Assembly (NCBI GenBank): GCA_001793235.1
Contig: MGHM01000002.1
Span: 1 to 40,916, forward strand
Length of the DNA stretch: 40,916 nucleotides
From: Candidatus Woesebacteria bacterium RIFCSPLOWO2_01_FULL_44_24b
Lineage (GTDB): Bacteria; Patescibacteriota; Microgenomatia; UBA8517
Direction of reading: 5' to 3'
Under the pieces are notes generated by a model. The model was not told the DNA's origin. It worked only from the letters and a program-made list of their open reading frames with translations, and made no database searches. Shown here one piece after another: positions 1-40,916 of this stretch (within the stretch, counting starts at the first letter, position 1; every line of letters starts with the position of its first letter). The translations under genes were made by a program, and so were the position numbers.

Positions 1-60
1 AATTACTCTGGTCATACATACAATTATAAAGGTTTTGTATCGCTAGTCAATAATTATTTG

Positions 61-69
61 TGGTAAAAT
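61..69 (+). promoter_or_regulatory. Extended -10 promoter (TGgTAAAAT) 7 nt upstream of ATG 77; probably leaderless transcript
   Basis: TG-n-TAAAAT at 61-69; no SD-like sequence between it and the ATG. Confidence 0.55.
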
Positions 70-76
70 AAAGAAA

Positions 77-583
77 ATGAAAATAGCCATACTCTCAGAC
101 TCGCATGACCACATTGATAATTTAAGAAAAGTTCTTGAACAAGCAAAAGGGGCCGGAGCAGAAGCTGTAATTTTCTGCGGTGACATGTGCGCTCCGGCAA
201 CTGCAAAAATATTTGCTGAAGTGGAGCTCCCTGTTTATGCAGTATTTGGTAATTGTGACGAGGACCAATACCAGATTGCTCTTCGGGGTGGTGCGAAATT
301 CAAAATCGTTGGTTTGGCCGAAGAATATCATCAGATTGAATTGGGAAAGAGGAAAATCGCAATCTGCCACTACCCCAAGCTTGCAGATTTACTTTCCAAA
401 ACCGGTGAATATGATGCGGTCTTTTTTGGCCACACTCACCAGGGAGGGATGGGCAACCACGGCAAAACTCTACTTCTTAATCCAGGAGCTGTTTGTGGCA
501 TCAAGGATGGGAAATATGACGAAGCAACCTTTGCAATTTATGATACAGACACCAACTCCGCGGAGCTGGATGTAATCAAATAA
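77..583 (+). CDS. YfcE/MJ0936-family metallophosphoesterase
   Basis: Calcineurin-like motifs SDSH, GD, GNCD, CH, GHTH, NPG. Confidence 0.9.
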   Translation: MKIAILSDSHDHIDNLRKVLEQAKGAGAEAVIFCGDMCAPATAKIFAEVELPVYAVFGNCDEDQYQIALRGGAKFKIVGLAEEYHQIELGKRKIAICHYPKLADLLSKTGEYDAVFFGHTHQGGMGNHGKTLLLNPGAVCGIKDGKYDEATFAIYDTDTNSAELDVIK

Positions 584-611
584 ATCCCCTCCATTTCTGA
601 AGGGGATTTTT
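582..611. terminator. Intrinsic terminator between convergent genes, possibly bidirectional
   Basis: AAATCCCCT (582-590) pairs with AGGGGATTT (601-609) and is followed by T residues. Confidence 0.7.
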
Positions 612-615
612 GCTT

Positions 616-633
616 CCTACCTGCGTAGGCAGG
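616..633. repeat. Short imperfect palindrome CCTACCTGCGTAGGCAGG (REP-like)
   Basis: Near self-complementary 18-mer next to the terminator; resembles the CCTGCCTGCCGGCAGGCAGG type (recalled, not verified). Confidence 0.4.
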
Positions 634-646
634 CAAGACTTAAGCT

Positions 647-850
647 CTAAACTACTGGGGCATCAATGCCATCCCAAACGTCTTTGCTTACAAACTTTGT
701 GAGTCTTGATCCATCGACTTCGGCTTTCAAGGCATATCGCACTTGAGTTCCTCCGTCTTTTGTAGGTCTCTCGTACTTAGTTTTCTTAACTTGAGAAACT
801 GGTACCGAAACCTTGGCTCTCTTCTTTACATCGTAGAATTGTTGATCCAA
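647..850 (-). CDS. Small basic protein, Cc1/DUF5679-like putative nucleic-acid-binding protein
   Basis: 67 aa; FYDVK..K...RYALKA..G..LTKFVSK pattern; strong SD (GGGGGGTGA) before the TTG start; own promoter. Confidence 0.7.
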   Translation of the reverse strand: MDQQFYDVKKRAKVSVPVSQVKKTKYERPTKDGGTQVRYALKAEVDGSRLTKFVSKDVWDGIDAPVV

Positions 851-880
851 ATTGACTCACCCCCCTTCTTGGCTAAGCTT

Positions 881-910
881 AAAATAGTCTAGTTCACCCT
901 CACTTGTCAA
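881..910 (-). promoter_or_regulatory. sigma70 promoter for the 67-aa gene
   Basis: TTGACA (910-905), 18-nt spacer, TATTTT (886-881). Confidence 0.55.
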
Positions 911-931
911 GCACAACTTGCCTCAAACTGA

Positions 932-960
932 TTTACTTCACCCAAAAGTTCTAATATAAT
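932..960 (+). promoter_or_regulatory. sigma70 promoter for the VIT1 gene
   Basis: TTTACT, 17-nt spacer, TATAAT; 9 nt upstream of ATG 970. Confidence 0.6.
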
Positions 961-969
961 GGCTATATC

Positions 970-1470
970 ATGGCCTCAAGCAAAAAAGAGGAGTTTGCTA
1001 CTTACATTCGAAATTTTATCTTCGGAGTCGAAGATAGCCTAGTTTCTACGGTTGGGCTTCTCTCGGGCGTTGCTGCGGCGGGGCTCCCCAAACACGACAT
1101 CTTCCTGACCGGTATAATTCTAATTTTCGTGGAAGCGTTCTCCATGGGCGTAGGCAGTTATTTATCCGAAGAGTCTGCTGAGGAGTATACGCGTGCCCGG
1201 AAATCCCTTTCCACTCAAGGTGCATTAATTATGTTTTTCTCCTACTTTGCCGCGGGATTTATTCCCCTGGCACCTTACCTGGTGTTTGACGTGTCCCCTG
1301 CTTTCTTTATTTCAATTTTGTTGTCCCTCATGGCTTTGTTTATGTTGGGGCTGGTAAGTAGCAGGATTTTCCACACTGACCACACCATGAAGCACGGTGT
1401 CAGGATGCTCATCATTGGCGGCCTGGCCATCCTTGTGGGGGTTATTGTGGGGAAGCTAGTTAATGCCTAG
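970..1470 (+). CDS. VIT1/CCC1 family Fe/Mn transporter (short form)
   Basis: IFGVEDSLVST, EAFSMGVGSYLS and GFIPLAPY motifs; about 5 TM helices. Confidence 0.9.
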   Translation: MASSKKEEFATYIRNFIFGVEDSLVSTVGLLSGVAAAGLPKHDIFLTGIILIFVEAFSMGVGSYLSEESAEEYTRARKSLSTQGALIMFFSYFAAGFIPLAPYLVFDVSPAFFISILLSLMALFMLGLVSSRIFHTDHTMKHGVRMLIIGGLAILVGVIVGKLVNA

Positions 1471-2658
1471 CTACTCGTATCTAATTGCTTCAATAGGCGT
1501 TAAGTTTGCGGCTCTTCGGGCGGGGAAGACTCCAAAAAATATGCCAATTGCCGAGGAAATACCAAGTGCTACGGCGACTGCCACGGCATCAAGCCCCAAG
1601 GGGAAGTAGGGCTGAACTATTAGCACTACCAATGCCGCCAAAGCCAAGCCCACTATTCCTCCTAAAAGAGATAGCAAAACGCTTTCGGTCAGAAACTGGA
1701 GTAAAATATCGCGCTTTGTGGCGCCAATTGCCCGCCTGATGCCCACTTCCTTGGTGCGCTCAGTTACGTTGGCATACATGATGTTCATAATGCCGATACC
1801 CCCGACGACCAAGGAAATCGAGCCAATGGCAATCAGTACCGCGTTGACGACACTGATAATCTGGTTAATTGTGGCCAAAAGCTCCTCTTGTTCACTAACC
1901 TCAAAATCGTCCTCCTCGTAGCGCTTGAGTAACTCTTTTTCAACAAGCTCCTTGGCGGCCGCCACCTTATCCTCGTCAGCAACCCCGACATAAATTGCAA
2001 AAAAGGTCTTTCCCGGATTTAGGTTGCCATAAGTAGTTCTATAGGGCATCAAAACTGCGTTATCAAGCTGATCGTCCCCTACATTTTCAGAAACGCCAAT
2101 AACTTCATATTTTTGGTTTTGCACTTTAATGTCCCGGCCCACTGCGCTTTCAAAATCGCCAAAAAGCTTCTCCGCCAAGCTCTTGCCAAGAACCACTTTC
2201 TTCGAACGCCCTTGCATATCCCCCTTTGTAAAAACCTCACCAGCCTCAGCGTCTATGCCATACAGACCAAAAAAGTCATCGCTTGTTCCCATTACGTAGC
2301 CGAATTCTTCCTCTTTCCCTGCAACAACATCAATGGCCTTCATAAACACTGGAACCACATATTCCAGGTCCCCAATTTTCTCAAGGGACTTAATGTCCCG
2401 TTCGTCAAAGTCCGCACCTCCCGCCAAGCCCGCGCCAAAGCCCTGAGAAAAGCCGCTGCCGGGCAGAATAATAATAAGATTTGTACCCAAATCCTCAAAC
2501 TGCCTTGTAATGTAGTTTCTTAGTCCCAGTCCCAGGGAAATGAGCATCACCACGGAAAAAACCCCGATAAGAATGCCCAAAGAAGTAAGCCCGGTCCTAA
2601 CTTTGCTTCTGCCAAAATCCTTCAAAGCGGTTCTAATTAAAAAAGTAAAATAATTCAT
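1471..2658 (-). CDS. MacB/FtsX-family ABC transporter permease
   Basis: LTSLGILIGV, GGIGIMNIM, ERTKEVGIRRAIGA, PARRAANLTPIEAIRYE. Confidence 0.95.
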   Translation of the reverse strand: MNYFTFLIRTALKDFGRSKVRTGLTSLGILIGVFSVVMLISLGLGLRNYITRQFEDLGTNLIIILPGSGFSQGFGAGLAGGADFDERDIKSLEKIGDLEYVVPVFMKAIDVVAGKEEEFGYVMGTSDDFFGLYGIDAEAGEVFTKGDMQGRSKKVVLGKSLAEKLFGDFESAVGRDIKVQNQKYEVIGVSENVGDDQLDNAVLMPYRTTYGNLNPGKTFFAIYVGVADEDKVAAAKELVEKELLKRYEEDDFEVSEQEELLATINQIISVVNAVLIAIGSISLVVGGIGIMNIMYANVTERTKEVGIRRAIGATKRDILLQFLTESVLLSLLGGIVGLALAALVVLIVQPYFPLGLDAVAVAVALGISSAIGIFFGVFPARRAANLTPIEAIRYE

Positions 2659-2664
2659 AAATTT

Positions 2665-3339
2665 TTAATACTTTTTGACAATCATCCCGTCGCGGACGAA
2701 AATCTGACGGTCGGTCTTTTTGGCAACATACTGATCGTGCGTCACAATAACAACTGTCACTCCTAAGTCGCGGTTCAAAGTCCCCAATAACTTTAATATT
2801 TCCTCGCCTGTTGCCGTGTCAAGGTTACCCGTTGGTTCATCTGCCAAAATTATCTCTGGCTTCATGACCAAGGCTCGCGCAATGGCCACACGTTGCTGCT
2901 GACCCCCCGAGAGCTTGTTTGGATAGCTCTCAGCTTTTTCGGAAATAGCAAACTTGCGAAGTAGCTCCATGGCATAATCGTGTGGATTAAATTCCAGTTT
3001 TTCTTTTGCGTATTGGGTGGGCAAAAGCACATTCTCAAGAACCGTTAATTTCTGAATCAAATTAAACTGTTGGAACACAAAGCCGATGTAGTCGCCCCGA
3101 AGCTTACTGATGTCCGCGTCCTTAAGTCTTCCCGTGTCTTGGCCGGAAATTATCACCTTTCCGTTAGAAGGGCGATCGAGAAGTCCAATTATATGCATAA
3201 GGGTCGACTTGCCGGACCCGGAAGTGCCCAAAATCCCGACATATTCTTTTCGCTTTATAAGAAGGTTAATATCCCGGAGCGCGTAAAAGTCACCATCCGC
3301 AACTTCGTAAACTTTGTTGACTTTCGTAAGTTGTATCAT
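2665..3339 (-). CDS. MacB/LolD-type ABC ATPase
   Basis: Walker A GTSGSGKS, LSGGQQQRVAIAR, ILADEPTGNLD. Confidence 0.95.
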   Translation of the reverse strand: MIQLTKVNKVYEVADGDFYALRDINLLIKRKEYVGILGTSGSGKSTLMHIIGLLDRPSNGKVIISGQDTGRLKDADISKLRGDYIGFVFQQFNLIQKLTVLENVLLPTQYAKEKLEFNPHDYAMELLRKFAISEKAESYPNKLSGGQQQRVAIARALVMKPEIILADEPTGNLDTATGEEILKLLGTLNRDLGVTVVIVTHDQYVAKKTDRQIFVRDGMIVKKY

Positions 3340-3347
3340 GCATTTTG

Positions 3348-4358
3348 TTAGTCAAAAACCTTCTCGCCTTCAGAAATGTCCCCTTTAATCTCAACCCGCT
3401 CTTCGCCTTCAATGCCTACTTCAATATATTTTTTGTCCTTACCGCTATTAACTAAGACATAATCCCCCTCGCCATCGCTATTTACAAAGTCAGCGGGCAC
3501 ATAAAGGACGTCGTCCTTTCGAGAGAGAATAAATTTCGCATCCCCGGTCATGCCAATTTTATATTTGAGTAGATTGGTGAGGTCCAAAGAAAGTCTAATC
3601 GGGTAGACCGTTCCGGTCTCAACCGCGTCTGGAGCTATTGACACTGAAGCAACGGTTGCGTTTACGGCTTCGCCATCAAACGCATCCAAGACTATTTCTG
3701 CAGTGTCCCTCGGCCCAAAAAAAGCAACTTCGGTTTGGTCCGCTAGAACCTCAAAATAGAGAGTCCCGGGGTTAACTACAGCCACCTGAGGCGTAGCTGC
3801 CGTGATGTTTACACCGGGAGATTCGGAATTAACTATCGCAACAACCCCGTCAAACGGGGCAACAAGGGTGGCATCCTGGAGGTCTTTTTGAGCAGACATC
3901 AAGGCATCCCATGCTTTGTCGCGTGCGGTTTCGGCCGCGGTGCGATCGTTTTTTTGCGCAAAGGTTTCGCCGCTGTCATTTCCTTTTACATCATCCAAAA
4001 CTTCCTGCGCGTTGGCCTCAGCAGCACGATAATTGGCGCGAGCCGCTTGATAGAGGGCGTTGAGTTTCACCGTGTCAAGCTTCATTAAAGCCTGGCCTTT
4101 TTTTACTTCCTCTCCGACTTTAACTCCAACCCAAGAAACGGTTCCTGAAGTATTAAACTGCAAGCTGGCATAATCCGTGGCGCTTATTTCGCCTGTTAGA
4201 ACCAGTTCTTCCTCAACTGTCCCGCGCTCAACTGTTGCTTCCTGAGTCGCGCCATTACCACTGGCGCGCGCGCGAAGCACAAAAAAACCAATGGCCAAAA
4301 TTATGATTATAACTAGCGTCAGTTTTTTATGCGCACGAAGCCATCTAAAAAGTCTCAT
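3348..4358 (-). CDS. Membrane fusion protein (MacA/HlyD-type periplasmic adaptor)
   Basis: N-terminal TM helix; lipoyl half-motifs VKVGEEVKKGQ and LVAPFDGVV flank a helical hairpin. Confidence 0.92.
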   Translation of the reverse strand: MRLFRWLRAHKKLTLVIIIILAIGFFVLRARASGNGATQEATVERGTVEEELVLTGEISATDYASLQFNTSGTVSWVGVKVGEEVKKGQALMKLDTVKLNALYQAARANYRAAEANAQEVLDDVKGNDSGETFAQKNDRTAAETARDKAWDALMSAQKDLQDATLVAPFDGVVAIVNSESPGVNITAATPQVAVVNPGTLYFEVLADQTEVAFFGPRDTAEIVLDAFDGEAVNATVASVSIAPDAVETGTVYPIRLSLDLTNLLKYKIGMTGDAKFILSRKDDVLYVPADFVNSDGEGDYVLVNSGKDKKYIEVGIEGEERVEIKGDISEGEKVFD

Positions 4359-4384
4359 AGTCAGTATTGTACTCCGCCTTGAGG

Positions 4385-5236
4385 CTAAAGGGAAGAATTA
4401 TCCAGCTCTTCGAATTTGAAAAACTGGTTTATATATTGAATATTGTCTGGCTCTAATGCAAGTTGACCAGCGCGGGCATATGCTTCAAGTTCGTCTGGGG
4501 TAAGAAAACTCCACAAATTATAGCCGACAAAGGATGAAGTTAATCCCAATGCCGCAGTATTAAATACTCGTCGCGATATTTTAGTTGCCTTTGAACGCTC
4601 GATGTTTCTTAAATCCTGTTTATCGGACAGGTTGTTGCCTACAATAATCCCTCCAGTCATTGAAGTAGTCAGATAACTCAATTTCAATATGGACCCATTG
4701 TCTTTCAAAATCCCACCGCGCGCGTCCTGCCATAAATGGACTAGTTCATGCATTACTGCAGTGTGCGAGTTTAGTAGTTTCTGGGGATCAACAGTTAACC
4801 CTGCTTCAAAATAATCACCAAGCATTGCTTTCGAAAATTGTAGCATCGGCGAATCACTTAGCCTAGATGGAACGTAGCTCGCATAATGATTAGTCTTCGC
4901 CTGATCCAATACTATGTGAAGCGGATATTTATCAAGAAACGTGTTTAGGCTATCCACTCCACTTTCTTCGTTGGCAATGTGAGTCAAAGTTTCAAGAAAC
5001 TCCAATTCGTTGACCCGGACAGAATATTTCTTACCTGCATATTCTAATTCCATGTCCTCCCCCGCAACGAAAACTCCAGATCTTTCTTGCCAATTTAAAA
5101 TGGAGTGCTCCTTGTTGATTGATTCTCTTATTCCATCTTTGTTGATCATCCATAGACCAACGGCTTCTATAGAACCTAATCCTAGAGTGGCTAGGAAATC
5201 TCTTCTCGAAAATAATTTAGGAGTCTCGGCACTCAT
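4385..5236 (-). CDS. Hypothetical membrane-anchored zincin-like metallopeptidase
   Basis: HELVH (HExxH) with downstream ELEAY; SRRDFL plus hydrophobic N-terminus; start codon overlaps the rpsI stop by 1 nt. Confidence 0.65.
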   Translation of the reverse strand: MSAETPKLFSRRDFLATLGLGSIEAVGLWMINKDGIRESINKEHSILNWQERSGVFVAGEDMELEYAGKKYSVRVNELEFLETLTHIANEESGVDSLNTFLDKYPLHIVLDQAKTNHYASYVPSRLSDSPMLQFSKAMLGDYFEAGLTVDPQKLLNSHTAVMHELVHLWQDARGGILKDNGSILKLSYLTTSMTGGIIVGNNLSDKQDLRNIERSKATKISRRVFNTAALGLTSSFVGYNLWSFLTPDELEAYARAGQLALEPDNIQYINQFFKFEELDNSSL

Positions 5237-5640
5237 TATCTCTTTGGAGATTGCTTTTGTTTGCGAGCTCTTCCGCCGGTTCCAACCATTCTTCGCTCAC
5301 GCTCGCGGGCATCGCGAGTCAAAAGGCCTTCGCTTTTTAAAACACTTCTAAATTTCTCCGGGTTAAGCTTAGTAAGCGCTCTAGAAATACCATGAATAAC
5401 AGCCGTAAGCTGGCCATCTTTGCCGCCTCCCAAAACTCTTGCCGTAATATAATATTTACCCGTGGTTTTGGTCAGCTCAAATGGTTTCTGCCATAAAGCT
5501 GCCATGAGCTTCCCCGGGAAGTACTTTCCAATCACTTCTTTATTAACCAAGCTTTCACTACTTCCTTTGTAAAGCCTGACCCGAGCCGTTGCAGACTTTC
5601 TTCTTCCTATTGCGTATGTATAATCTGTCTTTTTTGCCAT
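5236..5640 (-). CDS. rpsI: 30S ribosomal protein S9
   Basis: GRRKSATARV, GLLTRDARERER, QSPKR. Confidence 0.98.
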   Translation of the reverse strand: MAKKTDYTYAIGRRKSATARVRLYKGSSESLVNKEVIGKYFPGKLMAALWQKPFELTKTTGKYYITARVLGGGKDGQLTAVIHGISRALTKLNPEKFRSVLKSEGLLTRDARERERRMVGTGGRARKQKQSPKR

Positions 5641-5641
5641 A

Positions 5642-6022
5642 TTACCTCTCGACCGTCAGCCTTCTCATTCTGCCGGACTGCAAACGATTCTTGGGAAGCA
5701 TCCGCGAAACCGCGAGTTCTATCACTCTTTCCGGCCGCTCGGCTATAAGCTTTGCAACCGCCACTTCTTTAAATCCTCCAGGATAATTTGAATGCTTTTG
5801 GTAAACCTTTTGGTCAACTTTTCTACCGGTTAATACCAACTTGCCGGCATTTTTGACAACTACCGAGTCACCCATATCAATATGAGTGGTATAGCTTGGC
5901 TTGTGCTTGCCCATGAGGAGTGTAGCCACACGGCTTGCCAAACGGCCCAAGGGCATACTGGCTGCATCCAGCTCGTGAGACTCTCTTTTAATTTCTTTTG
6001 TTTTTATTTGGTACGTTTTCAT
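5642..6022 (-). CDS. rplM: 50S ribosomal protein L13
   Basis: LGRLAS..LMGKHKPSYTTHIDMGD, MLPKNRL. Confidence 0.98.
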   Translation of the reverse strand: MKTYQIKTKEIKRESHELDAASMPLGRLASRVATLLMGKHKPSYTTHIDMGDSVVVKNAGKLVLTGRKVDQKVYQKHSNYPGGFKEVAVAKLIAERPERVIELAVSRMLPKNRLQSGRMRRLTVER

Positions 6023-6401
6023 TTTTCTTTTTCTCTTCTTCAGGCATTTCTACCCACGAGAGACTTACCATTTCTGCACTGTCTCCACGTCTTGGCGCTA
6101 AATTAGTTATCCTCACATACCCGGAATTTCTTGAGCTCGCCAAAGCTCCATACTTTTTGAAAAGCGCGTCCGCTGCCTTTTTGTCATTACCCAGCTTTCC
6201 CAATGCCTCTCGCCTGGCAACAAGGGAATTATCCTTAACAAATCCAATGAGCCGTTCAAGCTCGGGGAGAACTGCCTTTGCTTTAGCTTTGGTAGTTTTA
6301 ATACTGCCATGAGAAATCGTCTCCTTCGCCAGTGAGCGAAAAAGTATGTTGCGACTTTTTCGATTTCGCCCAAGTTTTTTACCAAACACTTTCTTACGCA
6401 T
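5988..6401 (-). CDS. rplQ: 50S ribosomal protein L17
   Basis: KLGR, IKTTKAKAK, SGYVRI..RRGDSA. Confidence 0.97.
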   Translation of the reverse strand: MRKKVFGKKLGRNRKSRNILFRSLAKETISHGSIKTTKAKAKAVLPELERLIGFVKDNSLVARREALGKLGNDKKAADALFKKYGALASSRNSGYVRITNLAPRRGDSAEMVSLSWVEMPEEEKKKNENVPNKNKRN

Positions 6402-7308
6402 CGCGCAGCTGCACTCCTTTCGTCTTCAATGCCTCATTTATGACGTCTATGGACTTCTCTCCTAGATTTCTAACTTTAGTAAGCTCTGAACGCTCGGCAC
6501 TGGCCAACTTCTCAACTGTATCAAAACCGCTTTTTGCCAACGCATTGGCCACTCGTGTAGGAAGGCCAATTTCCTCAATCGAGAGTTTGCCAATTGGCCC
6601 TAGAGAATCTTCCTCGGTAGTAGGTGCTGCTTCCTCAACCTTTTTAGGGTTTACTATCTGCTCAAAATAAGAAAGCAGTATCTTTGCCGCCTCGGTTAAA
6701 GCATCCTTTGGCGCTATGGTTCCGTCTGCCCAAATCTCAAGAATCAGCTTGTTGTAATTGGTAACCCGACCTACGCGTGTTTCTTCTACTTTAATAATTA
6801 CACGCTCAACTGGCGAAAATCTTGCATCCAAGGGGATTGCTCCCACGCCTTCCCTTTCCAGCTCGTCAGCCATGATGTAGCCAACTCCTGTTGCGACCGA
6901 CATCTCAGCATTAAGAGACGAGCCATCAGCAAGGTTTGCAAGAACCAAGTCGGGGTTCGCCACACGGACGTTGGCAGGCACTACCAAGTCAGCTGCCTTT
7001 ACTTCACCGGGGCGCTTAACCGAAAGACTCACAGTAGCTTTTTCGTCTCCCTTATATTCAAACCGGACTCTCTTTAAATTCAAAAGAAAGTCAAGTACAT
7101 CTTCCTTCATGCCTTTGAGTGTCGAAAACTGATGTTGTACTCCTTGAATTCGCACACTTGTTATTGCCGCTCCCTTGAGACTCGAGATTAAAACTCGGCG
7201 AAGTGCCGTCCCAATAGTGTCTCCATAGCCCGCTGCAAGCGGCCCAATTTCAAATTTTGCGTAATTGTCTTTTTGTTCTTTTTCTTTTATTTCAAAAATC
7301 GGATCCAT
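6394..7308 (-). CDS. rpoA: RNA polymerase alpha subunit (start reassigned to MDPIF at 7308)
   Basis: GYGDTIGTALRRVLISSL, RNLGEKS; SD-like GGGGGTGGTGA upstream of 7308. Confidence 0.97.
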   Translation of the reverse strand: MDPIFEIKEKEQKDNYAKFEIGPLAAGYGDTIGTALRRVLISSLKGAAITSVRIQGVQHQFSTLKGMKEDVLDFLLNLKRVRFEYKGDEKATVSLSVKRPGEVKAADLVVPANVRVANPDLVLANLADGSSLNAEMSVATGVGYIMADELEREGVGAIPLDARFSPVERVIIKVEETRVGRVTNYNKLILEIWADGTIAPKDALTEAAKILLSYFEQIVNPKKVEEAAPTTEEDSLGPIGKLSIEEIGLPTRVANALAKSGFDTVEKLASAERSELTKVRNLGEKSIDVINEALKTKGVQLRDA

Positions 7309-7363
7309 AAATATCACCACCCCCCTAATATTGCCGTAAAATAGACTAGTATGGTAGTATATC

Positions 7364-7966
7364 TCATCGTGAGTAAAACTCAATAATGTCTTGGTCTTCA
7401 ATGGGTTCAGTAACATCTTCACGAACCGGGTTTCTCACAACTTTCCCGGCGCCGCCCTTTTTCTTGAGCCAAACCGGCGGCTTTATGTCACCTTCCTTGA
7501 CAAGTTCCTTAACTTTCGGAATATTAAAGGCTTTCTCGCTTAAGGCTATTGTATCTTCGGGCACAACACGATACGACGGGATATTAACTTTTTTGCCGTT
7601 TACCAAAACATGCCTGTGGCCAACCATTTGCCTAGCTTGCTGGCGAGTAGCGGCAAAGCCCAGTCTGTAGACTGTGTTGTCCAAGCGTGACTCAAGGAGC
7701 TCAAAAAGTTTATTAATAGTATTTCCTTTGGACTTCAAGGCCAAGGTTGTATAGCGCATAAATTGTTTTTCGGTGAGCCCATACATTCTTTTTACTTTCT
7801 GTTTTTCCCGAAGCTGGCGGCCGTACTGAGAAGTTCGAGAGGTAAAACCTTTTGGCCCGTGAACACCTGGCGGAACACTAAGCCTTGTCAATTTGGCTCC
7901 TTTGCCAAAAAGGTCAAAGCCCTCGCGCCTGGATAATCTGTCTTTTGGTCCTGTATAGCGTGCCAT
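7364..7966 (-). CDS. rpsD: 30S ribosomal protein S4 (start reassigned to MARYTGP)
   Basis: MARYTGPK, QLREKQK, LESRLDN, IIEFYSR. Confidence 0.98.
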   Translation of the reverse strand: MARYTGPKDRLSRREGFDLFGKGAKLTRLSVPPGVHGPKGFTSRTSQYGRQLREKQKVKRMYGLTEKQFMRYTTLALKSKGNTINKLFELLESRLDNTVYRLGFAATRQQARQMVGHRHVLVNGKKVNIPSYRVVPEDTIALSEKAFNIPKVKELVKEGDIKPPVWLKKKGGAGKVVRNPVREDVTEPIEDQDIIEFYSR

Positions 7967-7982
7967 AATATTAGCTTTCAGC

Positions 7983-8342
7983 TCAAGCTCTCCTCTTTTT
8001 CTTTGGCCTTGGCCCGTCATAGGGCATCGGCGTGACGTCAGCAATCAAATTTATTTTGACTCCGGTAGCTTTAATCGCACGAAGTGCCGCATCGCGGCCC
8101 GGCCCTGGTCCCTTGATATAAACTTCCACTTCTTTCATCCCTTTTTCATTTTTGACTTTTGTAATGACCGTCTCCACTGCCGAAGTGGCTGCAAAAGGTG
8201 TCGCCTTTCTTGTACCCTTAAAGCCGGCTTTCCCTGACGAGCCCCAAGCAATGGTGTTGCCTGCCTCATCAGTCACCGTCACCACGGTATTATTGAAACT
8301 GGCAAAAACATAAACTTTTCCTACCTGTACTTTAGCGGCCAT
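7983..8342 (-). CDS. rpsK: 30S ribosomal protein S11
   Basis: ASFNNT, GFKGTRKATPFAA, KGPGPGR. Confidence 0.98.
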   Translation of the reverse strand: MAAKVQVGKVYVFASFNNTVVTVTDEAGNTIAWGSSGKAGFKGTRKATPFAATSAVETVITKVKNEKGMKEVEVYIKGPGPGRDAALRAIKATGVKINLIADVTPMPYDGPRPKKKRRA

Positions 8343-8752
8343 TATTCTTTCTTCTCCTGTGCCTCATCCGGGGTTTTTGTCATCATTTCTTTTCTAAACG
8401 ATCCTACGGTCTTTCGCTTGCCTCGCTTGGTGCGGGCATTACTACGGGTCCTTTGGCCCCTGACCGGAAGCCCCTTACCATGCCTGATGCCTCTGTAGCT
8501 TGCGATATCTTTAAGTCTTTGGATATTCCCCCGAACTGAGCGCACCAAGTCCCCCTCTGTGGGGTACTTCTCAAGAGCCGCGGTGATTGCCGAAATTTGC
8601 TCAATAGTCAAATCCTTGACTCTACTATCCGGTGTAACTCCCGACTCTCCTAACACCTTAACCGAGCTACTCCAGCCTATACCCTTTATCCGGGTTAGGG
8701 CCCAGTCGATTCTTGCATTTTCTGGTAATTCAACTCCTGAAATTCTAGCCAT
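8342..8752 (-). CDS. rpsM: 30S ribosomal protein S13
   Basis: [22 protein letters not shown]. Confidence 0.98.
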
Positions 8753-8753
8753 A

Positions 8754-8867
8754 TTAGCCTTGTCTTTGCTTGTGCTTAGGGTTCACACAAATCACATAAA
8801 GCACCCCTCGGCGCTTGACCAACTTACAGTCTTTGCAAATTTTCTTTATTGATGAGCGTACTTTCAT
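8754..8867 (-). CDS. rpmJ: 50S ribosomal protein L36 (Zn-binding type; not in the ORF track)
   Basis: Manual translation [37 protein letters not shown]. Confidence 0.97.
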
Positions 8868-8877
8868 AAATTATATT

Positions 8878-9090
8878 TCAAGCTTTGCTTATAATTCTTC
8901 CCCGGTTTTCATCGTATGGCGTGAGTTCAATCTTAACTCTCTGCCCCGGCATGAGTCTCATAAAGCCTCTCCTCATTTTGCCGGATGGAACACCAATAAT
9001 TTCGCGCCCCGCTACCGCTACCCTAAACATTGTGTTTGGCAGAATCTGGACAATCTCCCCGTCAATTATCGTATTTTTCTTGTCATCCAT
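8878..9090 (-). CDS. infA: Translation initiation factor IF-1
   Basis: LPNTMFRV, SGKMR, ELTPYD..RGRI. Confidence 0.97.
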   Translation of the reverse strand: MDDKKNTIIDGEIVQILPNTMFRVAVAGREIIGVPSGKMRRGFMRLMPGQRVKIELTPYDENRGRIISKA

Positions 9091-9091
9091 T

Positions 9092-9844
9092 TTACTTGGT
9101 TAACACAATAGGACCACCACGGGTGAGCGCGACGGTCTCCTCGAAAAGCGCAGACATTTTACCATCTTTTGTGCGTATTGTCCAACCGTCAGAACCGGTT
9201 TTCACCTCACCAGAGCCGGCCGCATACATTACCTCAATGGCCAAAACCGCTCCCTCATTCAAAAGAAAATTTTCTCCGGGGTACCCGCTGTAGCAGGGAA
9301 CCATGGGATCTTCATGCAACTCCCGACCAATGCCATGACCCACAAGCGCGGTCACCGGTGAGTAGCCATTTTCTTTAAGATTACTCTCAATTGCCCTTGA
9401 GATATCTCCAAGCCTGTGGCCTACTTTAGCCGCTCGGATTGCCTTACCCAGGGATTGCCTGCCGACTTCCAAAAAATGGGCAAGCTCAGGGGACTTACCG
9501 ACAAGCACTGTAAAAGATGTATCGGTATGAAAACCCTTGTAATAAAGCCCTACATCAACACTCACTATATCGCCATCTTTAAAAACTAGGCTATTGACTG
9601 GTATGCCATGAACAAGGCCATCGTTCACATTAACACAAGTTGCCCACCGGTACCCGGGAACCATTGCAAAGGATGGCTTGGCTCCTTCTTTTTTAATGAG
9701 ACTCACGGCTAACTTTTCAATGCTTTCTGCATTTTCACCTTCTTTAACTGCTTTCTGTAACTCCCCCTTGACCCGTGCGAGTTTTTTGCCCCCTTCGGCC
9801 ATTACCGCTATCTCCACTTTGGTTTTAAGTTCAAATTTTTGCAT
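9092..9844 (-). CDS. map: Type I methionine aminopeptidase
   Basis: CVNVND.LVHGIP, DVG..GFHTD, GHGIG.ELHEDP. Confidence 0.96.
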   Translation of the reverse strand: MQKFELKTKVEIAVMAEGGKKLARVKGELQKAVKEGENAESIEKLAVSLIKKEGAKPSFAMVPGYRWATCVNVNDGLVHGIPVNSLVFKDGDIVSVDVGLYYKGFHTDTSFTVLVGKSPELAHFLEVGRQSLGKAIRAAKVGHRLGDISRAIESNLKENGYSPVTALVGHGIGRELHEDPMVPCYSGYPGENFLLNEGAVLAIEVMYAAGSGEVKTGSDGWTIRTKDGKMSALFEETVALTRGGPIVLTK

Positions 9845-10448
9845 TTATTTCCTTTTCAATATCGGCAATTGATTGCTCGCCGTTAATTTCTATCAAGAGA
9901 CCCCCCGCTTTTAGTAATTCCACGAGTGGCTGGGTTGTCTCGTGATAATGCAAAAGCCTCTCCGCAATTGCCTCAGGCTTGTCGTCTTCCCGCTGAACCA
10001 ATTTTGTGCGGTCTACCTCGGGTCCTGGCGGGTTTGTCAAAAGATTGTAAATTTTGCCGGTTGCCGGGTCAGTTCGCCTGGCAGACAGCCGCTTCACCGA
10101 AACTTCGTCGGATACCTGCAAAAAAATGGCCTTTGTTACCCCACTACCGTGCTTGGCCAAGTAATCAGCCAAAAGCTGATATTGGGCAATAGAGCGGGGG
10201 TAGCCGTCTAAAATCAAGTTGTCATGCAAATCACCCTTGTCCAAAAAATCGGTTATAATTATAAACATTTCAGAGTCCGGCACCAGCTCGCCGCGCTTAT
10301 TTACAATCTCGTTAAGCCTCGGGTCGGCTTTAGCGATTTTCCTCAAATGCGCGCCAACGTCAAGATAAAAAAGTCCAAGCCTTTGGGCCAGGAGTTTTGC
10401 TTGGGTTCCTTTACCGGAGCCTTGCGGCCCCATTATTAAAAATATCAT
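9831..10448 (-). CDS. adk: Adenylate kinase
   Basis: [22 protein letters not shown]. Confidence 0.96.
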
Positions 10449-11719
10449 CGCAGCAAACTCTCATATCGCTTCATAACAAGTTGGGCTTCGATGTCCCGTG
10501 TAAGTTCCAAAACCACAGCAACTACGATAAGAATCCCGGTTCCACCTATAACCAAATCGGGGATGCCCACCATGCCCGAGACAAGAGCGGGAAGAACCGC
10601 AATGAGCCCTAAAAACACCGCTCCGGCGGCGGTGATTCTATTTAACACGTAATTAAGATACTTTACAGTCTGAGAACCCGGGCGAGTGCCGGGAATAAAA
10701 CCACCGTTTTTTTGCAAATTATCGGCAATTTTTTGCGGGTTAAAAACCACAGAGGTGTAAAAATAAGTAAAGCCGACAACTAGTAAAAAGTATGTGATGT
10801 TGTAGGTTGGGCTCTGCGGCTGAAAGACATTGGCCAGGGTTACTGCAAACTCAGCCAATTGGGGGTTACTGACGCCTGCCAAAAATTGGCTAACCATGGT
10901 TGGCATAAGGACCAAAGAGACCGCAAAAATGATGGGGATTACTCCGGCTTGATTTACCCTTAGCGGCAAATATGAGCCTCCGGGGGCAGATGCCCTTCTT
11001 GCATAATGAATGGGTATTTGGCGTGTTGCCTCATTTACATAAACTATCAGCCCAACAACTACCATGGCAACCACAAGAAATATGCCAATATAAAGAAGAT
11101 CTTCGGCGCGCACGGTAGTAAGCGTCCGGGTTAAGGACACCGGAAGACGGGCCACGATACCGGAAAATATCAAAAAAGAAATCCCGTTTCCAACGCCATA
11201 TTCAGTGATGAGCTCACCAATCCAGATGGCAAGCATGGTACCTGCCGTCATGGTGGCGATTAAAGCAACTATGCCAAGGGGAGAGAGACCCTGAATTATG
11301 CCCTGAGAAGTCAAAAGGGCGTACATGCCAAGCGCCTGAAAAATGGAAAAAGGAATTGTCAAAATCCTGGTGTACTGATTAATTTTTTCCTGGCCATACT
11401 CGCCCTCTTTGGAGAGCTCCTCAAGGCGTGGAACAACTATTGTTAATAGCTGTAAAATAATCGAGGCGTTGATATATGGCGTGAGCCCCAAGGCCATAAT
11501 GGAAAAATTGGCCAGGGTGCCGCCTGAAAATACATCCAAAAGGGACAAGAGTGGGCTTCCCGAAAAAAGTGTCTGAAGTGAAGTTCTGTCTATCCCGGCA
11601 GCCGGGATGTGCGCCACAAGGCGAAAAACTACCAAGGCCAATGCGGTAAGTATTATTTTCTTCCGAATTGGCGGGGATTTAACGCTCCTTGTAAAAAAGG
11701 CAAGTATTTCATGAACCAT
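10445..11719 (-). CDS. secY: Preprotein translocase SecY
   Basis: [35 protein letters not shown]. Confidence 0.98.
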
Positions 11720-12148
11720 TTATTCTACTTTCCCTCCGGCTTTCGCAATCTTAACGGCAGCAGATTTCGAAGTGGGTAAAAGTACCGTCAGCTTCTTTTC
11801 CAGTTTACCATTTCCCAAAATCTTTACTCCATAGGCCATTGCATCAGCCCGATTCACAATTCCTGCCTTGACCAGAGTCTCAATAGAAGCCTTTGAGCCG
11901 CTAGCGAGAATATTTAAAGCATCCAAATTTACTATCAAAGGCTTTTGCTTTGCCTTAAATTTATCTTTGCCCCTTTTGAAAGGAAGCCTGTTTAAAAGCG
12001 ACTTTCTTACCTTCACACCCTCAAAGAGAATGCCCACCGAAGTCCGGGCCTTCTGGCCTTTTTGCCCACGACCCGAAGTGTGGCCACCTTTGCCACTTCC
12101 ATAGCCCCGGCCGACTCTTTTCTTTGACTTTGATTTTACTTTCAACAT
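11720..12148 (-). CDS. rplO: 50S ribosomal protein L15
   Basis: RVGRGYGSGKG..GRGQKGQKAR, VKILGNG. Confidence 0.97.
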   Translation of the reverse strand: MLKVKSKSKKRVGRGYGSGKGGHTSGRGQKGQKARTSVGILFEGVKVRKSLLNRLPFKRGKDKFKAKQKPLIVNLDALNILASGSKASIETLVKAGIVNRADAMAYGVKILGNGKLEKKLTVLLPTSKSAAVKIAKAGGKVE

Positions 12149-12615
12149 TATTTCCTTTCCGAAAGCTTAATAATTGTCTCCAGCGCCTTGAGGGTTGCGT
12201 AAACATTCGAAATTTTGTTTTTTGTACCTAAAATCTTACCAACCGCGTCGCGCACTCCGCAGGCGTCCAGGACAACCCTCATGGGTCCGCCGGCTATGAT
12301 ACCACTTCCGGTAGGTGCGGGTTTCAAGAGCACCCTGGCTGCCCCATATTTCTGGGTTACCTCAAATGGTATGGTTGTTCCAGAAATGGGAACCTGAATC
12401 ATGTGGCGCCCCGCAAAACCAATGGCTTTTTGTATTGCGCTTCGCACGTCGCGTGCTTTCGAAAGCCCGGCTCCCACACGGCCGTTTTTATCGCCCACAA
12501 CCACCAAAGCGGAAAACCTCATCTGATTCCCACCCTTGGTTTTTTTTGAAATTCGGTTAATGTCAACTACTGTCTCCATCAGTCCGCTCTCAGCATAATT
12601 ATTCCGGTTATCCAT
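12148..12615 (-). CDS. rpsE: 30S ribosomal protein S5
   Basis: KGG..RFSALVVVGD, LKPAPTGSGIIAGG. Confidence 0.98.
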   Translation of the reverse strand: MDNRNNYAESGLMETVVDINRISKKTKGGNQMRFSALVVVGDKNGRVGAGLSKARDVRSAIQKAIGFAGRHMIQVPISGTTIPFEVTQKYGAARVLLKPAPTGSGIIAGGPMRVVLDACGVRDAVGKILGTKNKISNVYATLKALETIIKLSERK

Positions 12616-12923
12616 TAGAATTTAATACCTCCTTCTCTCACGGCATCGGCAAGTTCTTTTATCTTGCCGTGATATTTATAGCCGCTTCTATCAAAAACCA
12701 ACCTTCCAATTTTAGCCTTCTTAGCCTTTTTAACCAAGTCGAGGGCGACCTCTTTCGGATCTTTGCCTTTTGCCGAAGCTAAAGTCAGCCCTTTGGCATC
12801 ATTGATAAGCTGAGCATAAATTAACTTATTCGACCTGAAAACCGTAAGCCTTGGAACGGTTGAGTTTCCCGCAAGGCGTGCCCTTATTCTCTTCTTTCTG
12901 GTTGCTCGTGATTTGGTTAACAT
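12615..12923 (-). CDS. rplR: 50S ribosomal protein L18 (short)
   Basis: PRLTVFRSNK, FDRSGYKYHG. Confidence 0.97.
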   Translation of the reverse strand: MLTKSRATRKKRIRARLAGNSTVPRLTVFRSNKLIYAQLINDAKGLTLASAKGKDPKEVALDLVKKAKKAKIGRLVFDRSGYKYHGKIKELADAVREGGIKF

Positions 12924-12924
12924 A

Positions 12925-13467
12925 TTACTCAGTCTTTCCTGCTTGTTTACCGACTTTCCTTCGTACTACCTCATCTGTATATTTCACCCCAAAGCCGGTA
13001 TATGGATTTGCTCGCCGTGAATCCCTAATAAGGGCGGAAATGTGCCCCACTTCATCTTTGTTCGCGCCCTCTACCGTTATCACATTTTTTTCAACCACAA
13101 AATTAATCGCTTCGGGAGCGCTAATAACCACGGGGTGCGAGTGCCCGACCATAAGAACCAAATCACGGCCACGCAATTCTGCCCTATAGCCAGGGCCGCT
13201 TACTTCAAGTTGCTTCTTCCAGCCGGTGAGCACTCCACTTACCATATTTGCAATGTGGGCCCGCGTCGCACCTTGAACCGCTCTGGCAGCCTTCGAGCCC
13301 CCCATCTGCTCAACCACAATATTCCCTTCAGATTCAGCCACCTTAACGAGCCGAGGGAAAGTCCTCTCAAGTGTTCCTTTCGGGCCCGCCACAGTAATTC
13401 CATTGTCAGTAATTGTTACTTTAACTTCGACAGGAACTTTAACTGGTAGTTTGCCAAATCTTCCCAT
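12925..13467 (-). CDS. rplF: 50S ribosomal protein L6 (start reassigned to MGRFGK)
   Basis: GPKGTL, G.GYRA, PYTGFGVKY..E.VRRK.GK. Confidence 0.97.
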   Translation of the reverse strand: MGRFGKLPVKVPVEVKVTITDNGITVAGPKGTLERTFPRLVKVAESEGNIVVEQMGGSKAARAVQGATRAHIANMVSGVLTGWKKQLEVSGPGYRAELRGRDLVLMVGHSHPVVISAPEAINFVVEKNVITVEGANKDEVGHISALIRDSRRANPYTGFGVKYTDEVVRRKVGKQAGKTE

Positions 13468-13468
13468 A

Positions 13469-13852
13469 TTACCAAACCTCCGCAATTACTTCGCCCCCGA
13501 CGCCTTTCTTCCTGGCTTCGTCTGAGTTAAGTATCCCTTCCGGGGTAGACAAAAGCAGTCGTGATGCATTTCTTCTTTTGCGGGTAGACAACTCATCCAA
13601 CCCCATATAAATTCGGAGGCCCGGCTTTGAAACAAGCTTTAAATCAAGTAGCGTCGGAGCTTTCTTGTGATAAGCCAAACGCGAAGTGAGTACTCCCTCG
13701 CTAACTGCAACGGACTCAAGAATCTTTGTCTTAACCAGGGCTTTTCCGACTGACTCGACAAAGCGTGAATTTTTAACCACAACCTCACGCCTGCCCGCAC
13801 GAGCCGCATTCTTTATTCTTATCAAATAGTCACCAACCGGGTAATTAGTCAT
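13469..13852 (-). CDS. rpsH: 30S ribosomal protein S8
   Basis: LIRIKNA, VSKPGLRIY, GVGGEVIAEVW. Confidence 0.98.
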   Translation of the reverse strand: MTNYPVGDYLIRIKNAARAGRREVVVKNSRFVESVGKALVKTKILESVAVSEGVLTSRLAYHKKAPTLLDLKLVSKPGLRIYMGLDELSTRKRRNASRLLLSTPEGILNSDEARKKGVGGEVIAEVW

Positions 13853-13855
13853 AAC

Positions 13856-14041
13856 TTACCAGCTTGCCTTTCTAACACCCGGGATCTCCCCGCGGTGAGC
13901 AAATTCACGAAAACAGGCTCGACAAAGCCCGAATTTACGCATATACCCTCGGGGTCTGCCGCAAATTCGACAGCGGTTCCTGTATCGTGTCTGATACTTT
14001 AATTTCTTGGTTTCTCTTATTATTTTTGATGTTTTTGCCAT
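13856..14041 (-). CDS. rpsN: 30S ribosomal protein S14 (type Z, Zn-binding)
   Basis: [30 protein letters not shown]. Confidence 0.98.
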
Positions 14042-14052
14042 ATTCTTTACTT

Positions 14053-14604
14053 TTACTCCGTCTTCTCAAACGGCATGCCGAGCATCTCAAGCATAAGCTT
14101 TGACTTAACCGGATCGGAATTTTTAATAACAATGGTGAGCTCCAGTCCGTGTGGCCTGTCCACGCGGGCCAAGTCCACTTCAGGAAAAACTGTATGCTCG
14201 GCTACACCCAGTGTATAATTCCCGGCCATGTCAAAGCTCTTGTTGGGTAAACCCCTGAAATCCCGAAGTCTCGGCAGAACCACACTTATGAGCCGCTCCA
14301 AAAAATCGTACATTTTAGCGCCCCTTAAAGTAACGGTCAGCCCAACCGGCATTCCTTCCCTCACACCAAAACCTGCAATCGACGTCTTAGCCACTTGCAC
14401 CTTTGGTTTTTGACCTGTGATAGCCGCAAGTTCTGCCATAAGTTTTTCCTTGGCGTTTTTATCGCGGAGCCGCTCGCCTGTGCCCATATTAACTACAATC
14501 TTTGTGATTTGCGGCAAGGCCATGACGTTTGCCACCTTGAGCTCTTCACCAAGTTTTTGCCTGACATCTTCCATATACTTTTGTTTTAATGGTTTGTGCT
14601 TCAT
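14053..14604 (-). CDS. rplE: 50S ribosomal protein L5
   Basis: [22 protein letters not shown]. Confidence 0.98.
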
Positions 14605-14918
14605 TTAAGTTTATCCAAGATAACTCCGCTTCTTTTGCTTATTCTCACTTTGCGATCTCCCTCAATCCGAAAACCAACTCTGGTGGGCTTTCCTGTTTTT
14701 GGGTCAAGGACGGCAAGCTTTGACAGAAGCACCGGACGCGGAATATCAAAAATCCCACCCTTGTTATCACGGGAGACGCTTTTTTTAACGTGTTTTTTGT
14801 AAATATTGATACCTTGAATTAAAGCTCGCCCGCTTGAGATAGCCTCAATGGTTCCCTCCCGGCCACGGTCCTTGCCCGAGCGCACCCGTACCTTGTCGCC
14901 AACTTTAAATTTATTCAT
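14601..14918 (-). CDS. rplX: 50S ribosomal protein L24
   Basis: KVGDKVRVRSGKDRG, PTRVGF. Confidence 0.97.
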   Translation of the reverse strand: MNKFKVGDKVRVRSGKDRGREGTIEAISSGRALIQGINIYKKHVKKSVSRDNKGGIFDIPRPVLLSKLAVLDPKTGKPTRVGFRIEGDRKVRISKRSGVILDKLK

Positions 14919-14919
14919 A

Positions 14920-15285
14920 TCAGACTACCTCCCTAGCCAGGGACGCAATTTTGGTATAGCCCGCTTCACGAACTTCACGCGCTACCGGCCCGAGCACCCG
15001 GGTCCCCCGAGGGAGCCCCTGCTTGTCAATAACCACCGCGGCGTTATCGTCAAAGCGGATGTAGCTGCCGTCGGGCCGCCCTACCTCTTTTCTGGTACGC
15101 ACGACAACTGCGCTCACCAGCTCCTTATTCGCAACCGCGCCGTTTGGGTCTGCCCCATGGACCGAACACTTTACCACCTGGCCAATTGTTGCGGTTTTGC
15201 CGATTCTGCCTGAAATGCCTATGACCATCAGGGCCTTTGCTCCTGAATTGTCCGCCAAATTTAAAATGCTCCTTAGCTGTACCAT
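14920..15285 (-). CDS. rplN: 50S ribosomal protein L14
   Basis: ADNSGAK, DGSYIRFDDNAAV, GTRVLGPVARE. Confidence 0.98.
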   Translation of the reverse strand: MVQLRSILNLADNSGAKALMVIGISGRIGKTATIGQVVKCSVHGADPNGAVANKELVSAVVVRTRKEVGRPDGSYIRFDDNAAVVIDKQGLPRGTRVLGPVAREVREAGYTKIASLAREVV

Positions 15286-15530
15286 TATTTTTTGCCTTTC
15301 TTGGCCCCTACTATCTCAATTACCTTCCATTTCTTAAGCTTGCTTACCGGCCTACAAGCTACAAATTTTACCGTGTTGCCGACTTTTGCACCCAACTCAT
15401 CGTGAGTGTGGTACTTTTTTGTTCGCTTTATCCGCTTGCCATAGATAGGGTGAGCAACATTCCGCACCACTTCAACCGTCGCGGTCTTGGCCATTTTTAT
15501 CGATATAACTTTACCTGTAAATACCTTCAT
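15285..15530 (-). CDS. rpsQ: 30S ribosomal protein S17
   Basis: GKVISIKM.KT, HPIYGK, RPVSKLKKW. Confidence 0.97.
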   Translation of the reverse strand: MKVFTGKVISIKMAKTATVEVVRNVAHPIYGKRIKRTKKYHTHDELGAKVGNTVKFVACRPVSKLKKWKVIEIVGAKKGKK

Positions 15531-15730
15531 TTCTTTTCACCTTTTGCTTCTGATAGTATACTCAAAATTTGGGCTATGTCACGGCGAATATTCTTCCTAA
15601 CCCTTAAATTCTTCTCTTTGCCCGAAACAATCGCCGCTTCGCTTTTTAGATTCTCCGCACGAAGGCCAAGGAGCTTCTTTGTTAGTTCCTCCGGCTTCCC
15701 TCTCAACTCCTGTAATTCTCTTTTTTTCAT
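15527..15730 (-). CDS. rpmC: 50S ribosomal protein L29
   Basis: Position between rplP and rpsQ; ELR..., RRDIAQILSIL. Confidence 0.93.
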   Translation of the reverse strand: MKKRELQELRGKPEELTKKLLGLRAENLKSEAAIVSGKEKNLRVRKNIRRDIAQILSILSEAKGEKK

Positions 15731-15732
15731 AA

Positions 15733-16140
15733 TTAGTTTCTGTAAACTATTTTCGCTTTGAACGATATTTTGTCTCCGGCTTTCTTCAATGCGTTTGCCG
15801 CAACTTCCGGCTCGACACCCGCAATTTCATAAATAATTTTTCCGGGCAATATCACTGCTGCGTGGTGGTCCACCTCACCTTTGCCGCTACCCATACGCTG
15901 ACCGGCAGGGCGCAAAGTAATGGGCTTGTCCGGAAAAACCCTGACCCAAGTACGGCCTTTTCTTTTAAGCGCGTTTGTTATAGCCCGGCGGCCCGCCTCA
16001 ATCTGCGCAGCACTCATCCAGCCGCGGCCAAGAGACTTCAAGCCAACCTCGCCAAAAGCCAGCTCGCTTCCGCGGATTGCCACTCCCCGTCTTTTTCCTC
16101 TAAATTGTTTTCTAAACTTTTCCCGTCTAGGTGCAAGCAT
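15733..16140 (-). CDS. rplP: 50S ribosomal protein L16
   Basis: KFRKQFRG, QIEAGRRA, RVFPDKP..RMGSGKG. Confidence 0.98.
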   Translation of the reverse strand: MLAPRREKFRKQFRGKRRGVAIRGSELAFGEVGLKSLGRGWMSAAQIEAGRRAITNALKRKGRTWVRVFPDKPITLRPAGQRMGSGKGEVDHHAAVILPGKIIYEIAGVEPEVAANALKKAGDKISFKAKIVYRN

Positions 16141-16799
16141 TAGTCTTCCTCCCTTTTTTGTTTATATATCCACACTTTTACTCCCACATAACCCCTCGTC
16201 AATAGGGCCGGGACCTGTGCATAATCAATATTTTCCCTCAATGTTTGAGTGGGCACGGCCCCCTGGTGATATTTTTCGGATCTGGCTATGTCCGCCCCGC
16301 CGATGCGCCCGGCAACCACAATTTTAACGCCCTTGGCGCCTGCGGACATCACCCGCTCCATGTTTCTGGTAATGACCCTTCTGTGAGGCATTCTACGCTC
16401 AAGCTCCCCCGCAATGCGCACCGCAACCAGCTGCGCAGAAACTTCCGGATCCCGCACTTCCCGAACTTGCAAGTCAATTTTTGTATCCTTCGGGACCGCT
16501 CCCCGGACCTTTTTGATTATCTCAACTACTTGCCTTTTAATATCCTCAATACCCGAGCCCCCACGGCCGATAACCACACCTGGGCGGGAAACCGTCAAGG
16601 TTACAACCATGCTTTTGGAAAGCCGGGCAATCTCAACCCGCTCAATGCCGGCGACCTTAAGCTTGTCCATAAGAAATCCTCTGATTTTTATGTCCTCCAG
16701 AAGGAGGTTGCGATAACTTGCGCGGTCTGAAAACCACACTGACTTCCAGGGCCTAAAATGCCCGACTCTGAAACCGACTGGGTTTACTTTATGACTCAT
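16140..16799 (-). CDS. rpsC: 30S ribosomal protein S3 (start reassigned to MSHKVNP)
   Basis: KVNPVGFR, RPGVVIGRGG, GRIGGADIAR. Confidence 0.98.
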   Translation of the reverse strand: MSHKVNPVGFRVGHFRPWKSVWFSDRASYRNLLLEDIKIRGFLMDKLKVAGIERVEIARLSKSMVVTLTVSRPGVVIGRGGSGIEDIKRQVVEIIKKVRGAVPKDTKIDLQVREVRDPEVSAQLVAVRIAGELERRMPHRRVITRNMERVMSAGAKGVKIVVAGRIGGADIARSEKYHQGAVPTQTLRENIDYAQVPALLTRGYVGVKVWIYKQKREED

Positions 16800-16806
16800 G
16801 TTAATT

Positions 16807-16919
16807 AAATTCAAAATTCGAATATCGAAATCCGAAACTTATTTCTCTCCTTCCTTTTTTTTATTAATTTTTGTATTTTCAGTTTTTATTTCGGATTTTG
16901 GATTTCGTGCTTCTGATTT
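16807..16919. repeat. Pair of inverted heptamer tandem arrays, one intergenic and one inside the rplV 3' end
   Basis: AAATTCA-AAATTCG-AATATCG-AAATCCG (16807-16834) and ATTTCGG-ATTTTGG-ATTTCGT-GCTTCTG (16888-16915) are mutually complementary. Confidence 0.75.
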
Positions 16920-17243
16920 AGTCGTTACCACGACTTTAATATGGCTCATAGCCCTTACATACCCGTGAGCTTGCCCCCGGGACACTGGCCTAAAGCGCTT
17001 CAGCCTTGGGCCCTCGGAAATCTCAATCTTGGAAATAACAAGCTCAGCCGGGTTTGCCCCTTTAACTTTAGCGTTGGCTGAGGCGCTTTTTATTACTTTC
17101 TCAACCGGCTTGACCGCGTCTTTCCTCACAAAAGGAAGGGCCTCCAAAACTTCGGATACTGACTTCCCGCGAACCATATCAGCAATGAGCCGAAGTTTCC
17201 TCGGTGCAATTCGCACAAATTTTTGTGTTGATATCGCTTGCAT
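16839..17243 (-). CDS. rplV: 50S ribosomal protein L22 with a repeat-derived C-terminal extension
   Basis: RIAPRKLRLIADMVRGK, GPRLKRFRP.SRG.A; tail KSEARNPKSEIK... Confidence 0.97.
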   Translation of the reverse strand: MQAISTQKFVRIAPRKLRLIADMVRGKSVSEVLEALPFVRKDAVKPVEKVIKSASANAKVKGANPAELVISKIEISEGPRLKRFRPVSRGQAHGYVRAMSHIKVVVTTKSEARNPKSEIKTENTKINKKKEGEK

Positions 17244-17250
17244 AATATTT

Positions 17251-17532
17251 TTACGTTTTCTCGATTATTCGCTTCACCACTTGCCCGTGTCCTCTGAATG
17301 TTCTGGTTGGCGCGAACTCGCCCAAGGCATGCCCGACCATATCTTCAGTTACAAAAACATCTATAAAAACGCGCCCGTTATGCACCTGAAAATATTTCCC
17401 AACCAATTCCGGAGAAATGGTGCTGCTTCTGGACCATGTTTTTATAGGATTTTTCTTGTCCCCCATGCCGGCTGCAATTTTTTTTATCAATCGCTCGTCG
17501 ACAAAAGGACCTTTTTTAGCGCTTCTGCTCAT
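17251..17532 (-). CDS. rpsS: 30S ribosomal protein S19
   Basis: [28 protein letters not shown]. Confidence 0.98.
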
Positions 17533-18281
17533 GTTTGTTGGTGCCTTCCGGCTTTTCTCCTTGTAACTATCATTTTATTCGAATATTTTCTGTGTTTCCT
17601 GGTTCTGCCCACGGCTTTTGTACCGGAATAGCGCTTTGGGTACTTCATGCCCACTCCGCTTCGGCCTTCACCACCGCCGTGAGGGTGTGCCCCGGGGTGC
17701 ATCGCGACTCCCCGGACTGTTGGCCTAATCCCCCGCCTTCGATTTGTTCCGGCTTTGCCAATCCGGATGCCTCTTCGCTCCCCGCCGCTTGGCATCCCGA
17801 TAGTTGCCCAAGCATTTAGCAGAAATCGCCTTAACTCTCCCGAAGGAAGCTTTACAAGCATATAATCGCCTTCTTTCCCTTGAACCACCGCGGCCGAGCC
17901 TGCCCCCCGGACCATTTGCCCTCCCTTGCCCGGGCGGATTTCCAAGTTGTGAACGGCAGTTCCTGCCGGAATTTTTACCAAGGGAAGTGCATTTCCCGGC
18001 TCAATTGGCGCAAATTCAGATGCGATCACGGGAGCGCCAACGGCTAGTCCCTCGGGAGCAATTATATAGCGCTTTTCCCCGTCTTCATAGGCCAAAAGCG
18101 CAACCGAGGCGTTTCTGTTTGGATCATATTCCACGGCTATTACTCGAGCACGCAGGTCTCTTTTGTCACGCCTATAATCCACGTCGCGCAAAAACCTCTT
18201 GTGGCGCCCGCCCTGATGGCGGACTGTCACCTTGCCGCCTACCCGGCCTGACTTTTTCTTTAGTATGGTCTTGAGTTTCAT
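17529..18281 (-). CDS. rplB: 50S ribosomal protein L2 (N-terminally short)
   Basis: [20 protein letters not shown]...HPHGGGEG. Confidence 0.98.
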
Positions 18282-18553
18282 TTCTTTTCTCCTTCAAACA
18301 AATCTATCTTTTCTTTGGCTTTCAAACTTACAATTGCCTTCTTTTGAGGACTGACTGTAATTTTTCTCCTTGTTAGCGTGGTTTTTATCCCACCGGCTCT
18401 GCTTTGCGTGCGTACTCGCACAACGTGAACCCCAAAGGTTTCACCTATTAATTTTTTTATCTGGTGCTTGGTTGAGCGCGCCGGAACCCAGAATGAATAA
18501 CGGCCGGCTTTGGCCTCCGCCAAGCTTTTTTCAGTCAAGATCGGTTTAATCAT
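18278..18553 (-). CDS. rplW: 50S ribosomal protein L23
   Basis: PILTEKS, KKAIVSL. Confidence 0.96.
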   Translation of the reverse strand: MIKPILTEKSLAEAKAGRYSFWVPARSTKHQIKKLIGETFGVHVVRVRTQSRAGGIKTTLTRRKITVSPQKKAIVSLKAKEKIDLFEGEKK

Positions 18554-19167
18554 TTTGTTTTCTTAAAATTGTCGGCGTCAAGAATTAACTTCCCACCAAA
18601 GTAAACAGTGTATGCATTAAGGTCGGAATATCTCTCCACGCGGAGTCGGTCAATATTTTTAAAATACTTATAAATCCCTTTGTTTTTCTCCGACAGAGCG
18701 AGCATTAGTTTCCCTTTTTCCAACTTCTCGCCTTTACAAATCGAATCAACTAAAAGCATAGCCTCTTTGGTTTTTGTGACTGCTGTCAGATCCTTTACCG
18801 CAACGATGGCCTTCTCTTTGGCTTTGAGGGCAAACGCGCTTGCGAGAGCCCTAATCTTCATTTTTTTGGGCAAACCAAGTACTCTTTTGACGCCCTTTGG
18901 CCCGTGAGCCACTCCGCCCCCGACGAATATCGGCGCACTTTGTGAGCCGTGCCTGGCACGCCCCGTCCCTTTTTGCTTGTACCATTTTGCAGTTGTCAGA
19001 TTGATTTCACCACGGGTTTTAACCTTGGAATTTCCGGCGTGGGTTCTGTCCCTGTAAATATGAATAGCTTGGGCCAAAAGTGCCTTGTTTACGTCTCCAC
19101 CGAACTCCTTCGGAAGAGCCAAGCTCTTAACCGTCTTTGATTTAGCTGAATATAGATTAACTTTCAT
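18550..19167 (-). CDS. rplD: 50S ribosomal protein L4
   Basis: KTRGE, KQKGTGRARHGS..APIFVGGGVAHGPK. Confidence 0.98.
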   Translation of the reverse strand: MKVNLYSAKSKTVKSLALPKEFGGDVNKALLAQAIHIYRDRTHAGNSKVKTRGEINLTTAKWYKQKGTGRARHGSQSAPIFVGGGVAHGPKGVKRVLGLPKKMKIRALASAFALKAKEKAIVAVKDLTAVTKTKEAMLLVDSICKGEKLEKGKLMLALSEKNKGIYKYFKNIDRLRVERYSDLNAYTVYFGGKLILDADNFKKTK

Positions 19168-19816
19168 TTGGTCTTCCTATTCTTTTAATAATCAACAAGC
19201 TTTCCGGAGTTCCCGGAACCGGCCCAGAAAGATGAAGTTCATTCTTTTCTGCGTCTACCGCGACCACTTTGATGTTTTTGATGCTCACGGTATCCCCTCC
19301 CATTCGCCCTGCCATTTTCTTGCCTTTCCAGACTCTCCCCGGATCCGTTCCCTGGCCAATAGAGCCCGGAGCACGCAGGCGATCAGACTGCCCGTGGGTC
19401 TTAGGTCCCCCGGCAAAATGCCAGCGCTTAACTCCGCCCGCAAAACCTTTACCCTTGGAAACGCCGGTAACTCGTACGACGTCCCCGGCCGAAAAAATGT
19501 CGGAGACTTTTATGGTGTCGCCGACTTTTTCTTCAGGTTCAGAAGTAAGCCTAATTTCTCTCAAAAAACGAGCCCCCCTTCGCTCCGCTTCGGAGGGGGA
19601 ACCCGCCTTTTTCAAGTGTCCTAGGACTGACTTGGTCATATTCTTGGTCTTTTTGGCGCCTGTCCCGAGTTGCACTCCCCAATAGCCATTTTTGCTCTCA
19701 GACAAAACTTGAGTGACAATATTTGGTTCCACGGAAATGACAGTTACAGGCACTCTTGTGTTTTCCACAAATGCCTGTGACATTTTTTGCTTTGTTCCTA
19801 AAATAGTATCAATCAT
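19157..19816 (-). CDS. rplC: 50S ribosomal protein L3
   Basis: VPVTV, SKGKGFAGGVKR, GRVWKGKKMAGRMG. Confidence 0.98.
   Translation of the reverse strand: MIDTILGTKQKMSQAFVENTRVPVTVISVEPNIVTQVLSESKNGYWGVQLGTGAKKTKNMTKSVLGHLKKAGSPSEAERRGARFLREIRLTSEPEEKVGDTIKVSDIFSAGDVVRVTGVSKGKGFAGGVKRWHFAGGPKTHGQSDRLRAPGSIGQGTDPGRVWKGKKMAGRMGGDTVSIKNIKVVAVDAEKNELHLSGPVPGTPESLLIIKRIGRPNES
19573..19599. repeat. Palindromic element in frame within rplC (encodes PSEAERRG)
   Basis: CCCCCTTCG-CTCCGCTT-CGGAGGGGG stem-loop in a variable loop of uL3. Confidence 0.65.
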
Positions 19817-19833
19817 GGTTAGAGACTTATTCC

Positions 19834-19856
19834 AAAAAAAGAGCGCCCGAAGGCGC
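19834..19856 (-). terminator. Attenuator-like terminator in the rplC leader
   Basis: GCGCC-TTCG-GGCGC followed by TCTTTTTTT, between the promoter and the rplC ATG. Confidence 0.75.
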
Positions 19857-19915
19857 GACTAGCTTCCTTCAAACTTACTCTCGAGGTTAAGGGCTAAACC
19901 ACCTCATGTGCATGG

Positions 19916-19944
19916 ATTATATCAAATGAGCGTGAGGGAAGCAA
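19916..19944 (-). promoter_or_regulatory. sigma70 promoter of the rplC-rpsI superoperon
   Basis: TTGCTT, 17-nt spacer, TATAAT, with TG extension. Confidence 0.8.
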
Positions 19945-19987
19945 GGAAATTTGCAGACAAATCGTGTTAAACCAAGTTTGAACCAAC

Positions 19988-20752
19988 TCAACCTTGAGTT
20001 GGTTCAGTGAATTGTGTAGACGATGCTAGTTCACCCATAACAGTAGAGCCAGCAAAGAGTCCTTTAGCAAGCAGCTCTTCTGCCTGCATCCTACCAACAC
20101 CCATACCGACATAATAGTCGTAAGCCTGTTTTATTGCTTCTCCATAAGTAGCCTCTCCGAAATCATAATTCTTTTTTCTTATAAAGTCCGTGTGTGCCAA
20201 ATGATCAAGCATAATAGTAGCCCTTCCGAGAGTATCTACCCCACCTTCACCCACCTTTTTGTAAAATCGCTCAATAAGCGAATTCAGGCTGTCTGGTGTA
20301 ATTGGTTTTTTGACTAAATTCCGATCCGGAACTTCTTCGATGATAATTTGTTCGGAAGTACCTTCATTCAGGGGTACAAGTACCTTACCAGCTGCATCAT
20401 AAAGTTTAGTTTCTGAATCAACTTTGTACTCTGCTAATGTGGGTAACCCAGCCGTCCCATCCCTAACTTTACCTTCATATTCTGAGTCTATAGCCATTTT
20501 TACTAAAAACCTCATTGCGACAACTTTTTTTGCATAGTTCTCATTCGGTGTTGACCATATAAACATATTTGCCAGGCCCTCATCATGCGGGTTTTTTCCA
20601 CTTTCAAAGGTTTTTTGGAGTATTTCTTTGTTCGAGCGTGTTGGAACAGCTTCATCCCGTTCGTTTGAGATATATCCTCTATAGAGAGTCTTTGGGCGAG
20701 GTTCGAGTTCTTGTTCTGAACTACTTATCCCCGTTGCTTCTTCAGGATACAC
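19988..20752 (-). CDS. Hypothetical protein, possible ADP-ribosyltransferase fold
   Basis: 254-aa ORF with GTG start; LYRG...IWSTP...A...SEQII motif order; TGgTAAATT 6 nt upstream. Confidence 0.6.
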   Translation of the reverse strand: MYPEEATGISSSEQELEPRPKTLYRGYISNERDEAVPTRSNKEILQKTFESGKNPHDEGLANMFIWSTPNENYAKKVVAMRFLVKMAIDSEYEGKVRDGTAGLPTLAEYKVDSETKLYDAAGKVLVPLNEGTSEQIIIEEVPDRNLVKKPITPDSLNSLIERFYKKVGEGGVDTLGRATIMLDHLAHTDFIRKKNYDFGEATYGEAIKQAYDYYVGMGVGRMQAEELLAKGLFAGSTVMGELASSTQFTEPTQG

Positions 20753-20819
20753 ATTAATAATTTACCATATTTCATTACACTCCAAAACCCTGTCGTGTTT
20801 AATTTTTTAATCGGTGGGC

Positions 20820-20849
20820 AAACTATCAAATGAGGTCGGGAGAAGCAAG
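20820..20849 (-). repeat. Second, degenerate copy of the rplC promoter
   Basis: TTGCTT-ctcccgacctcatttga-TAGTTT versus TTGCTT-ccctcacgctcatttga-TATAAT. Confidence 0.75.
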
Positions 20850-20912
20850 AAAGGATAGCAAGCGAGTTGTAATGTTGTAAAGAAAAATTTAATATGATAT
20901 AAAGTACCCTCT

Positions 20913-21101
20913 ATGACAATAGATCTAGAAAAGACCATCAAAAAATATGGAGGCAAGTGGGTATTGATTGACGACGAGGGAAGAAAGATCGTTACAAGCT
21001 CACGAAGTGCTAAAAGTGTGTATGTGAGTGCTAAAAAGCGAGGATATAAAACTCCCCACCTGTTCAAGGTCCCTACCAAATTAATCCCCTATATTGGTTA
21101 A
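20913..21101 (+). CDS. DUF5678-like small protein
   Basis: KYGGKWVLID...IVTSS......AKKRG...P pattern; directly upstream of an aspartyl protease. Confidence 0.75.
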   Translation: MTIDLEKTIKKYGGKWVLIDDEGRKIVTSSRSAKSVYVSAKKRGYKTPHLFKVPTKLIPYIG

Positions 21102-21104
21102 ATT

Positions 21105-21533
21105 ATGACGTTTAAATTCAATTTTACCAAGGGTGGTCCTTACAAATTCCCACTGATAGATATCTTGATCAACAATATTAATGATGGCGGCAATGGGCCG
21201 TTGAAATATACAGCATTGGTTGACTCAGGTGCAGTATTTTGTGTTTTTCACGCCGAGATAGCAGACCTTTTGGGTATAGATTTAAAAAGTATTAAAGACC
21301 AGATTGCGTTTAAGGGAGTGGGTAATGAAAAGCAAGAATTTACAGGTAAAGTTGTAATAATTAATATTATGTTATCGCAAAAAGGACAATCGCATCAATT
21401 CGATGCTCCCGTGGTTTTCTCTGACGAGATAAATAAAGATGGGCATCCACTTTTGGGTATTCGAGGATTTTTTGATAAGTTTAAAGACATTACCTTCAGC
21501 GAAGTGCGGGATAAAATAATCCTTGCCGCTTAA
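21105..21533 (+). CDS. Retropepsin-like single-domain aspartyl protease
   Basis: ALVDSGA catalytic motif, flap FKGVG, C-terminal LLGIRGFF. Confidence 0.85.
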   Translation: MTFKFNFTKGGPYKFPLIDILINNINDGGNGPLKYTALVDSGAVFCVFHAEIADLLGIDLKSIKDQIAFKGVGNEKQEFTGKVVIINIMLSQKGQSHQFDAPVVFSDEINKDGHPLLGIRGFFDKFKDITFSEVRDKIILAA

Positions 21534-21542
21534 CAATAAGGC

Positions 21543-21584
21543 TTACGTCTTAATCTTAACAGAAACTCCTGCTGGGAGCCCTAA
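21543..21584 (-). pseudogene. Diverged duplicate of the last 14 codons (including stop) of rpsJ
   Basis: 32/42 nt identical to 22004-22045; translates LGLPAGVSVKIKT* versus LELPAGVSIEVKM*. Confidence 0.85.
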
Positions 21585-21600
21585 GGTCGGGAGAAGCAAG
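21584..21600 (-). repeat. Third, truncated (-35 half) copy of the rplC-type promoter
   Basis: AGGTCGGGAGAAGCAAG is identical to 20833-20849. Confidence 0.8.
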
Positions 21601-21608
21601 GAAGAGGA

Positions 21609-22001
21609 TCACCTTTTACCAATCTCTGTGAGTGCTTCTTTAACAAAACCAAACGTGGCTGGGCCAAACCCGTAATGTTTGCCAATGACAAAGTCTAAGC
21701 TTCCTAAATCTAAAACTCTCTTCCTAAAGTCTTCCACAGTCTCAGACTCTAAAATAAGGCTCGCACCAGAAGATTTAACCACCCAACCATTCTTTCCTTT
21801 TTCAACATAGGATTTTGGGGCATTATATTGGAGAAAACGCCTGAAAGAATTAGCTGCTTTAGCGGCTTGTATATCAACCTCCCTTGTCTCCAAACCGTTT
21901 GAATTTAGGAGAAGAAACTTAATATGTTTTGATATATCATCAACTCTAGTGTCAATAATTTCAAAAGTTTCAGGACTATTGGCAGTACGCTCAGTAGGCA
22001 T
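21609..22001 (-). CDS. Hypothetical protein
   Basis: 130-aa ORF starting 2 nt after the rpsJ stop; no motif recognised. Confidence 0.6.
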   Translation of the reverse strand: MPTERTANSPETFEIIDTRVDDISKHIKFLLLNSNGLETREVDIQAAKAANSFRRFLQYNAPKSYVEKGKNGWVVKSSGASLILESETVEDFRKRVLDLGSLDFVIGKHYGFGPATFGFVKEALTEIGKR

Positions 22002-22003
22002 AT

Positions 22004-22312
22004 TTACATCTTAACTTCAATAGAAACTCCCGCCGGGAGTTCCAAATTGGAAAGCATGTCGATTGTTCGCTCACTGGGGTCCAGAATATCTATCAGGCGC
22101 TTGTGGACCAGCATCTCAAAATGCTCCTGTGCATCTTTGTGTTTAAAGGGGGACTCCAAAACGGGGATTATGGTTCTTTTTGTGGGGAGGGGAATGGGGC
22201 CGACTATTTTTGCACCAGAGGCCATAGCGCTGTCGAGAATTTTCGCAGCCGCTTCGTCAATAACTCTATGGTCGTAGCTTTTAAGCTTTACTCTGAGTCT
22301 TCCTGATGGCAT
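22004..22312 (-). CDS. rpsJ: 30S ribosomal protein S10
   Basis: LKSYDH, GPIPLPT, HKRLIDI, LPAGV. Confidence 0.98.
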   Translation of the reverse strand: MPSGRLRVKLKSYDHRVIDEAAAKILDSAMASGAKIVGPIPLPTKRTIIPVLESPFKHKDAQEHFEMLVHKRLIDILDPSERTIDMLSNLELPAGVSIEVKM

Positions 22313-22332
22313 TTTGGCCCTTTAAAGTGCGA

Positions 22333-22355
22333 CCCCGCAAAGCTTTGCCGCGGGG
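22333..22355. repeat. GC-rich hairpin in the tuf-rpsJ spacer
   Basis: CCCCGCAAAGCTTTGCCGCGGGG contains the perfect palindrome GCAAAGCTTTGC; no U-tract on the minus strand. Confidence 0.55.
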
Positions 22356-22361
22356 CACGGT

Positions 22362-23558
22362 TTATTTAGTAATCTTGGTGATTGCACCGGCGCCAACCGT
22401 GTGCCCACCTTCGCGAATAGCAAATCTTATTCCTTCTTCCATAGCAACCGGCACTATAAGCTTTACATTCATCTTGGCGGAATCTCCCGGCATTACCATT
22501 TCAATTCCCGAGGGCAAAGTCACTTCACCTGTGATATCGGCGGTTTTAATGAAAAATTGCGGTTTATAACCTGTAAAGAACGGTGTGTGGCGGCCACCCT
22601 CGTCTTTGCTTAGAATGTAAACCTCTGCTTCAAATTCGGTGTGAGGAGTAATTGAGCCTGGCTTGACCAAAAGTTGACCGCGCTCAACATCGTCCTTTTC
22701 TTTTCCCCGGAGGAGTACACCAACGTTGTCTCCTGCCTGAGTTTCATCAAGGGTCTTCCTAAACATCTCAAGACCGGTTACCACGGTTTTACTTGAAGGC
22801 TTGAGTCCAACTATTTCAATTTCATCATTTACCTTAAGTTTCCCGCGCTCTACCCGGCCGGTGACTACTGTTCCTCGACCTTTGATAGAAAAGACGTCTT
22901 CAACCGGCATCAAGAAGGGCTTATCAATGTCCCGAACCGGATCGGGAATATACTCATCAACTTTCTTCATAAGCTCCAAGATTTGCTTCTCGGCTTCCGC
23001 GTCGCCTTCAAGGGCTTTTAAGGCCGAACCTCGAATAACTGGAATTTCGTCCCCGGGGAACTGATATTTTTTAAGAAGCTCGCGTACATCCTCTTCAACC
23101 AGATCAATAATTTCCGGGTCGTCAACCGTGTCCACTTTATTAAGGAAAACGACCAGTGCAGGAACATTTACCTGGCGAGCCAAAATAACGTGCTCACGAG
23201 TTTGCGGCATCGGGCCGTCTGCGGCGGAGATAACTAAAATTGCGCCGTCCATTTGAGCTGCACCGGTAATCATGTTTTTGATGTAATCTGCATGGCCCGG
23301 AGCATCAATGTGAGCATAGTGCCTTTTCTCGGTCTCGTATTCAATGTGAGTAATGTTAATCGTAACTCCACGTTCTTTTTCCTCCGGAGCATTATCAATC
23401 TCGTCGAACTTATAAGCTTTATTTCCGGGAAAGTGCTTTGCCAAAACTGTGGAGATAGCGGCAGTCAATGTAGTCTTGCCATGGTCAACATGGCCAATAG
23501 TGCCGATATTGACATGCGGCTTGGTTCTTTCAAATTTCTGTTTAGTGTCAGCTGCCAT
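22362..23558 (-). CDS. tuf: Elongation factor Tu
   Basis: [31 protein letters not shown]. Confidence 0.99.
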
Positions 23559-23621
23559 GAGTTATATTATAAATGTTTTTAGGGCAAAATCAAATCCCGA
23601 TTAGAAATCAGGATAGTTGCA

Positions 23622-23650
23622 AGTATATTGAGGTCATTTGTGCTTGTCAA
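23622..23650 (-). promoter_or_regulatory. sigma70 promoter for tuf-rpsJ
   Basis: TTGACA, 17-nt spacer, TATACT; leader hairpin ATCCTGATT-TCT-AATCGGGAT (23614-23594). Confidence 0.85.
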
Positions 23651-23678
23651 GTATTAGTTTTGGAGTTAAAGGAAAATT

Positions 23679-23912
23679 TTATTTAACCCTTAATCTGTTG
23701 TCTGAATACTCAATTACTCCCTCAGAAAAAAGAAATCTTACAGTCTCGATCACCCGCTGTTGGACTTCCAGTCCGTCATAGTCGTAGACCACCGTCCGCA
23801 GGTCTATTGCTTTTTCTTCATCTGCAGTACTAATTCTTTTGACAATACCGGGGATTAGTGAGTTGCTGTTAAGTTCCTTGTCCGGAGGTAAATATCCGCT
23901 ACGTTCAAGCAT
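23679..23912 (-). CDS. Small hypothetical protein, winged-helix-like C-terminus
   Basis: 77-aa ORF filling the fusA-tuf gap; ends ETVRFLFSEGVIEYSDNRLRVK. Confidence 0.5.
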   Translation of the reverse strand: MLERSGYLPPDKELNSNSLIPGIVKRISTADEEKAIDLRTVVYDYDGLEVQQRVIETVRFLFSEGVIEYSDNRLRVK

Positions 23913-23946
23913 GCGCCAATATATAGTTTTGTTAATAAGAAGTCAA

Positions 23947-26109
23947 TTAATTTGAAGTGCCACTTCTTTTGGCAATAATATTTTCAGTAATGTTTTTGGG
24001 CACTTCTTCGTAGTGGCTTGGCTCCATGTAAAAGGAGGCTCTGCCCTGGGAAATACTTCGCAAGGTTGTAGCATAGCCACTCATTTCACTTAAAGGTACG
24101 GTTGCATTTATCGCCGTATATATGCCTTTTTGTTCGGTTCCCGAAATTTGTGCGCGCTTACTGGAAAGGTCGCCAATGACATCCCCCATAAATTCCTCAG
24201 GGGTTGAGACCTCCACTTTCATGATGGGCTCCAAAAGCACCATATCGGCCTGTTTTGAAGCGGTTTCCAAAGCCATCGAGCCGGCGATTTTAAAGGCAAT
24301 CTCTGAGGAGTCCACGTCATGGTAACTTCCGTCATAAACCACAACCTTCATATCCACCATTGGGAAACCCGCGAGTATCCCTTTGTCCATTTTCTCTTTG
24401 ACTCCTTTTTCAATCGGCGAAATAAACTCGTTTGGAATAGCGGCACCTTTAATCTCGCTTTTGAATTCAAATCCCTCTCCACGGCCAAGAGGTTCAATGC
24501 GAAGCCAACAATGGCCATATTGCCCGCGGCCGCCGGTTTGGCGGATATATTTGCCCTCACCGTCGGCAATTTTTTTAATCGTTTCCTTGTATGCAACCTG
24601 CGGGGCACCGACCGAAGCCTCAACGCCAAACTCCCGCTTCATGCGGTCAACCAGAACCTCAAGCTGAAGCTCACCCATTCCCGAGATAATGGTTTGGCCG
24701 GTTTCTGGATTACTTTTAATCTTGAAAGTCGGGTCCTCGTCCGAAAGTTTATTTAGAGCCAAGCCCATTTTTTCCTGATCTGTTTTGGTAGCCGGCTCAA
24801 TGGCCAAAGAAATGACGGGCTCCGGAAACTCAATAGACTCAAGAAGTATCGGGTGCGCCGGATCACTTAGTGAGTCCCCAGTGCCGGTGTCGCGAATACC
24901 CACCACCGCCACAATTTCACCGGCATAAGCTTCGTCAATAAGCTCCCGCTGGTCGGCGTGCATTAAAACAAGTTTGCCAACCCGCTCGGTAATTTGCTTG
25001 CTTACGTTATAAATTTGCTGGCCGGCCTTAATTTTTCCTGAATAGATTCTGATATAGACAAGGCGGCCCACATGCGGGTCTGTGATAACTTTGAAACCAA
25101 GAGCCGCAAGTGGTTCTTCATTTGCAGTTTTTCTCTCCTCCTGGGCACCGGTTTTAGGGTTAATACCCTTAACGGACGGAACATCTATCGGCGAGGGGAG
25201 GTACTCAACAACTCCATCCAAAAGAAGCTGAACGGTTGCAGTTCTATTATCCCCACCAAAAATCGGGAAAAATTTGACTGCCACAACCCCAGCCCTGATT
25301 GCTTTTTTAATGTCTGCCTCAGTTAATTCCGTACCCTCCAGATATTTGGTCAAGACTTCATCGTCAAACTCGGCCACTTTTTCAATTAATTCCTCGCGAT
25401 ATTTTTTGGCCGACTCAAGCATGTCAGCCGGAATCTCTTCCTCGGTTAGCTTGTTGTCGGTTATTTCTTTATAGGTATAAGCTTTCATGCGCAAGAGGTC
25501 CACCACTCCCCGATGGGCATGCTCCTGGCCAACGGGGATAGTAACCGGGTGAGCATTTGCGCCGAGCCTGTCGTGAATTGACTTAATACTGTCTTCAAAA
25601 TTGGCGCCAATAAGATTTAGTTTATTAAGGACACAAATGCGGGGAACATTATAGCGGTCCGCCTGGCGCCACACGGTTTCAGACTGACTCTCAACACCGG
25701 TTCGCCCGTCAAAAACCATAAGGGCTCCATCTAAAACCCTGAGGCTTCTTTCAACTTCGGCAGTAAAGTCAATGTGGCCCGGAGTATCAATGATGTTGAC
25801 TCTATAATGACCGTTTTCTACAGAAGAGTCCGACTGCAAATCCCAGAAAGTGGTGATGGCAGCCGAGACTATTGTGATGCCGCGCTCACGCTCCTGCTCC
25901 ATCCAGTCGGTTGCAGTGGTGCCTTCATCAACCGAGCCAAGTTTGTAAGTCTTGCCGGTTTCAAACAAAATGCGCTCGGTGGTTGTAGTTTTGCCGGCGT
26001 CAATGTGCGCAATTATCCCGATATTTCGGATTTTTTCAAACGGGACCAGCCGGTCTTTGGTGATCGTGCTGATAATTGCTGATTTTTTCTTAGTTACTTG
26101 TGCTGCCAT
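23947..26109 (-). CDS. fusA: Elongation factor G
   Basis: AHIDAGKTT, DTPGH, GMGELQL, DGSYHDVDSS. Confidence 0.99.
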   Translation of the reverse strand: MAAQVTKKKSAIISTITKDRLVPFEKIRNIGIIAHIDAGKTTTTERILFETGKTYKLGSVDEGTTATDWMEQERERGITIVSAAITTFWDLQSDSSVENGHYRVNIIDTPGHIDFTAEVERSLRVLDGALMVFDGRTGVESQSETVWRQADRYNVPRICVLNKLNLIGANFEDSIKSIHDRLGANAHPVTIPVGQEHAHRGVVDLLRMKAYTYKEITDNKLTEEEIPADMLESAKKYREELIEKVAEFDDEVLTKYLEGTELTEADIKKAIRAGVVAVKFFPIFGGDNRTATVQLLLDGVVEYLPSPIDVPSVKGINPKTGAQEERKTANEEPLAALGFKVITDPHVGRLVYIRIYSGKIKAGQQIYNVSKQITERVGKLVLMHADQRELIDEAYAGEIVAVVGIRDTGTGDSLSDPAHPILLESIEFPEPVISLAIEPATKTDQEKMGLALNKLSDEDPTFKIKSNPETGQTIISGMGELQLEVLVDRMKREFGVEASVGAPQVAYKETIKKIADGEGKYIRQTGGRGQYGHCWLRIEPLGRGEGFEFKSEIKGAAIPNEFISPIEKGVKEKMDKGILAGFPMVDMKVVVYDGSYHDVDSSEIAFKIAGSMALETASKQADMVLLEPIMKVEVSTPEEFMGDVIGDLSSKRAQISGTEQKGIYTAINATVPLSEMSGYATTLRSISQGRASFYMEPSHYEEVPKNITENIIAKRSGTSN

Positions 26110-26111
26110 AT

Positions 26112-26144
26112 TTAGTTATGAGTAATTAGTTCTTAGTTAGTTAG
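26112..26144. repeat. Degenerate heptamer tandem array upstream of fusA
   Basis: TTAGTTA-TGAGTAA-TTAGTTC-TTAGTTA. Confidence 0.6.
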
Positions 26145-26184
26145 ACCAAGAGGCAAAATAAAATCACGCCTCGCGTGATTCACA

Positions 26185-26213
26185 ATTGTACCAAGCAACC
26201 GTGCTAAAATCAA
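26185..26213 (-). promoter_or_regulatory. sigma70 promoter for fusA, followed by a leader hairpin
   Basis: TTGATT, 17-nt spacer, TACAAT with TG extension; hairpin AATCACGC-GAG-GCGTGATT at 26180-26162. Confidence 0.75.
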
Positions 26214-26217
26214 TAAG

Positions 26218-26499
26218 TTGAAAATTATTTACAGGCCTCATTTAAAGCGAAGGTTAAAAGAAAGAAAGTTTCCTGACGATTATCCTCACAAGATATACAA
26301 AGAGGCAAAATTCAGGTTTTTTGATACTCAAACCAAACACCATATTGCTATTGCTAAAATGGAATATGCAGATAAGTTGAGAAACTTGTCGATCAGCTAT
26401 GATAAAATAGGTAACAAAATAGAAATCATTACAATTCATCCAATTTCGGATGAAGATATAAAAAGTAGAATAAAATCAAAAAGATGGCAGAAAAAATAA
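26218..26499 (+). CDS. DUF4258/RelE-like putative toxin
   Basis: IIYRPHLKRRLKERK N-terminus and IEIITIHP..RW C-terminus; paired with a DUF2283-like gene. Confidence 0.7.
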   Translation: MKIIYRPHLKRRLKERKFPDDYPHKIYKEAKFRFFDTQTKHHIAIAKMEYADKLRNLSISYDKIGNKIEIITIHPISDEDIKSRIKSKRWQKK

Positions 26500-26714
26500 A
26501 AAGAGAAAAGGTATATTACGACAAAAAAAGCGATGCTTTATGGATGTTTGTCCAGAAAGGTATTGAATATGAATCCAAAGAAATTTCTCCCGGGGTAAAC
26601 GTGGAGCTGGGAGAAAATGGGGAGTTATTGGGAATAGAAATACTTAATGCCTCGAAAATTTTAGGGGGGAAGATTAGCAATAAAAAAGAGTCTTACTCTC
26701 CCGCTTCGATCTGA
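26484..26714 (+). CDS. DUF2283-family putative antitoxin
   Basis: YYDKKSDALW...G.LLGIEILNASK signature. Confidence 0.85.
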   Translation: MAEKIKREKVYYDKKSDALWMFVQKGIEYESKEISPGVNVELGENGELLGIEILNASKILGGKISNKKESYSPASI

Positions 26715-26735
26715 GCGTTGTGTTAAAATCAATAA

Positions 26736-26852
26736 ATGCTAACTTGGATGTTGTATGTTACGAACGATCCCTTTACAAATTTAGTTGCCTTTGCTGGGTT
26801 CATAATAATCATCTATTACTTAGTAAAGTTCTTTAGGAGAAACAAAAAGTAG
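26736..26852 (+). CDS. 38-aa single-TM small protein (not in the ORF track)
   Basis: MLTWMLYVTNDPFTNLVAFAGFIIIIYYLVKFFRRNKK*; TGtTAAAAT 6 nt upstream of the ATG. Confidence 0.55.
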   Translation: MLTWMLYVTNDPFTNLVAFAGFIIIIYYLVKFFRRNKK

Positions 26853-26874
26853 TGCCCGAGTTTGAGGATTTAGA

Positions 26875-27354
26875 TTACCAACGAAAATGACTAAATGCAC
26901 GATTGGCTTCTGCGACCCGCTCCATGTCAGTCTTTTTCTTGACTGCGCCGCCTTCTTCTTTTACTGCCTCCAAAATTTCTGCAGCAAGTTTGTCCGCAAA
27001 AGTATGAAACTCGCTGTTTGACCGCGTGCGTGCCGCTTCCACCATCCAGCGAATTGCCAAAGCATCCTGGCGAGCACCCCGTACCGGCATTGGTACTTGG
27101 TAAGCCGCGCCCCCGACACGTCTGGGCCGCACTTCCATCGAAGGCCTGATGTTGGCCAGTGCCTGATGAAACTGGGCCAGTGGATCACCACTGCTTTTTT
27201 CTTTTACAATATCGAACGCCCCATAAACCTGTTTTTGGGCCACTGACTTTTTGCCATCGCGCATTGCCCGGTTAATAAGCTTTGCCACCATTAAATCCCC
27301 ATATAATGGGTCTTTTTTTGTTTTTCTTATTCTGGCTTGTCCTCTTCTTGGCAT
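26875..27354 (-). CDS. rpsG: 30S ribosomal protein S7
   Basis: DGKKSVA, RRVGGAAYQVP, AEANRAFSHFRW. Confidence 0.98.
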   Translation of the reverse strand: MPRRGQARIRKTKKDPLYGDLMVAKLINRAMRDGKKSVAQKQVYGAFDIVKEKSSGDPLAQFHQALANIRPSMEVRPRRVGGAAYQVPMPVRGARQDALAIRWMVEAARTRSNSEFHTFADKLAAEILEAVKEEGGAVKKKTDMERVAEANRAFSHFRW

Positions 27355-27360
27355 ATTGCT

Positions 27361-27402
27361 AATTTTTAATTTTTATTTCTTAATTTTTAAAATTTCAAAT
27401 TC
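27361..27402. repeat. AT-rich heptamer tandem array in the rpsL-rpsG spacer
   Basis: AATTTTT-AATTTTT-ATTTCTT-AATTTTT-AAAATTT. Confidence 0.55.
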
Positions 27403-27403
27403 T

Positions 27404-27868
27404 TCATGCTGCTGCAGGCTCGGCTGCAGGTGCTCCCGCAGCGGTAACTGTTCTTACCATACCACCGCTCTTGGCTCCATAACGTGAGCGGGAAGTTTTC
27501 CTTCCGACAACTCCGCCTGTGTCAAGTTTGCCTCGAACTACTTGGTATCTTACTCCTGATAAATCCTTAACGCGGCCGGCACGCACCAAAACAACCGAGT
27601 GCTCGGCGAGCTCATGGCCCTCACCCGGTATATAAGCCGTTATTTCCTGTTTATTTGAAAGCCTGACCCTCGCGACTTTTCGAAGTGCTGAATTTGGTTT
27701 TCTTGGTGTCATGGTTCTAACTGCCAAAACCACCCCACGCTTAAATGGCGCGTGAAGTATCTTAAACCTTCTGTCTTTAGCGCTAAACCAGCGCTTCAAA
27801 GCCGTTGCCTTGGCTTTTTTGTGCGTTGACTTGCGCCCTTTTCGAACTAGTTGTGATGCTGTTGGCAT
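27404..27868 (-). CDS. rpsL: 30S ribosomal protein S12
   Basis: [30 protein letters not shown]. Confidence 0.98.
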
Positions 27869-27871
27869 ATT

Positions 27872-30800
27872 TCAGGTATGCAGTCGTGCTCGCTCCTCAT
27901 CAACAGGAATGAGCCTGCCGATTATAACATTTTCTTTGAGTCCAAGTAGCTTATCCTTCTTGCCTATCAAGGCCGAGTTGGCCAAAATGTCCGTTGTTTG
28001 CTCGAAACTGGCCGCAGACAGCCATGAATTTGTATAAAGTGCACGTCTTGTGATTCCCAAAATTACTTGTCTTGCGCTCGCAGGCTCGCCGCCGGCGGCC
28101 AAAACCGCCTCATTTTCCTCTTCAAAGACTGCTTTTTCAACCAAGTCCCCGGGCAAAATCGAAGAGTCTCCGGCCGTGACCACTCGAACCTCGTCGCTAA
28201 TCTTTCGGACCATAACCTCAAAGTGTCTGTCGTCGATGGCAATACCCTGAGACTCATAAACCGCCTGAAGCTCCTGGACCAAATACTCCTGCGCAGCTTT
28301 CAAGCCCTTAATCTGCAGGATCTCTTTAATATCCAAAAATCCGCTGGCCAGTTGAGTCCCGGGGCCCACCAAGGACTTGTCCTCAACCAGGATTTTGCTG
28401 GTCTTTGGTATCACATATTCGCGCTCCTCGACCGGTTTCGTGTCCGAGGTAACTTTGACATTCCAGCCTTCCTCAAGTTCCTCGACCGTCACTTTTCCGG
28501 CAATATCAACAATCGGGGAAAGGGACTTCGGGACGCGTGCCTCAAAAAGCTCTTCAACTCGGGGCAGCCCTTGGGTCACGTCCACACCAACCACTCCCCC
28601 TGTGTGCTTAGTACGCATAGTAAGCTGAGTGCCCGGCTCGCCGATAGACTGGGCTGCAACCACCCCAACCGGCACGCCGATGTCAATAAGCTTTCTGGTC
28701 GACAAATCCCAGCCATAGCATTTCTTGCAAACTCCGTAGCGGGTCTTGCAAGTAAGAGGTGAGCGCACTTTCACTTCTTTTACATCCTCATTTTGAGTAA
28801 TCTCAAGAGCAATCAGATCACTCATCAACTCATTTTTCTTAACCAGAACTTTTTTCCCGGCTACCACGTCTTCCGCGGCAAAGCGGCCGTGAATTCGAGC
28901 AGGGAAGGCTTTGGTGCGCTCGTCCTTGGACATAACCAAGAACTCCTCAGTTCCACAGTCATCTTCCCGAACTAAGACATCATGGGCCACATCCACCAGT
29001 CTTCGAGTCAAATACCCAGCGTCAGCGGTTTTGAGAGCCGTATCGGTCAAGCCTTTCCTGGAACCGCGACCTGAGGCCACATATTCAAACACTGAAAGGC
29101 CTTCTCTAAAGTTACTCTTAACCGGCAACTCTACAACGTTACCCAAGGGGTCAATAACCAGTCCTCGCATACCGGCAAGCTGCTTAATCTGATCCCTCGA
29201 AGTGCGGCCCACCTTGGCATCTATGACAATTCTTACCGGACCATTGGGGTCGACCATTTCCCAGGTTCTGTCCGCAATAAGCTCGGTAGTTTCTATCCAA
29301 ATATCTTTGATGAGGCGTTTCTTTTCGTCGTTGGTTATAAGCCCCTGCGCAAAGTTTTGCTCAATCACGGCCGCGCGGGCATTGGCCGCCTCAATCATTT
29401 GCGGCTTCTCCGGGTGAACCTGAGCATCTGAAATCCCGAATGACAGACCCGACAGGGTGCCTCCCACAAAACCAATGTCTTTAATATCGTCTATCAGCTT
29501 AATCAGCTTCTCATGCTCCACTTCCATAAATGCCTTGTCTATGAGATCTTTAATTATTCCGGAGTGCACGTTTTCGTTGATAAAATTAAACTCCGGCGGT
29601 AAAATCTCATTAAAGAGAATGCGGCCAACTGTGGTGTCGACTATCTTTGAGCCAATGCGCACACTAATCTTTTGTCTTACCTTTATCTTGCCCTGTTGGT
29701 AAGCATGAATTGACTCCTGGGCACCTGCAAAAACCGTCTCGGATGCAGGAAGCGACTCATCGAGAGTGGTAAAGTAATAAACTCCCAAGGCAATTTCTTT
29801 AGATGCAGGAGCCGCCATTGGCGAGCCGTCGGCGGGCCTGAGCAAATTTTTGTCCGAAAGCATGAGCTCCCGTGCTTCCTGCTGAGCCATCTGGGAAAGC
29901 GGTAAATGAACCGCCATCTGGTCCCCGTCAAAGTCAGCGTTGAAACCTTTACACACTGCCGGATGAACACGAATGGCACTTCCTTCAATTAAAACAGGAT
30001 AGAAGGCCTGAATGCCAAGTTTGTGCAACGTCGGCGCACGGTTGAGAAGTATCGGATGATTCCTGGTAATTTCCTCCAAAATATCAAACACTTCCGGTGG
30101 TCGCCTCTCAAGCATGTTTTTGGCGGACTTCACGTTCGGGGCAATGCCGCGCTCAATCATTTCGCGAAGCACAAATGGCTTTGCCATTTCAAGCGCCATG
30201 TCTTTGGGCAAACCACACTGGGTGAGCTTAAGCTCGGGCCCGACAACTATTACAGAGCGCCCGGAATAGTCAACACGCTTACCCAAAAGGTTCTGGCGGA
30301 AGCGGCCCTGTTTGCCTTTAAGCATATCTGAGAGTGACCTCAAAGGCTGCCTGCCGCGGCCGCGCCTTGTAGCTTTTCTCTGCGAGGCGTCGATCAAGGA
30401 ATCGACCGACTCCTGGAGCATCCTCTTTTCGTTTCGTAGGATTATCTCCGGTGCTCCAAGCCCGATTAAGTGCTTCAAGCGGTTATTGCGGTTTATCACC
30501 CTCCTATATAAATCATTCAAATCACTTGTGGCAAAACGCCCGCCTGAAAGCTGAACCATTGGCCGCAAATCAGGAGGAAGCACGGGAAGCACTCTTAAGA
30601 CCATCCAAGAAGGAGAAGTTTTGGCGCCCCTCATTCCGTCAATAATCTTAAGCCTCTTGGTAAGCTTCAAATATCTTGCACCCTTGCCCTTAACTTCATC
30701 TATGTCTGTTCTGATTTCTTTTGCCGCCTTGTCCAAATCGAGCTTATCCAAGGCCTCGAGTAAGGCTTCCGCTCCCATCTTAACCTCAGCAAAGTCATTA

Positions 30801-33800
30801 ACGCCGTAGTTTGCAAGCTGGTCATACTCATCTTCAGTGAGAAAACCAAATTGCCGGACATCCTTAACTATAGAAACAAGTTTTCCAAAAAGCTCTTCGG
30901 TTCGCTCAACGGTTGTCCGCTCTTCCTCAGTTAAAGCGGTTATGTTTTTACGGGTTGTAAGCTCAACTTCCGAAAGGGCTAAGGCCAATTGATCCTTGTC
31001 TTTAATTCTTTTCTTAACTTTGGCCTCGCGTTCTTTTGAATCAGCCTCGGTAAGAACTCTTTTTTCTTTATAAATCTGTCTAGTCTCAGCAAGCTTCTCG
31101 CTACGAACCTGCTCCAGTGTCTTTATCGCCTGCGTTCTACCCTCTTTGTCCACTGACATAACCAGATATCTGGCAAAATAGATAACCTGCTCGACCGCTC
31201 TGGGAGGAAGATCAAGTAGCAAGGAAATCTTACTTGGAGCACCCTTGAAATACCAGACATGCGCGACTGCAGCGGCAAGGGCAATGTGACCCATGCGCTC
31301 GCGCCGGACGCGGGCTTCAGTTACCTCAACTCCACATTTATCGCAAATAACACCCTTATAGCGGATGCGCTTATACTTACCACAGTAGCATTCCCAGTCT
31401 TTGGTTGGACCGAATATCCGCTCGTCAAAAAGTCCGTCTTTCTCGGGTTTCAAGGTTCTGTAATTAATGGTTTCAGGCTTGGTAATCTCGCCCTGAGACC
31501 AGGCTCTTATGTCCTCGGGTGAGGCCAGGCGGATTTGAAGAGAAGTCACGTCCTCAAGATTTCTAAGCTGCATCAATGGGTCCGGGTGTTTCCTGCCTTC
31601 AGCCTCTTTAACTTCTTTAATCTCCTCCTGCGCCAGTTCTTCACTGGGCAACTCGGTTTCTTTGATTGCAACACCCTCCACATTTACTGCCAGTCCCAGA
31701 GAGTTAAGCTCGCGAATAAGCACTTTAAAGCTCTCGGGGACTTTTGCTTCAGGGATTGGCTCGCCTTTGACAATTGCGCCAAAGGCCTGAGCGCGGCCGA
31801 CAATATCGTCGGACTTAATGGTGAGCATTTCCTGAAGCGTATGGGATGCACGATGTGCCTCCAGTGCCCAAACTTCCATTTCGCCAAGTCTCTGGCCTCC
31901 CATTTGAGCTTTACCACCCAAAGGCTGTTGAGTAACAAGCGAGTACGGGCCAGTTGAGCGGGCATGAGTTTTATCCTCAATCATGTGCTTAAGCTTTAGA
32001 ATGTAACCAATACCCACAACCGTTTTCTCACTGAACGGCTCGCTTGTGCGGCCGTCATAAAGCTGAGCTTTACCGTCCCCGGGAAGCCCCACGCTCTCAA
32101 GTTCTTTTGAGATAACACCCTCTTCAACTTTGTCAAAGACGGGGAGGGCGCCTTTCTGGCCTTTTTTGGCAAGTGCCCAGCCAAGATGGGTTTCGAGTAG
32201 TTGCCCCAAGTTCATACGGGCAAGCACCGAAAGTGGCGAAATTATAAGGTCCACCGGAGTGCCATCCGCAAGGTACGGCATGTCTTCCACAGGCATTATC
32301 TTGGCGATAACTCCTTTGTTGCCGTGGCGCCCCGCAAGCTTGTCCCCGACACTTACTTTTCGAAGCTGCGCAACTTTAACTACCACGCTCATCATTACTC
32401 CCGGCCCAAGCTCGTCGCCTTTGTCTTTGTCGAGCACACTCACGTCCACCACTATGCCGCCTTCGCCGTGGGGAACCCGAAGCGAGGTGTCACGAACTTC
32501 ACGGGCTTTCTCGCCGAAAATGGCTCGAAGAAGGCGCTCCTCACTGTTAAGCTCGGTCTCGCCCTTCGGAGCAATTTTTCCAACCAGAATATCGTTCGGG
32601 CCAACTTCCGAGCCAACCACAACTATGCCGTCCTCGGCAAGATTTGCCAGCTCCATTTCGGCAACATTCGGAATGTCCCGGGTAAGCTCTTCCGGCCCAA
32701 GCTTGGTTTCCACCACATCTGCTTGGTATTCTTTTATATGCACAGAGGTCAAAAGATCGTCTTTTACGAGCCTATCGGAGACCAAAATCGCGTCCTCAAA
32801 ACCATAACCACCGTAATTCATATATGCCACCATCAAGTTTTGGCCCAACGCCAGTTCGCCACCCTCACTTGCGGGGCCGTCCGCCAGTAAATCTCCCTTT
32901 TTAATTTTCTGGCCTGTCACTACAGCGGTTTTTTGATTATATGAGGTGGACTGCGCAGTTCGCTTAAATTTATTCAGGTGATATGTAACCTTTTTGCCAC
33001 CGTTTTGTATTTCCATCTGGTCTGAACTAACCTTGTCGGTGAGCTTACTAAGAGTTAATTCAATTCTGTCCGCATCGGCATAGCTTATAACGCCTTCGAA
33101 ATCACTTTTAATAACACGGCCCATTGCACTCGCCACAACTTCCTCCATTCCGGTTCCCACAACCGGGGACTCGGGAGACACTAAAGGCACAGCCTGGCAT
33201 TGCATGTTGCTGCCCATAAGCGCGCGGTTTCCTTCATCGTGTGCAAGGAAAGGAATAAGCGCGGCGGAGGCCCCAAACACCTGCCTCGGAGTTACGTCAA
33301 CATAGTCAACTAGCTCTATTGGCCCTTCCAAAAACTCGCCCCTGAACCTGAAAGGTACGCGTTCAGCGGTGATTACCCCATTTTCATCCATGGGGATACT
33401 GCTATGGCTTATGTGGCACTCCTGATCATCGTCAGCAGTCATGTAAACTATCTCGCCAGTAAGCCTCACTTTAGTCTTCCCACGGGCTTCGGTCTTTTCC
33501 ACTTTTCTGTATGGCGTTTCAATGAATCCATACTCGTTAACCCGCGCATAAAGGGCCAAATAAGTAACAAGACCGATATTCGGTCCCTCGGGTGAGCGAA
33601 TAGGATCAATTCTTCCGTACTGCGAAGAATTAATATCTCGGATTGAAAAGCTCGCCCTCTCGCGATTTATGCCCCCCGGTCCAAGAACCGAGACCCTTCG
33701 CAAGTTATCAATCTCGCTTAAAGGATTTGTGTCATCCAAAATGGTTGACAACTGATTTGATCGGAAAAACTCGTTAATCGCCGCAACCAACGGGCGGGCA

Positions 33801-34903
33801 TTAATCAGGCTCTGCGGCATGGGTTTATCATCGGGCGAGATAAGGCTCATTTTTTCTTTAACTGAGCGCTCGAGGCGCAAGAGTCCCACTCGAAAAGCAT
33901 GAGTAGCCACAAGCTCACCTACACGCCTCAGCCTTCGGTTCGATAAGTGATCAATATCGTCCACATGCCCTTGGCCGTTCTGAAGGCCGATGAGGTATTG
34001 AAGAGTGGCAACCACGTCTTCTCTGGTCAAAATCCAGTTTTCCCGGGTGTTAGGGACATCAAGCTTAAGTCTTTTGTTAATCTTATAGCGGCCCACTCGG
34101 CCAAGGTCATACCGTCTGGGCTCAAAAAAGAGACTCACAAAAAGGCTCTCAGCGTTGTCAATCACTGCTGGCTCACCGGGTCTTAGCTTCCTGTAAATTT
34201 CAATCAAGGCCTCCTCGCGGGTCGCGGTAGTATCTTTCTCAAGCGTTCGCTCGATATAGTGATGGGTGCCGTCTGTGTCAACACCAACAAAAGCATCCTG
34301 TATTTGTTTGTCTGTGGCCACCCCCATCGCACGCAACAAAGTTACCGCGTTTACCTTTCTCCTTTTATCAATACGGGCTGAAATCACGTCGTTTCTGGCG
34401 ATTTCAAATTCAAGCCATGAGCCGTGAAGCGGGCGAACTTCAGCGCGGCCCAAAAGCCTTCCGGTCGTGCGGTCCCGCTCAGAAGAAAAATAAATTCCCG
34501 GAGAGCGAACTACTTGGTTGATAACCGCGCGTTCAATTCCGTTTATTACAAAAGTCCCGCTTGTCGTCATTTGCGGGATATTGCCAAAAAATACCTCCTG
34601 CTCAACGGCTTCGCCGGTGCGCTTGTTTATTAGTGTGGTGTTAATTTTAAATGGAGCTGAAAACGTCAGACCTTTTTCAAGGGCATATTTAGGAGTATTT
34701 TTGGGCTCTTCCAAGGTATGCTGTCCCAAAGTAAGTTGCCAGTTTTTGCCTGTAAAATCATCAATTGGAGTAATTTGCGAAATTTCCTGGGCTATTCCTT
34801 CAGTCAAAAACCACTCCCAGCTTTCTCTCTGAACAAGAGATAAGTCAAGCTTTGGCAGATCTTTCTCAATTTTTCCGAAATTTCGTCTTTTTGTTTGAGC
34901 CAT
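27872..34903 (-). CDS. rpoBC: Fused RNA polymerase beta-beta' subunit
   Basis: One 2343-aa ORF with beta motifs ([27 protein letters not shown]) followed by beta' motifs (Zn finger [22 protein letters not shown]). Confidence 0.97.
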
Positions 34904-34981
34904 GAGGTGGGTGCCTCGTACGCAAAAAGTCCCGCCCGAAAAGTAGCGAGATCAGCCTACATTTGAGTACGCCTGTAGGCA

Positions 34982-35009
34982 ATTATACCGATTTTATCAC
35001 GCTTGTCAA
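34982..35009 (-). promoter_or_regulatory. sigma70 promoter for rpoBC
   Basis: TTGACA, 16-nt spacer, TATAAT; an alternative TGaTAAAAT lies at 34999-34991. Confidence 0.8.
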
Positions 35010-35045
35010 CAAGGAGTTAAAAACATAGTAAAATAGAAATTAAAG

Positions 35046-35807
35046 ATGTATAAACAATTTTTCATCGCGACAATTGGAGCCTTTTTAGCCATTTTTATAT
35101 TTCTATTTATTTTTCAGCGTAAGTTAATCTATTTTCCTGATAATCAGGACTTTGATAGGTGCTCAGCATTTGAAGATGTAGAGAAGATAAATTGGCAAGG
35201 CACAAGAATGTATGTAAATAAAATTTCGGATAAATGGTTAGTGTTCTATCATGGAAATGCGGGATCCGCTTGCGACAGAAGTTTCTTTATTGAACTTCTC
35301 CAAGATACAAATTATTCATATCTTTTTGTTGAATATACAGGCTACTCAGGCGACCCTGGTACCCCTTCTCAGATAGCCTTAATGAAAAATGTAGAGGGCG
35401 TAGTTGGTTATTTGAATTCTAGAAATGCCAAGAGAGTGATAGTATTGGGCGAAAGTCTGGGGACATCACTGGCAGCATATCATAATTTCTTAGAAACTCC
35501 AGACAAAACACTATTAATTTCTTCATTCTCAAGTTTGGAGAATGTCGTCCAAGCTAAGTTTCAATTTTTTCCCGTAGGTCTATTTTTGTTCGATAAATAT
35601 CCTACCGAGAAATGGATTAGGAATTCCAATAATCTTCTGTTCATTCATGGTGCCAAAGATGAGGTAGTCCCGATAGAGTTCGGCCAAAGGCTATTTGAGA
35701 GTGTTCAAGGTAAAAATAAAACATTCATAATAATTAAAGACGCTGGCCACAACGATATCTATAATCATTCATTAACCAAAGATTCTATTAAAAATTTTCT
35801 AAGATAA
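35046..35807 (+). CDS. Alpha/beta hydrolase (Bem46/ABHD17-like), membrane anchored
   Basis: HGNAG oxyanion motif, GESLG nucleophile, HGAKDEVV, AGHND; N-terminal TM helix. Confidence 0.92.
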   Translation: MYKQFFIATIGAFLAIFIFLFIFQRKLIYFPDNQDFDRCSAFEDVEKINWQGTRMYVNKISDKWLVFYHGNAGSACDRSFFIELLQDTNYSYLFVEYTGYSGDPGTPSQIALMKNVEGVVGYLNSRNAKRVIVLGESLGTSLAAYHNFLETPDKTLLISSFSSLENVVQAKFQFFPVGLFLFDKYPTEKWIRNSNNLLFIHGAKDEVVPIEFGQRLFESVQGKNKTFIIIKDAGHNDIYNHSLTKDSIKNFLR

Positions 35808-35810
35808 TAT

Positions 35811-36785
35811 TTATCTTAAATATCTCTGCACATTCAGGTTGTGCTCCTCGAGGGTTTGGGCAAAGTGAATAACTCCATCCGGGTCATGAAGATAAAACCA
35901 GAAATCCGTATCCTCGGGATTAATTACTGCCTCCAGTGAAGTGAGGCTTGGGTTGGCAATAGGGGCTGGGGGCAACCCCGGGTATTTATAGGTGTTGTAA
36001 AAAGAATTAACTTCTTTTTGGGCTGTAGTTGGAGTCTTCCACCAGTCCTCCGAATCCCCCGTCACATATTGAATGGTAGCGTCGGCCTGCAAGGGCCAGT
36101 CGGCACCGAGTCTATTCAAATAAACCCCGACAACAGTTGGGCGCTCACTGGCGTTTCTGGTTTCGCGCTCAATAATTGAGGCCAGAGTGACCGCTTCATC
36201 TAGAGTTAGCCCAACGGCATCAAGCTCTTCTTGAGTTGGTGTAAACTTTTTGTCAAAAGTATTTCTAAGAACAGAAATAACCTGCTCGGCCGTCACGTTC
36301 GGTGGAAACAAATAGGTATCAGGATACAAAAAACCTTCCAGGTTTTCGGTTGCCAGTAAAAATTCCTCCTCAAAACTTGTTGCGTCAGCCGGCGAAAGCT
36401 CTAATCCTGCAGCAAAAATTTCAGGGTACTGCTCACGGCGCAAACCCTCGGGAATAGTCACCCAGAGCTCAACCGGACCTTTCAATAAAACACTGACAAG
36501 CTCAGGCAGCTTAAGATTTTTTGCAATCTTGAATTGCCCCGGCGGAAGCTTGGCAACAAGTCCTTTACTTTGTAGATAAATCTTGAGCGCAAATGTGTCG
36601 CGAATTAGCCCCGCTTCTTTCAAGTTTTTTCCAATAGTTTCCGCCGATGAGCCACGGGTAATAGTAAAGCGCACTTCCTCTGAACTTGTGCCGGGTGCCG
36701 CTGTCGCACTGTTCCACCATAAAAATCCTAAAAGTCCGGCAACTAGAAGAGTAAGCAGAAATACAATTGGAGCAATAAGCTTCAT
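35811..36785 (-). CDS. mltG: Endolytic transglycosylase MltG
   Basis: TIPEG, LEGFLYPDTY, LASIIERE, LQADAT, YNTY..GLPP.PIANP. Confidence 0.96.
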   Translation of the reverse strand: MKLIAPIVFLLTLLVAGLLGFLWWNSATAAPGTSSEEVRFTITRGSSAETIGKNLKEAGLIRDTFALKIYLQSKGLVAKLPPGQFKIAKNLKLPELVSVLLKGPVELWVTIPEGLRREQYPEIFAAGLELSPADATSFEEEFLLATENLEGFLYPDTYLFPPNVTAEQVISVLRNTFDKKFTPTQEELDAVGLTLDEAVTLASIIERETRNASERPTVVGVYLNRLGADWPLQADATIQYVTGDSEDWWKTPTTAQKEVNSFYNTYKYPGLPPAPIANPSLTSLEAVINPEDTDFWFYLHDPDGVIHFAQTLEEHNLNVQRYLR

Positions 36786-36979
36786 TAGACCTCACTGACC
36801 AAGGCGCGACGGAAGCGCCCTGCTTTATCTTTAATATAAATTCTGCCGCACTTGCAAGTTACTTTCGTTCCCAATTTATGTTTCTCCACGCGGCCTTTTA
36901 AAAGCGGCGTGCTGCAGCCAACACACCTGCCCTGGGACAAAAGCCACGCCTGAATAGGAGCTATGACATCCTTGATCAT
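36785..36979 (-). CDS. Small Zn-ribbon protein
   Basis: CVGC...CKCGR; own -10 (TGtTATACT) 8 nt upstream; stop overlaps the mltG start. Confidence 0.75.
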   Translation of the reverse strand: MIKDVIAPIQAWLLSQGRCVGCSTPLLKGRVEKHKLGTKVTCKCGRIYIKDKAGRFRRALVSEV

Positions 36980-37000
36980 GTGAGTCTAGTATAACATCAT

Positions 37001-37387
37001 CTACTGGGAATCCAAATAGCTCTGAAGTATCAGTGTCGCGGCAAAGGCGTCTTCCATACTTTTTCTTTTTTTGCGCTTCATACCCGCTTCAATTACAAGC
37101 CTTTGTACGTCTTTTGTGGTCAAAGTCTCGTCAACAAAGTAAACCGGTAAATTTAATTCCTTCGCGAGTTTGTCGCCAAAATCTCGAGCACTTTGGCCGG
37201 ACTTATTTTCAGACACTCCAACCACCAAAGCCTCTATGCCCTCTTCCTCTACAATATTCTTAATATCAAATATTAATTTTTTGAGGCCAGAATTTTTAAT
37301 AATTTTTAATGGCGCGGCCAAAACACCTGAAGAGACGGCGATACCGACTTTTGACTCGCCAAAATCAATTCCAAGTGCTTTTGCCAT
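37001..37387 (-). CDS. ruvX: RuvX/YqgF pre-16S rRNA nuclease (start reassigned to MAKALGID)
   Basis: LGIDFG..KVGIA, VDETLTT, DAFAATLILQSYLD. Confidence 0.93.
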   Translation of the reverse strand: MAKALGIDFGESKVGIAVSSGVLAAPLKIIKNSGLKKLIFDIKNIVEEEGIEALVVGVSENKSGQSARDFGDKLAKELNLPVYFVDETLTTKDVQRLVIEAGMKRKKRKSMEDAFAATLILQSYLDSQ

Positions 37388-38054
37388 TGTCGCTAATTGT
37401 ACCAAGCGGATCAAGCCGTGCACGAACTATTAAGCGCTTCGGCCTTAAGGGGTGCCCCGGCGGAGTACAAGTAATTAAAGTGACGTACGAGTCTGTAATA
37501 TTTTGAGCTAAAATTTCCAGGTCAGTCGGGGAGACTTCAAACAACTCTTCAACGTTGTAGCTATAAGTAATGCCGTCGTAGCGAATCTCAAGTTTATCTC
37601 CTTTTTTCATAGTTGGAAGTGTGGAAAAAATTGACAGATAGTCTTTGGGGTTAAAAAACTGAGGCAAAATAGAGTGCCCAAAAATGACCGCATTGCCGCG
37701 CTTTCCGGGAAGTGCCGTTCCGGGGTATTGTATGAGCGACTCAGTCAGGTCCTCGCCACCGATTGCGACAGTCGCATTTTCTATTCCCAGTTTTGGAATA
37801 GATAAAGTGTAGTAGCGGACTTTGGAGACCTCAGAAACGTCAAAGTCGGCAGCCTTAAACCAGTTGCTTGCTTTGGTATAGTCAACTTTTTCAGAAGCAA
37901 AAACTTCACCTTCAGGAACAGGAGAAAGATATTCTTTAAAACGGGTGCCGTCGGCTAAGTTGTAAGAAACAATGGGAAGCGTCACGAACGCCAAAACTAA
38001 AAAACCCAATATTCCCGAGGTCAACCCGATGAGCTTGAAAGCTGATTTCCTCAT
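37365..38054 (-). CDS. Sortase (class D/E-like)
   Basis: LSIPKLG, GNAVIFGH, TLITC, RLIVRA catalytic His-Cys-Arg; N-terminal TM helix. Confidence 0.93.
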   Translation of the reverse strand: MRKSAFKLIGLTSGILGFLVLAFVTLPIVSYNLADGTRFKEYLSPVPEGEVFASEKVDYTKASNWFKAADFDVSEVSKVRYYTLSIPKLGIENATVAIGGEDLTESLIQYPGTALPGKRGNAVIFGHSILPQFFNPKDYLSIFSTLPTMKKGDKLEIRYDGITYSYNVEELFEVSPTDLEILAQNITDSYVTLITCTPPGHPLRPKRLIVRARLDPLGTISDNGKSTWN

Positions 38055-40105
38055 TGCGCCGATACCACCTCCACGGAAATATTTTGTGTTAAACGGGGAA
38101 TGTTGCCCAAGAAGCCCGGAAGCTTGGGTCTAACGGTAACCTCCGAGCGCTGATACCCTGGAATTTTCGCTAAACGCTCCTCAACTGCCGTCGGATGACG
38201 GCCGGCTACATCTCGCTTAATTTGGTCCGTGTCAACAGTTGGCAGCAAATTCGCACTCAAGGCAATATCAAATTCCCAAACTCCGCTTTCAACTTCGTCA
38301 ACTAACTGAAACTCCGTCTCCACCTGCTCGCTTCTAAGATTAAAGCCTTCGGGTATCTGATCCTTAAGGATTTCAGCAGACAGTTCCGAAACCTGCTCCT
38401 CGCCAATTGTGAGCCCTCGGGCGGTTATGGTCATTGATACGGTAACACTTTCGGCTTCATCCCCGGCCTTGCCACTTGCGGACTCATCGACAGTCTCATA
38501 TTTAGACGAGTCTGCCACAAAACGCGCACTGCTTGCCTGTGATTCCAAGTTACTTCTGGCACTGGCTTTAAGCTCCTCCAGAAGCTCGTCCCGTAAGCTT
38601 TCTATATCATCCCCGGAAATTGCTTGCGCCTCACGGCTGCTGCCTCCGGAAAAATCCTCCGAACTCACCGCGTCCACCTCGCTTTTGGGAAAGTTCGAAA
38701 CCGCAAAACTCTCATTGGCAGCAAGGTTGTAATCTGCCCCAATAGCACTGGCCGTGACACCCACTGCCGCCTCTCCCGGAGTGCTTGGCGAGCTTGCTGC
38801 AGGAATTGTTACACCCTCGTCCATTTCAAACTCCAAGTCATTGGGGCCGGTCAGAGTAGTGCCGGACTCAAAAGTAACCTCGTCTGCCGTGCCGTTTCTG
38901 ATGTTTACGCGCCCCTTAGCCCGATCACCAACAGTGCGTGTACCAGTGGTTGATTTTGTTTTTTCAGAAGCTACCTCGGTCTCCACAACTACGGCCGGAA
39001 AAGTAAAACTGCCCGGTTCGGGGAGCTCAATGTTTTCATCCAAAACAACCACCTCGGTATCCTGTAAATTTTTCGGAGAAATATAAATGGTTATTTCAGC
39101 ACGGGGGAAATAAAACCAAGCCAGTCCCAAACCAACTAAGAGGATTAATAAAACACCCGCCAAGAGAACTCCTGCCCGCTTTCCGCCAAAGGAAAATGAA
39201 GGCAACCTGAATTTTTTCAAGAAAGATAGAGACGGAGCGTGAACGGCGGGCAGTGCGGGAACTATTTTTCGCCCTACTTTTTGCTCGCGAATGTTGCTAT
39301 CTACCGCAAAACCCAGATCCTCCGGGGAAAAATCGTTGGTAGCGGCCACATTGGAAACGACTTCGTGGGGTTCTTGTCCCTCAATTCCCTTAATGTTGCC
39401 CATTTCCGAGGCGCCCGCGATAGACACTGCCTCCACCTTTTCCAAATCACTTACTATCTCAACTTGTGGAGTATGCAAAAATTTAAGGTCTCCCGCCTCA
39501 GACCAGTCGGCGCGCAACAGCTCCTGCTTAACTTCCTCCAAAGCCACGCCGCGGCCGTCATACAAAAGCCATCGGGTAGGTACACTTCCGCCTGAAAAAC
39601 GACTAAGCCCTTCTACCATATCCTCAATCAGGGACGCACTCCTGCCCACGCTAACGGTACCCACAATATTGCCAAGCCTGAAAACGGTCACGTCCAGGCT
39701 CCCGGCCCCGACTCCTATTACAATGCCAGAAAGCGGGCTACCCTCTTTAATCTTGACTGCATGGGCAATGGCCTCTGGCAAGACCACAAAACCCGTGGGG
39801 GTGAGCGAAAGTTTCTGGGAAACCAGGCGGATTTTGTCCAAATGTGGCTTTTTGATACTCCCTTCTTCCACCCAAGAAGCCGGAACGCCAAAAACGGTTT
39901 TATTGGGCTCATGAGCGCCTTCAGGCAAGGCCTCGCCCACTTCAGAAAGGGCAGTGTCGGCCTTTTCCACAAGGTTGTCATCCGTCTCCCAAGGATAACC
40001 CTGGCTTCCCGAAAGCACGGATATATTTTCATTTTTGATGGTCCATAGTCCCGCCTGAACATTATCCTGTTCGATAACAATAGACCAGAAGTATTCGTTG
40101 TTCAT
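38051..40105 (-). CDS. Single-pass membrane protein with an FtsA/actin-like N-domain and a baseplate J/gp47-like C-domain
   Basis: TVFGVPASW, VVLPEAIA, central TM helix, then A.G.V...N.T, GADYNL, FSGGSSR. Confidence 0.7.
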   Translation of the reverse strand: MNNEYFWSIVIEQDNVQAGLWTIKNENISVLSGSQGYPWETDDNLVEKADTALSEVGEALPEGAHEPNKTVFGVPASWVEEGSIKKPHLDKIRLVSQKLSLTPTGFVVLPEAIAHAVKIKEGSPLSGIVIGVGAGSLDVTVFRLGNIVGTVSVGRSASLIEDMVEGLSRFSGGSVPTRWLLYDGRGVALEEVKQELLRADWSEAGDLKFLHTPQVEIVSDLEKVEAVSIAGASEMGNIKGIEGQEPHEVVSNVAATNDFSPEDLGFAVDSNIREQKVGRKIVPALPAVHAPSLSFLKKFRLPSFSFGGKRAGVLLAGVLLILLVGLGLAWFYFPRAEITIYISPKNLQDTEVVVLDENIELPEPGSFTFPAVVVETEVASEKTKSTTGTRTVGDRAKGRVNIRNGTADEVTFESGTTLTGPNDLEFEMDEGVTIPAASSPSTPGEAAVGVTASAIGADYNLAANESFAVSNFPKSEVDAVSSEDFSGGSSREAQAISGDDIESLRDELLEELKASARSNLESQASSARFVADSSKYETVDESASGKAGDEAESVTVSMTITARGLTIGEEQVSELSAEILKDQIPEGFNLRSEQVETEFQLVDEVESGVWEFDIALSANLLPTVDTDQIKRDVAGRHPTAVEERLAKIPGYQRSEVTVRPKLPGFLGNIPRLTQNISVEVVSAQ

Positions 40106-40119
40106 GAGCAGATTTTGGT

Positions 40120-40916
40120 TTAGTCAATTACCGCGTAAACCCTTCGCACGCCAGCCGCGGCTGATTCCTCCTTAGTAATTCTAACACGCCCGTGCATTTC
40201 GGATAATTTTGATATATGTGGGCCACCACAAAATTCTTTTGAAAAAGGGGAGTCAGTGTCTCCTATAAAATAAACATTTACATTATCGGGGTATTTTCTG
40301 CCGAACTCCATTTGCGCGCCGAGCTTCTCAGCCTCCTGCCTGAGCATGACTTTTTTGGTAACCGGCAAATCTTCGTCAATTTTTTGATTAATTAGTTCCT
40401 CAACTTTTTTCATTTCCTTGTCAGTCAGCTTCCTGCCAAAATTAAAATCCATCCTGAGCCTTTCGGCATTAATGTTGCTACCTTTTTGGGAAATACTTTT
40501 ATCAATTACTTTTTGGAGAGCAGCCAAAAGCAAGTGGTGCGCAGTATGAAGCCGGGTCACTTCAATAGACTGGTCGGCGAGCCCGCCTTTAAAAACCCCG
40601 ACAGAGCTGGTTCGCGACTTTTCCTGATGCTCCTCAAACGCTTTCTTGAATTCGTCAACATCAACCTTAATGCCTTTTTCTTGGGCTAATTCCAGTGTTA
40701 ACTCCAGTGGAAAGCCGTAAGTTTGGTACAAATCAAATGCCGCTTTGCCATCAACATTTTCCAACTTATCAAATTCCCTTAAACCCTTATCGAGAGTTCT
40801 TTGGAATTTGTCTACTTCCTCAATGATTGATTTATGGTCGGTTAAACCCTCAAAATCTTGATGTAGGGGCGTTGCGCGCAACGCCCCTACTGATTTCAAT
40901 TCTCTCATCTTTACAG
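40120..40916 (-). CDS. alaS: Alanyl-tRNA synthetase, C-terminal part (5' end outside the window); short form ending after the editing domain
   Basis: AFDLYQTYGFPLELT, HTAHHLL, EFCGGPH, AAGVRRV. Confidence 0.95.
   Translation of the reverse strand, partial: VKMRELKSVGALRATPLHQDFEGLTDHKSIIEEVDKFQRTLDKGLREFDKLENVDGKAAFDLYQTYGFPLELTLELAQEKGIKVDVDEFKKAFEEHQEKSRTSSVGVFKGGLADQSIEVTRLHTAHHLLLAALQKVIDKSISQKGSNINAERLRMDFNFGRKLTDKEMKKVEELINQKIDEDLPVTKKVMLRQEAEKLGAQMEFGRKYPDNVNVYFIGDTDSPFSKEFCGGPHISKLSEMHGRVRITKEESAAAGVRRVYAVID
40863..40890. repeat. GTAG-type REP-like perfect 28-bp palindrome in frame within alaS
   Basis: GTAGGGGCGTTGCGCGCAACGCCCCTAC equals its own reverse complement; encodes VGALRATPL. 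Confidence 0.85.

What the first reader, a model, noticed from the sequence alone, without database searches (positions are those of the whole stretch)
19916..22045. Integrase-free cassette stack between rpsJ and rplC, delimited by duplicated rpsJ ends and rplC promoters
Seen: rpsJ and rplC, normally adjacent, are about 2.2 kb apart. In transcription order (minus strand) the region reads: rpsJ; 130-aa ORF; the -35 half of a promoter (21600-21584), fused directly to a diverged copy of the rpsJ 3' end (21584-21543; 32/42 identical, all 10 differences are transitions, LPAGVS retained); the DUF5678/protease pair; a second promoter copy (20849-20820; 17 bp identical to the first); 254-aa ORF; the intact rplC promoter (19944-19916). 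Inference: repeated units of 'rpsJ tail - cargo - rplC promoter', possibly from related genomes, were stacked in tandem. The conserved ribosomal gene end would act as a landing pad, for example by homology-facilitated recombination of incoming DNA or a trans-acting recombinase. No integrase or attC site is visible, so this could be an undescribed gene-capture hotspot inside an essential operon.
Basis: partly seen in the sequence, partly recalled or inferred. Interest (0 to 1): 0.85.

Follow-up and report, generated by a model that had tools for sequence, protein, structure and literature searches.

The report
Variable gene slot between rpsJ and rplC
In this tiny groundwater bacterium and its relatives the gap between two neighbouring ribosomal protein genes is a slot where unrelated accessory genes come and go, and leftover copies of a gene end and of a promoter look like scars of sloppy recombination, not signs of a new gene-capture machine.

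Summary
rpsJ and rplC lie 2187 bp apart. The gap holds four accessory genes, a decayed 42-nt copy of the rpsJ 3' end and two extra copies of the rplC promoter. Contigs from four other samples bridge every junction.

The site is a hotspot. In 37 relatives the gap runs from 142 bp to 15.4 kb, with almost no shared cargo, while tuf|rpsJ and 14 other junctions of the cluster stay tight. It is not unique: rpsG|fusA and fusA|tuf also vary.

It is not inside an operon. rplC has its own conserved promoter and a terminator-bearing leader in 36 of 38 genomes.

rpsJ-end relics recur in 8 of 99 intervals. All have the same orientation and all end at the stop codon. rpsG-end relics also occur. Promoter duplicates occur only in this genome. 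No tyrosine recombinase lies in any of the 38 intervals.

Best reading (about 0.55): an integrase-free hotspot at an operon boundary. Genes are added by recombination with one homologous end in a conserved flank and one illegitimate end, which leaves short flank copies as scars. An integron-like or trans-recombinase system is not excluded (about 0.15). This is a new member of a known kind.

The parts
22004..22312 (-). rpsJ (ribosomal protein S10), last gene of the rpsL-rpsG-fusA-tuf-rpsJ run. Its last 42 nt (22004-22045) are the source of the relic.
   Evidence: Pfam Ribosomal_S10 4.6e-32. tuf|rpsJ gap is 49 nt here, median 40 in 35 relatives.
21609..22001 (-). ORF130, an orphan ORF that starts 2 nt after the rpsJ stop codon.
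   Evidence: No Pfam, NCBIfam or PADLOC hit. Only itself among 5.8e9 protein clusters. A short motif is shared with ORF254 (E 4e-4).
21584..21604 (-). Truncated copy of the rplC promoter (the -35 half), abutting the rpsJ-end relic.
   Evidence: 95% identical to 20833-20853, with a 17-nt exact core.
21543..21584 (-). Decayed copy of the last 42 nt of rpsJ, including the stop codon.
   Evidence: 32/42 identical, 10/10 differences are transitions. nhmmer E 7.3e-6. It carries G, K and T at three positions that are D/E (N in one genome), E and M/I in 38 genomes.
21105..21533 (+). Retropepsin-like aspartic protease gene, second gene of a two-gene module.
   Evidence: Pfam gag-asp_proteas 5e-4 and Asp_protease_2 8e-4, both below cut-off. 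DSGA motif. Three paralogous pairs lie elsewhere in the genome.
20913..21101 (+). DUF5678 gene, first gene of the two-gene module, preceded by a promoter-like site at 20875-20903(+).
   Evidence: PF18929 3.8e-8. Four DUF5678 genes in the genome, each next to a protease paralogue. Promoter-like site read by eye.
20820..20852 (-). Second, full-length copy of the rplC promoter with a degenerate -10 box, upstream of ORF254.
   Evidence: 79% identical to 19920-19948. 24/34 against a shuffle maximum of 21. Closer to the genome's own promoter (22/30) than to any relative's (20/30 or less).
19988..20752 (-). ORF254, an accessory gene of unknown function.
   Evidence: One 36%-identical homologue in 5.8e9 clusters. 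Homologues in 3 of 138 other genomes of the order (one of them marginal, E 9.5e-4), none beside rpsJ or rplC. AlphaFold model pLDDT 48.
19979..20006 (-). Terminator-like hairpin (12-13 bp stem) overlapping the ORF254 stop codon.
   Evidence: (I7).
19916..19944 (-). The working rplC promoter (TTGC, 17 nt, TTTGATATAAT type).
   Evidence: Found 87-200 nt upstream of rplC in 36 of 38 genomes.
19817..19915 (-). rplC leader with a 5' hairpin and a G+C-rich terminator hairpin (19843-19856) followed by a T run.
   Evidence: The terminator stem is conserved in 35 aligned leaders, and 6 of 7 pairs show compensatory changes. No Rfam family matches.
19157..19816 (-). rplC (ribosomal protein L3), first gene of the downstream operon.
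   Evidence: Pfam Ribosomal_L3 6.3e-18. Junctions from rplC|rplD onward are tight.

Best explanation
In this CPR order, rpsJ ends the rpsL-rpsG-fusA-tuf-rpsJ transcription unit. rplC starts the next unit with its own strong promoter and an attenuator-type leader. The spacer between them tolerates inserted genes and has become a hypervariable, integrase-free accessory-gene slot.

In this genome the slot holds an orphan ORF coupled to rpsJ, a DUF5678 plus retropepsin-like two-gene module on the other strand, and a second near-orphan ORF.

The extra rpsJ end and the two extra promoter copies are scars, not functional delimiters. I infer that incoming DNA from related cells, which carried other cargo at the same locus, recombined with one homologous crossover in a conserved flank (rpsJ on one side, the rplC promoter and leader on the other) and one illegitimate joint. 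Such an event adds genes instead of replacing them, and it leaves a short truncated copy of the flank at the illegitimate joint.

Only short flank copies (about 25-45 nt) survive, because longer direct repeats would delete the insert again by homologous recombination.

Shown: the anatomy, the variability, the recurrence and polarity of the relics, the absence of recombinase genes in the slot, and the operon boundary. Inferred: the recombination route, the order of events, and the survivorship argument.
For: Variability:
- In 37 relatives the rpsJ-rplC gap is 142 to 15,377 nt. 33 of 37 exceed 300 nt and 19 of 37 exceed 1 kb.
- Cargo is almost never shared. It spans 62 Pfam families in 84 ORFs.

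Control junctions:
- Of 18 junctions in 36 relatives, rpsJ|rplC is the most variable (median 1035 nt).
- rpsG|fusA (19/28 over 300 nt) and fusA|tuf (9/35) also vary. The other 15 have 0-1 gaps over 300 nt.
- In metagenome loci with S10 identity of 65% or more, the gap is 148-1874 nt (n=12) while tuf|rpsJ is 73 nt or less.

Operon boundary:
- The promoter is conserved in 36/38 genomes.
- A terminator hairpin with covariation is present in 35 leaders.

Relics:
- rpsJ ends recur in 4/38 genomes (G000, G004, G017, G023) and 4/61 metagenome gaps.
- All have rpsJ orientation. Homology always ends at the stop codon and starts 25-42 nt upstream.
- rpsG-end relics occur in 2/28 gaps.
- Cargo shared with relatives lies on the rplC side of the relic: FtsJ in G017 and G023, GT87 in G004 and G009.

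Recombinases and uptake genes:
- 0 of 38 intervals hold a PF00589 match. Most of the 41 genomes have two to three matches (range 1-4), and none lies in the interval.
- ComEC, two DprA and RecA are encoded.

Assembly: confirmed in four other samples.
Against: - No donor or intermediate arrangement was found. The same-genus genome G001 has a different single ORF and the nearest metagenome relative (L076) has none.
- The relic and the promoter copies are not closer to any sampled foreign lineage than to this genome's own sequences.
- The relic differs from the true end only by transitions (10/10, against 31/62 between G000 and G001 rpsJ). That fits decay of a local duplicate as well as an import.
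- The two promoter pieces are 20/21 identical while tail and relic are 32/42. One simple event does not predict this.
- The left boundaries of 4 of 7 independent relics fall at -38 to -42. This hints at a preferred site.
- ORF254 homologues in other genomes sit at non-allelic sites, so its donor need not have carried it at the same locus.
- No relic of the rplC 5' end or leader was found.
- Promoter duplication occurs in 1 of 33 genomes only.
- Recombination in the flanking genes was not tested.
- IS200-type transposase (2) and reverse transcriptase (2) domains do occur among the 84 cargo ORFs of relatives.
Confidence: 0.55

Rival explanations
1. Site-specific insertion. The last 25-45 nt of rpsJ (and of rpsG) act as an attachment site. 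Small integrase-less elements that carry a copy of that end are inserted by a recombinase acting in trans and pile up in tandem. This would resemble cis-mobilizable elements accreting at the 3' ends of ribosomal protein genes in streptococci.
For: - Direct repeats containing the gene's 3' end flank the inserted DNA in all 8 cases. They have one orientation and always end at the stop codon.
- In L088 the relic is followed directly by the original promoter -10 box and leader, as an attR would be.
- 4 of 7 independent relics start at -38 to -42.
- TA-like pairs are frequent cargo: a PIN plus MazE-like pair in L093 and the DUF5678/protease pair here.
- The genome has Xer-like recombinases and one serine recombinase elsewhere.
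- This architecture is described for IMEs and CIMEs (PMC5704250, passages read).
Against: - 0 of 38 intervals contain a tyrosine recombinase.
- The only serine recombinase of G000 is on another contig.
- Relic lengths differ (25, 30, 38, 39, 42, 42 nt).
- A second specificity would be needed for rpsG.
- The promoter-copy junctions in this genome are not at the rpsJ site.
- No excision joint was seen, though contigs cannot show rare forms.
Confidence: 0.15
2. Purely internal rearrangement. A tandem duplication from the rpsJ end to mid-promoter, together with a promoter duplication, arose within this lineage. The copies then decayed. The cargo genes arrived independently or arose de novo.
For: - A tandem duplication of the segment from 'rpsJ -42' to 'promoter spacer' predicts exactly the observed joint of a -35 half fused to an rpsJ end (sequence).
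- All 10 tail differences are transitions.
- The relic and the promoter copies are most like this genome's own sequences.
- G004 and G017 relics match their own rpsJ ends exactly over 17 and 16 nt.
- ORF130 and ORF254 are orphans that share a short motif.
Against: - The cargo on the two sides of each relic is unrelated, so duplication alone does not bring the genes.
- The DUF5678/protease family also sits after rpsJ in G036 and G027.
- Cargo turnover among relatives is far too high for internal events alone.
Confidence: 0.15
3. The copies are kept because they work. The rpsJ end doubles as the upstream part of the rplC promoter or as a terminator, so any viable insertion must duplicate it. The second promoter copy drives ORF254.
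For: - In L088 the -35 box of the rplC promoter lies inside the rpsJ coding end and the -10 box follows the stop codon. An insertion there must duplicate the end to keep both genes working (read by eye).
- In 'empty' sites the promoter starts 4-25 nt after the stop.
- The second promoter copy sits 67 nt upstream of ORF254.
Against: - In G000, G004 and G017 the relic is not next to the rplC promoter.
- The G000 relic has decayed at invariant codons and the -10 box of the second promoter copy is degenerate.
- No expression data exist: 0 RNA runs among the 14 listed.
Confidence: 0.08

Closest known systems
Integrase-free horizontal-transfer hotspots flanked by core genes (Oliveira et al. 2017, PMC5635113; abstract and passages read)
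   Same: - The same two core genes flank very different accessory content in relatives.
- No integrase or recognisable mobile element lies in the interval.
[quoted passage not shown]
   Different: - Here the flanks are two ribosomal protein genes that are adjacent in most bacteria.
- The organisms are small-genome CPR bacteria.
- Short truncated copies of the flanks are left inside the slot.
- Recombination in the flanks was not measured here.
- The paper's supplementary hotspot lists could not be consulted.
Homology-facilitated illegitimate recombination in natural transformation (de Vries & Wackernagel 2002; Prudhomme et al. 2002; seen only as entries in the reference list of PMC2884548, content recalled)
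   Same: One homologous anchor plus one illegitimate joint adds foreign DNA next to a conserved gene. The competence genes ComEC and DprA, and RecA, are present.
   Different: No donor, no experiment and no microhomology of note at the one joint I could read (1-2 nt, by eye). The mechanism is inferred from scars only.
IME/CIME tandem accretion at the 3' end of ribosomal protein genes (rplL, rpmE, rpmG, rpsI) in streptococci (Guedon et al. 2017, PMC5704250; passages and table rows read)
   Same: - Inserted DNA lies behind an intact ribosomal protein gene.
- A direct repeat containing the gene's 3' end sits at the far side.
- Elements without their own integrase can stack.
- TA modules are common cargo.
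   Different: - No integrase was found in any interval or in tandem.
- The inserts are tiny, 0.1-3.5 kb.
- Repeat lengths vary.
- No conjugation or mobilisation genes were seen.
Integrons
   Same: Several unrelated small gene modules lie in a row at one chromosomal site downstream of a strong transcription unit.
   Different: No IntI and no attC sites. Orientations are mixed and the modules have their own promoters. The delimiters are copies of the flanks, not recombination sites.

Membership tests
Integron | IntI-type tyrosine recombinase gene next to the array | tested here: not met
   PF00589 matches in 41 genomes never fall in the rpsJ-rplC interval (0 of 38 intervals). In G000 they lie on contigs C20 and C16.
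Integron | attC imperfect palindromes bounding each cassette | tested here: not met
   The inverted-repeat scan of 19700-22400 finds only a terminator-like 13-nt palindrome at the end of ORF254. Module borders are copies of the rpsJ end or of the promoter.
Integron | Promoterless cassettes in one orientation fed by one promoter | tested here: not met
   The DUF5678/protease pair is on the opposite strand with its own promoter-like site. ORF254 has a promoter copy upstream.
IME/CIME accretion at a gene 3' end | Direct repeats that include the 3' end of the target gene flank the inserted DNA, and the gene stays intact | tested here: met
   Eight intervals carry a same-orientation copy of the rpsJ end downstream of an intact rpsJ.
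IME/CIME accretion at a gene 3' end | A site-specific recombinase of matching specificity in the element or in a tandem partner | tested here: not met
   0 of 38 intervals hold one. The lone serine recombinase of G000 is on C7. Serine recombinases were not searched in the relatives.
IME/CIME accretion at a gene 3' end | A fixed identity segment (the same crossover region in independent insertions) | tested here: inconclusive
   Left boundaries fall at about -42, -42, -39, -38, -30, -25 and -24 (perhaps -42). The right boundary is always the stop codon.
IME/CIME accretion at a gene 3' end | Excised circular form or empty site in the population | not testable with these tools
   Only assembled contigs of older runs were available. 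They show no joint in the interval but cannot show rare forms.
Integrase-free HGT hotspot flanked by core genes | The same flanking core genes with different accessory genes among relatives | tested here: met
   37 relatives have gaps of 142-15,377 nt, few shared ORFs, and 62 Pfam families in 84 ORFs.
Integrase-free HGT hotspot flanked by core genes | Gene gain concentrated at this interval compared with other intervals | tested here: met
   It is the most variable of the 18 junctions in the cluster. 15 junctions have 0-1 gaps over 300 nt. Only this gene cluster was compared, not the whole genome.
Integrase-free HGT hotspot flanked by core genes | More homologous recombination in the flanking core genes | not tested
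   This needs population alignments of rpsJ and rplC, which were not done.
Homology-facilitated illegitimate recombination | One homologous crossover and one illegitimate joint traceable to a donor | tested here: inconclusive
   The scars fit, but no donor was found among 37 genomes and 79 metagenome loci.
Toxin-antitoxin-like two-gene module (DUF5678 + retropepsin-like protease) | A small tightly linked gene pair, multi-copy and scattered among housekeeping genes, with a toxic and a neutralising partner | tested here: inconclusive
   There are four pairs in G000, with 1-4 nt between the genes in two of them and an overlap in a third, and D[ST]GA is kept in all four. No PADLOC or NCBIfam hit. 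Activity is untested. One paper in the library contains 'DUF5678', and it is unrelated.

The most novel reading that the evidence does not exclude
The last 25-45 nt of highly expressed translation genes (rpsJ, rpsG) serve in these CPR bacteria as landing pads for an integrase-less cassette traffic. Small modules that carry a copy of the gene end would circularise by recombination between the two copies. They would move between cells by DNA uptake and re-insert by a single short-homology crossover, or through the resident Xer or serine recombinase. The result would be an integron-like array fed by ribosomal-operon transcription. The clustering of relic starts near -40 and the stop-codon end of every relic would then be the signature of the site.
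Probability: 0.12. Interest if true: 0.8.

Novelty: new member of a known kind. Interest (0 to 1): 0.4.

Why it matters
The str-S10-spc ribosomal gene block is the most conserved gene arrangement in bacteria and is the backbone of the marker sets used to place uncultured lineages. In one CPR order it contains three soft junctions where orphan genes, TA-like pairs, glycosyltransferases and other accessory genes turn over.

This gives a convenient, alignable window on how very small genomes gain genes without obvious mobile-element machinery. The short copies of gene ends are datable scars of single insertion events.

It also warns that large gaps or contig breaks between rpsJ and rplC in such bins are real biology and not misassembly.

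Tried and rejected
Chimeric assembly: rejected. Contigs of X4, X5, X7 and X10 bridge all junctions. No excision or deletion joint was seen inside the interval, but assembled contigs cannot show rare variants.

Foreign origin of the relic: not supported. The best identity is 33/42 among 37 genomes and 32/42 among 79 metagenome loci, against 32/42 to the genome's own end.

Generic-promoter explanation for the promoter copies: a promoter profile finds the true rplC promoters but scores the second copy only at E 9.2. The self-comparison test was used instead.

Relics of the rplC 5' end or leader: none. Relics of the fusA end: none in 31 gaps. The tuf|rpsJ block was spoiled by a file-name error and is not used.

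One rpsJ-end-like hit lies outside the interval (G013, about 10 kb downstream, E 0.016). It was left as probable chance.

Function of the cargo:
- Pfam, NCBIfam and PADLOC are empty for ORF130 and ORF254.
- Atlas neighbours all fall below the tool's bar. Some structural rows for ORF254 are ADP-ribosyltransferase-like families, which is a lead only.
- The AlphaFold model of ORF254 has pLDDT 48, so no fold search was run.
- ORF130 versus the G017 ORF at the same place: no similarity.
- ORF254 relatives in genome contigs: none found.

Leader structure: on the MAFFT alignment only the terminator stem came out. The single-sequence fold is not better than shuffles (z -0.62). The 5' hairpin is seen by eye only. 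Rfam: no family in the window.

Literature:
- 'DUF5678': 1 unrelated paper.
- rpsJ + rplC + Candidate Phyla Radiation: 1 unrelated paper.
- Patescibacteria + 'S10 operon': 0 papers.
On these three searches I found no description of this slot. That is not proof that none exists.

Supplementary files were never requested.


Full report
**What is there.** On the minus strand the window reads as follows.
- tuf (22362-23558).
- rpsJ (22004-22312).
- ORF130 (21609-22001).
- A -35 half of a promoter (21584-21604).
- A 42-nt copy of the rpsJ 3' end with its stop codon (21543-21584).
- A DUF5678 gene and a retropepsin-like protease gene on the plus strand (20913-21101, 21105-21533).
- A second, full promoter copy (20820-20852).
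- ORF254 (19988-20752).
- A terminator-like hairpin (19979-20006).
- The rplC promoter (19916-19944) and a 99-nt leader with a G+C-rich terminator hairpin.
- rplC (19157-19816).

The rpsJ-rplC distance is 2187 nt.

**The repeats.**
- The relic is 32/42 identical to the true end, and all 10 differences are transitions.
- The two upstream promoter pieces share a 17-nt exact core that occurs nowhere else in the 898-kb genome.
- The full second copy matches the working promoter at 24 of 34 positions, against a maximum of 21 in 30 shuffles.

**The assembly is sound.** Fourteen public runs hold the stretch. I laid four that are not flagged as possible sources. Their independently assembled contigs bridge every junction with no differences. 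Examples are X4 records 10, 12 and 13, X5 record 22, X7 records 27 and 29, and X10 record 4. No joint falls inside the interval. Assembled contigs cannot reveal rare excision products.

**The interval is a hotspot.** I located rpsJ and rplC in 40 relatives. In 37 of them both genes lie on one contig.
- The gap ranges from 142 nt (G022) to 15,377 nt (G040). 33 of 37 exceed 300 nt and 19 of 37 exceed 1 kb.
- In the other three relatives the genes lie on different contigs (G007, G025) or rpsJ was not found (G038).
- The same-genus genome G001 has one unrelated 160-aa ORF in 676 nt. The nearest metagenome relative (L076, S10 89% identical) has 191 nt and no cargo.
- An all-against-all comparison of 92 interval ORFs shows few shared families. 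These are an FtsJ methyltransferase in five genomes, a GT87 glycosyltransferase in two, and a few others.
- Pfam finds 62 families in 84 ORFs. Only the top 25 are listed by the tool. Three giant ORFs of G040 were left out.
- The DUF5678/protease family also sits directly after rpsJ in G036, and DUF5678 does so in G027.

**Is this junction special?** I fetched 10-20 kb around the locus in 36 relatives and measured 18 consecutive junctions from rpoBC to rplE.
- rpsJ|rplC has a median gap of 1035 nt. 32/36 gaps exceed 300 nt and 18/36 exceed 1 kb.
- rpsG|fusA is second, with median 543, 19/28 over 300 and 8/28 over 1 kb.
- fusA|tuf is third, with 9/35 over 300. Five values of -2100 are artefacts of loci that do not reach fusA.
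- The other 15 junctions have 0-1 gaps over 300 nt. tuf|rpsJ has a median of 40 and a maximum of 235.
- So the slot is real but is one of three soft junctions.
- Metagenome loci agree. With S10 identity of 65% or more, the gap is 148-1874 nt (n=12, plus 2 loci with no rplC within more than 1 kb) while tuf|rpsJ is 73 nt or less. Below 60% identity, 13 of 31 have the classical gap of 30 nt or less.

**It is an operon boundary.** In 36 of 38 genomes a promoter of the form TTGC, 17 nt, TTTGATATAAT/ACT lies 87-200 nt upstream of rplC. It is followed by a leader that ends in a GGCGCC-loop-GGCGCC hairpin and a T run.
- In an alignment of 35 leaders the 7-bp stem is kept, with compensatory changes in 6 pairs.
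- A 5' hairpin (GGAGGTGGTT...AACCAC, with covarying variants) is visible by eye, but the automatic alignment did not recover it.
- No Rfam family matches.
- In 'empty' sites the promoter begins 4-25 nt after the rpsJ stop.

The claim that cargo sits 'inside an essential operon' therefore does not hold.

**Relics elsewhere.** A profile of the last 90 nt of rpsJ was searched over the 38 intervals (75.4 kb).
- It finds G000 (E 7.3e-6), G023 (6.9e-4) and G004 (7.3e-3).
- Exact-repeat scanning adds G017, where 16 nt of its own rpsJ end recur 446 nt downstream. It confirms G004, where 17 nt recur 3.5 kb downstream.
- In 61 metagenome gaps (49.8 kb) four more appear: L088, L093, L100 and L086, with E from 3e-7 to 2.7e-4. 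L086 looks orthologous to G023. That gives about seven independent events in 99 intervals.
- In a 588-kb control (36 loci plus the window) the profile hits the 37 true ends, the two strongest relics and one weak hit outside an interval.
- All eight relics have the orientation of rpsJ. Homology to the true end always stops at the stop codon, or 4 nt beyond it in L088. It starts 24-42 nt upstream.
- The same kind of relic exists for rpsG in 2 of 28 rpsG|fusA gaps. G023 scores E 4.4e-6 with coding capacity preserved, and G037 scores 3.4e-3.
- No relic of the fusA end, the rplC 5' end or the leader was found.
- Duplication of a genome's own rplC promoter was detected only in G000, out of 33 genomes tested.

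**Where the relic sits.**
- In G017 the order is rpsJ, a unique ORF, the relic, then ORF107 and the FtsJ gene shared by five genomes.
- In G004 the order is rpsJ, three unique ORFs (PMT/TPR, unknown, PKD), the relic, then the GT87 gene shared with G009.
- In L088 the order is rpsJ, a 291-aa ORF, the relic, then directly the -10 box, leader and rplC.
- In L093 the order is rpsJ, a PIN plus MazE-like pair, the relic.

This fits insertion of new DNA, together with a new rpsJ end, upstream of the old end. The mirror reading also fits: the relic could mark the start of imported DNA.

**No recombinase.** PF00589 finds one to four tyrosine recombinases in each of the 41 genomes, two or three in most, and none lies in an interval. 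G000 has one serine recombinase on another contig. IS200-type transposase and reverse transcriptase domains occur twice each among the relatives' cargo. G000 encodes ComEC, two DprA and RecA.

**Origin of the copies in G000.**
- The relic translates to LGLPAGVSVKIKT*. All 38 true ends read L/I/M-[DE, N in one]-L-P/A-A-G-V-[SD]-[IV]-E-[IV]-K-[MI]*. At least three changes are therefore decay.
- The relic is not closer to any of 116 other rpsJ ends than to its own.
- The second promoter copy is closest to the genome's own promoter (22/30, against 20/30 or less).
- Between the G000 and G001 rpsJ genes only 31 of 62 differences are transitions. Ten of ten transitions in the relic (0.5^10, about 0.001 by my arithmetic) points to fairly recent mutational decay, not to an old foreign allele.
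- The two upstream promoter pieces are 20/21 identical while tail and relic are 32/42. I cannot fully reconcile these figures with a single event.

**Cargo.**
- ORF130 has no relative in 5.8e9 clusters.
- ORF254 has one there (36%). In the order it has homologues in 3 of 138 other genomes: G128 twice, G137, and a marginal hit in G046. None is beside rpsJ or rplC.
- In G137 the homologue lies between genes that look like yidD and yidC. I recognised these by recalled motifs and did not test them.
- The DUF5678/protease pair is one of four such pairs in G000. All four keep D[ST]GA.
- Function prediction failed.

**Mechanism.** The most economical account is an integrase-free hotspot at an operon boundary. 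Genes are added by recombination with related DNA, anchored in a conserved flank on one side and joined illegitimately on the other.

This explains five things:
- the polarity of the relics;
- their end at the stop codon, because donor and recipient differ from there on;
- their variable start;
- their position between newer and older cargo;
- the promoter copies in G000, which are mirror-image events anchored on the rplC side.

Relics longer than about 45 nt may be missing because long direct repeats delete the insert again. That is my inference.

The clustering of four relic starts at -38 to -42, and the att-like look of L088, keep a site-specific or short-homology cassette mechanism alive. 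Streptococcal IMEs and CIMEs at ribosomal protein gene ends are the closest described parallel (PMC5704250, passages read). Integrase-free hotspots with recombining flanks are described in PMC5635113 (abstract and passages read). The papers on homology-facilitated illegitimate recombination I saw only as references in PMC2884548.

**Verdict.** It is an interesting, well-marked example of a known kind of locus in an unusual place, not a new class of system on present evidence.

Noticed in passing
window 19817-19915 (-), and the same place in 35 relatives (loci L036-L070): A conserved rplC leader: a 5' hairpin (GGAGGTGGTT...AACCAC type, with covarying variants seen by eye), then a GGCGCC hairpin with a T run just before rplC-rplD. 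It looks like a transcription attenuator, possibly an L4- or L3-responsive ribosomal leader. No Rfam family matches.
   Followed up: partly
window 27872-34903 (-): rpoB and rpoC are fused in one 2343-aa open frame. Rpb2 domains cover residues 66-1075 and Rpb1 domains cover 1117-2249.
   Followed up: partly
window 26110-26874 and 23559-23946: The two other soft junctions are also filled here. rpsG|fusA has 765 nt with no convincing ORF. fusA|tuf has 388 nt holding a 77-aa ORF (23679-23912) with no family hit.
   Followed up: partly
G000 contigs C4:99853-100492, C10:7599-8249, C15:48665-49286, and window 20913-21533: Four DUF5678 + retropepsin-like (D[ST]GA) gene pairs are scattered among housekeeping genes. 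This looks like an undescribed toxin-antitoxin-like module family.
   Followed up: partly
G000:C16:49561-51345: A tyrosine recombinase (Xer-like) match is split by about 1.25 kb within one 726-aa open frame. This may be an intein or another in-frame insert.
   Followed up: no
L175 (G023), rpsG|fusA gap positions 95-146; L173 (G037), gap positions 1082-1110: Copies of the rpsG 3' end lie downstream of intact rpsG. The G023 copy still encodes the conserved C-terminus with synonymous differences.
   Followed up: partly
L088, about 1 kb after rpsJ: Here the -35 box of the rplC promoter lies within the rpsJ coding end and the -10 box directly follows the stop codon. The duplicated rpsJ end is therefore part of the working promoter (by eye).
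   Followed up: no
L071 (G040), 15.4-kb rpsJ-rplC interval: Three giant paralogous ORFs (1726, 1266 and 1327 aa; 35-42% identical, with long exact repeats) fill the slot on the opposite strand.
   Followed up: no
L052 (G013) interval; L093 after the relic: G013 has three copies of a 34-nt terminator-like repeat within its interval. L093 has a four-fold tandem 10-mer right after its relic.
   Followed up: no
L203 (G137:C39:11618-12319): An ORF254 homologue sits on the opposite strand between genes that look like yidD and yidC of the rnpA-yidD-yidC cluster (names from recalled motifs). This is another accessory gene lodged in a conserved housekeeping cluster.
   Followed up: no
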